Shown piece after piece: positions 1 through 64,000 of a stretch of 64,000 nt of DNA. Numbering within the stretch: position 1 is the first letter of the stretch; each line of letters begins with the position of its first letter. This DNA is from Thermoproteota archaeon (GTDB lineage: Archaea; Korarchaeota; Korarchaeia; Korarchaeales; Korarchaeaceae), in the NCBI GenBank assembly GCA_027492205.1, contig JAOZFN010000005.1, forward strand, positions 1 through 64,000, in the 5' to 3' direction. A program made the translations under genes and the position numbers. The notes below the pieces were generated by a model. That model searched no databases, was not told where the DNA came from, and saw nothing but the letters and a program-made list of their open reading frames with translations.

Positions 1-137
1 AGCAGGGTGGACTTTCCGGCGCCGCTTGCCCCGAGCAGCAGGACGAACTCACCCCTCCTGATCTCGAGGCTGACCCCCCTCAGCGCGGGCGAACCCGAGC
101 CCTCGTACCTGAACCAAACGTCCCTCAGCTCAATCAA
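1..137 (-). CDS. ABC/ECF transporter ATP-binding protein, N-terminal part (runs off window edge)
   Basis: Manual translation from TTG at 137: [45 protein letters not shown], Walker A of EcfA/CbiO type. Confidence 0.85.
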
Positions 138-170
138 GGGCGACCGCCCGGGCCTGCCTTCCCCCAGTTC

Positions 171-183
171 AAAGGTTTTATAA
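171..183 (+). promoter_or_regulatory. Archaeal BRE/TATA promoter in divergent intergenic region
   Basis: AAAGGTTTTATAA upstream of the eS1 gene. Confidence 0.55.
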
Positions 184-229
184 TCGGATGCGCGGCGGGG
201 GTCCCGAAGCTCAGGAGAGGTCGTCGAGA

Positions 230-883
230 ATGCCGAGGAGACGGAGGACTAAGAAGCAGGCAAAGGTCTGGTATGATGTGTACGCGGCAGACATCTTCCC
301 GGGTCAGTGGCTGGGTGAGACCCCGGCGTCGGATCCCTCCTTGCTCATCGGCAGGCGGGTCGAGGTCTCCCTCAGGGACATCACCGGGGACTTCATGCAC
401 GAGAAGTACAAGCTCTGGTTCGTGATCTACAGGGTCGAGGGCACCAAGGCCTTCGCCAAGTTCAACCGGATGGAGCTGAACAGAGACTATCTTAGGTCGA
501 TCGTGCAGAGGAGGACCAGCAGAATCGACATCCAGTCGGAGGGCGTGACGAAGGACGGTCACCTCGTTAGGTACTTCAACATCATAATCACCGCGGTCAG
601 GATAAGGCACAGCCAGCAGTCCGACATCCGGAAGAGGGTCAACTCCTACATGGAGGAACTCATTCCCCAGCTGACGCTCGAGGAGCTGGTCAGGGCGGCC
701 ATTCTTGGGGACAACGTGCCAATATCATCCCAGGTGGCTTCCATCTCGACCAAGATAGCCCCCATCAGGAACGTGGAGCCGAGGAAGATAGTCGTCCTCA
801 GCTACGGAGAGGGGGAGCCCGGCATACCCGAGGGGGTTGCCCTCGAGATTGAGAGCAGTTCTCCTGGCGGCGGGGGAGGGTAA
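230..883 (+). CDS. rps3ae: 30S ribosomal protein S3Ae (eS1)
   Basis: [39 protein letters not shown] motifs; ATG at 230 chosen as start. Confidence 0.93.
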
Positions 884-1958
884 GCGGCTCAGGCCCGTGA
901 CCTTCGATAGGCCAAAGCCAGTTATTCCCCTGGCCGGATTCTCTCTCGCCCATTACCATCTCTCGCTCCTCTCCTCACTTGGAGTCGATGAGGTAGCGGT
1001 CGTCGTCGGCTTCGGGGAGGAAAAGGTCAAGGCCGCGCTCGGGAATGGCCGTGAGTTGGGATTGGAGATCACTTATCTGAAGCAGGATCGCCAGTTGGGA
1101 ACTGCCCACGCCCTGATGGTGGCTGAGCAGTGGTTAGAGGGATCGGAGCCTTTTCTCCTTATCTATTCAGATGTCTACATACCGCCCAACACTCCCAAGG
1201 CCCTCCTATCCGCCGTCGAAGGGGAGGGGGCCGAGGCGGCCGTCGCGGTGGCGTCGGTGGAGACGCCATGGGAGTTCGGTGTGGTGGAGGCCGACCCTCG
1301 CGGTCGCCTGCGAAGGATAGTCGAGAAGCCTAGGAGGGGTGAGGAGCCCTCCAACTTGGTTATCGCGGGCGCCTTTGCATTCAAGCGATCGATCTTCGAC
1401 GAGCTGAAAAGCACCAAGCCGTCCCCCAGGGGGGAGCTTGAGCTGACCGACTCCATCACCATGCTGGCCTCGAGGTCAGATGTCCTGCTGGTGGGGGTGG
1501 GCGACCGTTGGACGGACGCCGGTAGGCCAGGAGATCTCCTCAGGGCCTCTTCATATCTTCTGGACGACGTCGCCGGGTCGAAGCTTCCCCAGACGCTGCT
1601 GAAACTCGTGAGCGGTAGGTTCTACCTGAGGAAGTCCACAGAGGGGGGCGCGGAGATCAGACCCCCCGCCTTCGTCGGGGCGAACGCCATCTTGGAGGAG
1701 GGTTCCGTCCTCGGACCCTACGCCATCCTTGAGGGCTTCAACAGCGTTGGTTCGAGGTCCTCCGTCGAGCATTCCCTTCTGCTCAGCGGCTCGTCGGTCG
1801 GGGCGGGGTCGCGCGTCAAGAGGGCGATCCTCTGCTCGAACTCTTCACTCCCCCCGGAGACCAGGACTGTCTCGGAAGACGGAGGATTCTCTGTGGTCGT
1901 GGGACCGGGTCGCAAGCTTAAGGAGAAGAATCCGCCCGCCGGGACCGTCGTGTGGTGA
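837..1958 (+). CDS. Sugar-phosphate nucleotidyltransferase (GlmU/RmlA-like) with C-terminal beta-helix
   Basis: [34 protein letters not shown]; hexapeptide-like C-terminus. Confidence 0.88.
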   Translation: MPSRLRAVLLAAGEGKRLRPVTFDRPKPVIPLAGFSLAHYHLSLLSSLGVDEVAVVVGFGEEKVKAALGNGRELGLEITYLKQDRQLGTAHALMVAEQWLEGSEPFLLIYSDVYIPPNTPKALLSAVEGEGAEAAVAVASVETPWEFGVVEADPRGRLRRIVEKPRRGEEPSNLVIAGAFAFKRSIFDELKSTKPSPRGELELTDSITMLASRSDVLLVGVGDRWTDAGRPGDLLRASSYLLDDVAGSKLPQTLLKLVSGRFYLRKSTEGGAEIRPPAFVGANAILEEGSVLGPYAILEGFNSVGSRSSVEHSLLLSGSSVGAGSRVKRAILCSNSSLPPETRTVSEDGGFSVVVGPGRKLKEKNPPAGTVVW

Positions 1959-1961
1959 CGG

Positions 1962-3158
1962 TCACCTCTTCAGCACGATCTTGATGACATCGCCACTCTT
2001 CAAGACGTAGTCGAGTCCCAGCCGCATCTTCGTCCTAGCGTCAATTCCAAAGGCTGCCTTCTCCCCAATCTCGCTGTGGATCGCGTAGGCCAAGTCCTTA
2101 AGTGTCGACCCCCTCTCCAGGAGCAAGGCGTCTGGTAGCACCCTCCCATCCTTGTCCGTATATCTGCTCTCGTTCTCCACCGGAAACACGACGACCCCCC
2201 CGGCTACTTGGAGGGCCGCCCTGTCGAGCGCCTCTTGAACCCCCGTCCCTCCGAACTTGTCGAGGACCCTCTCCTCGACTAACCTCAACGCGCGCCTCTG
2301 GGCCTCTGTGAGCCTCGCCTCGTCGACGACGATGAACTGCGGGTCTCCTGGCTCGTACCTGATAAGCCCAGCGGACGCCGCCTTCCTGAGGATGAGCTCG
2401 GCCTCGGCAGAAGTCGGGACGACCGCGTCTCCGTACTGCTCTCTGAGTCTCTTCACGTTTTCCTCGGACTCAGGAACGTCCACCTTATTGGCAGCTATGA
2501 GAAAGGGCTTCGAGAGCCTCCTAAGGACTCTGGAAAACTTCACCAGGTCCTCTTCGCCCATGCCATCCAGAGACCTCAGACTGACCCCGGCTGCCTCCGC
2601 AGCCCTTAGGATCTCCCTTCGGCCTATCCCGAGTCCCGAGAGCACCTCTGAGAGCGCCTCGTCGGGCTTCGACCCGGACCTCACCCTCCTGACCACCTTG
2701 TCCAGGTTCTTTCGGATGATGCCAGCTATCCACCTGGCGAACTCCTCCTCAACTATTTCTACGTCCCTGACCGGGTCGTGAGTCCCCGGGGGGACTGGGT
2801 TGCCCTCGTCGTCCGTCCCACCCGAGGCGTCGACCACCAAGATGTTAACCGTGGCCCTCCTGAGGTCGTCGAGGAACTTGTTACCGAGGCCCCTGCCGGC
2901 GTGAGCCCCAACGACGAGACCGGCGACGTCGAGCAGCTTCACCGGCACGTACCTGTACCTCCCATTGCACCAGCCATACTTGGGCTCGCAGCGGACCCCA
3001 AGTTCGGTGCAGACGGATTTCACCCTCACGAATCCCACTCCCTCATTCGGCTCAATCGTGACGAACGGTCTGTTTCCTCTCTCGGCTTCTACGAGCGTTG
3101 CGGCGGAGAAGAAGGTCGTCTTGCCCACGTTGGTCTTTCCGACGACCCCTATGAGCAT
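1962..3158 (-). CDS. ychF: YchF/Obg-family translation-associated ATPase with TGS domain
   Basis: [39 protein letters not shown]-terminal TGS. Confidence 0.92.
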
Positions 3159-3234
3159 CCCGACACCCCGCTCGTCAAGGTTTAAAACCCCAGCAGTGGT
3201 CGCCTCCGACGAGGAATAGAAAGGGGGTTCTGGC

Positions 3235-3813
3235 TTGGCGAGGTACTACGAGACCTACCTGTGGCGCAGAAGGAAGGAGCTTCCCGAGCTCGTTGAGTTC
3301 TGGCGGATCAGGCTTGCTGAGTGGAGGAGGCAGCCCGCGGTTGTCAGGGTCGAGAGGCCCACTCGCCCCGACAGGGCTAGGGAGCTCGGCTATCGAGCGA
3401 AGCAAGGGTTCGTCATAGCGAGGGTCAGGGTCAGGAAGGGCGGCAGGAGGAGGCCTAGGCCGAGAGCGGGCCGCAAGCAGGCCGGGATGGGCGTGCTCAA
3501 GCTCACCCCGGGGAAGAGCATACGATGGATAGCCGAGGAGAGGGCGGCCCGGAAGTTCCCTAACTTGGAGGTCCTCAACTCCTACTATGTCGCCGAGGAC
3601 GGCAGGTACAAGTGGTACGAGGTCATCCTAGTCGACCCGCACCACCCGGCCATCAAGAGCGATCCTAGGATCAACTGGATCCTCAATCCGGCCAACAAGA
3701 GGAGGGTCTTTCGCGGCCTCACAAGCGCGGGCAAGAAGGCTAGGGGACTCAGAAAGTTCAGGGGTATTCCCCCGATCGTGAAGCGATTTAAGAGGAAGAG
3801 GAAGGAGGACTGA
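3235..3813 (+). CDS. rpl15e: 50S ribosomal protein L15e
   Basis: [47 protein letters not shown]. Confidence 0.97.
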
Positions 3814-3828
3814 AGGGGATTTTGGCAG

Positions 3829-4290
3829 TTGTCCTCCACTGGGCGGGGGATTCGCGTCTCCAGACTCACGCTCAGAACGTTCAGATACCCCACTGAGGAT
3901 AGGGAGACCGTGGAGGCCGCCCTCCTGAACCTTCTGCCCGAGGAGTTGAGGGGAGAGGCTCCGCTCTCCGCCACTAGGCTCAAGAGTGCGCACAAGTTCA
4001 CGTTCGAGGAACTTCGCCTGGATCTCAGGGGGAGGGCAGCCCACCGGACGTTGGTCAGGATACTGGCGGGGCTAAGCGAACCGGACAGGAGGGACCTCGC
4101 CCTCTCGCTCGCAAAGCGGGTCGAGGGTGGGAAACTCTACCTCCGACTGGACAAGCAGGAACTCGTCGAAGGAGTGATAAAGCTGTACAGGGGCGGATTG
4201 GGTGGACACGTTCACCTGGTTGCCAACTTCCAGGGTCCGGTGCCTCAAGAGGCCATCCTCTCGATCCTCGGGAGGGGTGAGTCGAGTTGA
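3829..4290 (+). CDS. Exosome-superoperon RNA-binding protein (COG1325-like)
   Basis: TEDRETVEAAL and LYLRLDKQ motifs; conserved position between L15e and Rpp30. Confidence 0.75.
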   Translation: MSSTGRGIRVSRLTLRTFRYPTEDRETVEAALLNLLPEELRGEAPLSATRLKSAHKFTFEELRLDLRGRAAHRTLVRILAGLSEPDRRDLALSLAKRVEGGKLYLRLDKQELVEGVIKLYRGGLGGHVHLVANFQGPVPQEAILSILGRGESS

Positions 4291-4988
4291 GGAGCTTCGT
4301 CTATCTCAAGCTGAGGGCTGATCCCAAGGCGCAGGAGATCGTGACAACGCTGAATGAGCTGAGGAGGCTGGGATACCGGGCTGTAGTCGTAGACATCCCC
4401 CCGGAGATGTGGTCTCCAGAAGTTAGGGACGAGGTAAGGGCCCTTAGCCTCCATAACCTGCGCGTGTACGCATCCGTCGAGGTTGACGCCGAGTCGGACC
4501 CGGATTGGAGATCGACGCTGGCCCGGGTCAGACCGATCCCGGACTACCTGTCCGTGAAGGTTGCCAGGCTGGCTGACGCCCGGGCGGCGAGTCTAATAAA
4601 GTCTGTCGACTCCGTAGTCCTCTCGCCGAGCTGCGAGGAGGTCTTTTGGGACTTAGTCTCGGCCCGAGAGGCGGCTAGGACCCGTAAGGTGGTCGAGGTT
4701 CCCTTGTCCCCCATTCTGAACCAACTCGGGTCGCTCCGCCTCGACTACAGAAGGATTCGGAGGATGAAGATCATGCTGCGGGTCTCAAAGCGCGCAGGGC
4801 TCCCAATCGTTGCGTCAGACCCGTCCCTCGGGCGCCCCATCCAGCCCAGCCTCGCAGCCTCGGCGCTAACGTCCCTTCTCTCCGTCGGCTGGGAGGAGTC
4901 CCTCGACTCGCTGAGCGCGCATCCCAGCGCCATCCTCTCTGGAGAGAGGAGGCTATTCCTGAGGGGGTATGATCAGGTTGAGGATTAA
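4287..4988 (+). CDS. RNase P protein Rpp30
   Basis: PHP/TIM-barrel-like size and superoperon position; divergent sequence. Confidence 0.65.
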   Translation: MRSFVYLKLRADPKAQEIVTTLNELRRLGYRAVVVDIPPEMWSPEVRDEVRALSLHNLRVYASVEVDAESDPDWRSTLARVRPIPDYLSVKVARLADARAASLIKSVDSVVLSPSCEEVFWDLVSAREAARTRKVVEVPLSPILNQLGSLRLDYRRIRRMKIMLRVSKRAGLPIVASDPSLGRPIQPSLAASALTSLLSVGWEESLDSLSAHPSAILSGERRLFLRGYDQVED

Positions 4989-5337
4989 GCTTCCGAGAGG
5001 GGTCGTAGGGCGGAGGAGGTACGTGGCATTTACCATCGTCCCCTACGGGCCCAAAAACCCTCCTTCTAGGTCAGAGCTAGAGCGGGCCATGTCAGAGGCC
5101 GCCCTCTACTTGTTTGGGGTATTGGGGTCTGCGGACCTAGATTTTTCCATCAAGTTCTACTCTGGCAGATCTGGCAAGGGGGTCTTGAAGACCGACAACA
5201 GGTCCCTCCCATACGCCCTAACCATCCTAATGACTGCGGCCGCTGCTGTGGGCCCCTTCACTCTCGAGGTCGACGGGGTGTCGGGGACGCTTAGGGGCCT
5301 TGCCAGGAAGTCCTGCTCACCGACCAAAACTCTATAA
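4969..5337 (+). CDS. RNase P protein Pop5/Rpp14
   Basis: RRRYVAF, LFGVLG, GVSGTLR motifs. Confidence 0.85.
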   Translation: MIRLRIKLPRGVVGRRRYVAFTIVPYGPKNPPSRSELERAMSEAALYLFGVLGSADLDFSIKFYSGRSGKGVLKTDNRSLPYALTILMTAAAAVGPFTLEVDGVSGTLRGLARKSCSPTKTL

Positions 5338-5380
5338 TCGAGAAACCATCGAAGCCATTCGAGTTCAGAGGTGGTTTTGA

Positions 5381-6121
5381 ATGTTCCCCCAAATGGCCAG
5401 CGGATATGACCGCGCAATCACCGTGTTCAGCCCTGACGGCAGGCTACTCCAGGTCGAGTACGCTCTGGCAGCCACGAAGAGGACGCCCTTGGCTATAGGA
5501 ATCAAGAGCGCGGGGGGGGTCGTCTTGGTTGCCAGCAGGAGGCCGACCTCCCCGCTCGCCAGTCCACCCGAGAAGATCTACAAGATCGACGAGCACGTAG
5601 GCGCTATAGCCGCCGGACTCATTGGAGACGGCCTCGTGTTGGTGGACAGGAGTCGGGTTGAGGCTCAGTATCACAGGCTCATATACGGTGAGCCCATCGT
5701 CGTCAGGAATCTCGCCAAGCGGGTGGCCCTCTTCAAGCAGCAATTCACACAGTACGCAGGCCTCAGGCCCTTCGGCGTGATAATGATATACGGAGGCGTC
5801 GACCAGCAGCCCGAGCTGTTTGTCACCCACCCGGGGGGCGCCTACTACTCATACTCCGCCTTCGCCGTGGGCAGGAATTCGGAGAAGGTGAACGAGTTCC
5901 TGAAGGAGAATTACAAGTACGATCTGGGCCTGAAGGAGACTATCTTCTTGGTCTTCAGAGCCATAACTGAGGCTTCCGAGACCAAGGAGGAACTGAAGCC
6001 GGAGAACCTCGAGATAGCCGTGATCCCGGCCGAAGAAAAGAAGTTCAAGACGCTCTCCCACGATGAGGTTAGCGCCCTACTCGAGGAGTGGGGCGGCCCA
6101 GAGGAGGGGGCCCAGGCTTAA
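5381..6121 (+). CDS. psmA: Proteasome alpha subunit
   Basis: YDRAITVFSPDGRLLQVEYA signature. Confidence 0.97.
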   Translation: MFPQMASGYDRAITVFSPDGRLLQVEYALAATKRTPLAIGIKSAGGVVLVASRRPTSPLASPPEKIYKIDEHVGAIAAGLIGDGLVLVDRSRVEAQYHRLIYGEPIVVRNLAKRVALFKQQFTQYAGLRPFGVIMIYGGVDQQPELFVTHPGGAYYSYSAFAVGRNSEKVNEFLKENYKYDLGLKETIFLVFRAITEASETKEELKPENLEIAVIPAEEKKFKTLSHDEVSALLEEWGGPEEGAQA

Positions 6122-6157
6122 ACGAATCCCCTGTCCAGAACTCGGGGGTGCGCTGAG

Positions 6158-6847
6158 TTGCCGGAGACGGTGTTGGCTCGTCTGAACAGGGCCGGGATGA
6201 GGTTTGAGATATTTGTGTACGCCGAACCGGCCTATGAGTTTAGGGAGGGCAAGAGGAAGTCGCTGGAGGGGGTTCTTGCCGTTGAGCAGATTTTCACGGA
6301 CGCCAGAAAGTCCCTGAAGGCATCTACCCAGGACCTGAAGAAGGCGTTCGGGACCGACGACGTCTACAAGATAGCCGAGGTGATACTGAAGGAGGGGGAC
6401 GTTCAGCTCACAGCCGAGTACAGGAAGAAGCTGAAGGAGGAGAGGCTCAGGTGGATAGTCAACTACATTCACAAGAACTTCGTGGATCCGAAGACTGGAC
6501 TTCCACACCCGCCCTCCAGGATAGAGAAGGCCCTATCCGAGGCGAAGGTTAAGATAGACCCCCTCCGCGAGCCTGAGGCTCAAATAAAGGAGGTGGTGGA
6601 GTCTCTACGCAAGGTCCTCCCGCTGAAGTCGGGGGCCGCGGTCATGGAGATCGTCGTCCCCTCGACATCGTATGGAAGGCTTCGCTCGCTCCTCTCTGGC
6701 CAGGGAGACGTTCTGAGCGAGGATTGGAGCAAAGACGGGACGACCGTCAAGATAACCCTTCGCGCGCCGCTTGGCTCTCAGGTTCTTATACTGGAGAAGG
6801 TGGGGCAGGCCGGTGGAGAGGTTAAGGTCATCAGAGAAGAGGGGTAA
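6158..6847 (+). CDS. Ribosome assembly factor SBDS
   Basis: RFEI, AFGTDD, GDVQLTAEYR, DPKTGLPHPPSRIE. Confidence 0.95.
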   Translation: MPETVLARLNRAGMRFEIFVYAEPAYEFREGKRKSLEGVLAVEQIFTDARKSLKASTQDLKKAFGTDDVYKIAEVILKEGDVQLTAEYRKKLKEERLRWIVNYIHKNFVDPKTGLPHPPSRIEKALSEAKVKIDPLREPEAQIKEVVESLRKVLPLKSGAAVMEIVVPSTSYGRLRSLLSGQGDVLSEDWSKDGTTVKITLRAPLGSQVLILEKVGQAGGEVKVIREEG

Positions 6848-6851
6848 AGCC

Positions 6852-7580
6852 TTGAAGTTGGGGCGTAACGAGCCGAAGATTCTGGTCGCGAACAGGGATT
6901 TGGTCCTCCCGGGTCAGCCCCTAGCCGTCGGCCCCATTAGGCCAGGAGATTACGTCTACGTGGACAAGAGAGGAGTCCTCAGGTCCACAAAGGTCGGGCT
7001 GGCGGACATAAGGGAGGGGGAGATAAGGGTCGTCCCGCTCGCGGGGAGCTACATTCCGAGAGAGGGAGATTTGGTGGTAGGGACGGTGAGCAAGGTGGCT
7101 GGCAACACGATCTTGGTGAACATAAACTCCGCGTATCCCGGTGTGATAATCCCCCCAAGGGGGCTGAGGGGGCGAGCCAGAGCCAAGTACAACCTCTCAC
7201 CGGGGGACCTAGTGCTGGCCAAGATCAAGGCCTTCGATGGAGTGTCCGCCCCCCTCCTGTCAATTGAGGGGGAGGGCCTGGGCAAGCTGGTTGGGGGCCG
7301 TGTCTACATGATCAACCCGACGAGGGTCCCGAGAGTCATAGGAAAGCGTCAGTCCATGCTCATGCTGCTGAAGAGCAAGCTCGGACCTGAAATCGTCGTC
7401 GGCCAGAATGGGGTGATCTGGTACAATCCCAAGTCACTTAAGCACGCGCTCCTCATGGAACAGGTTCTCGCGAAGATAGAGAGGGAGTCTCACGTCTCCG
7501 GCCTGAGCGACAGGGTCCTCAGGCTGATCGAGAGTTCCGGCATTTTAGACCCTCGGGGGTCAGAGGCTGGGGAGGTGTAG
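6852..7580 (+). CDS. rrp4: Exosome RNA-binding subunit Rrp4
   Basis: VLPGQ, YIPREGDLVVG, RVPRVIGK, IVVGQNGVIW; TTG at 6852 chosen as start. Confidence 0.93.
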   Translation: MKLGRNEPKILVANRDLVLPGQPLAVGPIRPGDYVYVDKRGVLRSTKVGLADIREGEIRVVPLAGSYIPREGDLVVGTVSKVAGNTILVNINSAYPGVIIPPRGLRGRARAKYNLSPGDLVLAKIKAFDGVSAPLLSIEGEGLGKLVGGRVYMINPTRVPRVIGKRQSMLMLLKSKLGPEIVVGQNGVIWYNPKSLKHALLMEQVLAKIERESHVSGLSDRVLRLIESSGILDPRGSEAGEV

Positions 7581-7585
7581 AGGAT

Positions 7586-8344
7586 TTGCCGCTTATCGTC
7601 GAGAAAAAGCCGGAGGTCCTCATAACCGAGGACGGTATCAGGACCGATGGGAGGGGGCCCCTGGACCTCCGTCCCATTAAGATTCAGGTTGGCGTGTTGA
7701 GCCGGGCGGACGGCTCTGCGTACCTCGAGTGGGGAGGGAATCGCGTGCTCGCCGCCGTCTTCGGGCCAAGGGAGGTTCACCCAAAGCACATGGCCCTCCC
7801 AGATAGGGCCTTACTGAGGTGCAGATACAACATGGCCCCCTTCTCTACTCCGGAGAGAAAGAGACCGGGTCCGGACAGGCGGAGCGTGGAACTCTCAAAG
7901 GTGATTCGAGAGGCCCTCTTACCTTCCATCTTTTTGGAGAGATATCCGGGAACGGCTATAGACGTGTTCGTTGAGATTCTGAGGTCCGACGCGGGGACGA
8001 GGGTAGCGGGCGTAACGGCGGCCTCTTTGGCCCTGGCGGATGCCGGGATAGAGATGAGGGGCCTGGTGACAGCGGTCGCAGTTGGCCGCGTCGAGGACTG
8101 GGTAGTAGTAGACCCCAACCACGATGAGGATCAGTGGGGCGACGCGGATATCCCTGTGGCCTTTCTGATGGAGGAGAAGGAGATTACCCTCCTCCAGCTG
8201 GACGGGCCGATGACGCAGGAGCAGTTCGACAAGGCCCTTGAGCTCGCATCTCAGGCCGCTGATCTGATCTACGAGGTCCAAAAGGAGGCTCTAAGGAGGC
8301 CATACGAGGCCGTGAGGCTGGAGATCTTGAGGAGGGGTGAGTGA
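7586..8344 (+). CDS. rrp41: Exosome core subunit Rrp41
   Basis: RTDGR, ADGSAYLEWG, YNMAPFST.ERKRPGPDRRSVE, DAGTR. Confidence 0.97.
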   Translation: MPLIVEKKPEVLITEDGIRTDGRGPLDLRPIKIQVGVLSRADGSAYLEWGGNRVLAAVFGPREVHPKHMALPDRALLRCRYNMAPFSTPERKRPGPDRRSVELSKVIREALLPSIFLERYPGTAIDVFVEILRSDAGTRVAGVTAASLALADAGIEMRGLVTAVAVGRVEDWVVVDPNHDEDQWGDADIPVAFLMEEKEITLLQLDGPMTQEQFDKALELASQAADLIYEVQKEALRRPYEAVRLEILRRGE

Positions 8345-9159
8345 GAGTGCTCGACGAGAGGATAACTGCCGAGCTGGTAGGCGACTACATCAGGGAGCTG
8401 GCCGCCAGCGGCCAGAGAAAGGACGGGCGAGCCTTTGACGAGGTCCGAGAGATCAAGATCAGGCCAGGTACCTTCACCAAGGCGGAGGGCGAGGCTTGGG
8501 TCTCCTTGGGCGCCACGCAGGTGCTCGTTGGCGTCAAGGCTGACGTTGGTACCCCATTCCCGGACACCCCAGACAAGGGGGTCCTGATCTCCAACGTCGA
8601 ACTGCTCCCGCTGGCCTCGCCCACGTTCGAACCGGGGCCGCCCGACGAGAACGCCATCGAGATGGCCAGAGTCGTGGACAGGGCCCTGAGGGGATCGAAC
8701 GCCATCGACATGGAGGCCCTCGCGATAAAGTCAGGAGAGCTGGTTTACATGATCTTCTTGGACATGTACGCCCTCGACCACGACGGGAACATAATCGACG
8801 CCTTCGCGCTGGGCTCGCTGGTCGCTCTCTCCAGAACGAGGATACCGGTGGTGGAGGTGACCGAGGACGGAGAGATGATCGTGAAGGAGGAGACGTTTGA
8901 CCTCCCAATCAGAGACCTCCCGATAACCTTCACCTTCATCAAGATTGGCGATGCCCTGATGCTCGACCCCACGCTCGAGGAGGAACTCGTCTCGGACGCC
9001 GCCATAACCATATCAATCGACTCCTCAGGAAGGGTCTGTTCAATCCAGAAGAGGCACGGCTCCTTCAGGGTAGATGAGATTAAAAGGGCGGTGTCGATAG
9101 CGCGCTCCAAGTACTCAGAGGTGGAGAGGATACTCAGGGAGCAGGGAGGGTTGGTCTGA
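8341..9159 (+). CDS. rrp42: Exosome core subunit Rrp42
   Basis: RKDGR, PFPDTPDKG, FEPGPPDENAIE, DHDGN. Confidence 0.97.
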   Translation: MRVLDERITAELVGDYIRELAASGQRKDGRAFDEVREIKIRPGTFTKAEGEAWVSLGATQVLVGVKADVGTPFPDTPDKGVLISNVELLPLASPTFEPGPPDENAIEMARVVDRALRGSNAIDMEALAIKSGELVYMIFLDMYALDHDGNIIDAFALGSLVALSRTRIPVVEVTEDGEMIVKEETFDLPIRDLPITFTFIKIGDALMLDPTLEEELVSDAAITISIDSSGRVCSIQKRHGSFRVDEIKRAVSIARSKYSEVERILREQGGLV

Positions 9160-9160
9160 G

Positions 9161-9421
9161 GTGCCCAAGAGACCCCCTATGGCGAAGCTGAGGACGCCCA
9201 GGTACGGATTGAGGATTAGGCGGCAGTACGAGGCGGTCTTGGCCAAGAGCAAGGCCACGTACAAGTGCCCCAGGTGCGGGGCCGAGGCCCTGCGTAGGAT
9301 CAGGCTGGGGATTTGGAAGTGCAAGAAGTGCGGGTTTGAGTTCGCCGGAGGCGCGTGGGAGCCGAGGACTTCGGTGTCCACGACAGCTGAGGCCGGGCTT
9401 GCTAGGGTGACTGGACGCTGA
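9161..9421 (+). CDS. rpl37ae: 50S ribosomal protein L37Ae (eL43)
   Basis: RYG..IRR, CPRC, GIWKCKKC, FAGGAW. Confidence 0.95.
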   Translation: MPKRPPMAKLRTPRYGLRIRRQYEAVLAKSKATYKCPRCGAEALRRIRLGIWKCKKCGFEFAGGAWEPRTSVSTTAEAGLARVTGR

Positions 9422-9433
9422 GGCGGGTCCCTC

Positions 9434-9997
9434 TTGATCCTAATCACGACCTCTAGGGACCCCTCTCAGAGAACTCGGACGTTCATTCGAGACCTCTCTC
9501 ACGTGATACCCAGGGCTGTCCGAGTGAACCGCGGCAAAAAGAGCCTCGACGACCTCAGGTTGGAGGCCCTAAGGCAGGGACTCAGTAGGGTGCTCGTGGT
9601 CACCGAGAGGAAGGGGAACCCGGGCGGACTGAGGTTCTACGAGGCGTCGGTTGCCGCAATCAGGCCGACCGCAGCCCACATCCTGCTGGAGGGGGTGACC
9701 CTTAGGAGGGAGCTGTTCGGCAAGAAGCCTGAGAGAGTCCCCAGGGTTCTGGACCTCGCGATTGCCTACCAGGAGGGTGAAGAACACAGCGAATACGCCT
9801 CAGCCCTCGCGTCAGGGATGGGGGTGGATGCTGTCGCCGCGGCGAATGAGGAGAGAGATCTCCCAGACTCGGATGTCGTCCTTTGGATCAGGAGGATTAA
9901 TTCCCGCCCCACCGCGAGCTTCTACGTGACCGGGGCGAGGGGGTCGAGGGAAGTCGGTCCCAGACTCTTCCTCCGCGCGGTCGTGAGGTCCGGGTGA
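9434..9997 (+). CDS. Brix-domain ribosome biogenesis protein
   Basis: ILITTSRDPSQRTRTF, NRGKKSL, KGNPG. Confidence 0.9.
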   Translation: MILITTSRDPSQRTRTFIRDLSHVIPRAVRVNRGKKSLDDLRLEALRQGLSRVLVVTERKGNPGGLRFYEASVAAIRPTAAHILLEGVTLRRELFGKKPERVPRVLDLAIAYQEGEEHSEYASALASGMGVDAVAAANEERDLPDSDVVLWIRRINSRPTASFYVTGARGSREVGPRLFLRAVVRSG

Positions 9998-10001
9998 CGT
10001 T

Positions 10002-10241
10002 ATGGCCGGGAGGTACTCCGCTAAGTTATTCGTGAAAGCGCCTCCTCACGTCGCTGCGCTGATCCTAGAGGTCCTCTCTCCAGACCCCTTCCTGCCCAGA
10101 CCTTCGGTTGAACAGGGCTTACTGACGTTTGTCCTATCCTCTGACTCCCCTAGAAGGCTGCGCGCGGAGCTGAACTCACTTTTGAGGTCCCTGGCCTTAA
10201 TAGAGGATCTCTTGGAGGTGGCTGATCTCCGACCCCCCTAA
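10002..10241 (+). CDS. KEOPS complex subunit Pcc1
   Basis: LSPD, LRAELNSLLR; position after the Brix gene. Confidence 0.75.
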   Translation: MAGRYSAKLFVKAPPHVAALILEVLSPDPFLPRPSVEQGLLTFVLSSDSPRRLRAELNSLLRSLALIEDLLEVADLRPP

Positions 10242-10276
10242 CGTTTATTATTCGCCCGATCCCCGGTCCAACCGCC

Positions 10277-10352
10277 GGGCCGGTGGTCTAGCGGCTATGA
10301 CGCCGCCTTGACGAGGCGGAGGTCGTGGGTTCGAGTCCCACCCGGCCCACCA
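10277..10352 (+). tRNA. tRNA-Val(GAC)
   Basis: Cloverleaf GGGCCGG..CCGCC-TTGACGA-GGCGG..TTCGAGT..CCGGCCC-A-CCA. Confidence 0.96.
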
Positions 10353-10393
10353 TCAGAGGTAACCCTAATCGGGGATCGGGAGGTAACGGGTCC

Positions 10394-10678
10394 GTGGCCA
10401 GGTACTCCGTCAGCAGATTGGGAGGTCGGGGGGTAATTACGGATAGGGGTCTCGTGCTCGGAGAACTCGTCGACCTGGTTGTCGACGAGCTGTCGGGTAA
10501 GGCGATCTCCCTCGTCGTTGAGGAGGCGAAGGGCGCGGCCGGCTCTCTGACCAAGAAGCTGAAGAGGGATCGAGAGGGATACGTCCTCATCCCCTACTCA
10601 ACGGTGAAGTACATTCGCGAGATGATAGTCGTTGACGAGCGCCTTCTAAAACTCTACATAGCGACGAAGGGGGAGTAG
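10394..10678 (+). CDS. PRC-barrel domain protein (CdpB-like)
   Basis: VITDRGLVLGELVDLVVDELSGKAISLVV...IPYSTVKYI PRC-barrel pattern; GTG at 10394 chosen because the longer ORF overlaps the tRNA. Confidence 0.8.
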   Translation: MARYSVSRLGGRGVITDRGLVLGELVDLVVDELSGKAISLVVEEAKGAAGSLTKKLKRDREGYVLIPYSTVKYIREMIVVDERLLKLYIATKGE

Positions 10679-10681
10679 CCC

Positions 10682-10996
10682 CTAGGGCCCTCTAGACGCT
10701 CCCATCGTCGCCTCAACGGCTTCGTTCACCACCCTCGTTAGGGCCCTAGAGAGCCGGATGGCCTCATCCTCAACGTCATCTCCCGTAGAGTGCGCGAGTT
10801 CCTTCACCCTTCTCAGAATCTCCTGCACCCTTTCCCTGTTGGCAAGAACGTAGGACGCCGCCTCTGCTACGACCAATGCCATTTCAAGGAGAGATTGCAG
10901 GTCTAAGGAGCCGGCATTCCCCAGTAGCTCTGCTCGGAGCTTTCTCTTGAATGATAGGTGGGCCCAGAGCAGGTCATCTAGACGCTGATCCCGCAT
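10682..10996 (-). CDS. Hypothetical helical protein
   Basis: 104-aa ATG ORF filling the gap, divergent from the next gene. Confidence 0.55.
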   Translation of the reverse strand: MRDQRLDDLLWAHLSFKRKLRAELLGNAGSLDLQSLLEMALVVAEAASYVLANRERVQEILRRVKELAHSTGDDVEDEAIRLSRALTRVVNEAVEATMGASRGP

Positions 10997-11075
10997 CTCA
11001 ATCTTCAGGCCCTGAACAGACTAACGGTTTCTTCCGGCGAATAACTTTTAGTCCAGGGGGAGAAGTGGGCTGACG

Positions 11076-11444
11076 ATGAAGCTCCACGTCAAGCTAGTTG
11101 AGAGGAAAGAAGATCCAGTCGGTGGAGTAGCTACTCTGAGGTTCTCGGTTGAGTCCCCCGTGAAGGGAGCCCTCTCGATCGAGGTTCCACTCGGTCTTGC
11201 CCGAAGACTCTCAGAGAGATATGAGGGAGAGGCCCTTTTGCTGGAGGAGAAGCCCCCTTCCAGTGAGGGGGATCTTCTAATGAATGCTGTGGTCTACCAG
11301 TCTGACGAGAACTCCCTTCGAGCGTCCGCATACGGCCTACTAGTGATCCTGGAGCTTAAGGGTCGGGTGGCGGATCTGGCCAATTTCTCTAGGGGGGCCG
11401 AGGTCCACTTTCTGCTGAGAGACATCGTCAGCGAGAGCCCCTGA
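11076..11444 (+). CDS. Probable RNA polymerase subunit Rpo8 (RpoG/Rpb8 ortholog)
   Basis: 122 aa; DLLMNAVVYQ...ASAYGLLV resembles Rpb8 DYVMYGKVY...SFGGLLM. Confidence 0.65.
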   Translation: MKLHVKLVERKEDPVGGVATLRFSVESPVKGALSIEVPLGLARRLSERYEGEALLLEEKPPSSEGDLLMNAVVYQSDENSLRASAYGLLVILELKGRVADLANFSRGAEVHFLLRDIVSESP

Positions 11445-11450
11445 CTCGCA

Positions 11451-11502
11451 GGAAACTTTTGAGAAATTTTCCTAAATTTTTCTCCATAATTCACAATAAT
11501 AT
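11451..11502 (+). promoter_or_regulatory. AT-rich promoter with phased A/T tracts and ANTTTC motifs
   Basis: GGAAACTTTT-GAGAAATTTT-CCTAAATTTT with about 10-bp period, then AATAATATC before ATG 11521. Confidence 0.5.
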
Positions 11503-11520
11503 CCTCTCAGCTCCCTCAAC

Positions 11521-12279
11521 ATGGAGGGGGGCTTGCCTCCATCGTCCTGCGAGTGGCAGCTGTCGTCCTCCGTAGATCCCTACGGAAGTTACTCTGACCT
11601 AGCAAACCACTACCCGCTCGCTTGGAGGAGAAGAGAACACTTACCCCGGTGGCTCTCTGAGGTAGTAAGCGAGCTGGACGCACCTCCGCGACTTTTGGAC
11701 CTGGCTAAGGCGATTATCTCGGGCTTACCAAAAAGCCTCCACGGGAGAAGGAGGGGGTACCTCTACCTGGCGTCTTTGGTCGTGGCAAGCAGAATTCTCG
11801 GAACTCCGTTAACGCTGAAGACCGTTTCACAGGCTGCCGCCAGCGTGGGGCTCAGGGTAAGCCCCAAGAAACTTGCGATCATGGTGGGTGAGGTATCTTC
11901 GGCTTGCAGGTCACCTGTAATCGACAGCAGGTCGGTGAGGCAATACATATCCTCCATAGTATCCCACCTCAAGCGGGATCCCGCCCTTCAATCTATCCTG
12001 CATGACCTGTTCGGCGAACATTGGGGCGTCGCTCTTGACAGGCTCCACGTGAAGTCACTCGAGCTGCTTAAGGTGACGGGCAAGGTCACGAGGTTGGAAC
12101 TCGCCGGCAAGAGCCCGGCAGTCACGGCAGCGGCGACCGTGTGGCTCACGGCTAGGACTCTGGGATTGAGGTTCATAACACAGGAGAGGGTGGCACGCGC
12201 CGCAGGCGTGAGCTCCTCGGCGCTGAGAAAGCGGACTAAACTCCTCCTGCAGGGGTCGGAGGCGGCCAAATTTGCCTGA
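11521..12279 (+). CDS. Divergent TFB paralog (two cyclin-like repeats, no Zn ribbon)
   Basis: GRRRGYLYLASLVVASRILGTPLTL and GKSPAVTAAATVWL...ITQERVARAAGVSSSALRKR; no CxxC pairs. Confidence 0.75.
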   Translation: MEGGLPPSSCEWQLSSSVDPYGSYSDLANHYPLAWRRREHLPRWLSEVVSELDAPPRLLDLAKAIISGLPKSLHGRRRGYLYLASLVVASRILGTPLTLKTVSQAAASVGLRVSPKKLAIMVGEVSSACRSPVIDSRSVRQYISSIVSHLKRDPALQSILHDLFGEHWGVALDRLHVKSLELLKVTGKVTRLELAGKSPAVTAAATVWLTARTLGLRFITQERVARAAGVSSSALRKRTKLLLQGSEAAKFA

Positions 12280-13948
12280 GAGAGGCAAAAATATTCCGTA
12301 CCTTCTCGTGGCCCTTGTGGTGGTCAACGAGCTGCGGAAAAAGCTGGCACGCGGTGTTCAACTCTCTTGGGACCTTTCTTCCGAGACGCTGCTGTCGGTC
12401 GTGCCCATATTGCTACCCACAGCTCTAATTACCGGACTCTTGGCACTACTCGCCAGGTCTAGACTCCGCGGTCAGGAGGCGGCCCTTCATGCATACGTCC
12501 TCACACCCAAGGACTTCCGAAGTAAGGCCGAAGTGGACGTTACACTCATTCACCAGGTTCTGGAGGCAACAGGGCTAGAAGGACACCTCCTCCAGCGCTT
12601 GGGTTCATCCGGCCCGTCGGCCCCTATTCTCGCCGTAGCTGAGCACGGGGAAAAGGGGGCCATCTCAGCCAAGGCGGCCCTGTCCGCCCTTCGAAGCGTA
12701 CTTGGACGCGACCTTGAAGTTGTTGACATGGGTAGGCGGACTTGGCCTGATCTTTTGACGTATAGACGCAAGCCCGGGACTCCTTCTACCCCAAGGCTCA
12801 GGCTGCCCAGTGTCGAGGTGGGCAAGCGCTCGCCGGCAGTGCTCCTTGGGTATGATGGAGGGAGAAGGCCCGTAAGGCTGCCGGTGAATCTGATCTCTAA
12901 ACACATCCTTCTAATGGGGAGGACTGGTTCTGGAAAGTCAACCACTGCGATGGCTATATGTGAGAGACTGTGGTCTGACTACGGCATCCCGTTTTTGGTA
13001 CTGGATCACCACAACGAATACACTGGTATTGTGACGAGGTTAGGAGGATCTGTCGTCGGCGCCTCCGGTGGCCCTTCCCTGAACGTCTTCAGGGGGATCG
13101 CATCCAATCCGCAGGGGGCCGACATGTACGTAGAGGTTCTACGAGATGCCCTTAGCCTCACCCCCTCCCAGACTTTCATAGTCCACAGGTGCCTCTCAAG
13201 CGCCCTGAGGGCGAGTCTAGGCGAAGACCCAACGTTGGCCGATTTGATGGACGAGGTATCCGAATATAGGGAGAGAAGTGGGCCAGAGATGGAGAGCAAG
13301 CTGGCGCTTCTCAGGAAGCTGGAGCCTCTCGTCGAAGGAGAGGGAAGAGCCCATCTTCTGGTTGAGAGATTTCCTAACGTCAGCCAGCTGGACAGGCCAA
13401 CCTCCATACTTCTAGGGGGCGTGGAGTCCGATACGGTAAGGGACCTCCTAGTTCACGTGATCCTGAAGAGGGTCTACGACAGCGCAAAGGCGTGGGGACT
13501 CGGATCTCCGCTCCGGCAGGTGGTGCTGGTTGAAGAGGGAGAGCGCGTCCTACCCACGATCTCAGATGAGAGGGGCGCCACAGTAACTGACAAGATGCTT
13601 GGGGAACTGAGGAAGTTTGGGGTGGGCATGATGATAGTGACTCAGGCCCCCCACGCCCTCTCGAGAAGCGCCATGAGGAACTCGGCCATCAAGGTGATCC
13701 ACGCACTTGGATCCCCCAGAGATTTTCAAATCCTGAAACCCCTCCTCTCCCCCCTGAAGGATGGTGAGAACGTTCCAGCAAGCGCTATCTTCACCCTCAG
13801 ACCAGGTGAAGCCGTCGTGATCATGGAGGGCAGACCCGCTCCAGTGAGGTGTACGGTGGCTCCGCCCTCGGTCGAGGCCACACCCATAACGGATAGAGAA
13901 CTCACCATTCTCGCTCAAATGGCCCCCTCGTTTCACACGCTGGAGTGA
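12272..13948 (+). CDS. Membrane-anchored HerA/VirB4/FtsK-family ATPase (DUF87, CedB-like)
   Basis: N-terminal hydrophobic segments; HILLMGRTGSGKST, LDHHNEY, VLVEEG, ELRKFGVGMMIVTQ. Confidence 0.82.
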   Translation: MPERGKNIPYLLVALVVVNELRKKLARGVQLSWDLSSETLLSVVPILLPTALITGLLALLARSRLRGQEAALHAYVLTPKDFRSKAEVDVTLIHQVLEATGLEGHLLQRLGSSGPSAPILAVAEHGEKGAISAKAALSALRSVLGRDLEVVDMGRRTWPDLLTYRRKPGTPSTPRLRLPSVEVGKRSPAVLLGYDGGRRPVRLPVNLISKHILLMGRTGSGKSTTAMAICERLWSDYGIPFLVLDHHNEYTGIVTRLGGSVVGASGGPSLNVFRGIASNPQGADMYVEVLRDALSLTPSQTFIVHRCLSSALRASLGEDPTLADLMDEVSEYRERSGPEMESKLALLRKLEPLVEGEGRAHLLVERFPNVSQLDRPTSILLGGVESDTVRDLLVHVILKRVYDSAKAWGLGSPLRQVVLVEEGERVLPTISDERGATVTDKMLGELRKFGVGMMIVTQAPHALSRSAMRNSAIKVIHALGSPRDFQILKPLLSPLKDGENVPASAIFTLRPGEAVVIMEGRPAPVRCTVAPPSVEATPITDRELTILAQMAPSFHTLE

Positions 13949-13965
13949 AGGAGTTGATTCCAAGC

Positions 13966-14559
13966 CTATGGATCCCTCGCCTTAAGCCTCTGGATCACCA
14001 GCGGGCCCCTCGGCCAGCGAATCGGCGGACTCTGGACAACCTCCTTCCGAATCGCCTCCAAGATCCCGTCGGCCACCTCCTCCGGGGAAATTCGTGAGGT
14101 ATCTACCTCCAGCAATGGCTTTCCTGGGAGGTGGTGTCTGGCAGACGTTCCGCAGAAGTCCACGATCTCGGCCTCTAAGTTCTCAATGACCTTGGGCTTC
14201 TCGTACTTCCTACTAAGGAGCCTCCCCGCGAGCGCCTCCGGATTGCACCTCAGAACAACCACGAAGCTCACATGATCTGCCGGCACCGCCTCCGGATAGG
14301 TCGTGGAGACAATCACCCACCCATCCCTCTCTGAGAGTTCCCGACGGAGAGCGGTTCTCAGACCATCAATATCGAGTATCTGAACCCCTCTGTCCTCATC
14401 TGCTCCGACGACCAGCCCCTTCTCAATAGCGAATATGTTGACTTCGATGACCTCACCACCGAGTTTCTCAGCTAGTATCCTAGAGACCGTGCTCTTCCCA
14501 GACCCGGGAACTCCCGTGACTAGAATTACTGGCAAGTTCGGGGCCGCGAGGAGGTTCAA
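13966..14559 (-). CDS. Adenylate kinase AK6/Fap7 family
   Basis: ILVTGVPGSGKST, VVVLRCNP, KVIENLEAE. Confidence 0.88.
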   Translation of the reverse strand: MNLLAAPNLPVILVTGVPGSGKSTVSRILAEKLGGEVIEVNIFAIEKGLVVGADEDRGVQILDIDGLRTALRRELSERDGWVIVSTTYPEAVPADHVSFVVVLRCNPEALAGRLLSRKYEKPKVIENLEAEIVDFCGTSARHHLPGKPLLEVDTSRISPEEVADGILEAIRKEVVQSPPIRWPRGPLVIQRLKARDP

Positions 14560-14593
14560 TTTTTATATAGCCTCCCTCTCCCAACGAAGTCGG

Positions 14594-14671
14594 GCTCCGG
14601 TGGTGTAGCCAGGCCAAGCATAGGGGCCTCTCGAGCCCCAGACCCGGGTTCAAATCCCGGCCGGAGCACCA
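14594..14671 (+). tRNA. tRNA-Glu(CTC)
   Basis: GCTCCGG..GGGGC-CTCTCGA-GCCCC..TTCAAAT..CCGGAGC-A-CCA. Confidence 0.96.
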
Positions 14672-14707
14672 TCCTATTTCTTTGCGGTATCCTCTGTTCC
14701 CCTAGCT

Positions 14708-15097
14708 TCAGTAGGGCAGGGGGCCAAACAGAGAGTAGATCGGGTGAAATCCGTAGTGCCTTGAGATGAGGAGCCAGAGCGAGATGGCAACCATGATCGC
14801 GATCACCGACCTGACCCGCCTTCTCTGCGCGATGGGAATCGAAAGTATTAATCCAGAAATCAGGATCATTAGACCGTAGAACAGGCGCATGATGCTCTCA
14901 GCGCTAAGCATCCAGAGGATAGCCGCCCACACCCCGAACTCGCCTATCAGGAGGCCTACTCCGATCGCCAACCCCCCCACTATGGCCCCATAGATCCCCT
15001 CAATCAGAACGATCCTTGCCGAGAATGGGAGTTCCAGCCTGGGTCTGGCTCGGGCCCTCCAACTGCGTCTTTTCAGCCTTCTCCTACGGGTATACAT
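14708..15097 (-). CDS. Small integral membrane protein
   Basis: Basic N-terminus then 3-4 hydrophobic helices; ATG immediately after the pyrH stop. Confidence 0.6.
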   Translation of the reverse strand: MYTRRRRLKRRSWRARARPRLELPFSARIVLIEGIYGAIVGGLAIGVGLLIGEFGVWAAILWMLSAESIMRLFYGLMILISGLILSIPIAQRRRVRSVIAIMVAISLWLLISRHYGFHPIYSLFGPLPY

Positions 15098-15099
15098 AG

Positions 15100-15780
15100 T
15101 CAATCTCCCCCCACAACCGTACCCACCTTTTTTCCCTCGACAGCGTCCAGCAGGAGCCGGGGCCTCAACCCATCTAAAACGATGCATCGAATGGATGACC
15201 TTTCAAGGACCTTGATCGCGATAGGATCTAAGAGTTCGTACCCGCCTGGCTCGAACCGATGTCTCGCCACGATCTCTCTGAGACCCTCGTAGGAGACCCT
15301 CTCCAAGAGAGTGGCCCCGGGCTCGGAAGGAGGTCGATCAAATATCCCGGGCGCGCCAGTGGCCTTGACAAGCATGGAAGCGCCCACGAACTCGGATACC
15401 ACCGCCGCCACGGCATCTGTAGATTGGGCCGGGGCAATCCCCCCCAGCACGACTACGGGGCTCAATTTGAGTGCTGATACGACCTCCTCGTAGCTCTCCG
15501 GTACCGTCGGGTGGGCAATTTCGCCGAGAGCCGCCACCATGATCGAGGCGTTGAGCCTGGTAGCCAGAATCCCTATTTCATCAAGAAAGGCCTTGTTCGC
15601 CCCAAACCCCTCCGCCAGGCCTATATACCTCCTCGCAAGTCGCCCACCACCGGCGACGACGACAACACTCATTCCTCGCTTAACCAGGTTCGAAATAACG
15701 CCTCTGTACTCCTCCAGGATCGATGGGTCCTTGAGGCTCCTATCGAACACTACGCCGCCGAGCAGGAGCGTGATTATCAT
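15100..15780 (-). CDS. pyrH: Uridylate kinase
   Basis: LGG, VAGGGRLARRYI, DEIGILATRLNA, PAQSTDAVAA. Confidence 0.93.
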   Translation of the reverse strand: MIITLLLGGVVFDRSLKDPSILEEYRGVISNLVKRGMSVVVVAGGGRLARRYIGLAEGFGANKAFLDEIGILATRLNASIMVAALGEIAHPTVPESYEEVVSALKLSPVVVLGGIAPAQSTDAVAAVVSEFVGASMLVKATGAPGIFDRPPSEPGATLLERVSYEGLREIVARHRFEPGGYELLDPIAIKVLERSSIRCIVLDGLRPRLLLDAVEGKKVGTVVGGD

Positions 15781-15823
15781 ACCACGCCGCGCCGACCGGC
15801 CCTTCCATTAAATAATGGGATCG

Positions 15824-16807
15824 CTACCTGCCGTCGAACCTGATGGGCTTCTCCAGCTTACTCAGCAAGACGACCCTGCTTTCGGGTACCTCGGAGAGAA
15901 TCCTGTATCCGGTCTTCTCAGCCAGAGCCTCGGCGAACTCTCGCACCTCCGCGTGAGATGGCATGTTCTCCCTTGAGAGCCTTCTCCTCGAGTAGCCCAC
16001 GTACATGTAGGCCTTGGGCTCCACGTAGGTGGGCTCGTATTTCTCAATGAGCTTCGCCCACTCCTCAGGCTTATCCATATTCAGCCCCTTGATAGCCGTA
16101 ATCCTCATCACGGTCGGCGCGGAAAGCGACTGAATGAGTTCAAGGGTCCTGTTCAACCGCTGCCACGCGTCAGGTATTAGAGGCCTGGTTATCCGCTTGT
16201 AGAGACCTTCTTCGTACGCCGGTACCGTGACGTAGAGCTGCGTCGGCTCCCTCTCTATGGACTCCAACCTCTCCGGGAGGGTTCCATTGGTGACTATGAA
16301 AGTGGTCATCCCCCTACTCCTGTACTCGTCCACGAGCCCCCCGATGTGTGGGTAGAGCATTGGCTCTCCGGTTAGAGATATCGCTGCGTGTTTGGGCACC
16401 TCCGCCTCCCTGAGCCACCTCTCGCTGAACACCCTGACGCCCTTGTAACCCTGGACGAGCACCCTGTGGATCCTTATGCTCTCCTCGGCGATGTCCTCGG
16501 GGTCGTCCCACCTCGCACCCTCGTCTGGTATCTCCTTCCACCTGAAATCCGTCGGCATGTCACTCGCGTTCAGCCTCCAGCAGTAGAGGCACTGCAGGTT
16601 GCAGAACGAAGCGGCAGGAGTCATTTGGAGGCAGCTCCAAGTCGCGATGCCGAAGAACTTGTTCTTGTAGCAAGTCCTGCCGCGCATCAGAGCCTCCCGG
16701 AACCAGTAGCACGGCTTGACGGCAGAGTGATTGAGCACGAACTTGTATCCCTGCTTCTCCATCAGCTCCTTAACGTGGTCCGGAACCCTCACGACATCGT
16801 TGACCAT
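15824..16807 (-). CDS. taw1: 4-demethylwyosine synthase Taw1/TYW1 (radical SAM)
   Basis: HSAVKPCYW, CYKNKFFGI, CNLQCLYCWR, HAAISLTGEP, KAYMYVGYSR. Confidence 0.95.
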   Translation of the reverse strand: MVNDVVRVPDHVKELMEKQGYKFVLNHSAVKPCYWFREALMRGRTCYKNKFFGIATWSCLQMTPAASFCNLQCLYCWRLNASDMPTDFRWKEIPDEGARWDDPEDIAEESIRIHRVLVQGYKGVRVFSERWLREAEVPKHAAISLTGEPMLYPHIGGLVDEYRSRGMTTFIVTNGTLPERLESIEREPTQLYVTVPAYEEGLYKRITRPLIPDAWQRLNRTLELIQSLSAPTVMRITAIKGLNMDKPEEWAKLIEKYEPTYVEPKAYMYVGYSRRRLSRENMPSHAEVREFAEALAEKTGYRILSEVPESRVVLLSKLEKPIRFDGR

Positions 16808-16863
16808 CGGGTTCGCGCAGGTAATCGAGGGAAAAATAAAGTGGACCAGCCTAGGCTTGGCCG

Positions 16864-17472
16864 ATGACGCGCATGCTCGAGAAAATAACTAAGGTAATAG
16901 ATCGCTGCGATCAACATCTGAAGGGGCTTGAGTATACCAGAGAGGAGTCCATCCGACTGTCGCGGGACCTCTTGAGGGACGCTAGGAAGGCCGTTTCGCT
17001 CGCCCACCGGGGTTGCCTACAAGAGGCGGAGGAAGTCGTACGAGCAGCATTCTCTCGGTACAACGCCTTTCTCGGCGGCCTGTCCGGAGATGCTCGTCAG
17101 CTGGCCTATGAGACCCTCGCACAGACCTCCCAGGAACTCGTTGAGGCCATCCTCGTCGTTAAGATGCTCTCAGGGACCGATCCACCCCATCCTGAAGACC
17201 TTAGCGTGGGGTGTCGAGAGTACGTGCTCGGCCTCGCCGACGCGGCCCTAGAACTCAGAAGGGCGGCCCTTAACCTCCTCAACAGGGGCGATCTCGAGGG
17301 GGCTAGAGGGCTGGTCGCAGTCATGGAGGGGCTCATGGATCGCCTCTCCATGCTAGTCTATCCTGACGCCCTTCTCCCCGTTCGGCACAAAGTTGACACT
17401 TTGAGGGCCCTGATTGACAGGACCAAGTCGGACATACTCTACTCGTCGGGAGGGGGGGCCATTGAAAGGTAG
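16864..17472 (+). CDS. Translin/TRAX (C3PO)-family protein
   Basis: REESIRLSRD, QELVEA, YVLGLAD...ELRR, RHKVD. Confidence 0.85.
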   Translation: MTRMLEKITKVIDRCDQHLKGLEYTREESIRLSRDLLRDARKAVSLAHRGCLQEAEEVVRAAFSRYNAFLGGLSGDARQLAYETLAQTSQELVEAILVVKMLSGTDPPHPEDLSVGCREYVLGLADAALELRRAALNLLNRGDLEGARGLVAVMEGLMDRLSMLVYPDALLPVRHKVDTLRALIDRTKSDILYSSGGGAIER

Positions 17473-18157
17473 GCAGGCCGCTCGGATGATCTACTTTCTA
17501 ATCTCCATGGCCAGGCTGGGCGCCGTCCGGGCGCCGGTCGAGGTGGCCAAGCTGAAGGTAGAGATGGGACTGCCGAGGACCACGCTAGCCAGGTGGATTG
17601 CCGAGGCCAGGTCTCAGGGACTTGTCGAGGTGCGGGGGGAGGGTAGGGTCAAGAGGGTTGAATTTACCAAAAAGGGCAGGGAACTCCTGAAGAAACTCTC
17701 CGAAGAACTTCAACTAGCGTTTGAGGAATTGGGATCTCCGGTGGAGATCACCGGAGTCGTCTTCAGCGGGATGGGGGAGGGCGCCTACTACGTCTCAAGA
17801 TCAGGATACAAGAGGGAATTCCTCAGGCTCTTAGGATACGAGCCGTTTCCGGGAACTCTCAACCTCCGTATAGCCTCTACTAGGGATCTTGAGGCCATTC
17901 GGAGGTGGAAAGTGTCCTCCACGCCTGTGGTGGTCCCAGCGTTTCGAGAGGGCGGCAGGACCTTCGGAGCCGTCAGGGTCTACAGGGTCTCCATACCCGG
18001 CTTTCAGCAACCGGTCCACGCAATTTACGCTGAAAGGAGACACTATTCAGACGACGTCCTAGAGCTGATCTCGCCTGAAAATCTGAGGGAGGTCCTCAAG
18101 CTTAGAGACGGCGACCCGCTTGTAGTCCGCCTGGAGCCCCAATTCAACGGAGATTGA
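17462..18157 (+). CDS. ribK: CTP-dependent riboflavin kinase with N-terminal HTH (RibK/RbkR)
   Basis: GVVFSGMGEGAYY, LGYEPFPGTLNL, ELISPENLR; wHTH N-terminus; start uncertain. Confidence 0.92.
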   Translation: MKGRQAARMIYFLISMARLGAVRAPVEVAKLKVEMGLPRTTLARWIAEARSQGLVEVRGEGRVKRVEFTKKGRELLKKLSEELQLAFEELGSPVEITGVVFSGMGEGAYYVSRSGYKREFLRLLGYEPFPGTLNLRIASTRDLEAIRRWKVSSTPVVVPAFREGGRTFGAVRVYRVSIPGFQQPVHAIYAERRHYSDDVLELISPENLREVLKLRDGDPLVVRLEPQFNGD

Positions 18158-18163
18158 GGTGGT

Positions 18164-18239
18164 TGGTGGGCCGGGTGGGACTCGAACCCACGACCTCCGC
18201 CGTGTGAGGGCGGCGTCATAGCCGCTAGACCACCGGCCC
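18164..18239 (-). tRNA. tRNA-Val(CAC)
   Basis: Minus-strand cloverleaf, CCGCC-CTCACAC-GGCGG, encoded CCA. Confidence 0.96.
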
Positions 18240-18287
18240 AGCGCGGGTGATCTGCGGCCAGGCGAGTATTAAGCTCTACTGTCCAGA

Positions 18288-18357
18288 GCGGGGGGTCACT
18301 ACTCAAGATCCTCCTCACCCCTGAATTCAGCGGCTTCGCTAGCTCATCCCTCCCCGC
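18288..18357 (-). ncRNA. C/D-box methylation guide sRNA
   Basis: Minus strand: C GGGATGA, guide GCTAGCGAAGCCG, D' CTGA, C' GTGAGGA, guide GGATCTTGAGTA, D GTGA; terminal stem GCGGGG/CCCCGC; D guide complementary to tRNA-Leu(CAA). Confidence 0.8.
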
Positions 18358-18415
18358 CCACTAGCCTCTCTAGGAGTGGGGATATTAAATACACTCAAGG
18401 GCCTCTGCTCGAGAG

Positions 18416-18805
18416 ATGGACCGAAAGGAATTGATTAGGACCTTCGCCAAGGCTCTCACAGACGTCAGCCGCGGTGAAGACAGGTCAAGAGCAACCGAGG
18501 TTCTTCAGACCGCCTTAAGAGATGCCGAGGAATCCGCCTCTTTGGAAGAAGGTGAGATTCAGGCCCTCCGAGGGATTATAGAGGCCCTTGGGGGCAGGTG
18601 GCCCTCTTCCTTCACTCACAAGTTGATCGCCGCCGCGGGCGACGGCGAACTACTCCGCCTCCTCCAAGAGCGCCTCGACACTTGGTCAGAAGACATCACA
18701 GAGCTCACGCCTAAAGAGGCTCAGTATATCTCTCTGTGGTCGGAGCTGATTGAGGAATTGCGGTCAATCGCGATTCCTATGGAGGAAGAAGGTCAATCAG
18801 ACTGA
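18416..18805 (+). CDS. Hypothetical helical protein
   Basis: 129-aa ATG ORF with TATA-like ATATTAAAT about 25 nt upstream. Confidence 0.6.
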   Translation: MDRKELIRTFAKALTDVSRGEDRSRATEVLQTALRDAEESASLEEGEIQALRGIIEALGGRWPSSFTHKLIAAAGDGELLRLLQERLDTWSEDITELTPKEAQYISLWSELIEELRSIAIPMEEEGQSD

Positions 18806-19917
18806 GGGCCAGGGCTCTCCTCGGGCATGACGTACCTACCAGACCGATCTCTCTCCACAACACCCTCCCTTTCAAGCTTCCTCATGATGGCCAAGGCCTC
18901 AACGATGCCGACGCCAAGCGCCGAGGCCGCCTCTCTGAGGGTAAATGGACCTTTCGAGCGAAACAGCTCAACTATTTCGTTTGGAGCTAAGGGTCTCCCT
19001 CTTCCAGCCTTCCCAACCCGCCTCCCCTCAGCTCCCAAAGCCTCAAGCATCCTCTCCTCGTCGATGGCAACTTTTCCTCCCTCGCCAACCGTGACGTGCG
19101 ATAAAAGGGCCCGAGCGATTCTGATCATTGCCCTTGGATTGTAGTTCGCCCTCTCTGCTATCAGCCTGACCACCTTCTCCGTGAAGGGATAATACGGATT
19201 GGGAGAAGATCCCTCAATCCTATAATGGGCCATTCTCTTGCGGATTATCTCTACGGCCGCCTCAGGAGAGACTGGACTAACGCTAAGAATTCTCGCGCCC
19301 AAGTTCTCGAGAAACGAGCCGATTATCCTGATGGCCTCGGGCACGCAGGCGATGAGTATTACCTTCCCACCATCAAGCCTCTGGTACAGCTCTCGGAGGA
19401 ACTTCGCGAACGCCGCGGCGTCCTTCCTAGTCCCCGTAAGAACGTTCTCAATCTCGTCAAGCATGAAGAGCACATATCCTCTGCCGTTAAGCTCGGCAGC
19501 GACGTCCCTGCCAACCCTCAGAGGGTCCGAGAAAGCCTCCTCCCCGACCTTCCTCATGAGTAGTCTGTCCAGGATACTCGATCTCACCGCGCCCAAGATG
19601 GACCTCGCCACATCCGCCCAGTCGTCCGAATCTACCTTCACATAGAATCGGTCTGCCCAGTCTATTTGTTCGGCGATAAACCTGAGTCTCTGGGTTTTTC
19701 CGCTTCCAAACTCACCCACTAGGACAATCATTGCCTTCTCGCCGGACTCCAGCGTGTTTACGACCAGCTCCCTGAGCTCCCTGTCAACCTCGGTCGCGAC
19801 GTGGAAAGGGGTCACCTCATCCAAGCCCTCACTGGATAGTTGTGCGAATGGATTGCCTATCAGCAGCCACCTCAGGTATCCTGCCTGCGCTCCCCGCGAA
19901 GTGCTCAACGTGGCCAC
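18793..19917 (-). CDS. AAA+ P-loop ATPase (ExeA/AAA_22-like) with C-terminal wHTH
   Basis: GNPF, GEFGSGKT, LDEIE, PFT...NPR, FTLREAASALG HTH. Confidence 0.75.
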   Translation of the reverse strand: MATLSTSRGAQAGYLRWLLIGNPFAQLSSEGLDEVTPFHVATEVDRELRELVVNTLESGEKAMIVLVGEFGSGKTQRLRFIAEQIDWADRFYVKVDSDDWADVARSILGAVRSSILDRLLMRKVGEEAFSDPLRVGRDVAAELNGRGYVLFMLDEIENVLTGTRKDAAAFAKFLRELYQRLDGGKVILIACVPEAIRIIGSFLENLGARILSVSPVSPEAAVEIIRKRMAHYRIEGSSPNPYYPFTEKVVRLIAERANYNPRAMIRIARALLSHVTVGEGGKVAIDEERMLEALGAEGRRVGKAGRGRPLAPNEIVELFRSKGPFTLREAASALGVGIVEALAIMRKLEREGVVERDRSGRYVMPEESPGPQSD

Positions 19918-20025
19918 TCAGGGAGGTTCACACGCGCCCCTAATATATGATCGCAACCCGGCGGCTTAACTGCCCTCGACGCCGATCAATATTAATATAT
20001 CTCCTGGAAGCCCCCACCGAGCGAG

Positions 20026-21027
20026 ATGAGTCCCAGATACGCGTATATGGCCACTTTGACGGCGATAACGGCATTAACCCTCCTGTTGACTGTGCCGCTC
20101 AGTGTCCAGGCCGCGTTTGGTGAGCCGACCACGCCTTACTACTACAAGGTGGATGTCCTGATGGACTTCCCCTCCCTCGACTACGCGGAGATCTCCATCA
20201 AGCAGAGCCTTTATGGGGATCTTGCCATATCTCTGAGGCAGTCGATCGAGGCCGTCGGGGAGGAGGTCTATCTAGACTCGGTCAGTTCCATAATCAAGGC
20301 AGAGATAGGTAACCGGAGCCTAATCACGGGCAGATACGACTTCGTATTGGATGGAGATCCCAAGGTCCAGGTTCGCTACTCTGGAGCGGAACTCCCCCGC
20401 GCGGAGATATTAATAGACTTTGTACTGCGCGGCAGCGAATCTGCCAGCGGGACCAAGATGCTGATGTACCTCATGGACGCGAGCCACCCCTGGCTCTATC
20501 AGCTCTACACACAACCGATCCTCGTTCGATTTGGGAACACCAGCGTCGTCGTTCCCTTGCATGAACTTAACCTGACGATCGTACTCCCGCCGGGATTCTG
20601 CGTCGAGACGGGCGGACCCCGCGCATCCGCGGTGAAGTTCTTGGGAGAGTATCCCAACCAGAGAGTCGTCTTGAACTGGCACGTCACCAACCCGTCTGTG
20701 GAAACAAGGGGGACGACCCTGAAGAGCTTTGGTCCGGTGTTTTTCATTCTCGACAGGCCAGATGAAGAGGCCTTGTCGGAGATACAGGAACTAGAGTCGA
20801 GCTTGCTGGCCTATGGACGTGCAGAGGATCTCCTCAGCGAATTAAGCCGCGCCAAGAGCACCCTCTTGGAGTTCTGCTCGGTAAATCAGACGTACCTCGC
20901 CGACCTGAAAACCAGAGCGACTCAGGTCCCTGGCGGCACTGGACCATCGCTCGTCGTCTGGGCGGCGTCCGTAGGCGTGGCCGCCGTCCTCATCGGCGCC
21001 TCGGCTATACTTATGAGGCGCCGGTAA
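20026..21027 (+). CDS. Secreted, C-terminally anchored surface protein
   Basis: Signal peptide ending VQA; C-terminal TM helix followed by RRR. Confidence 0.7.
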   Translation: MSPRYAYMATLTAITALTLLLTVPLSVQAAFGEPTTPYYYKVDVLMDFPSLDYAEISIKQSLYGDLAISLRQSIEAVGEEVYLDSVSSIIKAEIGNRSLITGRYDFVLDGDPKVQVRYSGAELPRAEILIDFVLRGSESASGTKMLMYLMDASHPWLYQLYTQPILVRFGNTSVVVPLHELNLTIVLPPGFCVETGGPRASAVKFLGEYPNQRVVLNWHVTNPSVETRGTTLKSFGPVFFILDRPDEEALSEIQELESSLLAYGRAEDLLSELSRAKSTLLEFCSVNQTYLADLKTRATQVPGGTGPSLVVWAASVGVAAVLIGASAILMRRR

Positions 21028-21120
21028 AACTTTTCTCTCACTGCTCCACTGACAGATCTACCCGCGAAAATATTATCTGCCCAAGAGCGGCCTAGGCGGG
21101 GGTCGCTCCTGGGCAGCATA

Positions 21121-22269
21121 GTGCTGGACGAGGAGAAGCTCTCACACAGTCATATTCCAAACAGGCTTCCGCATCGAGAGGAAGAGCTGAAGAAGATACG
21201 TTACGCGCTCGAGAGGGGGTCAGGCCCTCTCCTTGTCTACGGAAGGACGGGCGTCGGTAAGACAGCGGCGTCGCGCCTTGCGGCCCGCCTCGTGACCGAC
21301 TCGACTGGTACCCCCTTTGCCTACGTCAATTGTTCCTTCAGTCCTAGGACCGCGTCTAGGGTGCTATCTGAGATAATTCGCCAGCTGAGCGACGGAATGC
21401 CAGATAGGGGAATCTCCTTTCAAGATAGGCTCTCCCTGCTCGGGACCATAGTGGCAGACCTCAACGGGGAGGTTGGAGTCATCCTAGACGAGGTCCAGGA
21501 TTTAACTAAGGGTGGGGAGGAGCTCGTGTACTCCCTCCTGAGGCTCCACGAGAATGGGCAGGCACCATCTCTCAGCAGGCTCGTGATCATATACAGGGAG
21601 GAGACGCGTCCACAGTTCTTGGCCGAGAGCTCCACGCTCAGCTTCTTCACCCTCAAGCTTCGATTCGGGCCCTACAGTCAGGAGCAGCTGGTCGACATAT
21701 TGAGGGCCAGGGCTCAAGAGGCGCTCAGGCCTGATGCCTTCTCTGACGACGCCCTGAGAGAGATCGCCCGCCTGACCGCCAGCTACCAGGAGGGCAACGC
21801 CAGATACGCCCTATCCCTCCTGAGGGCGGCCGCCCTCTTGGCTGAGAGCGAGGGCTCTCGCGTGCTGGATGTCGAACACGTCAGACGCGCGGAGGAGGGC
21901 GCGGAGGTCTCCACCGTGGACCTCTCCATCTTGGGAAGTCTCGACCTACACGATCAGCTGATACTGTTGGCCGTCGCCAAACTCCATTCCAGACTCGGCG
22001 AGAGGTGGGTGACGATGGGGGCCCTCAAGGAGGAGTACCGCGTGATAGCCGAGGGCTACGGCATCCCTGCCTTCAAACACACTGCCATTTGGAGGCGCGT
22101 CAAGGACCTTGGCGCCTTGGGAATCCTCGAGATACGACGCTCGGGGAAGGGTATGAGAGGGCAGACGACCCTGATCTCCCTCCGAGCGCCGCCGGAAGAA
22201 CTGTCGGAGATTGTAGAGGGCATCTTGAACAGGAAGGTGGGGAAGTGGCCAATCAGGACACCCCTCTAA
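21121..22269 (+). CDS. cdc6: Cdc6/Orc1 AAA+ protein (Orc1-2/ORC2-like clade)
   Basis: IPNRLPHREEE, GRTGVGKT, YVNC, LDEVQ, GNARYA, wHTH SGKGMRGQTTLISL. Confidence 0.9.
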   Translation: MLDEEKLSHSHIPNRLPHREEELKKIRYALERGSGPLLVYGRTGVGKTAASRLAARLVTDSTGTPFAYVNCSFSPRTASRVLSEIIRQLSDGMPDRGISFQDRLSLLGTIVADLNGEVGVILDEVQDLTKGGEELVYSLLRLHENGQAPSLSRLVIIYREETRPQFLAESSTLSFFTLKLRFGPYSQEQLVDILRARAQEALRPDAFSDDALREIARLTASYQEGNARYALSLLRAAALLAESEGSRVLDVEHVRRAEEGAEVSTVDLSILGSLDLHDQLILLAVAKLHSRLGERWVTMGALKEEYRVIAEGYGIPAFKHTAIWRRVKDLGALGILEIRRSGKGMRGQTTLISLRAPPEELSEIVEGILNRKVGKWPIRTPL

Positions 22270-23506
22270 CGTTCTCTAGAGCGGACTGAAGGGCCTCAGG
22301 ATCCAACCCGTGCCTCCTCGCGAACTCTATGACTTTCGCTGGCCTGTCGCCCAACGCGGCCTTGATCAGCGGGAGAATCTCCCTTGCGACCACCTTGGAG
22401 GGCACGTGGTACCTCTTGGCCAGCTGTAGGGACACTTCTCTAATCGTCCTCCTGGACTGGACTGTGGCAGATGCTTGCTTCACCCAGGACGGAAACGAGA
22501 ACCTCACATAGCCCGTCTGTTCTCCCGTCGTCAATTTGGCTGAGCACACGCCCAGAGTCGCCATCTCGTTTGCGTACGCCAGGAGCCTCCAGCTCTGAGT
22601 TCGCACGATCCTCCCCCTGAAGACATCCGCGCGGGACAGGTACTCGTACGCCAGTGCGAGGGTCTTCGGGCTCTTGTAGACCAGAGGTACGTTTTCCTCC
22701 ACCCACCTGAGGATCATGTCAGGATCGACGTCGACGCTCATGGTCATCCAGGCCGTGTACCTGCAGTTCTTTCCAAGAAATATGGCCCTCATCAGCTCGA
22801 ATATGTTCTTCTCTACGTCCCTGCTCCCGAAGATTCTTCCGACGGCCCCAACGAGTTCTCGAGATCCCTTGGCGACGGCCTCTAGGTCGTTTATCGCTGC
22901 CCTCAGGTCACCTTTGGAGTTCTGTGCGATAGCCTTCAGCGCCGTCTCTGGCAGGCGGACCCCCTCCCGCTGGGCGATCCTTCTCAGCACCGCGTAGACG
23001 GTCGTCCAGCGAAGCCTGGTGAACTGCACCATCGTCGTGAGACCCCTGAGCTGCGCGAGCCCCTGCTCATATGGGTCGTTGGCCGTCAGCACGATGGGAA
23101 CCGGTGCCCTCTTCAGGATCTCCCTAAGTATGGAAGCGATGGTGCGGGCCTCCGAGGGCAGGGCGTCTATCTCATCGAATAAGATCATTCTCCTCTTCCC
23201 CGTGAAGAGGGACCGAGCAGTCAGCCCCTCCAGCAGCTTGGATAGGCGCTCTCTGCTCCTGACGTCGCTCGCGTTGACCTCAACGATCTCCATGTCCAAC
23301 TCCAGGGCTATTGCGTAGGCCGCAGAGGTCTTTCCGGTTCCTGGGGGCCCGTACAGGAGGAGGGGCCTAACCTTCTTTCCCATCTTGACGTCTTCAATCC
23401 ACTTCCTGATGGCCTCGACCGCCTTCTTTTGTCCCACTATCTCGTCCAAGCTCTTGGGCCTATGCTTTTCCGTCCAGGGTATCCTCTCGAGAGAGGCCTC
23501 GCTCAA
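22253..23506 (-). CDS. rfcL: Replication factor C large subunit
   Basis: PWTEKHRP, GPPGTGKT, EVNASD, FDEID, GDLRAAINDL. Confidence 0.95.
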   Translation of the reverse strand: MSEASLERIPWTEKHRPKSLDEIVGQKKAVEAIRKWIEDVKMGKKVRPLLLYGPPGTGKTSAAYAIALELDMEIVEVNASDVRSRERLSKLLEGLTARSLFTGKRRMILFDEIDALPSEARTIASILREILKRAPVPIVLTANDPYEQGLAQLRGLTTMVQFTRLRWTTVYAVLRRIAQREGVRLPETALKAIAQNSKGDLRAAINDLEAVAKGSRELVGAVGRIFGSRDVEKNIFELMRAIFLGKNCRYTAWMTMSVDVDPDMILRWVEENVPLVYKSPKTLALAYEYLSRADVFRGRIVRTQSWRLLAYANEMATLGVCSAKLTTGEQTGYVRFSFPSWVKQASATVQSRRTIREVSLQLAKRYHVPSKVVAREILPLIKAALGDRPAKVIEFARRHGLDPEALQSALENVRGVS

Positions 23507-24477
23507 GTCCTGCCACCCACCGCGGCCAGCTTGGCCAGGAGGGCCGACAGCTGAATGTCGCCATGTGAACCTTCGGTGAGCCTGAAGTCCGCCTCTCCGA
23601 TGTGGTAGGCAAGCTCCGCCTTGACCGCATCGTTGAGGTTCGGCAGGGCCATTATCTCCCTGTGGAGCTGTCTGACTATGTCCTCCGCCGACATGCCATA
23701 TGTGATCATGAGATCCCTCAGCGTCGCCCTGGCCTTCATGAAGTCCCCTTTCAGGGCGAGCTGGATCATATCACGCACTTCCTGAGGGCTCGCTATCCCC
23801 GCCACCTTGTAGACGAGGATAGCGTCGACGACCTTCCCGAAGGCGGATGCGGTCTGGAGGAGATTTATCGCCCTCCTTAAGTCCCCTTCAGCGACGTACA
23901 CAATCGCATCCAGCCCCTCCTCCTCATAGGAGACGTCCTCATTCTCTGCGATGAACCGGAGCCTCTCCTTTATGGCCTCGTCCGGCAGGGGGTTGAACCT
24001 GAACACGGCGGTTCTGGACTGTATGGGCTCTATGATTTTCGAGGAGTAGTTGCACGCCAGTATGAACCTCACGTTGTCGGAGTAAAGCTCCATGACTCTT
24101 CTGAGAGCGTGCTGGGCATCGGCAGTCATGCTGTCGGCCTCGTCTAGGTGTATGATCTTGAAGGGAGCATCTCCGAAGGGCATGGCCCTGGCAAAGTCCT
24201 TCACCTTCGTGCGGATGGTGTCGATCCCCCTCTCGTCAGAGGCGTTCAGCTCCATGTAGTTCCTACGGAAGGCCTCCCCCTCGCCGAAGAACTCGTGCGC
24301 CAGGGCAATTGCCGTAGTAGTCTTTCCGGTTCCCGCTGGGCCCGCGAACAGCAGGTGAGGTATGGACCCTTTGGCGACGAACCCCTTTAGAGCGTCTACA
24401 ACTTCCTCCTGATCCACCACGTCGTCCAATTTCCTGGGCCGATACTTCTCAATCCAAAGTTCGAACGCCAAATTCAT
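23503..24477 (-). CDS. rfcS: Replication factor C small subunit (no intein)
   Basis: WIEKYRP, GPAGTGKTT, ELNASDERG, LDEAD, IIEPIQSR. Confidence 0.97.
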   Translation of the reverse strand: MNLAFELWIEKYRPRKLDDVVDQEEVVDALKGFVAKGSIPHLLFAGPAGTGKTTTAIALAHEFFGEGEAFRRNYMELNASDERGIDTIRTKVKDFARAMPFGDAPFKIIHLDEADSMTADAQHALRRVMELYSDNVRFILACNYSSKIIEPIQSRTAVFRFNPLPDEAIKERLRFIAENEDVSYEEEGLDAIVYVAEGDLRRAINLLQTASAFGKVVDAILVYKVAGIASPQEVRDMIQLALKGDFMKARATLRDLMITYGMSAEDIVRQLHREIMALPNLNDAVKAELAYHIGEADFRLTEGSHGDIQLSALLAKLAAVGGRT

Positions 24478-24578
24478 CCCTCCGAACTCCTCATCAAGGG
24501 ACTCTCCGGAAAATAATTAGGTGCCGGTCCTAAGGGCCGATCCTCACCTTTATAACTCCGGCCGGAGCGCCACGGGAG

Positions 24579-24797
24579 ATGTTCCCGGTAAGGTGCTTCA
24601 CGTGCGGGGCCGTCATAGGAGATAAGTGGGAGGAGTACATCTCGAGGGTTTCCCAGGGTGAGCCCCCGGGCAAGGTCTTGGACGAGATGGGCATCAGGAG
24701 GTACTGCTGCAGGCGGATGTTCCTCTCCCACGTCGATGTAAGCGACGAGCTGGTCATGTTCGCCTCAATGGCAAAGCTGAAGATGGCTCCGCCGTGA
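24579..24797 (+). CDS. rpoN: RNA polymerase subunit N (Rpo10)
   Basis: [15 protein letters not shown]. Confidence 0.97.
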
Positions 24798-24828
24798 GCG
24801 CCTGCCGAAGGTTTATACGTCCACTCGG

Positions 24829-25500
24829 TTGGTGCGGGTGGTGCGAAAAATGCCGGACGCTCGGGACGAGTTCATGTCCATACCCGTCGAGGACAAGGAC
24901 CTGCTGGTCCCCAGACAGAAGTACCTCTCCGCCGGGATACACGTGGGCACGAAGGTCAGGACCAAGGACATGGAGAAGTTCATCTACAAGGTGAGGCCCG
25001 ACGGGCTCTGCATGATAGACATTCGCAAGACTGACGAAAGAATCAGGGTCGCGGCCAAGTTCCTCGCCCGAATGAATCCGGAGAAAATCTTGGTGGTTTC
25101 GGCAAGGATCTACGGGTTCAAGCCCGTCAGGAAGTTCGCGGAGTACGTGGGCGCCAAGGCGATCACCGGCCGCATCCTTCCAGGGCTCCTGACGAACCCA
25201 CAGTCTCCCTCCTACACCGAGCCCGAGGTGGTCTTACTCTCAGACCCCAGGGTGGACAAGCAGATCCATGACGAGAGCGCCAAGGTCGGCATACCCGTGG
25301 TAGCCCTGGTCGACGCGGACAACACCTTGGAGAACATAGATCTCGCTATACCCGCAAACAACAAGGGTAGGAGATCCCTGGCCTTCATCTTCTGGCTGCT
25401 GGCCCGCGAGGTCTTGAGGGCGAGGGGAGACCTTCCCCCTGACGGCGAACTCCCGGAGGGCTACGAGGCCTTCGCCACGAGGATCATGGGGATAATGTGA
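24829..25500 (+). CDS. rps2: 30S ribosomal protein S2 (uS2)
   Basis: [32 protein letters not shown]; true start may be ATG 24850. Confidence 0.96.
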
Positions 25501-25555
25501 CATTCCCCCCGATACAGTTTTTCATTCGCCCACTCCCATCAACCGGGAGAGCATC

Positions 25556-26404
25556 ATGAGCGTCAGGAGGCCCGCCGTCGCCGGGTTCTTCTATCCTGCG
25601 GGTCCATCGGCCCTCTTACGCTCCCTGAAGGAGGCCTTCAGTAGGGCAGGTTACGCACAGATACCCCGAGCCTCCGAATCCGGCCCCCGCTCAATAAGGG
25701 GCGCCATGTGCCCTCACGCCGGATACGTCTACTCGGGCCACGTTGCGGCCACGGCGTACGCGAAGTTGGCAGAAGACGGCATGCCGGACGTCTTCGTCTT
25801 GGTGGGACCCAACCACACCGGACTGGGTGAGATGATCTCCGTCTACCCGGGAGGGTTCTGGGAAACTCCGCTGGGGAGAGTCCCCATCGACTCCGAGTTG
25901 GCGGCTGAGATAAGGGAGAGCTGCCCCTTGGCACGGTTCGACAAGCTTGCCCACCTGAAGGAGCACTCCCTGGAAGTTCAGCTCCCCTTCATACAGGCGG
26001 TATTTGGAGAAGTGAAGATAGTCCCAATAGCAATGCTAGATCAGTCCCCGGGGGCCGCCACATCACTTGGCTCCGCCATCGCTTCGGCATGCTCAAGCTT
26101 GGGGAGGGACTGCGTAGTGATAGCCTCCTCCGATATGTCTCACTACGAGCCGGCCGAGGTGGCCGAGAGGAAGGACAGAAGGGCCTTGGAGGCGATCATC
26201 TCCATGAACGTGGAGGCCCTCTACGAGGCAATCTCGGCGCTGAACATCTCCATGTGTGGATACGGCCCGGCGGCCGCCATGCTCGTTGCCTCGAGGCTCA
26301 TGGGGGCTGAGAAGGCTGAACTCCTGGCCTACACTCACAGCGGTGAGACCACCGGGGATTACTCGGCCGTAGTGGGTTACGCGTCGGTGGTGGTGCGCGC
26401 TTGA
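25556..26404 (+). CDS. MEMO1 family protein (AmmeMemoRadiSam B)
   Basis: RRPAVAGFFYP, PHAGYVYSG, EHSLEVQLPF, SSDMSHY, SMCGYGP. Confidence 0.93.
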   Translation: MSVRRPAVAGFFYPAGPSALLRSLKEAFSRAGYAQIPRASESGPRSIRGAMCPHAGYVYSGHVAATAYAKLAEDGMPDVFVLVGPNHTGLGEMISVYPGGFWETPLGRVPIDSELAAEIRESCPLARFDKLAHLKEHSLEVQLPFIQAVFGEVKIVPIAMLDQSPGAATSLGSAIASACSSLGRDCVVIASSDMSHYEPAEVAERKDRRALEAIISMNVEALYEAISALNISMCGYGPAAAMLVASRLMGAEKAELLAYTHSGETTGDYSAVVGYASVVVRA

Positions 26405-27525
26405 GCACCCCTTCTCGAAAGTTGGATCACCTTCTCATAGCCCGTGATCGGGAAGTGGAGGCCCTGAGACTCAATTGGCTGCCGCAGATATACATTCTGC
26501 ACGAGGCCCTTCCCGAGATGGACCTCGACCACGTAAGCCTCGAAACAGACTTCTTGGGAAGGACCGTCGCCGCGCCCCTCATCATCGAGGGCATGACCGG
26601 AGGACACGAGGTCGCGGAGAGGATAAACAGGGCCCTGGCATCGGTGGCAGAGGAGTTTCGCGTTGCCATAGGGGTTGGCAGCCAAAGGGCAGCCCTGGAG
26701 CACCCCGAGCTCATCGGCACATATAGAGTGGGGAGAGAGGAGGCCCCCGACGTTCCGCTCATAGCAAACATTGGGGCCACCCACATCACCGGTGAGCGGG
26801 GCCTCCGCAACGTTCAAGAGGTTGCGTCAATGATAGAGGCCGACGCCGTTGCAATTCACCTAAACGCGCTCCAAGAGGTAGTGCAGCCCGAGGGAGACCC
26901 TATGTACGCCGGGGTCCTTGCGGCCCTGAGGGACCTCTCACGGGAGGCAGGCGTGCCCATAGTGGTCAAGGAGACCGGGACCGGAATCTCGGGGGAGACC
27001 GCGCGAGCCATAGAGAGGGCAGGGGCGTACGCGATTGATGTCGGCGGCGCGGGCGGGACTCACTGGGCGATAGTGGAGGGGCTGAGGTATCCGCAGGACC
27101 ACAGACTGGCGCCCTCCCCATTCAGATTCACGACTTGGGGGATACCGACACCGGTGAGCGTGGCCGAGGTGTCCTCTCTCACGTCTAGGGTCAAGGTGAT
27201 CGGCTCTGGCGGAGTCCGCAGCGGGGTGGACGCCGCGAAGGTGATAGCCCTCGGCGCCCACATGGCCGGGGCCGCTCTCCCCTTCCTCCGAGCCTTCTAC
27301 AGGGGAGGGAGGGATTCTCTCAGGGACGCCATGGAGAGGTTCATCTCAGAGCTTAGGTGGGCCCTGTTCTTGGCGGGCTGCAGGACTCCAGCCGAGCTGA
27401 GGCTCCGAGGTCGTGCGGTCGTCACAGGCGACCCGCTTCAGTGGCTCCAACAGAGGCTGGGCCCCGGATGGCAAGTTTATAAACCCGGGATGAAGTCGCC
27501 TCGATGGCTTGTAGGGTGGGGATGA
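26401..27525 (+). CDS. fni: Type 2 isopentenyl-diphosphate isomerase
   Basis: RKLDH, MTGG, GVGSQR, HLNALQE, VKETGTG, GGAGGT, WGIPT. Confidence 0.95.
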   Translation: MSTPSRKLDHLLIARDREVEALRLNWLPQIYILHEALPEMDLDHVSLETDFLGRTVAAPLIIEGMTGGHEVAERINRALASVAEEFRVAIGVGSQRAALEHPELIGTYRVGREEAPDVPLIANIGATHITGERGLRNVQEVASMIEADAVAIHLNALQEVVQPEGDPMYAGVLAALRDLSREAGVPIVVKETGTGISGETARAIERAGAYAIDVGGAGGTHWAIVEGLRYPQDHRLAPSPFRFTTWGIPTPVSVAEVSSLTSRVKVIGSGGVRSGVDAAKVIALGAHMAGAALPFLRAFYRGGRDSLRDAMERFISELRWALFLAGCRTPAELRLRGRAVVTGDPLQWLQQRLGPGWQVYKPGMKSPRWLVGWG

Positions 27526-27528
27526 AGG

Positions 27529-27921
27529 ATGACCGCAGGAGACAAACCCTTCTACGTGAAGTTCGAGACCCCTGAGGACCTGGTTCCCAAGATATACGAG
27601 CTCATCGAGCTCGCTAGGACGACCGGGGGTAAGATCAGAAAGGGCGTCAACGAGACGACGAAGTCCATAGAGCGTGGCGAGGCCGTGTTCGTCGTCGTGG
27701 CCGAGGACGTCGATCCGCCCGAGATAGTGGCCCACATCCCGCTGCTGTGCGACGAGAAGAACGTTCCGTACGCCTACGTTCCCAGCAAGGCTGAGCTGGG
27801 GAAGGCGGCGGGCATCGAGGTAGCCTCCTCCTCGGTCGCCATAATCGATCCGGGTCAGGCCAAGAGCCTCATGGAGGCCCTCGTGGAAAAGATAGAGGAG
27901 GTCAAGAAGGCCTCTTCGTAG
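27529..27921 (+). CDS. rpl7ae: 50S ribosomal protein L7Ae
   Basis: [28 protein letters not shown]. Confidence 0.97.
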
Positions 27922-27986
27922 CCTCCCCCTCTGCGGCGGGTTAATATACCCTCGATCTCTCCCAGGACCGACGGGAGGTAGGTGAA

Positions 27987-28205
27987 GTGTCCTCCGAACA
28001 GGACAAGGCGTATCCAGCCGAGGTCGTGGAGATAATTGGGAGGACGGGAGTTGCCGGCGACGTGATCCAGGTGAGGGCGAAGGTCCTCGCGGGAAAGGAC
28101 AGGGGGAGGGTCCTGACCAGGAATGTGAAGGGGCCCGTCAGGCTCGGCGACATCCTCCTGCTCAGGGAGACCGAGATGGAGGCCCGCAAGCTGAAGCCGA
28201 GGTGA
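27987..28205 (+). CDS. rps28e: 30S ribosomal protein S28e
   Basis: [20 protein letters not shown]. Confidence 0.97.
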
Positions 28206-28220
28206 GGCGAGGGGATAAGC

Positions 28221-28448
28221 TTGAGCAAGGCGGCTTACAGGGCGCTGAAGACGTGCAAGTTCTGTGGGGCTGAGATAGAGCCCGGGAAGGGCTGGATGTA
28301 CGTCTTGGCGGACGGCACCATCTGGTACTTCTGCTCGTCCAAGTGCGCGAAGAACATGCTCCACCTTGGCAGGAAGCCCGAGAGGGTCAGGTGGACTGCC
28401 AAGGCCAGGGAGCTCAAGCAGAAGAGGAGACTCGGCCAGAATGTCTGA
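28221..28448 (+). CDS. rpl24e: 50S ribosomal protein L24e
   Basis: CKFCG.EIEPGKG, FCSSKC, VRWT. Confidence 0.96.
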   Translation: MSKAAYRALKTCKFCGAEIEPGKGWMYVLADGTIWYFCSSKCAKNMLHLGRKPERVRWTAKARELKQKRRLGQNV

Positions 28449-30225
28449 GGAGCGCCCCCCGAGGTATCGTCAGCCGCTGGTGGCCGTCCTTGGCCACGTT
28501 GACTCGGGAAAGACGACTCTACTGGACTACATAAGGAAGACCCGCGTGGCCGCAAAGGAGCCGGGCTCGATAACCCAGCATGTCGGAGCGTCCGAGGTCC
28601 CTGCGGATGTCATCGAGAGGGTCTGTGAACCGGTGTTCAAGTCCCTCGGAGTCCGCTTCGAGCTGAAGACAAAGGGCCTGCTCTTCATAGACCTACCAGG
28701 TCACGAGGTGTTCTCCAACCTCAGGAAGAGGGGTGGTTCGGCCGCCGACGTCGCGATACTGGTCATAGACATCATGGGGGGAGTTCAGCCCCAGACGGTG
28801 GAGTCGATAAACATCCTGAGGGAGAGGAAGACCCCGTTCGTCATAGCCCTGAACAAGATTGACCTCATAGCGGGATGGAAGAGCAAGCCCGGCGCGCCCT
28901 TCATAGAGTCAGTCAAGGAGCAGCCCCCGAGGGCCATAGCAGAGTTTGAGCGGAGATTCTACACGATCTTGGGACAGCTGGCGGAGCACGGAATCAATGC
29001 GGAGCGATACGACAGGATCACCGACTTCACGCGAACGTTCGCCGTAGTCCCGACGAGCGCCGCTACGGGGGAAGGGGTCCCGGACCTGCTGGCCATACTC
29101 TTGGGTCTCGTCCAGAGGTACATGCTCGACAGGCTTGAGATCACCTCTGAAGAGGGTAGGGGCGTCGTCCTAGAGGTCAAAACCATGCACGGGCTCGGAA
29201 CGGTCATCACAGCGATCATCTACGACGGGGAACTTAGAGAGGGGGATACCATCGTGCTGGCTGGCCTCAGGGGGGCTATCGTGACGAAGGTGCGCGCCCT
29301 CTTCCGCCCGCGGCCCCTCGATGAGATGAGGGCACCCGGGGCAAAGTTCCAGAGGGTGCCGTCCGCAAGCGCGGCGGCTGGCGTGATGGTCTCCGCCGTC
29401 GACCTCGAGGGCGCCATCGCCGGCTCGCCGCTATTCGTGGTCAGGAACCCCGAGAAGCTCCAGAGGGCCGTTAGGGCCGTCGAGGAGGAAGTCGGCGCCA
29501 TACTGATCAAGACCGACAAGGTGGGCGTGATAGCCAAGGCGGACACCCTGGGGACGCTAGAGGCCCTGGTCTCCCACCTGAGGTCGAAGGGGATCCCCGT
29601 CAGGAGGGCCGACATCGGCCCTGTGACTAAGACAGACGTTTTCGAGGCTCATGCGATGAAGTCCGACGATCCGAAGTACGCAGTAGTGATCGCTTTCAAC
29701 GTCAAGGTCACGGAGGAGGCAGAGCAGGAAGCCAAGGGCAGGGGCATCAAGATATTCCACGACGTGATCATATACCAGCTCATAGAGAAATTCGAGTCAT
29801 ACTTGGAGGAGCTAAAGAGGAGGGAGATAGAGGAACTCCTCTCGAGCGTGGTATATCCGGCCGAGATCTTGGTTCTCCCTGATTACATCTTCCGAAGGAG
29901 CGACCCAGCCATAGTGGGTGTTGAGGTCCTCAGGGGGAAGATCAGGCCGGGCTATCCCCTCATAAACGAGTCGGGGAGGAGGGTCGGAGTCATCCAAGAC
30001 ATCCAGGACAGGGGCGTTAGGCTTCCGGAGGCCAAGGCCGGGGACAAGGTGGCCGTCTCGATAAGGGGTGGGGTAGTCGGCAGGAACGTGAAACCAGGCA
30101 GGACGCTCTACACGGAGGTGTTCGATGTTTACGACCCCAAGAAGAGATCAATGTTCTTCGCGATGCTCTCCGAGGAGGAGAAGGAACTCTACCGACGGAT
30201 ACTTGCCCTAAGGATGAGGCGGTGA
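28441..30225 (+). CDS. infB: Translation initiation factor aIF5B (IF-2)
   Basis: RQPLVAVLGHVDSGKTT, ITQHVGA, DLPGHE, NKID; ATG at 28441. Confidence 0.96.
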   Translation: MSEERPPRYRQPLVAVLGHVDSGKTTLLDYIRKTRVAAKEPGSITQHVGASEVPADVIERVCEPVFKSLGVRFELKTKGLLFIDLPGHEVFSNLRKRGGSAADVAILVIDIMGGVQPQTVESINILRERKTPFVIALNKIDLIAGWKSKPGAPFIESVKEQPPRAIAEFERRFYTILGQLAEHGINAERYDRITDFTRTFAVVPTSAATGEGVPDLLAILLGLVQRYMLDRLEITSEEGRGVVLEVKTMHGLGTVITAIIYDGELREGDTIVLAGLRGAIVTKVRALFRPRPLDEMRAPGAKFQRVPSASAAAGVMVSAVDLEGAIAGSPLFVVRNPEKLQRAVRAVEEEVGAILIKTDKVGVIAKADTLGTLEALVSHLRSKGIPVRRADIGPVTKTDVFEAHAMKSDDPKYAVVIAFNVKVTEEAEQEAKGRGIKIFHDVIIYQLIEKFESYLEELKRREIEELLSSVVYPAEILVLPDYIFRRSDPAIVGVEVLRGKIRPGYPLINESGRRVGVIQDIQDRGVRLPEAKAGDKVAVSIRGGVVGRNVKPGRTLYTEVFDVYDPKKRSMFFAMLSEEEKELYRRILALRMRR

Positions 30226-30279
30226 GGGTCAGCTTTATTTTGCTGGAACTAGTTCTCGCGTGACGAGGAGGTGTAGCGT

Positions 30280-30702
30280 TTGTACGCGAGAAAGAGAAAG
30301 GAAGAGAACGTAATAGTGTTCGACATAGCCGATCCTGAGACTGGGAGGACCTACCACTTTCAGGTTCCCGAGGAGAGGCTGGTACCACTGATAGGTAAGA
30401 GGATAGGCGAGGTGGTCCACGGAGACGCTATAGGCTTCCCTGGTTACTCGTTCAAGATCACCGGGGGTACCGACCGAGACGGCTTCCCCATGCACCCAGG
30501 GCTCCAGGGGCCCGGCAAGAGGCGGGCGCTTCTCTCAGGTCCTCCTGGATTCCACTCAAGTAGAGAGGGGGAGAGGAGAGCCAAGACGGTTAGGGGTAAT
30601 GTGATCTCCGAGTACACCAAGCAGATCAACCTGAAAGTCATCGAGAAGGGTTCCACCCCTTTGGGGGACTACTTACCCAAGGAAGAGGCCTCCGCGGAGT
30701 GA
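30280..30702 (+). CDS. rps6e: 30S ribosomal protein S6e
   Basis: IADPETG, LIGKRIG, ITGGTDRDGFPM, VRGN. Confidence 0.96.
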   Translation: MYARKRKEENVIVFDIADPETGRTYHFQVPEERLVPLIGKRIGEVVHGDAIGFPGYSFKITGGTDRDGFPMHPGLQGPGKRRALLSGPPGFHSSREGERRAKTVRGNVISEYTKQINLKVIEKGSTPLGDYLPKEEASAE

Positions 30703-30722
30703 GGAATTAGAGGGGGGTTCAT

Positions 30723-31997
30723 TTGGCCGAGAGGGGGCCCGACGGGGAGCCGCTTCAGCCCGAGATGAATGTGGGGACCGCTGGTCATGTCGACCACGGG
30801 AAGTCCACGTTGGTTCAGGCACTCACGGGGATCTGGCCGGAGAGACACAGCGAGGAGCTCAAGAGGGGGATAACGATAAAGCTAGGCTACGCCAACGCGG
30901 ATCTCAGGAAATGTCCCAGCTGCGAAGACGACGACCCGTCTTGCTACACGACCTCTAGGGAGTGCCCCCTCCATCCCGGGGAGAAGACCGTCCTCATGAG
31001 GAAGATCTCTCTGGTGGACTGCCCCGGGCACGACACGCTGATGGCCACCATGCTCGCGGGCTCGACGCTGATGGACGCTGCGCTGCTGGTGATAGCGGCC
31101 AACGAGGACGTCCCACAGCCCCAGACGAGGGAGCACCTGGCCGCCCTCAAGATAATGGGAGTCAGGCAGATAATCGCGGTTCAGACCAAGATAGAGCTCG
31201 TGGACGACGAGAAGGCGGTAGAGAACTACGAGAAGATAGTCGAGTTCCTGAGGGGGAACTTGGACGAGGTGCCTCCTGTGATCCCGGTCTCCGCCATCAA
31301 CGGCGTGAACATAGACTTCCTTATTCGAGAGATGGTGAGGAGATTCGCCCCGCCCGAGAGGGACCTGACCAAGCCTCCTAGGATGTACGTCGCGAGGTCC
31401 TTCGATGTCAACAAACCCGGAACTCGCCCAGACAAGCTCGTGGGTGGAGTCCTCGGCGGGACCATCGTACAAGGCAAGTTCTCCGTGGGAGACGAAATAG
31501 AGCTGAGGCCCGGCATCTACGCAGGCGGGAAGTTCACCCCCATAACCACTGAGATTGTGAGTCTCAGAAGCGAGAATACCGAGCTCCACTACGCGATAGC
31601 TGGCGGTCTGATAGGCGTAGGGACCAAGCTGGACCCCGCCCTGACGAAGGCTGACAACATGGTTGGGAACGTAGTCGGCCTGCCGGGCGAGCTACCTCCC
31701 ACTTGGCAGGAGCTCGACATCAAGGCCAAGTTCCTCGAGAGGATAGTTGGGCTCCGCGAGGAGATTGAAGTGCGCAAACCCAAGCTTAAGGAGCTGATAA
31801 CCCTGAACGTGGGAACCGCCACGGTTCCAGCGATAGTAAAGGCGATAGACCCCGAAGACAACCTTAGAGCCCTTCTGAGAATACCGGTGTGCGCTGAGCA
31901 GGGCCAGAGGGTTGCCATCTCCATGAGGATAGGGGGGAGGTGGAGGCTAGTCGGCTATGGGTTTATTGAAGGCGGGTTCGAATATAGGCCCGCCTGA
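30723..31997 (+). CDS. eif2g: Translation initiation factor aIF2 gamma
   Basis: GHVDHGKST, RGITIKLGYA, DCPGH, RSFDVNKPG, WRLVGYG. Confidence 0.97.
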   Translation: MAERGPDGEPLQPEMNVGTAGHVDHGKSTLVQALTGIWPERHSEELKRGITIKLGYANADLRKCPSCEDDDPSCYTTSRECPLHPGEKTVLMRKISLVDCPGHDTLMATMLAGSTLMDAALLVIAANEDVPQPQTREHLAALKIMGVRQIIAVQTKIELVDDEKAVENYEKIVEFLRGNLDEVPPVIPVSAINGVNIDFLIREMVRRFAPPERDLTKPPRMYVARSFDVNKPGTRPDKLVGGVLGGTIVQGKFSVGDEIELRPGIYAGGKFTPITTEIVSLRSENTELHYAIAGGLIGVGTKLDPALTKADNMVGNVVGLPGELPPTWQELDIKAKFLERIVGLREEIEVRKPKLKELITLNVGTATVPAIVKAIDPEDNLRALLRIPVCAEQGQRVAISMRIGGRWRLVGYGFIEGGFEYRPA

Positions 31998-32065
31998 GCC
32001 TCACCAACCCACGATCCAACGTGGACAGGTAAGAGATATATTCGGGGAGCATCTCTCAGGATCGA

Positions 32066-32158
32066 GCGGCCGTGGTCTAGCCTGGACCAGGATGGGGGCC
32101 CTCCAAGCCTCCGCGAGGCAAGCCCCAGACCCGGGTTCAAATCCCGGCGGCCGCACCA
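32066..32158 (+). tRNA. tRNA-Gly(TCC) with 15-nt intron at 37/38 (32106-32120)
   Basis: GCGGCCG acceptor; GGGGC/GCCCC anticodon stem; BHB with CCTC:GAGG helix and CA|A bulges; encoded CCA. Confidence 0.88.
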
Positions 32159-32225
32159 CGCCCTCTTCAGCTGGGGGAGATACACCTGAAACCATTAATC
32201 CGATAACTCTGCGGGAATTCCCGCC

Positions 32226-32558
32226 ATGTCAGATTTCACCGAGGAGGTCATGAGAGCCAGGGAGCGGCTTAGGGCCGCCGCGAAGGAGGTTGCCCGGGCC
32301 AACGGGATAACTCAGGAGAAGGCGCTTGAACTCGTCGCTGACCTCGCTCTAGCGTTTGTGGATGGCGTGACAAAGTCCTCCAGATTCGCCGGCTTGAGCG
32401 AGGAGTGGATGAGGATCGCGGCCTCTGCCAAGAGACCACCAAACTGCAGAGCCCCTTGCGCATTCTCTGAGAGTCTAGAGCACGTTCTCAGAGTTCGCTA
32501 CAAGTTCATGGACATGCACTACCTCTTGGCCGTGAGGGGAAGATCAGGGGGGACGTGA
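32226..32558 (+). CDS. Hypothetical protein
   Basis: 110-aa ATG ORF with upstream ATTAAT box, between two tRNAs. Confidence 0.6.
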   Translation: MSDFTEEVMRARERLRAAAKEVARANGITQEKALELVADLALAFVDGVTKSSRFAGLSEEWMRIAASAKRPPNCRAPCAFSESLEHVLRVRYKFMDMHYLLAVRGRSGGT

Positions 32559-32607
32559 GGACGCCCTGCGAAGCTTTAAATATCCTGATGGCCGATCCAA
32601 AACCGGC

Positions 32608-32681
32608 GCCCCGGTAGCTCAGCCCGGCGGAGCACCGCCTTGGTAAGGCGGGGGTCGCGGGTTCGAATCCCGCCCGGGGCT
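32608..32681 (+). tRNA. tRNA-Thr(GGT)
   Basis: GCCCCGG..CCGCC-TTGGTAA-GGCGG..TTCGAAT..CCGGGGC-T; CCA not encoded. Confidence 0.95.
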
Positions 32682-32758
32682 TCATGCTCCCAATTTTCGG
32701 GCCTCCTATCAGCGTTTTAATACTCCTCGGGCTGGTCCTCTGGAGGCGATAAAAGACG

Positions 32759-33367
32759 GTGTTAGCCACGGCACTTGGACTAAAGTTCAAGAACGGCGTT
32801 GTGCTTGCGGCCGATAGGAGGGTCTCCTACGGGACTTTCGTGCTGAGTAGGGCAGCCCGAAAGGTCTTCCCAGTGAACGATCGCGTAGGTGTGGCGTTTT
32901 CCGGGATCCCAGCAGACATGCAGGAACTCTACGATTCGCTCGTCTATAACGTGAGGATCTACGAGATGGACGAGGGGAGGAAGGCGACCCCCTCCAACGT
33001 GGCCCGCCTGCTCTCAATCTTGCTCTACAGCGGGAGATTCACGCGATTCTTCTTGGCCGAGGTGGTGGTTGGAGGCCTATCTCCCGAGGGACCAAAGATA
33101 ATCGCGGTGGACGCGGCCGGAGGAATGCTCGAAGATGACTTCGCGGCAGAGGGAACAGGGGCCCAACTCGCAACCGGGATCCTTGAGAGGGAGTTCAGGA
33201 AAGACATGTCAGAGTCTGAAGCCGTCGAGCTGGCCAAGAGAGCCATGATTGCGGCCATTGAGAGGGACGCCATGTCTGGCGACGGAATAGACATCCTCGT
33301 AGTGACTGAGGAGGGAATTAAGGAGGAGTTCGTCCCACTAAGGGCGTCTTGGAAACCTCAGCCGTAA
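32759..33367 (+). CDS. psmB: Proteasome beta subunit (Thr1-less type)
   Basis: ATALGLKFKNGVVLAADRR, SGIPADMQ, ERDAMSGDG. Confidence 0.92.
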   Translation: MLATALGLKFKNGVVLAADRRVSYGTFVLSRAARKVFPVNDRVGVAFSGIPADMQELYDSLVYNVRIYEMDEGRKATPSNVARLLSILLYSGRFTRFFLAEVVVGGLSPEGPKIIAVDAAGGMLEDDFAAEGTGAQLATGILEREFRKDMSESEAVELAKRAMIAAIERDAMSGDGIDILVVTEEGIKEEFVPLRASWKPQP

Positions 33368-33398
33368 TTCCAACTTATTTATCCAATCTTGCCGCAAG

Positions 33399-34574
33399 GT
33401 GTGGGGGATGAGTCCCAGCCCGAGGGTAGATCCCGAATCTCTCAAGAGGACTCTGCTGGACCTCGTGTCCATAAAGAGCTACAGCGGGGACGAGGGTCAG
33501 ATAGCCGACTACCTAATCGACAGACTCTCGTCGGTGGCCGATCGAGTCGAGAACCAGCCCGTCTCCGACTGCGGTGGAAACGTGATTGCCCACTTCGGAG
33601 ACACCTCCAAGGACAAGATAATCCTCCTCTCTCACATGGATACAACGGAGGTCTTCGCGGGCTGGACCAGGAGTCCCTGGGGAGAGGTTGAGGACAATAG
33701 GGTTTACGGGCTGGGATCCCTTGACGCCAAGTCCTCCCTGGCCGCTATGATAGAGGCCACCCTCGTGGCGGTGAACGCGCTCGGGGGCACATCCACCCTT
33801 GAGAGGGGTGTGATGCTGGTAGCCGTGTGCGATGAGGAGGGATACAGCCGGGGCACTTATGAGTTTGTAAAGAGCGGAAAGGCCAACGGCTCAGTAGGCG
33901 CTGTGGTGGGTTCTCCGACCTCGTTGAGGATTGGACGTGGGGCCTACGGCCGACTGGTCTTCGACGTTGAGGTTAGGGGGAGGGCCTCGACCGATGTTGA
34001 GCAGGAGGGCGTCAACGCGATTGTTGAGGCGGCGAGGCTAGTCCTGTGGGCCGTCGACTATCCCAAACAGAAGTCTTCGGGTGGAGGATCCGTCGCGCCG
34101 CTCAGCATCAAGTCGAAGGAGACGATCATTGTCCACCCCGACCTCTGCATGTTGAGGCTGGACAGACACTACCCACCTGGCGAAGAGGAGGCGTCGGCCA
34201 AGAGGAAATTCCTCTCTTACCTGAAGCGTGTTAAGGGGCTCCGGGCAGAGGTGAAGGTGTCTCCAATCAAGAGGCCCACCCCCTTCCTGACCCCCTTCGA
34301 GCTCCCCAGCGATCATCCCTTCCTGGCGGCCTTCTCAGAGGCCTACAAGGAGGCCCTACCCGGCAGGGGCGTGGAGACCGTGATCGTACCAACTGTCAGC
34401 GACGCCAGCTACCTCCACAACCTGGCGCAGATCCCCGCGGTAATTTTCGGGCCGTCCGGGGGGAATAGGCACTCTCCCGATGAGTACGTCGACCTGGACT
34501 CGGCCGTCGACATGGCAAACGTGCTAGCCCACCTGATAATCTCACTCCAACGGGGAGAGATCCCTCAGGGCTGA
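33399..34574 (+). CDS. M20 metallopeptidase/amidohydrolase (ArgE/DapE family)
   Basis: HMDT, YGLGSLDAK, DEE, SDA, GP..H.PDE. Confidence 0.88.
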   Translation: MWGMSPSPRVDPESLKRTLLDLVSIKSYSGDEGQIADYLIDRLSSVADRVENQPVSDCGGNVIAHFGDTSKDKIILLSHMDTTEVFAGWTRSPWGEVEDNRVYGLGSLDAKSSLAAMIEATLVAVNALGGTSTLERGVMLVAVCDEEGYSRGTYEFVKSGKANGSVGAVVGSPTSLRIGRGAYGRLVFDVEVRGRASTDVEQEGVNAIVEAARLVLWAVDYPKQKSSGGGSVAPLSIKSKETIIVHPDLCMLRLDRHYPPGEEEASAKRKFLSYLKRVKGLRAEVKVSPIKRPTPFLTPFELPSDHPFLAAFSEAYKEALPGRGVETVIVPTVSDASYLHNLAQIPAVIFGPSGGNRHSPDEYVDLDSAVDMANVLAHLIISLQRGEIPQG

Positions 34575-34595
34575 TGGTGGGGCGAAGCCCGAGCG

Positions 34596-35759
34596 GTGAG
34601 ACAGATGAGTTTTCTGGGCATCCTCCTGTCCTACGCGATAGCGACGTCGGCGACCTCCATTTTGGCCAGGAAGTTGGGCATAGAGTGGCTTGAAGGCGGG
34701 CCCCTCTACCTCCAGATCAACTCCTCAGGTAGAATGAAGGAGATCCTGCTGAAACCAGCAAAGGTCCTCAGGAGGGCCTTCACAGTAGTTGGGGATCTCT
34801 CCACAGCTCTGGCCATTCCCCTCGGCTTGGTCACCGCTGCCTGGCTCGCAAGGATCACATGGAACTTGATCTCCTCTGGCTGGCAGGCTCCTCCTTCGGT
34901 ACTCCCTCCCATACCGGGTTTCACGCTCTCTCTCAGCTGGGGTGTTGTACTGGCTCTCTTTCTCACGCTGCTGGCCCACGAGCTGGGGCACGCCTACGCA
35001 GCGGTGGGAGAAGGACTCCAGATCAGGAAGATTGGCTTCTTCATCCTTCTCCTGATACCAGGCGCTTTCGTTGAGCTTGACGAGAGAGAACTTCTCTCAC
35101 TCTCACCGCGAAGATCCGCGAGGGTCCTGTCGAGTGGCATAGGGGCGAACGTGATCCTCGCCATTCTACTTCTGGCGGTGGGCCTAGGCACGCTTCAGGG
35201 CTTTCCAAGAACACCCTCTGGAATCTACGTGGAGCGAGTGGTCCCAGACAGTCCCTCTTGGGGGGTAATTCAGCCCGGTACCGTAATCTACGCCATGAAC
35301 TCCACACCCACCCCGACGATAGACGCGCTCTCCTCTTTCCTCAGGGGGGCAAAGCCGGGAGACCTGGTGATCTTAGACACCAGCGAAGGACCGCTGTCCC
35401 TGAGGCTTGGGTCTAGGCCGGATAACCAGTCGGCGCCATGGATGGGCGTGTTACTTTCTCCACTGGGGTACTACGCACCGAGAATCTCCATCCTCCCTAC
35501 ATCCTGGGCCTTCGAGCTCTCTAAGGACATCCTGCTGGCGATCCTGTTCAACCTGAGCGCCGCGGCAATCAACGCCATGCCCGCCCTCCCACTGGATGTG
35601 GGCAAGGTCCTGGCGATTCGCCTGGGGGTCGAGCTCACCGGCGAACGGAACCTCACTGACACCTTAGAGGGGAGGGTCGTGCTCGCGGTGTCTGCACTAA
35701 TATGGATCCTCTTGGCGGTAAATCTGGGCTACTCGGTGATTAGGTTTGTCGTCTCGTGA
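34596..35759 (+). CDS. Site-2 protease (M50) with PDZ domain
   Basis: HELGH, GAFVE, NAMPALPLD; PDZ-like middle region. Confidence 0.9.
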   Translation: MRQMSFLGILLSYAIATSATSILARKLGIEWLEGGPLYLQINSSGRMKEILLKPAKVLRRAFTVVGDLSTALAIPLGLVTAAWLARITWNLISSGWQAPPSVLPPIPGFTLSLSWGVVLALFLTLLAHELGHAYAAVGEGLQIRKIGFFILLLIPGAFVELDERELLSLSPRRSARVLSSGIGANVILAILLLAVGLGTLQGFPRTPSGIYVERVVPDSPSWGVIQPGTVIYAMNSTPTPTIDALSSFLRGAKPGDLVILDTSEGPLSLRLGSRPDNQSAPWMGVLLSPLGYYAPRISILPTSWAFELSKDILLAILFNLSAAAINAMPALPLDVGKVLAIRLGVELTGERNLTDTLEGRVVLAVSALIWILLAVNLGYSVIRFVVS

Positions 35760-36810
35760 AGAGCGGGTGGGGAATCCATTCTTCGGGGTGGCCCCGCCGC
35801 CTAAACCAGCCAGCCTCATTGATCGAGCGTTTAAGGCCGCCTTCTCCCCGAAGTCCCTCGGCAAGATACCCGACCCCGTTATGAGAGCCAGGGCCAGGGA
35901 GCGGGCCCGGATAGTGGCTTTCAGGGACGTAGTCTGGAACACGCTCCGTTCATCCGTGAGGTCATTCCCCCCTCTGAACTCGGTCCACCCCTTCTATAGG
36001 GAGCTGGCAGACGTGGTTTTCGGCGTCGACCGGCTCCGCCACTGCCTTGGGGCCCTAGAGTGGGCAGCCAAGGTGACGAGAAGGGTCGCCGCGGCCGAGG
36101 TGCGCAATCTCTACCGGGCAGAGGATTTCCCACGGCTCGAGTCTGTGAGGAAGAGGGCCATGGCGAGGATGGTCTCGATCGTCAGAAGGGTGTCCGAGGA
36201 GATAGAGTGCGTCAGGGAGGCCGCCGCTAGGCTCAGGAAACTTCCCTCCATAGATCCTCAGACGCCCACAGTGGTCATCGCCGGCCCCCCCAACACCGGA
36301 AAAAGCACGTTGGTGAGGAGAATCTCCACGGGCAGCCCTGAGGTGGCGGAGTACCCCTTCACAACGAAGGGGATCCTGCTCGGCCACGCCTCGCTCAGGG
36401 GGGTGGGCCGCGTCCAGGTGATGGACACACCCGGACTTCTGGACAGGCCGCTCCACGAGAGGAATGAGATTGAGCTCCAGGCTATTGTGGCCCTTAAATG
36501 GCTGGCCGACGTGATCCTCTTCGTGTCGGATCCCTCAGAGACCTGCGGCTATAGGATCGAACAGCAGATCGGTCTCTTGAGGGAGATAGCCTCTCAGTTC
36601 GGCGAATCGCCGATAATAGTCGTCTTCAACAAGGCCGATCTTGGAGGCCTATTTGAGAGGGGGGCGAGAGAGTTCACCAACGCGTGCCGAGACCCCGGAT
36701 ATCCCTACCTAAGGGTGTCTGCCGAGAGGGGTGAGGGGATCGAGGAGCTTCTCGAGGTGGTCAGGAGGGAACTCCAAGGTGGAAGAAGGAGAACTGGTGA
36801 TTCTCCTTAG
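35746..36810 (+). CDS. NOG1-family GTPase
   Basis: HPFYRE, GPPNTGKS, EYPFTT, DTPGLLDRP..ERN.IE, NKAD. Confidence 0.93.
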   Translation: MSSREERVGNPFFGVAPPPKPASLIDRAFKAAFSPKSLGKIPDPVMRARARERARIVAFRDVVWNTLRSSVRSFPPLNSVHPFYRELADVVFGVDRLRHCLGALEWAAKVTRRVAAAEVRNLYRAEDFPRLESVRKRAMARMVSIVRRVSEEIECVREAAARLRKLPSIDPQTPTVVIAGPPNTGKSTLVRRISTGSPEVAEYPFTTKGILLGHASLRGVGRVQVMDTPGLLDRPLHERNEIELQAIVALKWLADVILFVSDPSETCGYRIEQQIGLLREIASQFGESPIIVVFNKADLGGLFERGAREFTNACRDPGYPYLRVSAERGEGIEELLEVVRRELQGGRRRTGDSP

Positions 36811-37819
36811 CGGGGAGCATCCAACTCTCCCTCTGCTCGAACTCCGCGGGGTAGTGGAGGCCGAGCGCGTCGCGGAGGAGCCGCATCTCCTGTCCCCCCA
36901 GGTTGCCCAGTTCTCCGCGCTAGACCCGTTAAAAGCGGCGATGACAGTGTCTAGGAGGGCCTCGTTCGCAAGATCCGTATCCGCCTACCTGGGCTCAGCA
37001 CGGGGATCCCTGAGACTCGTTAACGAACTCCTCGACAGAATCGATTGGTCAGGCCTAAAGGGCCCCTTTGCGGTCCGTGCAATACGCGTTCAGGGCGCCC
37101 TCAGGCAACTCAGTAGGAAAGAGATCTCCGAGCGGGTTGCGGCGTCCATCCTGAGGGCTAACTCTTCCCTCGAGGTGGATCTGGAGGCTCCAAGGACCGT
37201 CATTCTAGCCATTCTGAGCGGGAATCTCATTCACTTGGGAATCCTGTTGGCCGAGGTGGACCGATCAGCGTTCCGCGAGAGGGACGTGTCCAGGAGACCC
37301 TTCAAGCACCCAGCCTCCATGAATCCGAGGCTTGCTAGGGCGATGGTGAACCTGGCAAGGGTCAGAAGGGGAGACGTGGTGTTAGATCCATTCGTTGGCG
37401 CCGGTGGGATCGCTCTTGAGGTGTTATCGGTTGGGGGACGCCTGCTGGGATGCGACGTTGACCGGAGGATGGTGGCAGGGACCGAGCTAAACCTCCGGCA
37501 CTACGGCTACGCTGAGGGCTACCATCTATGGGTCTGCGACGCTACCTCCCTTCGACTTGACCGTCAGGTGGATGCCGTAGTAACCGATCCCCCCTACGGC
37601 CGCTCCACGCCGCTGACAGACCATCCCCTCCGGACGTTCTCGGCCTTAGTGTCTAGGGTGACAGATTTCCTCCGACTGGGCGGCCGGCTCGTCGCCGCTT
37701 ATCCGGCGGAGGCCCACCCCGACGAGGTGATCGCGTCGTACCTAGAGGTCGAGGAGGCGGTGGATTACAGGGAGCACAAAAGCCTAACAAGGAGGATAGT
37801 CGTGGCGAGGTCAAGGTGA
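36779..37819 (+). CDS. tRNA (guanine-10-N2)-methyltransferase Trm11 (THUMP + MTase)
   Basis: LSGEHPTL, RPFKHPASM.PRLARAMVNL, DPFVGAGG, TDPPYG; start uncertain. Confidence 0.88.
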   Translation: MEEGELVILLSGEHPTLPLLELRGVVEAERVAEEPHLLSPQVAQFSALDPLKAAMTVSRRASFARSVSAYLGSARGSLRLVNELLDRIDWSGLKGPFAVRAIRVQGALRQLSRKEISERVAASILRANSSLEVDLEAPRTVILAILSGNLIHLGILLAEVDRSAFRERDVSRRPFKHPASMNPRLARAMVNLARVRRGDVVLDPFVGAGGIALEVLSVGGRLLGCDVDRRMVAGTELNLRHYGYAEGYHLWVCDATSLRLDRQVDAVVTDPPYGRSTPLTDHPLRTFSALVSRVTDFLRLGGRLVAAYPAEAHPDEVIASYLEVEEAVDYREHKSLTRRIVVARSR

Positions 37820-37825
37820 CCGCCC

Positions 37826-38731
37826 TTGAAAGTGACCTTCCTAGGGACCAGCAGCGCCGTGCCCACCAAGGACAGATCCCTGACGTCCATAGCCCTAGTC
37901 ATGGACGGAGAGTACCTCCTCATCGACGCCGGGGAGGGCACCCAGAGGAGGATCATCGAGGCTGGCCTGGGGTTCGGTCGCCTCAATAGGATTTTCATCA
38001 CCCATCTCCACGGGGACCACTTCTTAGGGCTCTTTCCGCTCCTCCAGACGATGGGGATATTGCGTAGGACCAGGCCCTTGGAGGTCTTCTCTCCACCGGG
38101 GCTTGGCGCGCTGATCGACAGCCTCGCAAAGCATGCCTCTTTCAGAGTAGATTTCCCCCTCAAGCTCGTCGAGTTTAGCGGAGAGGCCAAGTTCGAATTC
38201 AAGAAGTACACGGTTAAGGTGTTCCCAGTAGAACACGGAGACACGCCGACGTTCGGGGTAAAGGTCGTGGAGAGGCCCAAACCAGGAAAACTAGACGTTG
38301 AACTGGCCGACAGGCTCGGTGTCCCCCCGATCATGCGAGGGCTGCTGAAGAAGGGTATCCCGGTCAGATTGCCCGATGGGAGAGTGGTCCGTCCCGAAGA
38401 GGTGGTCGGCCCCCCTAGGCCCGGCAAGACGGTGGTCTACTCATCCGACACGAGACCCACGGAGGGGGTGATCCAAGAGGCCACCGAGGCCGATTTGCTG
38501 ATCCATGACGCCACATTCACGTCCGATCTTGCCAACAGGGCCGAGGCGACCGGACACAGCACAGTTGAGGAGGCCTGCGAGGTCGCTCTCAAAGCGAGGG
38601 CGGCCAGGCTGGCCCTCACGCACTTTAGCGCCCGATACAAGGAAGAAGACCTCAAGGAGATAGAGGACCGCGCGAGGGCGATCTTCCCAAACGCGTTCGT
38701 GGCCAGGGACCTCATGACGATTGAGCTGTGA
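37826..38731 (+). CDS. rnz: Ribonuclease Z
   Basis: FLGTSSAVPT, DAGEGTQ, THLHGDH, SDTRP, HDATF, HFSARY. Confidence 0.96.
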   Translation: MKVTFLGTSSAVPTKDRSLTSIALVMDGEYLLIDAGEGTQRRIIEAGLGFGRLNRIFITHLHGDHFLGLFPLLQTMGILRRTRPLEVFSPPGLGALIDSLAKHASFRVDFPLKLVEFSGEAKFEFKKYTVKVFPVEHGDTPTFGVKVVERPKPGKLDVELADRLGVPPIMRGLLKKGIPVRLPDGRVVRPEEVVGPPRPGKTVVYSSDTRPTEGVIQEATEADLLIHDATFTSDLANRAEATGHSTVEEACEVALKARAARLALTHFSARYKEEDLKEIEDRARAIFPNAFVARDLMTIEL

Positions 38732-39227
38732 ACGCGCTACCACGAAGGGCGGCCCTGACCTCTGCCTGCGTAGTCTCCCTCACTATCCTCCCTCCCGAGG
38801 TCTTAGGGGCCAACCAGTCAAGGAACAGGGTGACATTACCCTCCATATGCTCGGGAAGGATTATCTCCAAGTGGATAGCCCCAAGCGGGCTCTCTTCCTC
38901 TCCTTCGCACAGCACAATGGAGCCAGAGAGCGCGGCCTGCTTGTGAATCAGCAGCTCCATGACGGCTCCCCGCAGAGATGACCGGAGAAGCATGCGGGCG
39001 GTGTCTAGGATTCTATTTGTCCGGAAAGAGCTGCGCAGCTTATACAGTTTGTCTAGGCCAGAGGTCTCAAATCCCATGAGCCGCGGCCAGCCCTCCCCAA
39101 GCTGATCGGGGAGTTCATCCCCTTCGCTGACGGGAACTACGTTCTTAATCGCCTTCAGTACCTTAGACGGGTTCTCTGTTCTGTTTACCCATGCCGAGAC
39201 GCGTATTCTCACCCTACCCTCACCCAT
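38712..39227 (-). CDS. UPF0201/DUF54 RNA-binding protein
   Basis: TENPSKVLKAI, RILDTAR, HKQAA, ESPLGAI, DWLAPKT. Confidence 0.82.
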   Translation of the reverse strand: MGEGRVRIRVSAWVNRTENPSKVLKAIKNVVPVSEGDELPDQLGEGWPRLMGFETSGLDKLYKLRSSFRTNRILDTARMLLRSSLRGAVMELLIHKQAALSGSIVLCEGEEESPLGAIHLEIILPEHMEGNVTLFLDWLAPKTSGGRIVRETTQAEVRAALRGSAFTAQSS

Positions 39228-39229
39228 AC

Positions 39230-39607
39230 TCACACCTCCAGGGAGAGGCACTCCTCCACCCTCACTGGGAGGCCCAGCCTAAGGTATCCCGCGACAGGCC
39301 AGCGGACGATGGTGGCGCCAAGCTGGCTCAGTTCAGACTCCAGCCTCTCTCTGATTTTCATCCCTTCTGAATCGAAGTCAGTCAGGATCACGTATCTTTT
39401 GCCGCAGACAGCCGGGGAACCCCCCACCCTCATTTCACGCGCTAGCTCGACAACCGTGATGAAGCGACCGCGTACCCCCAGTTTTACGAGAGCCTGAACG
39501 TCTCTCTTGCCTTCGACGACTATCAGAGTCCCCACCCGAACGGACTCCTCCGAGAGCGTCTTGGCCCAGCGCTTTATCCCCTCAACATCGAGCTGCGGCT
39601 TGGTCAT
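39230..39607 (-). CDS. Small Toprim-domain protein
   Basis: IVVEGKRD and ILTDFDSEG motifs. Confidence 0.85.
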   Translation of the reverse strand: MTKPQLDVEGIKRWAKTLSEESVRVGTLIVVEGKRDVQALVKLGVRGRFITVVELAREMRVGGSPAVCGKRYVILTDFDSEGMKIRERLESELSQLGATIVRWPVAGYLRLGLPVRVEECLSLEV

Positions 39608-39732
39608 TAGACATGTTCACCTTCCCTCTTCGTTTCCCAGGTCTTCATCGATCTCGTTCGACAGTATTGGGCACACAGATCCGTCAATAAACGATTATGA
39701 ACGATTAATTAAGTTCTCGGAATGTCGACCCG

Positions 39733-40893
39733 ATGCGCTGGTCGATAAATTCGACGTTCGTCGTTGCCGTCTGGTCGTTGGCCCTACTGTTAGTGCTGCC
39801 GCTTAAGACGCTACCAGTCAGTTGCGAGCCGACACCAGAGGAGCCTCCGTATTTGATTGAGTTCAAGGCCTATGTTGATGTCTCGAGCGATGACGCCTCC
39901 AGGGTCACCATATCGGGCACGCTCTTCAATCCGGCAGGCTCCAGAACGGCCGTCAAAGCGGTCTCTATCCCACTTGGGCCGGCCGAACTGATAAAACTGG
40001 ATCCGTCGAGCGTTTCGACGTCCGAGGGAGCGCGGGTCGAGATCCTCGATGGACAGGACGCCACGTCTCTCGTCGTAGTCCTTCCCTCTCCGGTACCCCC
40101 GGGCGAGAAGGGAGCCTTTCAGGTATCCTACGTCGTCCTGCCCGGCGGCTATGTCAAGCCCTGGATGCCCATCGGCGGCAACTCTACGGCCGGAGGTTAC
40201 AGAATGTTCAACTTCAACCTATACAACCCCAATTTGACCATGGTCCAGGGCATCACCGACGTGCAGGTCACAGTCCTCCTTCCCAGGGATGCCCTGCTCA
40301 CCCAGCTCAGCCCGCTCATGAACCTTTTCTATCCCAACAAGCCGGTGATCGAGGCGAATCTGGTTACCAGAAGGACGCAGGTCAGCTGGACAAATCTTAC
40401 GGTGGCGCCCGGCGAGGGCAGGCTCTTTATCGTTACCTATTCCCTGCTGGGAACCCCCAGCCCGCCGCCTCAGTCCCAGCAGAGTCCCCCAGGGAATACC
40501 ACGTCGGGCCAGGTAGCCCCCATGAGTATGGTCGTCCTGGTGGGGTCCAACGGCCTCGCAGCCCTGACCTCGGCCGCGCTCACTTACCTGCTGCTCAGGC
40601 GCAAATTGACGCAGCCCAGAGAGGCCCCCACGGTGAAGGAGGAGGCCCCGCCAAAGACGGTCCTCTCCCAACTCTCTCCGGAGGAGATGAAGATCCTGGA
40701 AACCGTGCAGGCGGCCGGTGGATCTGTATCCCAGCGGGATATCCCGCCCATGGTGGGCTTCTCTAAGAGCAAGGTCTCTAGAATGCTCAAGAGGCTGGAA
40801 GAACTTGGGTTGATAAATAGAACCACCCTGGGGAGGACCAAACTGATCGAACTATCTGAGACGGCCTCTCGATTGCTGAGTTCCTCGGATTAG
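39733..40893 (+). CDS. Membrane-spanning protein with extracellular domain and cytoplasmic wHTH
   Basis: Signal peptide, Pro/Gln/Ser linker, TM helix, SQRDI...FSKSKVSRMLKRLEELGLI. Confidence 0.8.
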   Translation: MRWSINSTFVVAVWSLALLLVLPLKTLPVSCEPTPEEPPYLIEFKAYVDVSSDDASRVTISGTLFNPAGSRTAVKAVSIPLGPAELIKLDPSSVSTSEGARVEILDGQDATSLVVVLPSPVPPGEKGAFQVSYVVLPGGYVKPWMPIGGNSTAGGYRMFNFNLYNPNLTMVQGITDVQVTVLLPRDALLTQLSPLMNLFYPNKPVIEANLVTRRTQVSWTNLTVAPGEGRLFIVTYSLLGTPSPPPQSQQSPPGNTTSGQVAPMSMVVLVGSNGLAALTSAALTYLLLRRKLTQPREAPTVKEEAPPKTVLSQLSPEEMKILETVQAAGGSVSQRDIPPMVGFSKSKVSRMLKRLEELGLINRTTLGRTKLIELSETASRLLSSSD

Positions 40894-40908
40894 GTCCCGG
40901 GTAAGAGG

Positions 40909-40997
40909 TGGTGCGGGGGGTGGGATTTGAACCCACGCGGGCCTACGCCCAGCGGATCTTGAGTCCGCCGCCTTGGACCAGGCTCGGCCACCCCCGC
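40909..40997 (-). tRNA. tRNA-Leu(CAA)
   Basis: GCGGGGG acceptor, GCGGA-CTCAAGA-TCCGC, long variable arm, CCA. Confidence 0.96.
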
Positions 40998-41025
40998 CCG
41001 TGTGTGCTGATAGTGAGAGGACCTC

Positions 41026-41853
41026 CTATTTGACGTTTTTGCGGGCCGACCACCTCCCGGCTCTCTCGACTATCCTCCCGTAGAACCCCTCTGGTTCCGG
41101 ATACGTCCTAGCAAATCTCGGCCCATCCCCGACGAGCCTGATCCTCGCCTCCCTCTGTAGTGGGACTTCAACTTGGCCGTCTATGATTCCGACGAGGTCC
41201 CTGTTGGACTCCACCCTCACCTCGATGTTCATGGGTGCAACGAAGGAGGTGACCGGCACTATCATGCTTGGCGGCCAGGCTGCCAGCGGGGCGGCCACCA
41301 GGGCGTCGACCCTGGGGTCGACTAGCGGTCCGCCAGCAGACAGCGAGTAAGCCATCGACCCCAGCGGGGTCGCGAATATCAAGCCATCCGCAATGAACGA
41401 GTTCACAAACGCCCCACCAACGTACACCGAGAGCTTGCTTGCCTTCCCCCTGATGCCACAGGCCAGCAGAACCTCGTTTAACGCGGGGGAAACCGGAACT
41501 CCCTCGAGCCGGACGGCTGGGTGCGTGACGACCTCATAGTCCCCCTCGACAAGCCTCCTGAGACCTTTCTGGAGGCTACCTTCATCCAACTCCATTAGGA
41601 GTCCGTACGTTCCGTCCTTGACGCCGATCAAAGGGAGGGCTCCCCTTGAGTCGTGATAGGCCTTTAGCAGGGTTCCATCACCGCCGATCGCCATGACGAT
41701 GGCGCCGGGCCTGGACTCGACCGGCGAGGGCTCTCTGAGTATCTCTACTCCGTGGTCAGAGAGGAACCTGACCGCCCTCTCGGCCAGCCTGGATGCCTCC
41801 GGGCTATCCTCCCTCACGTACAGGTGAACCCTCTCTATCGGGTGAGCTCTCAT
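41026..41853 (-). CDS. NAD kinase
   Basis: GGDGTLL, ALNE, DGLIFATPLGSMAYSLSAGGP. Confidence 0.92.
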   Translation of the reverse strand: MRAHPIERVHLYVREDSPEASRLAERAVRFLSDHGVEILREPSPVESRPGAIVMAIGGDGTLLKAYHDSRGALPLIGVKDGTYGLLMELDEGSLQKGLRRLVEGDYEVVTHPAVRLEGVPVSPALNEVLLACGIRGKASKLSVYVGGAFVNSFIADGLIFATPLGSMAYSLSAGGPLVDPRVDALVAAPLAAWPPSMIVPVTSFVAPMNIEVRVESNRDLVGIIDGQVEVPLQREARIRLVGDGPRFARTYPEPEGFYGRIVERAGRWSARKNVK

Positions 41854-41904
41854 GAGGCTCGCGATCCCTGGCTTCAGCCAAGTTATTAGGCTGAGGCCCT
41901 CACC

Positions 41905-42480
41905 TTGCAGAAGGTGGGACTCCTACCCACGCTGTCGGCCGAGACGTCAAATCTGCTGATTAGTCTCTCAGAGATCCGAGTGAAGGTGATTAAGACTGTA
42001 GAGGGCCTTCCTGAGGAGTTCCCATGGCCGCTGAAGAAGGGCATGGAGATCGACGTCCCCGCGTGGCTGGCCGACACTCTAACATCGCTGGGAGTCGCAG
42101 AATATGCGGACCCCTTGGACCTCAAGTCATTCGAAACCCTTCTCAGTAAGGAGCTGGTGACCTCCCGCCTCACGAGACTCCCGCCGGCTACGTTCACATG
42201 GTTCCTGCGAGAGAGAAAGAAGATCGAGGTCGAGGCAGGCGATCCGCTCGCCGCGCGAAGGCTCTACATAACCGGGCGGGACCTGATCAAGAAGAGACTG
42301 TCTAAGGCCCTCAGATACGCTGTTCTGGCAACCGAATCTGAGGTCGTCGAAAAGAGGCTTGTAGAGAGGCTAACTCCACCTGAACGAGTTGTCTACGCTC
42401 AGATCAGGCTTATAATCGGTAGGTGGATAAGCTTACTCTTGGGCGAGAAGGGGGAGGATGGGGGAGACCGCGGAGTTTGA
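41905..42480 (+). CDS. GINS subunit (Gins23-like)
   Basis: DVPAWLA, RLSKAL, LTPPER; overlaps the MCM start. Confidence 0.75.
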   Translation: MQKVGLLPTLSAETSNLLISLSEIRVKVIKTVEGLPEEFPWPLKKGMEIDVPAWLADTLTSLGVAEYADPLDLKSFETLLSKELVTSRLTRLPPATFTWFLRERKKIEVEAGDPLAARRLYITGRDLIKKRLSKALRYAVLATESEVVEKRLVERLTPPERVVYAQIRLIIGRWISLLLGEKGEDGGDRGV

Positions 42481-45400
42481 CGGGGACCTGGTCGCCGTCT
42501 ACGAGGATTTCATCGTCACGTTCGTTGACGAGGCCGGGGAGAGGAAGTATCTTAACAAGATACCGGAGATGGTGGAGTCTCGAAAGAGATCCCTGAGGGT
42601 GGACTACCAAGACCTCTTCTCCCACCTCCCCTCCAGGGAAATTGCGAAGGATCTGCTGGTGAACCCACAGCGTCACCTCGAGGCCGCCTCCCTGGCCTTG
42701 GCTAGATTAGTAAGGAGGTACGGCGACATCTCCGGGGAGGAGTTAGAGCTTTACGCTTCCGGTAAGTTCCACGTCAGGTTCTACAACCTACCCACGACGG
42801 CGTCCATAAGAGACCTCCCATCCTACTCCCTCGGAAGGTTTGTCCAACTCTCCGGAATAGTCATCCGCGTCTCCGACGTATTCGACAAGCCAGTGAAGAT
42901 CGCCTACGTGTGCCGGAACCCAGACTGCCCGGACTACGGAGTTCCGCTCCTTTTAGATCCCATGGAACCCAAACCAAAGACCTGCCCGACCTGCGGGAAA
43001 GCCACACTAAAGAGGGACTTGGAGAAGACCGAGCTGGTCAGCTGGCAGGTTATTCGGGTTCAGGAGCGGCCTGAGGACCTCCCGCCTGGAGCCATGCCTA
43101 AGCACGTAGATGCCATCCTAACCGACGACCTCGTCGACGAGGTCAAGCCGGGCGACCGGGTGACTCTCACCGCCATAATCAACCTTCGTCCGGCGCGTCG
43201 GCAAGAAGACTCCGGTTACGGCATCCTGTTCAAGAGGTACCTCGTCGTGAACGATGTGGAGGTTCCGACAAGGACGTACGAGAAGATCGAGATAACACCG
43301 GAGGACGAGAGAGCGATATTGGAGTTAGCGCGTGACTCCAAGCTCGAGGAGAAGATCGTCGACTCGATAGCTCCTTCGATCTACGGCCACAGGATCAAGA
43401 AGAAGGCGATAGCCCTGGCCCTCTTCGGAGGGAACCCGGTAGTCCTTCCGGATGGGACCCGAATAAGGGGCGAGATTAACCTCCTCTTCGTGGGAGATCC
43501 GGGCACGGCGAAGTGCGTGAGTAGAGACACGCTGGTGTTAACCAAAGATGGCCCGACTCGAGTGGACTCGCTCATAGACGAGTCTACGGCGTTTGATGCC
43601 CCAGACGGGAAGGTCAGCAGGGTCAACACGAGGGTTCTCTCCATGTCTCCGACTCTCTCCTTGGATTGGGTGGACCCCACGGCGGCCGCAAAGCGCTCTC
43701 AGAACAGCGATCTCTTGGAGGTCCGCACCAAGACCGGCCTGCGGATTAAGGTGACAAAGAACCACCCGTTTCTTGTCCTAGACACCGACGGCTACGTTAA
43801 GTACCTCCCGGCGTCTGAGCTGAGGCCGGGTAGCTTTGTAGCCATCGTGGGCAGCTTTCAGCCGCCGAACGTTCATCCTCCCGTCACCCACTGGATCCAG
43901 ATCACACCTTCCCTCATGGAACTCCTCGGAATCTTGCTCACCAGGGCGAGGATCCTCGACGCCGGTCGAGGGAGAGAATACCATCTTCTACTGCCACCAA
44001 GCGCCGCGCAGAGATTTGCCGAGCTGGCCAAAGAAGTCGGAGTCGTAAGGTTGGAGGAGCACGGAAGGCTCTGTCACGTGAGGCTCCGCGTGAAGAAGAG
44101 GCTGGCAGCTGATCTCTCGAGACTGATACCCACACTTGACGGCCACCCGAGCACCCGCGAAATCCCATTTTGGATCGTCTCAGCCGAAGTTTCTCACCTA
44201 GTAGCCTTCCTGAAGGGATATCTCAGGGCAGAGTCGTCCTACCTAAAGAAGACTCGTTGTCTGGCAATCGTGGCCCGCAATCCGAAGATCATGCATCAGC
44301 TCCGCCTGATCCTCTCCAGGCTGGGCGTGACACACCCCAGGATTCAGCCCTCCAAGTCGGGCCATCGACTCCTCTTGTCGGCCTCTCAGATCTCCGTCCT
44401 CAACCAAAACGTTGATCTATCCGAGATCCTGCCAGCGGAGGCGTTAATCAAGCGAGACACAGGTGGTTCCGATCTAAGCGACAAGATCCCGCACGTAGGG
44501 AAGATCCTCCACCGGATAAGGCGATCACTCGGCGTCTCCCGGGAAAAGCTGGGAATTCCGATCTCCACGCTCATACGGTACGAGAGGGGTCTCGCCCACA
44601 TCCCCAGGTCTCGCCTCAGGAAGGTCTTGCTGGAGCTCGAGAGGGCCGCGGGGGACCTCCTCAGGTCATACCCAACAGGACGGGAGATCAGGCGTGAGCT
44701 GGCCTACCTCAACATGCTAGTTGAGTCTGACGTGGCCTGGGATGAGGTGGAGTCCGTCAGGACGGTCCACGGGGACGGCTGGGTGTACGACGTGGAGGTT
44801 CCCTACAACAGGAACTTCGTAGCGAACGGCTTCATCGTACACAACAGCCAGCTGCTCAAGTACACTGCTCAGATAGCGCCGAGAGGACTCTACACTACGG
44901 GCAAGGGGGCAACGGCCGCAGGGTTGACCGCTGCGGTCGTCCGCGACGCGGCGACGGGCGGATGGACGCTGGAGGCGGGCGCACTGGTTCTGGCGGACAG
45001 GGGGGTCGCCTGCATAGACGAGTTCGACAAGATGAACGAGAATGACAGGAGGGCGATCCACGAAGCCATGGAGCAGCAGACGATATCCATAGCGAAGGCG
45101 GGGATAGTGGCAACGCTGAATGCCAGAACGACCATAATCGCGGCCGCCAACCCGAAGTATGGTAGGTACGATCCTTTGAGGAGCCCTGCCGAGAACATAA
45201 ACCTCCCGCCCACGATCCTCTCGAGGTTTGACCTGATCTACTTGATCAAGGACGTGCCGGAGGAGGACTACGACGCCGGGGTTGCGGACCACATTCTGAA
45301 GGCTAGAATGGGCGTAAACCCGGACGTGGAGCCCGCCATCCCACCAGACCTCCTGAAGAAGTACGTAGCGTACGCCCGCCAAAGAATAAGGCCCCAGATG

Positions 45401-45916
45401 ACTGAGGAAGCCTCTAGGGTGATCAGGGAATTCTACCTGAGCATGAGGAGAGAGGTCGGAAAGCTGGCGGGTGAGATGGAGGGGCCGCTCCCAATTCCGC
45501 TCACCGCCAGGCAGCTGGAGGCCCTGATAAGGCTGGCCGAGGCCAGGGCGAGGATGTTCCTTCGATCCTACGTCACGGAGGAGGACGCCCTGACGGCGGT
45601 CGAGCTCATGAGGGAGATGCTCTACGACGTCGGCCTCGATCGGACCACCGGGATGCCAGACATGACGGGCGTCGTTGGGGCGTACATGTCGGCCACTAGG
45701 AGGCGGGAGGAGCTGATGAAGCTCCTGAACGAGATGGCGACAAAGGCGGACTCGAGGATGGTCTCGGAGGAGGAATTCATCAGGGAAGCGATGGAGGTCC
45801 TCCAGATCGAGGAGAGAATTGTGAGGAACGAGATCCGCGTCCTCAGGGAGAACGGGCTCATATACTCCCCAAGGCCTGGATTCCTGAAGCCCGCGTCGGG
45901 CTCCACGGCGCTATAG
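42458..45916 (+). CDS. mcm: MCM replicative helicase containing an intein
   Basis: IAPSIYG, GDPGTAK|SQLL, LEAGALVLAD, IDEFDKM, LSRFD, ARQLEAL. Confidence 0.97.
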   Translation: MGETAEFDGDLVAVYEDFIVTFVDEAGERKYLNKIPEMVESRKRSLRVDYQDLFSHLPSREIAKDLLVNPQRHLEAASLALARLVRRYGDISGEELELYASGKFHVRFYNLPTTASIRDLPSYSLGRFVQLSGIVIRVSDVFDKPVKIAYVCRNPDCPDYGVPLLLDPMEPKPKTCPTCGKATLKRDLEKTELVSWQVIRVQERPEDLPPGAMPKHVDAILTDDLVDEVKPGDRVTLTAIINLRPARRQEDSGYGILFKRYLVVNDVEVPTRTYEKIEITPEDERAILELARDSKLEEKIVDSIAPSIYGHRIKKKAIALALFGGNPVVLPDGTRIRGEINLLFVGDPGTAKCVSRDTLVLTKDGPTRVDSLIDESTAFDAPDGKVSRVNTRVLSMSPTLSLDWVDPTAAAKRSQNSDLLEVRTKTGLRIKVTKNHPFLVLDTDGYVKYLPASELRPGSFVAIVGSFQPPNVHPPVTHWIQITPSLMELLGILLTRARILDAGRGREYHLLLPPSAAQRFAELAKEVGVVRLEEHGRLCHVRLRVKKRLAADLSRLIPTLDGHPSTREIPFWIVSAEVSHLVAFLKGYLRAESSYLKKTRCLAIVARNPKIMHQLRLILSRLGVTHPRIQPSKSGHRLLLSASQISVLNQNVDLSEILPAEALIKRDTGGSDLSDKIPHVGKILHRIRRSLGVSREKLGIPISTLIRYERGLAHIPRSRLRKVLLELERAAGDLLRSYPTGREIRRELAYLNMLVESDVAWDEVESVRTVHGDGWVYDVEVPYNRNFVANGFIVHNSQLLKYTAQIAPRGLYTTGKGATAAGLTAAVVRDAATGGWTLEAGALVLADRGVACIDEFDKMNENDRRAIHEAMEQQTISIAKAGIVATLNARTTIIAAANPKYGRYDPLRSPAENINLPPTILSRFDLIYLIKDVPEEDYDAGVADHILKARMGVNPDVEPAIPPDLLKKYVAYARQRIRPQMTEEASRVIREFYLSMRREVGKLAGEMEGPLPIPLTARQLEALIRLAEARARMFLRSYVTEEDALTAVELMREMLYDVGLDRTTGMPDMTGVVGAYMSATRRREELMKLLNEMATKADSRMVSEEEFIREAMEVLQIEERIVRNEIRVLRENGLIYSPRPGFLKPASGSTAL
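43514..44845 (+). mobile_element. Intein (444 aa) in MCM Walker A site
   Basis: Starts CVSRDT, block B TKNHPF, ends VYDVEV..NFVANGFIVHN followed by Ser; degenerate LAGLIDADG and XRE-HTH inside. Confidence 0.95.
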
Positions 45917-45932
45917 AAGGAGGAGCAGCCTG

Positions 45933-48089
45933 ATGTCCGTTCGAGACCTCCTACCTCCGGAAGTCGCGGACATCCTCACCGAGTGGGGCATCTCAGAACT
46001 CTTCCCGCCGCAGGTGGAGGTGGCCCGGAGGGGACTGGTGAGGAAGGGCAACTTCGTGCTCGCATCCCCGACGGCCAGCGGCAAGACCTTGGCCGCCGAG
46101 ATCGCCGCACTGCACGACCTCTTACACGAGGGAAAATGCGTTTACGTGGTTCCCCTCAGGGCGATCGCATCTGAGAAGTACGAGTCGTTTAGGGCGCGAT
46201 ACGGGCCCCTCGGGTTCTCCGTCAGGATGTCCGTGGGAGACTACGACTCCTCGGAGGAGCCTCTGGGCAGGCACGACGTGATTATCACCACCTACGAGAA
46301 GCTAGACTCGATAATCCGCCACGATCCAGCCTGGCTCTCCGAGCTCACGACCGCGGTCTTCGACGAGATACACTTCGCCCACGACTCCGAGAGGGGGCCG
46401 ACCATTGAGATGACCGTGGCGAAGCTCATCGACTCCAACCCCAACATCAGGAGAATCGCCCTCTCGGCCACGGTCGCCAATCTGGAAGAGGTGTCTGCCT
46501 GGCTCGAGGCCGAGCCGATCTCAGTCCCCTGGAGACCGGTCCCCCTGAGGGTGGGCGCCTACTCAAGGTCGGGCGGGATCATCCTCTGGGAGGATGGGGG
46601 GGAGGAGAAGATTCCTAGGAGGACGGGGATGCCAGAAGTGGATCTCGCACTGAGGTCCGCCCGCGACGGCGGACAAGTCCTCATCTTCTACCCAACTAGG
46701 AGATCATCGGTCGCGGGCGCCTTCAAGGTTGCCAGGGCCCTGTCGGCTCACATGATTGGGTTCGACAGAGACGCCACCCGGGAGCTGGCCGAATCCATCC
46801 TGAGCCTAGAGCCGAGGACGCGCCTCCTGGAGAAGCTGGCTGAGGCATGTAGAGGGGGGGCCGCATTCCACCACGCGGGCCTTCCTTACAAGGCCAGGCG
46901 GACGGTGGAGGAAGCGTTCAGGAGGGGCGTACTGCTCGCGATAGCGGCCACCCCGACTCTCGCGGCCGGGGTAAATCTCCCCGCCAGGACGGTCGTGATA
47001 AAGAGCCACAAGAGGTACGACCGCACCAAGGGGAGGCAGGCCCCCATAACGGTCATGGAGTTTCACCAAATGGCAGGGAGGGCCGGCAGACCCGGATTCG
47101 ACGAGGTCGGCGAGGCCATAGTCGTCGCTTCAAGTCAAAAGGACGCTGAGGAGCTGCTCAGAGAGTACTCGGCGGGGAAAATCGAACCAATAGTCTCCAA
47201 GCTCGACGACCCCCACAAGTTCAGGACGCACCTTCTCTCCCTCATAGTTCTCAAGTCTCCAGCGTCGGCGAGGGATGTGTCCACGGTGTTGGAGCGCACC
47301 CTCCTCCACATTCAGGCCGGTGAGGAGGTGGTGTCTCGGCTGATACCGCCGGCCCTGGACTTTCTCGTTCGAGAGGGCTTCGTGAGGGAGGTCTCCGGTG
47401 GTAGGTTGGCGGCCACGATGTTCGGCATCAGGACCGCTCAGCTCTACGTGGACCCGGTGTCCGCCCTGATGATGGCCAAGGCGTCCGAGAGACTGTTGTC
47501 CGTGGACGAGAGAGTGAGGGACGCGTCGGCGCTCCACCTGATAGGTCTCCTCCCAGACATGTACAAGGCGCCCGTCAGATCCAGGGAGCCCCCTGAGGTT
47601 GAGGAACTTTTGGAGGAAATTGAACCGCTGATACCACCGGAGGAACTCCCGCTTGAGGTTACCTTCAGCTGGTTCTCGGCCGTGAAGATGGCCGCCGTGC
47701 TCAGGGCATGGATCGAGGAAGCGCCCGAGGCCCTCATCGAGGAGACATACGGCGTCGAGCCGGGAGACCTGAGGAGCTACGTGGAGGTTGCGACCTGGCT
47801 GGCGTACGCGTTTTCCGAGATAGCCAGGCTGTTTGGTAGGCCGAAGGAGGCCGCATATTTGAGGAACCTATCCGCGAGGCTGGAGGCTGGGGTGAAGCAG
47901 GAGATACTCCACCTGACCAGGATTCCGGGCGTCGGCAGGAGGAGGGCGAGGCTCCTGTACTCGGCTGGGTTCAAGACGCTAGAGGACCTGGCAAAGGCGA
48001 GCCCGAAGGCACTCCAGGCCATCCCCGGTATAGGCCCCAAGCTGGCCGAGAATATCATAAGGGAGGCAGCCGCCCTCCTGCCGAGGTGA
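45933..48089 (+). CDS. hel308: Hel308/Hjm SF2 helicase
   Basis: LFPPQ, PTASGKT, DEIH, LSAT, FHHAGL, TLAAGVNLPA, QMAGRAGRP, C-terminal HhH. Confidence 0.95.
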   Translation: MSVRDLLPPEVADILTEWGISELFPPQVEVARRGLVRKGNFVLASPTASGKTLAAEIAALHDLLHEGKCVYVVPLRAIASEKYESFRARYGPLGFSVRMSVGDYDSSEEPLGRHDVIITTYEKLDSIIRHDPAWLSELTTAVFDEIHFAHDSERGPTIEMTVAKLIDSNPNIRRIALSATVANLEEVSAWLEAEPISVPWRPVPLRVGAYSRSGGIILWEDGGEEKIPRRTGMPEVDLALRSARDGGQVLIFYPTRRSSVAGAFKVARALSAHMIGFDRDATRELAESILSLEPRTRLLEKLAEACRGGAAFHHAGLPYKARRTVEEAFRRGVLLAIAATPTLAAGVNLPARTVVIKSHKRYDRTKGRQAPITVMEFHQMAGRAGRPGFDEVGEAIVVASSQKDAEELLREYSAGKIEPIVSKLDDPHKFRTHLLSLIVLKSPASARDVSTVLERTLLHIQAGEEVVSRLIPPALDFLVREGFVREVSGGRLAATMFGIRTAQLYVDPVSALMMAKASERLLSVDERVRDASALHLIGLLPDMYKAPVRSREPPEVEELLEEIEPLIPPEELPLEVTFSWFSAVKMAAVLRAWIEEAPEALIEETYGVEPGDLRSYVEVATWLAYAFSEIARLFGRPKEAAYLRNLSARLEAGVKQEILHLTRIPGVGRRRARLLYSAGFKTLEDLAKASPKALQAIPGIGPKLAENIIREAAALLPR

Positions 48090-48093
48090 CGCC

Positions 48094-49458
48094 TTGCCCG
48101 TACACCCGGTGGAGTATAGATACGGATCGCCTCAGATGCGAGAGATCTTCGATGTCCACAATCGGTACAAATTGATGCTAGAGGTAGAAGCTGCCCTAGC
48201 GAGAGCGGAAGCGGAAGAGGGTCTGATCCCAAGAGAGGCGGCAGAGGCAATTGAATCAGCCGTTCGGGAGGGCAGAGTGAGAGTCGAGAGAATACTCGAA
48301 CTGGAGGGGGAGGTCAAACACGAGACGATGGCGGTCGTGCTGGCTCTTGCCGAAGCCTCCGGGCCTCTGGGGGAATATGCCCACTTCGGAGTGACTTCAA
48401 ACGACATCTTGGACACCGTCTTGGCCCTTCAGATCAAGAGGGCCTGCGGGATAATCCGCGAGAAGCTGGCCAGGCTCACGCTCGAAGTGGTTCGCAGGGG
48501 TCGAGAGACGCTCGACCTGGTCGCGCTCGGGAGGACTCACGGGATGGCAGCCCTCCCAATACCCTTCGGCTTCAAGTTCGCCGTGTGGAGCTCGATCCTC
48601 GTCCGAAACCTGGATAGGCTGGCGGCCGCAGAGGATAGGGCCGCCAGGGGCAAGATAGCCGGAGCCGTGGGCACAATGGCCGGCCTCCAGGGAGTCGGCA
48701 GGAGGATCCAGGAAAGGGTTATGGAGATTCTAGGGCTTGAACCCTCTGAGATATCCACTCAAGTGGTTCCACGCGACTCGCTGGCCGAGCTCATAACCAC
48801 TTTGGCGCTGATCTCGTCGACGCTCGACCTAATGGCCAACGAGGTGAGGAACCTCCAGAGGACGGAGATCGGGGAGGTCGAGGAGCCGTTTGAGGAGCGG
48901 AGACAGGTGGGATCCAGCACGATGCCCCACAAGAGAAACCCCATAATGTCGGAGAAGGTCTGCGGGCTGGCCAGGGTCATGAGGGGGCTCGCGGTGGCCG
49001 CCCTCGAGAACGTGGTCCTGGAGCACGAGAGGGACCTCACGAATAGCTCTACGGAGAGGATAATCGTGCCGGAGGCCTTTCTCCTTCTAGACGAGCAGCT
49101 GGAAACCATGATCAAGGTGGTCTCAGGCCTAAGGATCAGGAGGGAGGCCATCGAGTCAAACCTGAGGAGGGTCGCCAGCCTGATAATGTCAGAGCGGGTC
49201 ATGCTGGAGCTGGCCAGGAAAGGACTCGGTCGGCAGAGGGCCCACGAACTCGTCAGATCCCTGGCGATGCGGGCCATCTCGGAGAAGAAGCAGCTGGCGG
49301 AGGTCCTAAAGGCCTCGCCCGAGGTTACCTCGCTGCTCTCTCTCGAGGAGATAGACGCCCTGATGGAACCCTCTACGTACCTCGGCGAGGGACCCGAGCT
49401 CGCGAGGGCCGCCCTAGACAGGGCAGAGGAGGCGGCCAGGGCGGCGATATCCGGTTGA
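48094..49458 (+). CDS. purB: Adenylosuccinate lyase
   Basis: HFGVTSND, GRTHG, GAVGT, GSSTMPHKRNP, HERDL. Confidence 0.95.
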   Translation: MPVHPVEYRYGSPQMREIFDVHNRYKLMLEVEAALARAEAEEGLIPREAAEAIESAVREGRVRVERILELEGEVKHETMAVVLALAEASGPLGEYAHFGVTSNDILDTVLALQIKRACGIIREKLARLTLEVVRRGRETLDLVALGRTHGMAALPIPFGFKFAVWSSILVRNLDRLAAAEDRAARGKIAGAVGTMAGLQGVGRRIQERVMEILGLEPSEISTQVVPRDSLAELITTLALISSTLDLMANEVRNLQRTEIGEVEEPFEERRQVGSSTMPHKRNPIMSEKVCGLARVMRGLAVAALENVVLEHERDLTNSSTERIIVPEAFLLLDEQLETMIKVVSGLRIRREAIESNLRRVASLIMSERVMLELARKGLGRQRAHELVRSLAMRAISEKKQLAEVLKASPEVTSLLSLEEIDALMEPSTYLGEGPELARAALDRAEEAARAAISG

Positions 49459-50810
49459 CCGGGGGGCGTGGGTTGGAGGGGGACTTCTACCTCAGATTCC
49501 TAGGAGGAGCTAGGGAGGTCGGCCGATCCAGCGTGGAGCTGGGACTCGGGTCTAAGTCTCTGATCCTCGACTCGGGCGTCCATGTCGGCGCGAAGACACC
49601 CGAGGACAGGTATCCCCTCCGGCCCAGAGGGGAGGTGGAGGCGCTGATAGTCACCCACGCCCACCTCGACCACAGCGGGTTCTCACCCGCGCTGGTGAGG
49701 GACACGGGGTGCCCCATCTACAGCACCCCGCCAACCAGAGACGTGTCTGAGCTGCTCCTGGTTGATTTTCTCGCGCTTCAGGAGCAGAGCGGTGAGGATA
49801 AGCCCTACGAGAACGAGGACGTCATGAGGCTGAGGAGCCTAGAGCACCCAGTGAGCTTGAGGTCGCCCTTCGAGATAGGCGACGCCACCATCACGCTCTA
49901 CGATGCAGGCCACGTCTTGGGGAGCGTCATGGTCAGGATAGAGATACCCGACGCGTTTAGCGTTCTCTACACGGGTGACCTGAATCTCGGGGGAACTAGA
50001 ACCCTGTCCGGGGCCGACACGGACATTCCTCCCACGGACTACGTGATAATCGAGTCCACCTACGGTGGGGACGGGGACGCTCACCCAGCGAGGAAGAAGG
50101 TGGAGAGGAAGTTCATCACCGACGTGAGGGAGACCGTGTTGCGAGGGGGCAAGGTGATAATCCCCTGCTTCGCGCTGGGCCGAGCCCAAGAGGTGCTGCT
50201 GACCCTCCTGGCCCACATAGACAGCGGGTCGCTGCCTCCAACTCCGATATTCGTGGACGGCATGATAGTGACGATAAATAGGATCTACTCTCTCTACTGG
50301 AGCTGGCTCAGGCCAGAACTCCAGAGGAAGGTTCGCCTGTCCAAGAGGAGTCCATTTGACCACGAGCTTGTGGAGGAGGTCCGCGACCGGAAGGAGATCT
50401 TGGAGATCACGGAGCCCTACGTAGTGGTAACGACCTCAGGGATGCTCCAGGGAGGGCCGGTGGTAGACTACCTGCGCGGCCTCGCTGGCGACTCGAGGAA
50501 CCTCATCTATCTGACGGGGTATCAGGTCAGGGGGACGAGGGGGAGGGCCCTACTCGAGGGCCAGAGGAGGCTCACCCTCGACGAGGGCGACGAGATAGAG
50601 GTCAAGGCGAGGGTGGAATTTGCGGAGTTCTCGGCACACTCGGATCAGAGCGGCCTAATCGCGTTTCTCTCCCGCATACCCGGTGTTAGGGAGGTGTTCG
50701 TAGTCCACGGAGAGCCGGAGAAGTCCCGCCAACTCAGCATGAAGCTTGAGTCAAAGGGCACCCTCTCCTACGTGCCTCGAGTCGGCGAGCGGGTGACGCT
50801 CAGAGCGTGA
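49455..50810 (+). CDS. MBL-fold beta-CASP ribonuclease (KH-less aCPSF type)
   Basis: LGGAREVGRS, THAHLDH, AGHVLG, YTGD, ESTYG, FSAHSD, VHGE. Confidence 0.9.
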   Translation: MTGGRGLEGDFYLRFLGGAREVGRSSVELGLGSKSLILDSGVHVGAKTPEDRYPLRPRGEVEALIVTHAHLDHSGFSPALVRDTGCPIYSTPPTRDVSELLLVDFLALQEQSGEDKPYENEDVMRLRSLEHPVSLRSPFEIGDATITLYDAGHVLGSVMVRIEIPDAFSVLYTGDLNLGGTRTLSGADTDIPPTDYVIIESTYGGDGDAHPARKKVERKFITDVRETVLRGGKVIIPCFALGRAQEVLLTLLAHIDSGSLPPTPIFVDGMIVTINRIYSLYWSWLRPELQRKVRLSKRSPFDHELVEEVRDRKEILEITEPYVVVTTSGMLQGGPVVDYLRGLAGDSRNLIYLTGYQVRGTRGRALLEGQRRLTLDEGDEIEVKARVEFAEFSAHSDQSGLIAFLSRIPGVREVFVVHGEPEKSRQLSMKLESKGTLSYVPRVGERVTLRA

Positions 50811-50909
50811 TCTGACGTCGGTATTACGTGCGCGCAGCCACCTAATTATTCCACCGCCGTTAGGTCCATCCTGGAGGGGCCCCTCACCCATCGACAGGGG
50901 GAGCCGGCT

Positions 50910-51563
50910 TTGTTCGGGGAAGCTGTCAGGAAGCTGTTAAACTTCTTGCTCGGATCGCAGGAGAGGCAGAAGGTAGCCTTGGGAATCTACGGTCCGGTGA
51001 ACTCCGGCAAGACAACCCTCGCCAACCGCATGACCAGGGATTTCACTGGGAAAGACCTCGGATCGGTCAGCAAGGTTCCACACGAGACTCGGACCATTCA
51101 GATAGCCAAGGGGGTCAGAGCGAGGCTCCAGGGCAACGGAGGCAAGGCGATAGTAATGGACATAATCGACACCCCGGGCATTGCCACCCACATCAGCTAC
51201 AGAACCTTCCTGAGGTTCGGCTTCACGAAGGACGAGGCCATAAGGAGAGCAGAAGAGGCCGCACGCGGCGTTGTTGAGGCCATAAAGTCGCTTGACAACG
51301 TAGATGTGGCCCTAATAGTCCTAGACTCAGCCAAAGATCCTCTGAGCCAGGTGAACCTCCTGCTCCTGAGTCACGTCGAGGCGAAGGGAATTCCGCACAT
51401 ACTCGTGGCGAACAAGATCGATCTCCCCTACGCCCGACCCTGGAAGGTGGCCGAGTCCTATCCCGATAAGATATCCGTTCCGGTGTCGGCCCTGAGGGGA
51501 ACGCACATAGACATGCTGTACAGGAAAATCTACGAGCTGGTTAGCAGAGGTGAGGGCTCTTGA
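50910..51563 (+). CDS. Era-like GTPase (OapA-like)
   Basis: GIYGPVNSGKTTLANR, PHETR, DTPGIAT, EAARGVVEAIK, ANKID. Confidence 0.88.
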   Translation: MFGEAVRKLLNFLLGSQERQKVALGIYGPVNSGKTTLANRMTRDFTGKDLGSVSKVPHETRTIQIAKGVRARLQGNGGKAIVMDIIDTPGIATHISYRTFLRFGFTKDEAIRRAEEAARGVVEAIKSLDNVDVALIVLDSAKDPLSQVNLLLLSHVEAKGIPHILVANKIDLPYARPWKVAESYPDKISVPVSALRGTHIDMLYRKIYELVSRGEGS

Positions 51564-51847
51564 GATCAAAAGCGAGAAGAGAGGTGCTTGTCCTCAGCGA
51601 AATGCCCCGAGGAGGGCGCGCCCGCGAGATCCTCCAGGAAGTACTCAAAAACAGAAGGACGCTGGTCATAGTCAGGCCCAACATGGCGGAGATGCTCTCG
51701 CTGATTCAGGAGGCCCTCCTACACGGAGATGGGCATGACGGACTGGGGATCAAGGTAGAGACCCTGGGGCGGGAGGGACCGATGGTAATCGCTCCCGGGG
51801 AAGTGGTCCTCAAGAAGAGGAGAGATACCATCACCATGACGCTGTGA
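51560..51847 (+). CDS. Small protein, OapB/DUF2073-like by position
   Basis: Translationally coupled to the GTPase; GI.VETL, MVIAP...LKK. Confidence 0.55.
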   Translation: MRSKARREVLVLSEMPRGGRAREILQEVLKNRRTLVIVRPNMAEMLSLIQEALLHGDGHDGLGIKVETLGREGPMVIAPGEVVLKKRRDTITMTL

Positions 51848-51848
51848 G

Positions 51849-52208
51849 GTGACCTCGGTGGGATACACCCTGATCTTGGTATGCCCTTGGTGCGGATACT
51901 CCGAGACGTTCGATCCGGAGGACTCTCCGCCGGAGAGGTGCCCAGCTTGCGGCTCGAGCGAGATCTTAATCATGGCGTACCGCAGCTTGGTGCACGACTC
52001 CAGGGCCGCGAAGGGAGGGGATTCTAAGAGGAAGAGGTTCCGTGTCCCGATTGCGACAAAAATGAAGCCCGTGGCTCCAATATTTCAGCTTGAGCCGGGA
52101 ATCTTCAGGGTTGACCTAGAGAGGTTGTTTGAGGCGCCGGTCGAGCTGGCCGAGGAGGGGGTCGGGAGGTTCAGACTGCTCACGGGCGAGACGGGAGACG
52201 GACGCTAA
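51849..52208 (+). CDS. Zn-ribbon protein (OapC/DUF2072-like)
   Basis: CPWCG...CPACG; EPGIFRVDLERLF C-terminus. Confidence 0.7.
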   Translation: MTSVGYTLILVCPWCGYSETFDPEDSPPERCPACGSSEILIMAYRSLVHDSRAAKGGDSKRKRFRVPIATKMKPVAPIFQLEPGIFRVDLERLFEAPVELAEEGVGRFRLLTGETGDGR

Positions 52209-52210
52209 GG

Positions 52211-52993
52211 TCAATCCACCAGCTTCCTGGATGTTACGACAAACCCGGTGTGGGCGATCATTCTGGACGCTGGACGGGTTCTCTGCTCGTTTACCTCATA
52301 ACCCCGAACTAGAACCTCGACCACCTCAATGTGTCCGAAGCCCCCATCCCTGGCGGCCACCGCGAACTTCTTGATCTGCTCGCAAGAGGGGACGAAGACG
52401 GCCAGCGGGGCGCCGGGCTTCAGAACTTCCCTGGCCGCCGGAAGCACCTCCCACGGCGCCGCCATGTCCAAGAACATCGCGTCGACGTCCCTTTCGGCGA
52501 TGTCGGTTCTGAGGTCCCCCAACTTCAGCTCCACATTCCTGACCCCCAACCTCCTCAAGTTCTCCTTGGCCATCTCGTGGAACTTCGGATTCACCTCATA
52601 GCTGACGACCTTTCCCGTAGGTCCAACCGACAGCGAGAGAGCGTACGCGAGCGATCCAGACCCCGTTCCACCCTCAACTACTAGGTCGCCAGGCCTCACC
52701 CCGCTCTTGATGATCATGTAGGCGGCGTCCTTGGGGTAGATGATCTGCGTCTTCCTACCGAGCTTCTCCATGATGTCGGCAGTGGTCGGGCGGAACACCC
52801 TCGCGATTCCCTTCTTGACCTCCACGGAGCATCCCCAGCGACGGCCGATCAGCTCCCCTAGGTCGACGGGACCCAGGTGCGTGTGGAATACCTTCCCTCT
52901 CTCTACCCTCACCAGATACTTCTTGGGACCCTTCCTCCTTCTCTCGAATACGAGGAGGGCGAGGTCTCCCTCCGATATTTCAACGGCCATCAA
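52211..52993 (-). CDS. trmI: tRNA (adenine-57/58-N1)-methyltransferase
   Basis: FHTHLG, TQIIYPKD, EGGTGSG, FLDM..PW, RP..RMIAHTGF. Confidence 0.95.
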   Translation of the reverse strand: MMAVEISEGDLALLVFERRRKGPKKYLVRVERGKVFHTHLGPVDLGELIGRRWGCSVEVKKGIARVFRPTTADIMEKLGRKTQIIYPKDAAYMIIKSGVRPGDLVVEGGTGSGSLAYALSLSVGPTGKVVSYEVNPKFHEMAKENLRRLGVRNVELKLGDLRTDIAERDVDAMFLDMAAPWEVLPAAREVLKPGAPLAVFVPSCEQIKKFAVAARDGGFGHIEVVEVLVRGYEVNEQRTRPASRMIAHTGFVVTSRKLVD

Positions 52994-53027
52994 GGGAGGA
53001 CGTGAACTTCGCAGTCAAAAAGCGTGA

Positions 53028-53164
53028 CCTGAGCCCTCCATCGTCAGGAGACGAACCTCCCGCAGCCGCTAGGCCAAACTAAGCAGCGCCTCGAACACCA
53101 GACCAGCGATCCACCTTGGACGATCTGTGTGATCTCCCACCGCCCTCGGTCGAGCCGAACTCAG
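53028..53164. other. Structured intergenic element flanked by 7-bp direct repeats
   Basis: AGCGTGA at 53021-53027 and 53165-53171; ends CTGAG/CTCAG; several hairpins. Confidence 0.35.
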
Positions 53165-53267
53165 AGCGTGAATCTTTTTATTTGGGGCCGTATAGTAACG
53201 TCGTCCCGCCCATATGGGCGGCGTCTCCCGGGCTTAAACGTCCAAAAAGTGTGCCCGGTGGGGGAAA

Positions 53268-53504
53268 TTGAGGATAATACTGAACGCACACCTGAAGATT
53301 CTCCGGCGACTGGCTTACGCCGGTGACGAAGGTGTTGTCGCCTCTGAACTAATCCCAAGCAGGGTGGACAGGGAGCAAGTCCTGGGCTTCTTGTCAGAGA
53401 TGGGTTGGATCGCACGGCAGAGGAGGTTCAGAGGGGAACGAGTCTTCATCACCAAAAAGGGACTTCTTTTCCTTGAGAACCACGGCGACGGCTACGACGC
53501 ATAA
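53268..53504 (+). CDS. Small winged-helix protein
   Basis: LKILRRL...LSEMGWI...VFITKKGLLFL wHTH pattern. Confidence 0.6.
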   Translation: MRIILNAHLKILRRLAYAGDEGVVASELIPSRVDREQVLGFLSEMGWIARQRRFRGERVFITKKGLLFLENHGDGYDA

Positions 53505-53557
53505 CCCCCCGCCCCTCTTCATTTATTTTCCCCGGAGTTCCATCGCTAGGAATCCGC

Positions 53558-55324
53558 ATGCTGGGAGACTTAAGAGTGAGGGCATCCGACGCTTCAGCTA
53601 GGCTCGCTGAGCTCGAGACGAAGAGCGGAAAGCTCAGACTCCCCGCATTCCTACCAGTGTACAATCCCAACAAGCCCTACGTCTCGCCCTCGGAGATGAG
53701 GAGGGTGGGCGCCCAGGCGATATTCACGAACTCCTACATAATATGGAGGACCCCGCGCCTGAGAGAGGTAGCCCTGGAGCGGGGCGTCCACGGCCTGCTT
53801 GGATTCGACGGCATAGTATTCACGGACTCGGGTGCCTACCAGATCTACAGGTTCGGCGGGATAGAGGCCACCAACCTAGACATGCTCAGGTTCCAGCACG
53901 CCATAGGATCGGACGTCGCGTCAATAGTGGACGTTCCCATGGCATCCCACCTCCCCAGGAGGGAAGCCCTCGATGGCGTGAGGATGACCGTCCGCAGCGC
54001 GAGGGAGTGGAGAGAGCACAGGGACGAACTCCAAGGCACCCTCTGGATTGGAACCCCGCAGGGATCCACCCATTGGGACCTGATAGGGTACACCGCCAGG
54101 GAGATGGCCGCCCTGGGGTTCGACTACTACGGCGCCGGCTCTCTTAAGGTGGCCCTGGAGACCTACGACTTCAAGGTCCAGGTCGATCTCCTCCTCGCAA
54201 TCAGAAGGTGGCTCCCGGCTGGTAGGCCGATACACTTCTGGGGGGTTGGCCTCCCATCGGCGCTGGCCCTGTTCACAGCGCTGGGGGCGGACAGCTTTGA
54301 TTCAGCCTCTTACGCCCTGTTCGCGGAGAGTGGGCGGTACATGACCCCACACGGGACCCTCCTCTTAGACGAGCTTGAAGAGTTTCCCTGCGATTGCCCC
54401 GTCTGCTCGAACTGGACCCCCAGGGAGATAAAATCCCTCCCCAAGGCGGAGAGGGTCTCGTTGCTATCAAAGCACAACCTCCACGTCCTGCTGAGCGAGA
54501 TGAGGCTGATCAGAGAGGCAATAAGGGGCCAGTGGCTGTGGGAACTCGTTCAGGAGAGGGTGAGAGCCCACCCGCGCCTCTTAGAGGCCCTCCAGTGGGC
54601 ACTCTCGAAGTACCGGGACATCCTGGAGGAGAGGGAGCCGTTCACCAAATTCCACGGCCTCTTCTACTCCGGGCCCGAGTCCGAGCACAGACCCGAGGTC
54701 ATTCGAGCTAAGAAGGCTTTGAAGAGGGTTTCCGCGGGAGGTCGGGTCTTCGAGCACCCTATTTTTGGCAAGGTGCCCATCGGCCTCAGATACACGTACC
54801 CATTCGGACAGTCCATTGTCCCGGGTTGGACCGAGCCCTCGGCGTCCCCCAGTGACTCGGAACTGATCTCAGCCATTCTCCAGTATCAGTTCGGCGTTAA
54901 AGCACCGGCAGCCTTTCGATCTCTTCGGCTCACTCGGTCGAGGGCGACTGGAATGCCCCGCGATGTGTACGACGGAGAGACTAGGGTGGGTAGCATAAGG
55001 CCGGCTGACGGCATGTTCGTCCCCTCTTTAGAAGGAGCGATCAGGCTGATCAAGGCCCTCCCGTGGCCAAAGGGGAGGGTTGTGGTGAGGGACGAGTACG
55101 CCGATAGGGTGGCCAGGGGCACGACGGTGTTCGTGAAGTTCGTCAAGGAGGTTGATCCGGAGATAAGGCCCGGAAGCGAGGTTATAGTCGTAGACGGCAG
55201 CGACAACGTTCTGGCCGTTGGAAAAGCCATCCTATCTGCGGCTGAGTACAGATCATTCCGCAGACATCAGTTCATCCGTCTGAGGCATCACTCCCTCCCA
55301 AGAGAGACCTCGGGGGAGGGTTGA
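53558..55324 (+). CDS. tgtA: tRNA-guanine(15) transglycosylase (archaeosine) with PUA domain
   Basis: TNSYII, TDSGAYQ, DSFDSASY, CDCPVC, HNL, C-terminal PUA. Confidence 0.94.
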   Translation: MLGDLRVRASDASARLAELETKSGKLRLPAFLPVYNPNKPYVSPSEMRRVGAQAIFTNSYIIWRTPRLREVALERGVHGLLGFDGIVFTDSGAYQIYRFGGIEATNLDMLRFQHAIGSDVASIVDVPMASHLPRREALDGVRMTVRSAREWREHRDELQGTLWIGTPQGSTHWDLIGYTAREMAALGFDYYGAGSLKVALETYDFKVQVDLLLAIRRWLPAGRPIHFWGVGLPSALALFTALGADSFDSASYALFAESGRYMTPHGTLLLDELEEFPCDCPVCSNWTPREIKSLPKAERVSLLSKHNLHVLLSEMRLIREAIRGQWLWELVQERVRAHPRLLEALQWALSKYRDILEEREPFTKFHGLFYSGPESEHRPEVIRAKKALKRVSAGGRVFEHPIFGKVPIGLRYTYPFGQSIVPGWTEPSASPSDSELISAILQYQFGVKAPAAFRSLRLTRSRATGMPRDVYDGETRVGSIRPADGMFVPSLEGAIRLIKALPWPKGRVVVRDEYADRVARGTTVFVKFVKEVDPEIRPGSEVIVVDGSDNVLAVGKAILSAAEYRSFRRHQFIRLRHHSLPRETSGEG

Positions 55325-56120
55325 GGAGCGAGTTATAGATGTAGCACTCCCCGGGTTCAACCCTCAAATCATCCCCCCCGCGGCCGGGATCCGGCTCAAC
55401 CCCCTCCCAATCGATCAGGGCGAAGGGGGTCTTCTCGGCCGACTCTCCCATTACCAGCGCCGCCGAGGCCGCCAGACTGTCGGCCACGTTTACGACCGTG
55501 AACCTGAGAGGCTTCCCGTAGATGTCCGGTTTTCCCCTAAGGTCCCGAAGGGGCTTCAGCCCCCACACGCCCAGCGCTACCCCTATGACCCCCCTCCTGA
55601 ACAGCGTGAGCCTGCTGTCCACGATGATCGCCCCCACAGCCACACCCCGGCGGTCTAGGAACCACTCAACTATCCTCCTGGCCTCCCCGTCCGGATCGAC
55701 GGGATGGAGAACCACGTAGCCCGGAGGTGAGTTAGATCGATCGATACCGGCCGAGCCCACCGGTATTCCGTTCTTGTAGGTGAACAGGTACCCTCTGTAC
55801 CCGCCCAAGAGAAGGTCCGCCTCTTCGAGAACGGCGGAAGTCTTCCAGGGTTCCGCCCCGTAGTGTTCAGCGATCCGCTTAGCTAGGTCGCTAACCTCAG
55901 ACCACCGGCTGATGGGGACCACCCTCCCCTGACTGTAGGAGACGACCTTGCTGGCTACCGCTATTACCTCCCCGTCCGAGAGGTGGATGCCCCTGTAATC
56001 GAGTTCCTGGTCGAGTCGGGCCAAGTAGTCCTCTCCGATTCCGATTGGGGGATCTACCGGACCTATCGGTCGAACCCTCAGCACTCCAGTCCCCCCTGAT
56101 GCCCACACGGCTCGAAGCAC
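55272..56120 (-). CDS. cofE: Coenzyme F420-0:L-glutamate ligase-like protein
   Basis: ASKVVS..QGR, AGIDRSN, P.DPD, DLRGKPDIYG, ADSLAASA.LVMGE; start uncertain. Confidence 0.88.
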   Translation of the reverse strand: MLRAVWASGGTGVLRVRPIGPVDPPIGIGEDYLARLDQELDYRGIHLSDGEVIAVASKVVSYSQGRVVPISRWSEVSDLAKRIAEHYGAEPWKTSAVLEEADLLLGGYRGYLFTYKNGIPVGSAGIDRSNSPPGYVVLHPVDPDGEARRIVEWFLDRRGVAVGAIIVDSRLTLFRRGVIGVALGVWGLKPLRDLRGKPDIYGKPLRFTVVNVADSLAASAALVMGESAEKTPFALIDWEGVEPDPGRGGDDLRVEPGECYIYNSLLNPPPRSLLGGSDASDG

Positions 56121-56650
56121 CTCTCGAGCAGCTCTACGGCCTCTGCCCTCCTCCCTTCATCGACTCTAACCACCACAGCCCCCCGCCCTGGCTGCCCGTA
56201 GACTACCGCCGCGTCCGTGGGTGAGAGGATAACCGCGGGGAAGCCCAGCAGATCCTCCTCTCCATCGACCAATACGGTGACCCTCTCCCCCCCGATCGCG
56301 GAGGCAATCGCGTCCTTCACGGACCTCCAGGCCTCTCTGGTTATCGTGCCCGCGGGATTTCCTGTCTCAATGACCCTCCTCCCCAGAAGGAGGGCTGGCA
56401 AGTCGACCTTCTCCCTCTTCTCCATCATGTCCACTATGGCCACGTCGGGTTCAACCCCCGCCTCTACCATGCTCGCCGAGACCCTGTCACCAACGGCCAC
56501 GATGAGACTGCAGCCTCTGAATACCTCGGCCCCCAGAGACCCCCGCAACGGGCCTCTGGGTTTGGCCAATATAGCCCTGCACTCGTCTCTGAGCCTGACG
56601 TCGACGATGAGCTCATCTCCCTTTAGCAACATCTCCGTTACGGCCGCCAC
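56078..56650 (-). CDS. GTP-dependent dephospho-CoA kinase (DUF359)
   Basis: AVGD, NPAGTIT, VDGEEDLL, YGQPG. Confidence 0.9.
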   Translation of the reverse strand: MAAVTEMLLKGDELIVDVRLRDECRAILAKPRGPLRGSLGAEVFRGCSLIVAVGDRVSASMVEAGVEPDVAIVDMMEKREKVDLPALLLGRRVIETGNPAGTITREAWRSVKDAIASAIGGERVTVLVDGEEDLLGFPAVILSPTDAAVVYGQPGRGAVVVRVDEGRRAEAVELLERCFEPCGHQGGLEC

Positions 56651-56682
56651 CTGAATATAATCCAGGAGGGCGCTCCACCCGG

Positions 56683-58260
56683 ATGAAGGTACTCTTGGTC
56701 GACGCGCTTGCTTCAGGCTCAGGCAGAAGGAGATCCTCCATTGACGTGATCGGGGCAGGGCCTAGGCAGATTGCCGGGATTCTAGAGACGTTCGGAATTG
56801 AATACAGGTTGGTCACCGCTGAGGACGCCCTGATATCCAAAGCTAGGGAGTTTGACGTCCTGATGGTCAGCGCCATGACCATGGACGCGCCGGCCGCTCG
56901 GCGGCTGGCGGCCCGCCATCGTAGGGCCGTCAAGGTCTTGGGTGGGCCGATAACCAACGACCCCACCGTCGTCTCTAGGCTAGGGTACGACTTCGGGATC
57001 TGGGGTGAGGGCGAGGCGGCGCTGGCGCGGGTAATTGAGGCTGGCGGACTTTCAGAACCGAGCCGCCTGACCCCCGATATCCCGAATTTGCTGCTGAACC
57101 GCGGGGGCAGAGTGGTGGCGGGACCGAGGAGAAGGTTAACCCCCGGTGAATTCAACTCTCTCTCACCGTCGACGGAGGCGGTCAGGCACTACAGATCCAG
57201 ACCCCACTACCGCTACGCACGGGTTTACGTTGAGGTCGAAAGGGGCTGTTCAAATTTCATTAGACCGGCGCTGACGGCAGATCGAAAAATCTGCGATGTC
57301 TGTGGAGCCTGTCTCGGAAGCAGGCCGCCGCTGGAGGTATGTCCCCAAGGGATACCCCCTGGATGCGGTTACTGCTCGATTCCAGCAACGTACGGTGCAC
57401 CCAAGTCCAAGGACGTCTCCAACGTTGTGCGCGAGGTCGAGAGCCTGATAGCGCTGGGCGCTCAGCGGATCATACTAAGCGGCGCCGACTTTCTCGATTA
57501 CGGGCGGGATCGGGAGGGAGGTGCGTTACACCCGTGTGAGCCGGGACCGAACCTGGGTGCCGTCGAGGATCTCCTGCGGTCAATAGCGTCAATACCGCAG
57601 GTGAGGGACGGCGAGGTCTACGTGGGGATTGAGAACGTTAAACCCTGTCTCTTGACCGACGAGGCGGTATCTCTGCTCTCGCACTACCTGCCAAACTCCG
57701 TCGTTCACGTGGGGATTGAGACGGGGGACGACCCTCACGCGAGGATCCTGGGGAGGCCCTGCAGCTCGACACTCGCTGAGGAGAGGGTTAAGGCGGCGGC
57801 GGAGGACGGCCTGAGGGTATACGCGTACTTCATCCACGGCCTCCCAGGGCAGTCGATGGCGACGGCTAGGGCTACCGTGGAGATGATGGAGAGGCTCTAC
57901 AGGGCCGGTGTCGAGAAATTCACCGTCTACAGGTTCAAGCCCCTCCCGGGTTCGGCCTTCGAGTCCCTTCAGCCGGGCCCACCTGCCAGAGAAGACAGGG
58001 CCTCTGCGCTCATAGAGTCAACGGCCAGGAGGCTCAACGTCGCCCGCAAGCGCGGGATGATGGGAAAGAGGCTCGAGGTCATCTTCTCGTCCAACTTCCA
58101 CAGGGGCGCCAGGGTGGCCTACCCGATCCGCGAGGGCCCAACTTGCCTAGTGAAAGGCGCTCCCAAGTCTGTCAGGGTTGGCGACAGGGGTTACGTCCTC
58201 GTGACGGGTCTCGTGTCGGATAGGGCGCTGCTGGCGGAGTTTCTCAACAAGGAGACTTGA
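56683..58260 (+). CDS. Radical SAM protein with B12-binding-like N-terminus
   Basis: LGGP, GEGE, VEVERGC...GCGYC, GIETG, IHGLPGQ. Confidence 0.82.
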   Translation: MKVLLVDALASGSGRRRSSIDVIGAGPRQIAGILETFGIEYRLVTAEDALISKAREFDVLMVSAMTMDAPAARRLAARHRRAVKVLGGPITNDPTVVSRLGYDFGIWGEGEAALARVIEAGGLSEPSRLTPDIPNLLLNRGGRVVAGPRRRLTPGEFNSLSPSTEAVRHYRSRPHYRYARVYVEVERGCSNFIRPALTADRKICDVCGACLGSRPPLEVCPQGIPPGCGYCSIPATYGAPKSKDVSNVVREVESLIALGAQRIILSGADFLDYGRDREGGALHPCEPGPNLGAVEDLLRSIASIPQVRDGEVYVGIENVKPCLLTDEAVSLLSHYLPNSVVHVGIETGDDPHARILGRPCSSTLAEERVKAAAEDGLRVYAYFIHGLPGQSMATARATVEMMERLYRAGVEKFTVYRFKPLPGSAFESLQPGPPAREDRASALIESTARRLNVARKRGMMGKRLEVIFSSNFHRGARVAYPIREGPTCLVKGAPKSVRVGDRGYVLVTGLVSDRALLAEFLNKET

Positions 58261-58266
58261 GCGAGG

Positions 58267-58343
58267 TGGTGGGGCCGCCGGGATTTGAACCCGGGACCAC
58301 CAGCGCCCCAGGCTGGCATCCTACCAAGCTAGACCACGGCCCC
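58267..58343 (-). tRNA. tRNA-Pro(GGG)
   Basis: GGGGCCG..CCAGC-CTGGGGC-GCTGG..TTCAAAT..CGGCCCC-A-CCA. Confidence 0.96.
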
Positions 58344-58407
58344 ACGGCCAAACCATCTCGTCCCAGCTCTGGTTATAAACAGTTTGTCTGAGCCGGTCTG
58401 ATCTGCG

Positions 58408-59290
58408 TCAGGTTAGAGGGCCTCGCTTTCCCCTAGGACCATATGCCCACGCCTCTTTGAAGACCCTGTCTGCCACTATGAGAACGTAAGCTTCAGTCTC
58501 CGGTCTCGCAATGAGAAACCTCCCGTCTAACATTTGGTGCGGCCACTTCCTGCTCGCCACACTTCGATAGGGCAGCCATCTAACTCTGTAGAACCTCTTC
58601 TCCACATACACTCTAGCCCTCGTGGCGGGTAGGGGCAGCTTCTTCCAGGCGCCAATGCCCTCGGCATCCCACAGGACTATCTCGCTGGCCCTCTCGCCAG
58701 AGGCTGTAGTCGCTTTCCTGGAGTACCTCGCGATTCTGACAACCCCGACGGAGTAAACCCGATCGAGCCTGTACTCTCCGACTGGTATGAGCTTGCCGCG
58801 CCCGTCTTTGAATCTGTCACTGTAGGGAAGAGGCACTTAGACCTTCCATTTGGCGTAACTATAAATCCTAGGGTTCTGTAGACGAATGCAAACACGCCTA
58901 ACGAAGTAAAACGTCTAGAGGACGAGGTTCAACCCACACTTTTGATGAACTCCCCATTTGAATGCTTATGTCCAATCCTGGGATTGCAGAGGGGACGCTA
59001 ATCTGAAGTGAATTCAGAGAAAACTTCCCCAAAGAGACACCGGTCTCACTAGATGCGGCATTCATAGTTTTGAGGTTTCCGATGAAGTCAAGTAAAAGGA
59101 ACCGAGGCCCTAGCCCCTTTACAACGGGCGCGCTGGTGTCGGCCGTCATCGCATCCCTCCCCGAACCAAACGGGTGGATAAAGGGCTTGACAGTCCTGTC
59201 ACTTGCAACCGTCTTGGGCGTCACCTTCACTGGGAACGTGACGGAAGGGCTCTTGGAGTCCCTGCTGGGGGCATTCACTTCTGGGGCCAT
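58408..59290 (-). pseudogene. Possible degraded gene or foreign remnant
   Basis: Fragmented ORFs (58898-59290, 58408-58836); in-frame stops directly upstream of the latter; visibly AT-richer than flanks. Confidence 0.35.
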
Positions 59291-59371
59291 AACCCGCCTC
59301 CTGCAGTCGCTGGGTAGGTAGCAGAGTCGACGCGCATGCGGCCCACGGCCGGCCGGGCCTGCTGAAGGCCT

Positions 59372-59406
59372 AAAGTTCTTTATAACACATACGAAAGTTT
59401 TATATA
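59372..59406 (+). promoter_or_regulatory. Tandem BRE/TATA elements upstream of tfb
   Basis: AAAGTTCTTTATAA and GAAAGTTTTATATA. Confidence 0.6.
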
Positions 59407-59425
59407 GCGAAAACTTTGAAAATGG

Positions 59426-60418
59426 ATGGTGGGGGATCCCTTGGAGGGTGGCCGGAAGAGCGATAAGGAGAGCCTGTTTACTGAGGTAAAGTTTACCTGT
59501 CCCCGCTGCGGGAGCGATCAGATAATCAAGGACCCGAACACTGGGGAGCTGGTCTGCGCGAGCTGTGGGTTGATTCTAAGCACGGGTATGGTTGATACGG
59601 ATAAGGACTGGAGGGCCTTCGACGCCGATGAGTACATGGATAGGGCGCACACCGGGGCCCCAGTAACCCCAACCCGATCCGGATACGGCCTAGACTCCGA
59701 CATCGCCATGACCAGCGGATTGAGCAGGAAGTCCGTTCAGACCCTCAGGAGGACCCACAGGCACGTCAGCGATGCTAGGGAAAAGGCGGTGGAGCCAGCC
59801 CTCAGGAAGATAAGACTCGCGGCCGAGACCCTGAACCTGCCTCCTGAGACCGTGGAGGACGCCGCCATGCTCTATCGGAAGGCGGCCGGTGAGGGTCTGG
59901 TGAAGGGTAGGAGCATGGACGCCATGGTGGCCGCCGTGATCTATGCGGCGTGCAGGAGGACGGACGTGCCTCGGTCGCTGGAAGAGGTCGCCTCACTCTT
60001 CAACTTGAAGGAGAAGGAGGTGGGAAGGAGCTTTCGCTTCCTGTTCAGGAAGCTGGGCATAAGGATACCGCCTCCCAAGCCGGAGAACTTCGTCTACGCA
60101 ATATGCGCCAAGCTGGGGCTGCCCGAGAGGGTGGCTACCCAGGCCATCAGGATACTGAAGATAGCCCGTCAGCAGGGGGCGACTATGGGGAGGGAGCCCG
60201 TCGGCGTCGCGGCGGCTGCCATATACATGGCCAGCCAGGAGTTCGGTGAGCACAAGACTCAGAGGGAGCTTGCTCAGGCCGCGGGCGTCACCGAGGTCAC
60301 GGTCCGAAACAGGTACAAGGAACTCCTCGCCAAGGTCCACAAGCTCTGGCTGGAGCAGCTTCCGGAGGACCTGAAGAAGCAGATGGCCTCCTTCCGCGAG
60401 TCAGCCGAGGGTCAGTAG
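59426..60418 (+). CDS. tfb: Transcription initiation factor IIB (canonical)
   Basis: CPRCG..CASCG Zn ribbon, DWRAF, GRS...AAVIYAACR, TQRELA..AGVTEVTVRNRYKEL. Confidence 0.96.
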   Translation: MVGDPLEGGRKSDKESLFTEVKFTCPRCGSDQIIKDPNTGELVCASCGLILSTGMVDTDKDWRAFDADEYMDRAHTGAPVTPTRSGYGLDSDIAMTSGLSRKSVQTLRRTHRHVSDAREKAVEPALRKIRLAAETLNLPPETVEDAAMLYRKAAGEGLVKGRSMDAMVAAVIYAACRRTDVPRSLEEVASLFNLKEKEVGRSFRFLFRKLGIRIPPPKPENFVYAICAKLGLPERVATQAIRILKIARQQGATMGREPVGVAAAAIYMASQEFGEHKTQRELAQAAGVTEVTVRNRYKELLAKVHKLWLEQLPEDLKKQMASFRESAEGQ

Positions 60419-60472
60419 GCGAGACGACAGGTTTTTACACCATGAGGTCTTGCCCCTCGAGAGGAGGCTAAG

Positions 60473-60616
60473 ATGTACGTCTGCCTCAGGTGCGGGTACG
60501 TCTTCACGAAGGAGGAGATGGAGGAGTACTTCAATGTCTTCAAGTGTCCGAGGTGCGGCTACAGGATCCTCCGAAAGGTGAGGAGAGAGACTCCTAAGAG
60601 AGTTAAGGCAATCTGA
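60473..60616 (+). CDS. rpoP: RNA polymerase subunit P (Rpo12), not in the ORF track
   Basis: Manual translation MYVCLRCGYVFTKEEMEEYFNVFKCPRCGYRILRKVRRETPKRVKAI; GAGGAGG RBS. Confidence 0.93.
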   Translation: MYVCLRCGYVFTKEEMEEYFNVFKCPRCGYRILRKVRRETPKRVKAI

Positions 60617-60619
60617 GGG

Positions 60620-61255
60620 GTGATACCGAAGATGCCCGACGTTAAAGGGCCCCTCAAGGAATTACTGATGCTGGCAGCGGTCGCCGCCCTCCTCTTCCTG
60701 TTCTTTCGAGTAGTGCTTCCCCGGGCCATGGGGGTCGATTCCCCGATCACCGTAGTTCACGGTCCTTCAATGGAGCCGACGTATGAGGATGGGGACATCC
60801 TCTTGGTGAAGCACGTCGATCCGAGTAGCCTCAAGGTCGGCGACGTGATAGTTTTCCTGAATCCCAACGTGCCCCAGTGCAAGTCGGATCCAGACTTCTC
60901 ACCGAGGTGCAGGATCGTCCACAGGATAGTTGGAATAGAGACTGAGGGAGATAGGCTCTACTTCGTAACCCAGGGGGACAACCCGGTCACCAATCCCAGG
61001 CCGGACTGGGGCAGGGTGCCGCCTGAACTTATCCTGGGGGTTCCCGTCCTCCACATAGCGGTCCCTCAGATGGGGCATCTCCTCCTCTTCCTGCAGAAAC
61101 CACTAGTCAGGGTGGCAATAGCGTCGGCACTGGTCTTGTTAATCGTGTGGGACTTCCTGGCGTCCGCTAAGGAAGAAGGCGAGCAGACGCAGGAGTCTGA
61201 ACCGGGGTTCAGCGATGAATCTCACCATGGAGACCCGTCGCGCCTCCCTGAGTGA
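60620..61255 (+). CDS. Signal peptidase I (Sec11 type)
   Basis: GPSMEPT, GDVIVF, IVHRIV, TQGDN. Confidence 0.92.
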   Translation: MIPKMPDVKGPLKELLMLAAVAALLFLFFRVVLPRAMGVDSPITVVHGPSMEPTYEDGDILLVKHVDPSSLKVGDVIVFLNPNVPQCKSDPDFSPRCRIVHRIVGIETEGDRLYFVTQGDNPVTNPRPDWGRVPPELILGVPVLHIAVPQMGHLLLFLQKPLVRVAIASALVLLIVWDFLASAKEEGEQTQESEPGFSDESHHGDPSRLPE

Positions 61256-61297
61256 TTTATAAAGGAGCCTTTATAAGGCCCGACAGAGGTTTCTGGA

Positions 61298-61915
61298 ATG
61301 CCCCCCGATAAGGAAAAGCAGGGAGAGGTCGTCGCGGGGATCAGGTTTCCACGTGAACCCGAGATTAACATCCAGAACGTCGTGTCCTCCGCTGACATTA
61401 GGCAGAAGCTGAACCTCAAGGAAATAGCTCAGAAGATCAAGGAGTCGAGGTACGAACCCAACAAGTTCCCGGGTCTGGTACTCAAACTCAAGGAGCCAAA
61501 GGCCGCCCTTCTGGTTTTCAGCAGCGGGAAGTTCGTGTGCACGGGGACGAAATCTGTCGAGGAGTCCGCCCTGGCCGTCAATAAGGCCATCGACCTCATG
61601 AAGCAGCACGGCATCAAGATCAGCAACAGACCCCTGGTCAGGGCCGAGAACATCGTCGCGTCCGCGAAGCTGTTCCTCAAGGTTGACATAGAGAGGTTGG
61701 CCATGGAGCAGCCCAACACTCTCTACGAGCCGGAGCAGTTTCCGGGACTCATATACAGGATGGACGATCCGCCGGTGGTGTTTCTGGTCTTTGCCTCCGG
61801 GAGCTTGGTGTGTACCGGAGCCAAGAAGGAGGCGGACGTTAGGAGGGCGGTCTACAAGCTGAGGAGGGTGTTGGCAGAGGGCGGATACTTCATAACTGAA
61901 GAGGGCGTCGGTTGA
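61298..61915 (+). CDS. tbp: TATA-binding protein
   Basis: Two repeats NVVSS..YEPNKFPGL..LVFSSGK / NIVAS..YEPEQFPGL..LVFASG. Confidence 0.97.
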   Translation: MPPDKEKQGEVVAGIRFPREPEINIQNVVSSADIRQKLNLKEIAQKIKESRYEPNKFPGLVLKLKEPKAALLVFSSGKFVCTGTKSVEESALAVNKAIDLMKQHGIKISNRPLVRAENIVASAKLFLKVDIERLAMEQPNTLYEPEQFPGLIYRMDDPPVVFLVFASGSLVCTGAKKEADVRRAVYKLRRVLAEGGYFITEEGVG

Positions 61916-61922
61916 GGGGGCT

Positions 61923-62558
61923 ATGACGCTGCAGCTCACCGACGAGGAGGGCGGGTACCTAGTTAGGCTTGCTAGGCGGGCCATTACCCTCTTCTTAACC
62001 GAGGGAAAGACCCCTGAGGAGCAACCACCCAACCCCAGGCTCCAAGAGAAGGCGGGGGCGTTCGTCACGCTGAAGACCTATCCAGAGGGACGCCTGAGGG
62101 GGTGCATAGGCTATCCGGAACCCACCCTCCCTCTCTACCGAGCAGTCATTCAGGCAGCCATATCCGCGGCCACGCAGGATCCTAGGTTCTATCCAGTGAC
62201 GCCGGGAGAGCTCCCTAACATCACGGTGGAGGTCAGCGTTCTAACGCCGCCAGAGCCGCTCAGAGTGGACGACAGGAGGGAGCTGCCCGGCCTCATAAGG
62301 GTGGGTCGGGATGGCCTGATCATTCAAGCCGGACATTGGAGCGGTCTCCTCCTACCCCAGGTCCCGGTCGAGTGGGGCTGGGACTCCAGAGAATTCTTGG
62401 ACCAGACCTGCGTGAAGGCCGGGTTGCCGCCAGGCTGCTGGATGAGACCCGATGTGGAGGTGTTCAGGTTCACCGCCATAGTGTTCGCGGAGGAAAAACC
62501 CATGGGGAGGGTGGTTCGAGAGAGGCTGACGGCGGGCGAGGGTCATGGGTTGCGATAG
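61923..62558 (+). CDS. AMMECR1 family protein
   Basis: GAFVTL, LRGCIG, DPRF, EVSVLT, LLPQV, CVKAG. Confidence 0.93.
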   Translation: MTLQLTDEEGGYLVRLARRAITLFLTEGKTPEEQPPNPRLQEKAGAFVTLKTYPEGRLRGCIGYPEPTLPLYRAVIQAAISAATQDPRFYPVTPGELPNITVEVSVLTPPEPLRVDDRRELPGLIRVGRDGLIIQAGHWSGLLLPQVPVEWGWDSREFLDQTCVKAGLPPGCWMRPDVEVFRFTAIVFAEEKPMGRVVRERLTAGEGHGLR

Positions 62559-63085
62559 GCTCGGTCTATCGCCCACCTCATCTCATTGACCAGCTTGTCC
62601 ATCTCGTCCGCTGGAACGCCCCTCACGACTATGCGCCTAAGTGCCCCATCCTCTGCCTCTATGTTGTAAGCGACCCCGGGGGACGATCTCCTCAGCTCTC
62701 TCAGCCTTCTAGTGAGCCACCCTATGGGACCAGAGTCGGCCCTGACGTCCCCTTCCGTCTCAAGTATGAGGATGCCCTTCGCTCTATTGACCAGTATTCT
62801 CCCAATCCTCTCCTCTCCGGAGAGGATCTCCCTCTCCTCGACCTCCTGCGGTGATGGAGGCTCCAGGCGTTCCTCGACCTTTGTACCCTCCTCGGGGACT
62901 GCGGCAGGCGACGTTAACGTGTCGGCGGTAGTTATTGTCGCCTCCAATAGGATGTCATCGAGGGCGTCCAGCATCGACCGCAGCCTCAATAGCTCCTTCT
63001 CCAGCTCGTCTATCCTGGTCTTCAACATGTTTCTGAGCTCAAGGAGATTTCTCATCCTATCTTCTCTTTTCAAGCCTAACCCCAT
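62543..63085 (-). CDS. Hypothetical protein with N-terminal coiled coil
   Basis: Follows lysS on the same strand; heptad-rich N-terminus. Confidence 0.65.
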   Translation of the reverse strand: MGLGLKREDRMRNLLELRNMLKTRIDELEKELLRLRSMLDALDDILLEATITTADTLTSPAAVPEEGTKVEERLEPPSPQEVEEREILSGEERIGRILVNRAKGILILETEGDVRADSGPIGWLTRRLRELRRSSPGVAYNIEAEDGALRRIVVRGVPADEMDKLVNEMRWAIDRAYRNP

Positions 63086-63089
63086 CCTC

Positions 63090-64000
63090 TCAAGAATAGT
63101 TTGAGATTGACTTGCGTATTAAGGACTTGGCCCTCTCAACCCCCAGACGCTTCATAAGCGGGCCAAGCCTCGGCCCACTCTTGGCGCCCACCAGTAGCGT
63201 GTAGACGGCCGAGAAGAACTCCTTCGGCTTCACTCCACTGGACCTGCAGACCTCGAAGGCGCGGGACTGAATTTCCTCAGCATCCATGCCCTCGTCGATC
63301 TCAGCGAGAAATTTCTCTATGGCCGCCAGGACCTCGGGGCTCAGCTCGGGCCTCTCCTCGATGAACCTGGACTTGATGTCCCTGACGTAGTTCAGGGCCC
63401 TCTTGAACCACTCCCTGAACGTCTGATCCGTCAGGAGCGAGCCAGATTCAATTTCGTAGTACTCGGACACGAATTCCACCACGGCAGAGAGGAGCTCCTC
63501 TTCCTTCATCTCCCTCCAGGGGAGCAGCTCCACGATGTTGATGAGCGACCTGAAAGCATACTTGGGGGGCTGCGGAACCTCCCTCAGCAGGTACGCGTAC
63601 TCTACGAGTCTCTTTACGGTGATCCTGTCCCTCTCGGAGGGTATCCTGTCCAGGTTCCAGTAGAGCCTGAGGTGCCTCTCCAGGTCCTCGACGTACTCGG
63701 GCGCCCTCTCTAGGGAGATCGCGCGGGTCCCCCTGTACCTCTTGAACATCAGGAGCCTCAGGCTCTCGGGCGGCGCGTAGCGGAGCCAGTCCTGGGGGGT
63801 GATGACGTTCCCCTTGGACTTTGAGATCTTCTCTCCGGTCGCGTCGAGGAACATCTCGTACCTTATCGTCAGGGGCGGCTCGAATCCAAGGACTTCCCTG
63901 GCGATCCTCTGATTCACCCTGAAGCTGTCGGCGATGTCCTTGCCGTGTGGCTCGAACACGACTCCCAGCGCGGCCCACCTGGCGGCGAACTCCCCCCACT
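63090..64000 (-). CDS. lysS: Class I lysyl-tRNA synthetase, C-terminal part (start beyond window)
   Basis: FEPHGKD, YEMF, KISKSKGN, GPRLG. Confidence 0.93.
   Translation of the reverse strand, partial: WGEFAARWAALGVVFEPHGKDIADSFRVNQRIAREVLGFEPPLTIRYEMFLDATGEKISKSKGNVITPQDWLRYAPPESLRLLMFKRYRGTRAISLERAPEYVEDLERHLRLYWNLDRIPSERDRITVKRLVEYAYLLREVPQPPKYAFRSLINIVELLPWREMKEEELLSAVVEFVSEYYEIESGSLLTDQTFREWFKRALNYVRDIKSRFIEERPELSPEVLAAIEKFLAEIDEGMDAEEIQSRAFEVCRSSGVKPKEFFSAVYTLLVGAKSGPRLGPLMKRLGVERAKSLIRKSISNYS

Follow-up and report, generated by a model that had tools for sequence, protein, structure and literature searches.

A TFB paralog without Zn ribbon, B-reader and B-linker is paired with a CedD-like membrane ATPase in Korarchaeota

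The window, by which we mean the whole 64,000-nt stretch of archaeal DNA analysed here, carries two genes, ORF A and ORF B, whose reading frames overlap by 8 nt downstream of a gene for an RNA polymerase subunit (Table 1). ORF A encodes a short paralog of the transcription factor TFB, and ORF B a membrane-anchored ATPase of the HerA/VirB4 clade. The canonical tfb of the same window encodes a protein of 330 aa with a Zn ribbon and both repeats (83 and 71 bits), and a second TFB paralog of this genome adjoins a T2SSE-type ATPase. An earlier note on this DNA had described the overlapping pair, a first protein that keeps its cyclin repeats and C-terminal helix-turn-helix (HTH) but has no Zn ribbon, a second with N-terminal hydrophobic helices and HerA/VirB4 motifs, and the canonical tfb at 59426; the analysis below agrees with it on each of these points.

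Table 1. Features of the rpo8, A and B array and the canonical tfb gene of the window.
Feature	Position	Strand	Details
rpo8 (rpoG/Rpb8-like RNA polymerase subunit), first gene of the conserved array	11076-11444	+	122 aa, directly upstream of A
AT-rich 76-nt spacer, candidate promoter	11445-11520	+	TATA-like AATAATAT ~19-26 nt before the ATG of A
ORF A, short TFB paralog without Zn ribbon, B-reader/B-linker	11521-12279	+	252 aa, ATG
A residues 1-34, N-terminal tail in place of the Zn ribbon, disordered and rapidly evolving	11521-11622	+	pLDDT <50, no CxxC pairs
A residues ~43-128, first cyclin-like repeat	11647-11904	+	model helices H43-128; aligned to repeat 1 of TFIIB/TFB
A residues ~194-251, second half of cyclin repeat 2 and HTH recognition helix SSSALRKRTKLL	12100-12273	+	Pfam TFIIB repeat positions 42-89
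ORF B, membrane-anchored CedD-like HerA/VirB4-clade ATPase	12272-13948	+	558 aa, TTG
B residues 7-61, N-terminal hydrophobic helices, predicted membrane anchor	12290-12454	+	Kyte-Doolittle; model helices H8-27, H39-67
B residues 216-224, Walker A (GRTGSGKST)	12917-12943	+	invariant G216, T218, G219, G221, K222, T224 in 17 orthologs
B residues 416-423, Walker B region (VVLVEEGE)	13517-13540	+	invariant E421, E422 in 17 orthologs
Canonical tfb	59426-60418		330 aa

The Pfam TFIIB repeat matches A at 26.3 bits (cutoff 23.6), over residues 194-242 only, and is found in 17 of the 19 A-family members. A profile of 19 A orthologs retrieved human TFIIB (E 1.2e-20) as well as the archaeal TFB core structures 1ais_B and 1d3u_B (E ~6e-16). 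When the AlphaFold2 model of A (pLDDT 80, residues 1-34 disordered) was used for a structure search, TFIIB/TFB cores ranked first, with a target TM-score of 0.70 and an rmsd of ~4 Å over 210 columns for 1ais_B/1d3u_B and 18-20% sequence identity in the structural matches. The HTH segment of A, whose counterpart in repeat 2 of TFB/TFIIB reads the BRE, was aligned with the TFIIB segment VADVTIRQSYRLI and with the corresponding segment of the genome's own canonical TFB, VTEVTVRNRYKEL. In this alignment the recognition-helix arginine of A falls in the column of the arginine of VTIRQSY in TFIIB, a shared residue that we take to be a BRE contact. Judged by its predicted fold, A is a genuine TFB paralog without a Zn ribbon, in which two cyclin repeats and an HTH make up the TFB/TFIIB core, the same arrangement as in canonical TFB and in the isolated TFB core (1ais, 1d3u). 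It differs from canonical TFB in having ~20 extra residues between the repeats and in lacking the Zn ribbon, B-reader and B-linker.

No CxxC...CxxC motif occurs in the protein sequence of A, which has one Cys within its first 60 residues. Of its N-terminal 40 residues, 5 differ from a 95%-identical ortholog, compared with 8 of the other 212 (counted by eye). A Zn ribbon split off onto the upstream ORF or spacer was ruled out, as that ORF encodes Rpo8 and contains no Cys, and the spacer supplies none. A pseudogene or spurious ORF was likewise ruled out by the dN/dS values and the predicted fold.

Compared with the canonical TFBs of the same genomes, all 26 aligned A-family rows (13 of them displayed) have a gap of ~50 residues at the B-reader/B-linker, which in canonical TFB lies between ribbon and core. 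This gap is seen in members with and without a Zn ribbon, and is also present when the A-family profile is set against human TFIIB. The motif of the Zn ribbon, the part of TFB that docks RNA polymerase, is kept at 15 of the 26 A loci and absent at 11, and Pfam Zn_Ribbon_TF matches 8 of 19 family members. On a tree of the B proteins, this pattern requires at least three independent changes; the outgroup families f2 and f3 keep the ribbon. These comparisons indicate that the trait common to the whole A family is the loss of the B-reader/B-linker, with Zn ribbon loss in some lineages only, and that the ribbon is ancestral to the family and disappeared on three or more occasions, one of them in this genus. 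The idea that A is truncated in the reverse sense to TFB3 therefore stands in that the core is kept and the ribbon absent here, and needs amending in that ribbon loss is secondary and lineage-specific. In ribbonless lineages A remains under purifying selection (dN/dS 0.18-0.40). The absence of the ribbon at 11 loci, the repeated changes and its presence in f2 and f3 suggest a conserved function of A that is independent of polymerase docking. The A family can thus be regarded as a natural experiment on dispensable TFB parts, the ribbon being lost repeatedly and the B-reader/B-linker always absent, and the A of this window would be, in effect, a natural TFB core.

The TTG start of ORF B is supported by the alignment of its first residues with the N-termini of same-genus orthologs. 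Its hydrophobicity profile has a strong segment at aa 43-61 (Kyte-Doolittle 2.34) and a short hydrophobic helix at aa 7-18, and its orthologs usually have two hydrophobic N-terminal segments. In the structural model, a beta-rich N-terminal domain (aa 72-204) precedes the ATPase, and the fold matches are HerA, VirB4 and DndH-C. Pfam identified the DUF87/HerA central domain (E 7e-18) and HerA_C (E 2.7e-9), and no recognisable DNA-recognition domain of B's own. The best NCBIfam match is CedD (NF053655), at 111 bits for B and 162-175 bits, with a maximum of 182 bits, for its orthologs, in both cases below the 600-bit equivalog cutoff, and B is the best CedD-like gene of its genome. Scores against the CedB model (18 bits) and VirB4-type models (16-25 bits) are far lower, and B reaches 48.6 bits with HerA_Thermprot, compared with 321 bits for the genome's own HerA on contig C16 and 192-208 bits for the HerA-like genes on contig C8. 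From these profile scores, B is a protein of CedD-type architecture that lies nearest to CedD; it is not the housekeeping HerA, and neither CedB nor VirB4 is its best match. The earlier note had compared it with CedB; the membrane anchor and the HerA/VirB4 clade were rightly called, and the closest relative is CedD instead. In 221 relatives, in 5 further genomes and in the phylum of genome G032, there was no CedD match above the cutoff. CedB, AAA_10 and VirB4_CagE had no match at E <= 0.001 in B's own genome (96% complete, 17 contigs), so a Sulfolobales-type Ced-like system is not evident here.

Homolog searches gave at least 9 matches with the A profile and at least 14 with that of B among the matches listed, the latter including a distant bacterial 'ATP-binding protein'. 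When the B alignment was searched against the genome contigs with the P-loop as pattern, at least 2 true relatives were among the matches listed. Public members of the A family are labelled Korarchaeota, a group of uncultured hot-vent archaea. The A and B proteins are recorded as "hypothetical", and their annotation would gain from the assignments made here.

The pair is conserved well beyond this genome. A followed by B on the same strand was found at 26 of 26 complete loci, spanning seven genera and reaching up to class level. The full rpo8-tfbS-cedD-like array is present at 23 of these, with rpo8 directly upstream on the same strand at 22 of the 25 loci of relatives, which ties A to the transcription apparatus. 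The identity of rpo8 is supported by a profile of 11 orthologs that matches Rpb8 (3h0g_H, E 1.3e-9) and archaeal Rpo8 chains (E 8.5e-8 to 1.9e-6); Pfam RNA_pol_RpbG (PF16992) matches 9 of the 11, and the window protein alone has no Pfam match. Outside the 26-locus counts are L047, where the pair is present and B is cut at the contig end; L029 and L028, with a partial A at a contig edge; L053-L055 of family f4, which have no A-like neighbour and of which two lie at contig ends; and L061 and L062, weaker CedD-model paralogs with no A-like neighbour. One f4 genome has an intact locus, where the CedD-like protein without a TFB neighbour is 890 aa long and carries a C-terminal extension of ~240 residues in which no domain was found at Pfam E <= 0.01.

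The A-B junction is an overlap or abutment (-28 to +2 nt) in genera g1, g2 and g7. In g3, g5 and g6 it is a gap of 84-139 nt that could hold a separate promoter, and co-transcription may thus not be universal. The adjacency persists in family f2, where rpo8 is not nearby, and no A-B fusion occurs in the 26 loci. Both genes are under purifying selection, with A (dN/dS 0.13-0.40) evolving faster than B (0.06-0.17). Given this selection on both genes and the recurrence of the pair at every complete locus, we regard the pairing as more than chance. It is set within a syntenic housekeeping block (PRC-barrel in 22 of 26 loci, AAA_18 kinase in 24 of 26), and since this block is conserved as a whole, part of the A-B linkage may be inherited synteny. 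Two tRNAs flank the block; a mobile island was nonetheless rejected in view of ordinary GC content, no meaningful flanking repeats and class-wide synteny.

The spacer upstream of A probably holds the promoter from which A and B are transcribed together as a leaderless mRNA; both the TATA box, as read from the letters, and the leaderless start are putative. It contains the words GAAACT, GAAATT and ATTTTC. Words of the form ANTTTC/GAAANT, reportedly the damage motif of Sulfolobales according to one study of that order, occur 14 times in 16 representative upstream regions, compared with 7.5 +/- 2.5 in shuffled sequences, of which 10 in 1000 reach 14. This roughly twofold excess is weak and comes mainly from genera g1 and g3, and related loci are not independent.

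We hypothesize that A and TBP bind the promoter of A without recruiting polymerase, so that expression of the CedD-like pump is gated. We give this a probability of about 0.45 and hold it as a tentative working proposal. The two roles suggested in the earlier note, activator or promoter-blocking repressor, are likewise putative. The A family would retain the TFB segment responsible for contacts with TBP and with promoter DNA, i.e. the two cyclin repeats and the HTH recognition helix. A and B would be transcribed together from the TATA-like promoter of A, with B translationally coupled to A, and B would act as a membrane-anchored, presumably hexameric, DNA-translocating ATPase. Together with TBP, A would occupy the TATA/BRE in front of its own operon, and it may do the same at a small number of other promoters. 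As polymerase recruitment and DNA opening would be impossible for A, we propose that it acts at a TFB site as a gatekeeper or repressor, setting the level of the pump until it is displaced in response to a signal, for which DNA damage is a possibility.

What we observed, and what this proposal starts from, is the structure of the genes, the fold of A, the lost domains, the conservation of the pair and the purifying selection on it; that A binds TBP and DNA and represses, that B pumps DNA and that a signal acts are inferences from these observations. Counted in its favour are the core fold, the reader/linker gap, the ribbon losses, the recognition-helix arginine, purifying selection, the adjacency of A to both B and rpo8, and the precedent of TFB3. 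Against it, class-wide conservation exceeds what a local autorepressor would seem to need, and frames that overlap are likewise typical of the partners in a protein complex. The A-B gap in g3, g5 and g6, the synteny of the whole block and the lack of a detected CedB/VirB4 partner for B count against it as well, as does the fact that TFB3, the sole studied precedent, is described as an activator needing the Zn ribbon that is missing in A (PMC6101594).

TFB3 could also be taken as a model for A, which would then be a co-activator: at promoters that respond to damage, that of its own operon among them, it would join canonical TFB and TBP and stimulate initiation. The pair would in that case preserve, in the form of one operon, the ancestral state of the TFB3-Ced circuit of Sulfolobales. 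TFB3 (Saci_0665 / SiRe_1717) was reported in 2018 as a damage-induced activator of ups and ced genes in Sulfolobales (PMC6101594, PMC6101591), and is enriched 25-fold at the promoter of cedD (herA1, SiRe_1715) (PMC6101594). By the tag numbers in the papers, the locus tags of tfb3 and cedD differ by two in two Sulfolobales (Saci_0665/0667, SiRe_1717/1715). The TFIIB-type ribbon kept in 15 of 26 A orthologs and the motif words upstream of A would suit such a role. However, the Zn ribbon and C-terminal coiled coil of TFB3 are reported as both essential, and TFB3 has no DNA-binding core, the reverse of A in this window (PMC6101594). On three or more occasions the ribbon disappeared and gene A was retained, and the motif enrichment is weak and drawn from related loci. 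We consider co-activation unlikely. Alternatively, A may have left transcription and now serve the B translocase in the cytoplasm as a subunit that binds DNA, either to recognise it or to hold it for the pump, much as VirD4-type coupling proteins have accessory DNA-binding proteins. The overlapping frames of g1, g2 and g7, the repeated loss of polymerase-contacting parts from a DNA-binding core that is kept, the lack of a recognisable DNA-recognition domain in B and the long extension of the f4 protein without a TFB neighbour would all be consistent with this. Yet that extension has no Pfam domain, A evolves faster than B, A and B are nowhere fused, and the conserved upstream neighbour, rpo8, points to RNA polymerase instead of the membrane; we judge a translocase subunit distinctly improbable.

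The same neighbour invites a reading in which A, Rpo8 and RNA polymerase cooperate in transcription, either generally or for one class of RNA, and A would lie beside B through inherited synteny, with no functional connection to it. The syntenic block as a whole is compatible with this, and so are published accounts. An rpoG-'TFIIIB' adjacency, codirectional in a korarchaeote and divergent in most Thermoproteales, was reported in 2007 with a suggestion of functional cooperation (PMC2234397), and in Thermoproteus a TFIIB variant, RPB8 and a membrane-associated ATPase system are described in one predicted operon (PMC4858521). The Thermoproteus case also argues the other way, since a TFIIB variant beside a membrane-associated ATPase system suggests that the ATPase link recurs (PMC4858521). 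Moreover, A-B adjacency (26/26) is at least as constant as rpo8-A adjacency (23/26), persists in f2 away from rpo8, and takes the form of overlap or abutment in three genera. A role with Rpo8 that leaves B aside therefore seems to us very improbable.

Returning to A as a TFB core that would gate a pump, its wider interest lies in how archaeal DNA exchange is regulated and powered. To our knowledge, Sulfolobales are the one group in which this has been worked out; there, the Ced importer is turned on by TFB3, a truncated TFB. In the array described here, a second TFB paralog, shortened in the opposite way, is physically joined to genes for a CedD-type ATPase and for a subunit of RNA polymerase, and this holds across a class of archaea that branches deeply. 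This hints that the link between a TFB copy and a DNA-exchange pump known from Sulfolobus is old and varied, and the array opens the question of whether the TFB-Ced link is older than the split between Korarchaeota and Crenarchaeota. A is also a candidate natural "TFB core" competitor. More speculatively, the rpo8-tfbS-cedD-like array could represent an ancestral theme of TFB paralog plus DNA-transfer ATPase, of which TFB3 is a differently truncated descendant. The TFB core of ribbonless lineages would then no longer be an initiation factor, and would serve as a natural anti-TFB decoy or as the subunit with which a DNA pump in the membrane recognises its substrate. We regard this as doubtful; if true, a general transcription factor would have been exapted for DNA transfer.

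CedD was described in 2025 in the Ced DNA import system of Sulfolobales (SiRe_1715 / Saci_0667), with TedD in Thermoproteales (PMC11868833, PMC11823120), and is reported to co-occur with CedB, or with VirB4 in Thermofilales/Thermoproteales (PMC11868833). The membrane anchor, N-terminal domain and HerA/VirB4-like ATPase of CedD/TedD recur in the same layout in B. Unlike CedD, B scores far under the 600-bit cutoff and has no CedB/VirB4 partner that we could find, and DNA import by B is putative. It sits with a TFB paralog and rpo8 and not in a ced/ted locus, and the relatives of its organism are labelled Korarchaeota, outside the orders covered in the available text of the CedD/TedD surveys (PMC11868833, PMC11823120).

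Parts of the array are in print. TFIIB homologs beside rpoG/RPB8 and in archaeal type IV pilus loci are catalogued as arCOG05559 and arCOG01981 (PMC2234397, PMC4858521), and an rpoG gene codirectional with a TFIIB-family gene in a korarchaeote, as in rpo8-A, is among them (PMC2234397). In the available text of these two papers, the rpoG/RPB8-TFIIB loci have pilus-type (T2SSE) ATPases or no mention of the downstream gene, and a CedD-like partner, B-reader/B-linker loss and repeated Zn ribbon loss are not described (PMC2234397, PMC4858521). The earlier note's view that the arrangement is undescribed is thus right in part: in the available text of the literature we found no account of a TFB-paralog/CedD-like operon, but CedD, the TFB3-Ced link and the rpoG-"TFIIIB" adjacency had been published. 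New are the pairing of A and B at all 26 complete loci, the family-wide loss of the B-reader/B-linker, the at least threefold loss of an ancestral ribbon, the rpo8 array at 23 loci, and the finding of no CedB/VirB4. TFB3 and A are alike as truncated paralogs of TFB with a tie to an ATPase of the CedD type, a tie that for TFB3 consists of its presence at the cedD promoter and the two-tag distance between tfb3 and cedD. They differ in that TFB3 has a ribbon and a coiled coil in place of the DNA-binding core, whereas A has the whole core, here without a ribbon, and in that the gene for A directly overlaps that of its ATPase.

On family profiles and structure modelling, ORF A, the short TFB paralog, is a TFB core. 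On its own it matched the Pfam TFIIB repeat over residues 194-242 only (26.3 bits; cutoff 23.6 bits), with weak matches to PDB TFIIB cores (E about 0.016) that spanned both repeats. A profile of ORF A and 18 orthologs recovered human TFIIB (E 1.2e-20) and the Pyrococcus TFB core 1ais_B/1d3u_B (E about 6e-16); the Pfam TFIIB repeat matches 17 of these 19 family members and the TFIIB Zn ribbon 8. The AlphaFold2 model is all-helical (pLDDT 80, pTM 0.68) with residues 1-34 disordered, and Foldseek ranked TFIIB/TFB cores best and cyclins below. No CxxC...CxxC motif occurs in the ORF A sequence. Profile, model and motif check agree with the earlier note, which had described a cyclin fold with both repeats and no Zn ribbon; the canonical tfb that it placed elsewhere in the window was also confirmed.

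Absence of the ribbon holds for the window protein but not as a family trait: A carries the ribbon in 15 of 26 complete loci and lacks it in 11 (five in the window's own genus g1, four in g3, one each in g4 and g5). Ribbon state changes at least three times on a maximum-likelihood tree of B proteins, whichever bootstrap tree is taken, and the ribbon is retained in A of the outgroup families; its absence therefore reflects repeated secondary loss. The trait common to the whole A family is, by alignment, loss of the B-reader/B-linker: relative to canonical TFBs of the same genomes, all members lack about 50 residues at this position, a gap also seen against human TFIIB, and carry about 20 additional residues between the two repeats. 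A search of 1.84 billion representative proteins with the A profile gave 17 at E <= 1e-30, and the gap between the top sixteen (152-269 bits, 211-271 aa) and the next (129 bits, 327 aa) marks the family as small and discrete. Its public records from Korarchaeota MAGs (P0172, P0042) are labelled "hypothetical protein [Candidatus Korarchaeota archaeon]" in NCBI.

The sequence of ORF B identifies it as CedD-like rather than a HerA. Pfam assigned a DUF87/HerA central domain and HerA_C, while NCBIfam ranked CedD first (111 bits, E 6e-32, below that model's cutoff of 600 bits), ahead of HerA_Thermprot (48.6 bits) and CedB (18.4 bits). ORF B was also the best match to the CedD model in its own genome (runner-up 49.5 bits), where true HerA-like genes lie on contigs C16 (321 bits to HerA_Thermprot) and C8; sister-genus orthologs of B reach 162-175 bits to CedD. 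Hydropathy indicates one strong membrane segment (residues 43-61) and a short hydrophobic helix (residues 7-18), and in the model (pLDDT 79.8) two N-terminal helices precede an N-terminal domain rich in beta structure, which is followed by the ATPase; HerA, the VirB4 C-domain and DndH-C are its closest folds. The N-terminal hydrophobic helices and HerA/VirB4 relation proposed earlier are thus borne out, and ORF B does not group with housekeeping HerA; its nearest family is CedD, not CedB, with which the earlier note had compared it. Elsewhere in the genome, a 900-aa HerA-like ATPase ORF is interrupted, beyond its Walker A region, by a long insert that on reading the sequence looks like an intein.

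Features of the A-B locus and related loci
Feature	Coordinates	Strand	Remarks
tRNA	10277-10349		Rfam
Helical ORF	10682-10996	-	104 aa; between PRC-barrel gene and rpo8; no family match
rpo8	11076-11444		122 aa; ortholog profile to Rpb8/archaeal Rpo8
GAAA(N)TTTT-like words	11445-11520		also in spacers of relatives' loci L037, L039, L041-L043, L056, L059, L060
ORF A	11521-12279	+	252 aa
ORF B	12272-13948	+	558 aa; TTG start; 8-nt overlap with ORF A
tRNA	14594-14668		Rfam
ORF	15100-15780		226 aa; counterpart in 21/26 loci
Canonical tfb	59426-60418
Second short TFB paralog	G000:C9:344712-345635 (L092:6713-7633)		307 aa; with Zn ribbon
HerA-like ATPase ORF	G000:C17:60571-63273		900 aa
CedD-like protein, family f4	L053:5520-8192 (genome G029)		890 aa

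The reported overlap of the two genes was confirmed, and the start of ORF B is backed by alignment of N-terminal residues with same-genus orthologs. Opposite-strand ORFs inside both genes (50-133 aa) are most likely by-products of a GC content of 57-58%. Around the pair lies a syntenic block of housekeeping genes, with the PRC-barrel gene in 22 of 26 loci and the AAA_18 kinase gene in 24. The only nearby Rfam matches are the two tRNAs flanking the PRC-barrel/rpo8/A/B/kinase block; the first covers position 10325, where the PRC-barrel ORF was called to begin, and the true start is therefore probably later. Small ORFs like the 104-aa one occupy the same position in order-level relatives, and blastp recovers it in 4 of 26 loci. 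By itself the rpo8 ORF had no Pfam match; its ortholog profile matched Rpb8 (E 1.3e-9) and archaeal Rpo8 (E 8.5e-8), and PF16992 matches 9 of 11 orthologs.

The AT-rich 76-nt spacer before A contains AATAATAT about 19-26 nt ahead of the ATG, which suggests that A has its own putative promoter and a leaderless mRNA. ANTTTC/GAAANT words upstream of A are enriched about twofold in 16 representative loci (14 observed, 7.5 +/- 2.5 in shuffles, 10 of 1000 shuffles reaching 14); since related loci do not count as independent, this lead is weak. GAAA(N)TTTT-like words recur upstream of A in g1 and g3.

The gene pair and its features were thus as the earlier note had observed, while its reading of a dedicated alternative TFB wired to a DNA translocase is supported in part only, CedD being the nearest family and ribbon loss secondary. 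ORF A appears to retain the parts of TFB predicted to seat it on TBP-DNA and to be without those that recruit or open polymerase. Most economically, with a probability of roughly 0.45, A would act as a gatekeeper at the promoter of its own operon and, because that operon holds B, over the CedD-like pump: seated on TBP-DNA at this promoter and unable to bring in or open polymerase, A would gate expression of the pump. That A is instead a co-activator resembling TFB3, the truncated Sulfolobales TFB, seems unlikely; TFB3 was 25-fold enriched at the cedD (herA1, SiRe_1715) promoter after damage (PMC6101594). Less likely again is a non-transcriptional role for A as a DNA-binding subunit of the B pump, and a role linked to Rpo8 and RNA polymerase, with B a bystander, is the most doubtful reading.

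With a single protein as query, A-like matches came up in 26 of 41 genomes (own included), some weaker ones being canonical TFBs, and a family HMM recovered four g3 genomes that this query missed. At all 26 loci with both genes complete (the window and 25 relatives; seven genera, three families, up to class level), a B-like ORF is immediately preceded by an A-like ORF in the same orientation. The two are spaced by -28 to +2 nt in g1, g2 and g7; in g3, g5 and g6 the range is +28 to +139 nt (+84 to +139 without L043). A value of -352 at one g4 locus is an over-long ORF call. Estimates of dN/dS range over 0.13-0.40 in A and 0.06-0.17 in B. Every one of the 29 genomes of the phylum has a match to the CedD model (E <= 1e-22), and no A-like neighbour was found at three CedD-like loci of family f4 in this phylum, two of them at contig ends. 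The protein of the intact f4 locus has a C-terminal extension of ~240 residues, with no Pfam domain at E <= 0.01, which could be a fused substitute for a separate partner. The gene immediately before A, in the same orientation, is rpo8 in 22 of the 25 relatives' loci, the others being one at a contig end and two f2 loci. A 2007 paper described a TFIIB-family gene ("TFIIIB") that commonly adjoins rpoG and in the korarchaeote runs in the same direction (PMC2234397), and a 2016 survey placed TFIIB homologs in archaeal pilus loci, with RPB8 in Thermoproteus (PMC4858521).

CedD, TFB3 at the cedD promoter and the rpoG-"TFIIIB" adjacency are already in print (PMC11868833, PMC11823120, PMC6101594, PMC2234397), and in the literature that we searched no TFB-paralog/CedD operon is described. 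By published tag numbers, tfb3 and cedD are two locus tags apart in S. acidocaldarius (Saci_0665/saci_0667) and Sa. islandicus (SiRe_1717/SiRe_1715); a term search of the main text of PMC11868833 and PMC11823120 found no mention of this proximity or of Korarchaeota. The second short TFB paralog also lacks the B-reader/B-linker, and its neighbours up to C9:351172 include a T2SSE-type secretion ATPase (56 bits), several membrane-protein-like ORFs and a ParA/MinD-like ATPase; its position by the T2SSE-type ATPase agrees with TFIIB homologs at archaeal type IV pilus loci (PMC4858521). In published surveys a partner ATPase accompanies CedD (PMC11868833), whereas ORF B appears to be without one, since no CedB, AAA_10 or VirB4 match was found in its 96%-complete genome. 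CedD itself, reported in 2025 to be essential and a second ATPase of the Ced DNA importer in Sulfolobales, consists of a transmembrane segment, an N-terminal domain and a HerA/VirB4-like ATPase (PMC11868833, PMC11823120), a layout that ORF B shares.
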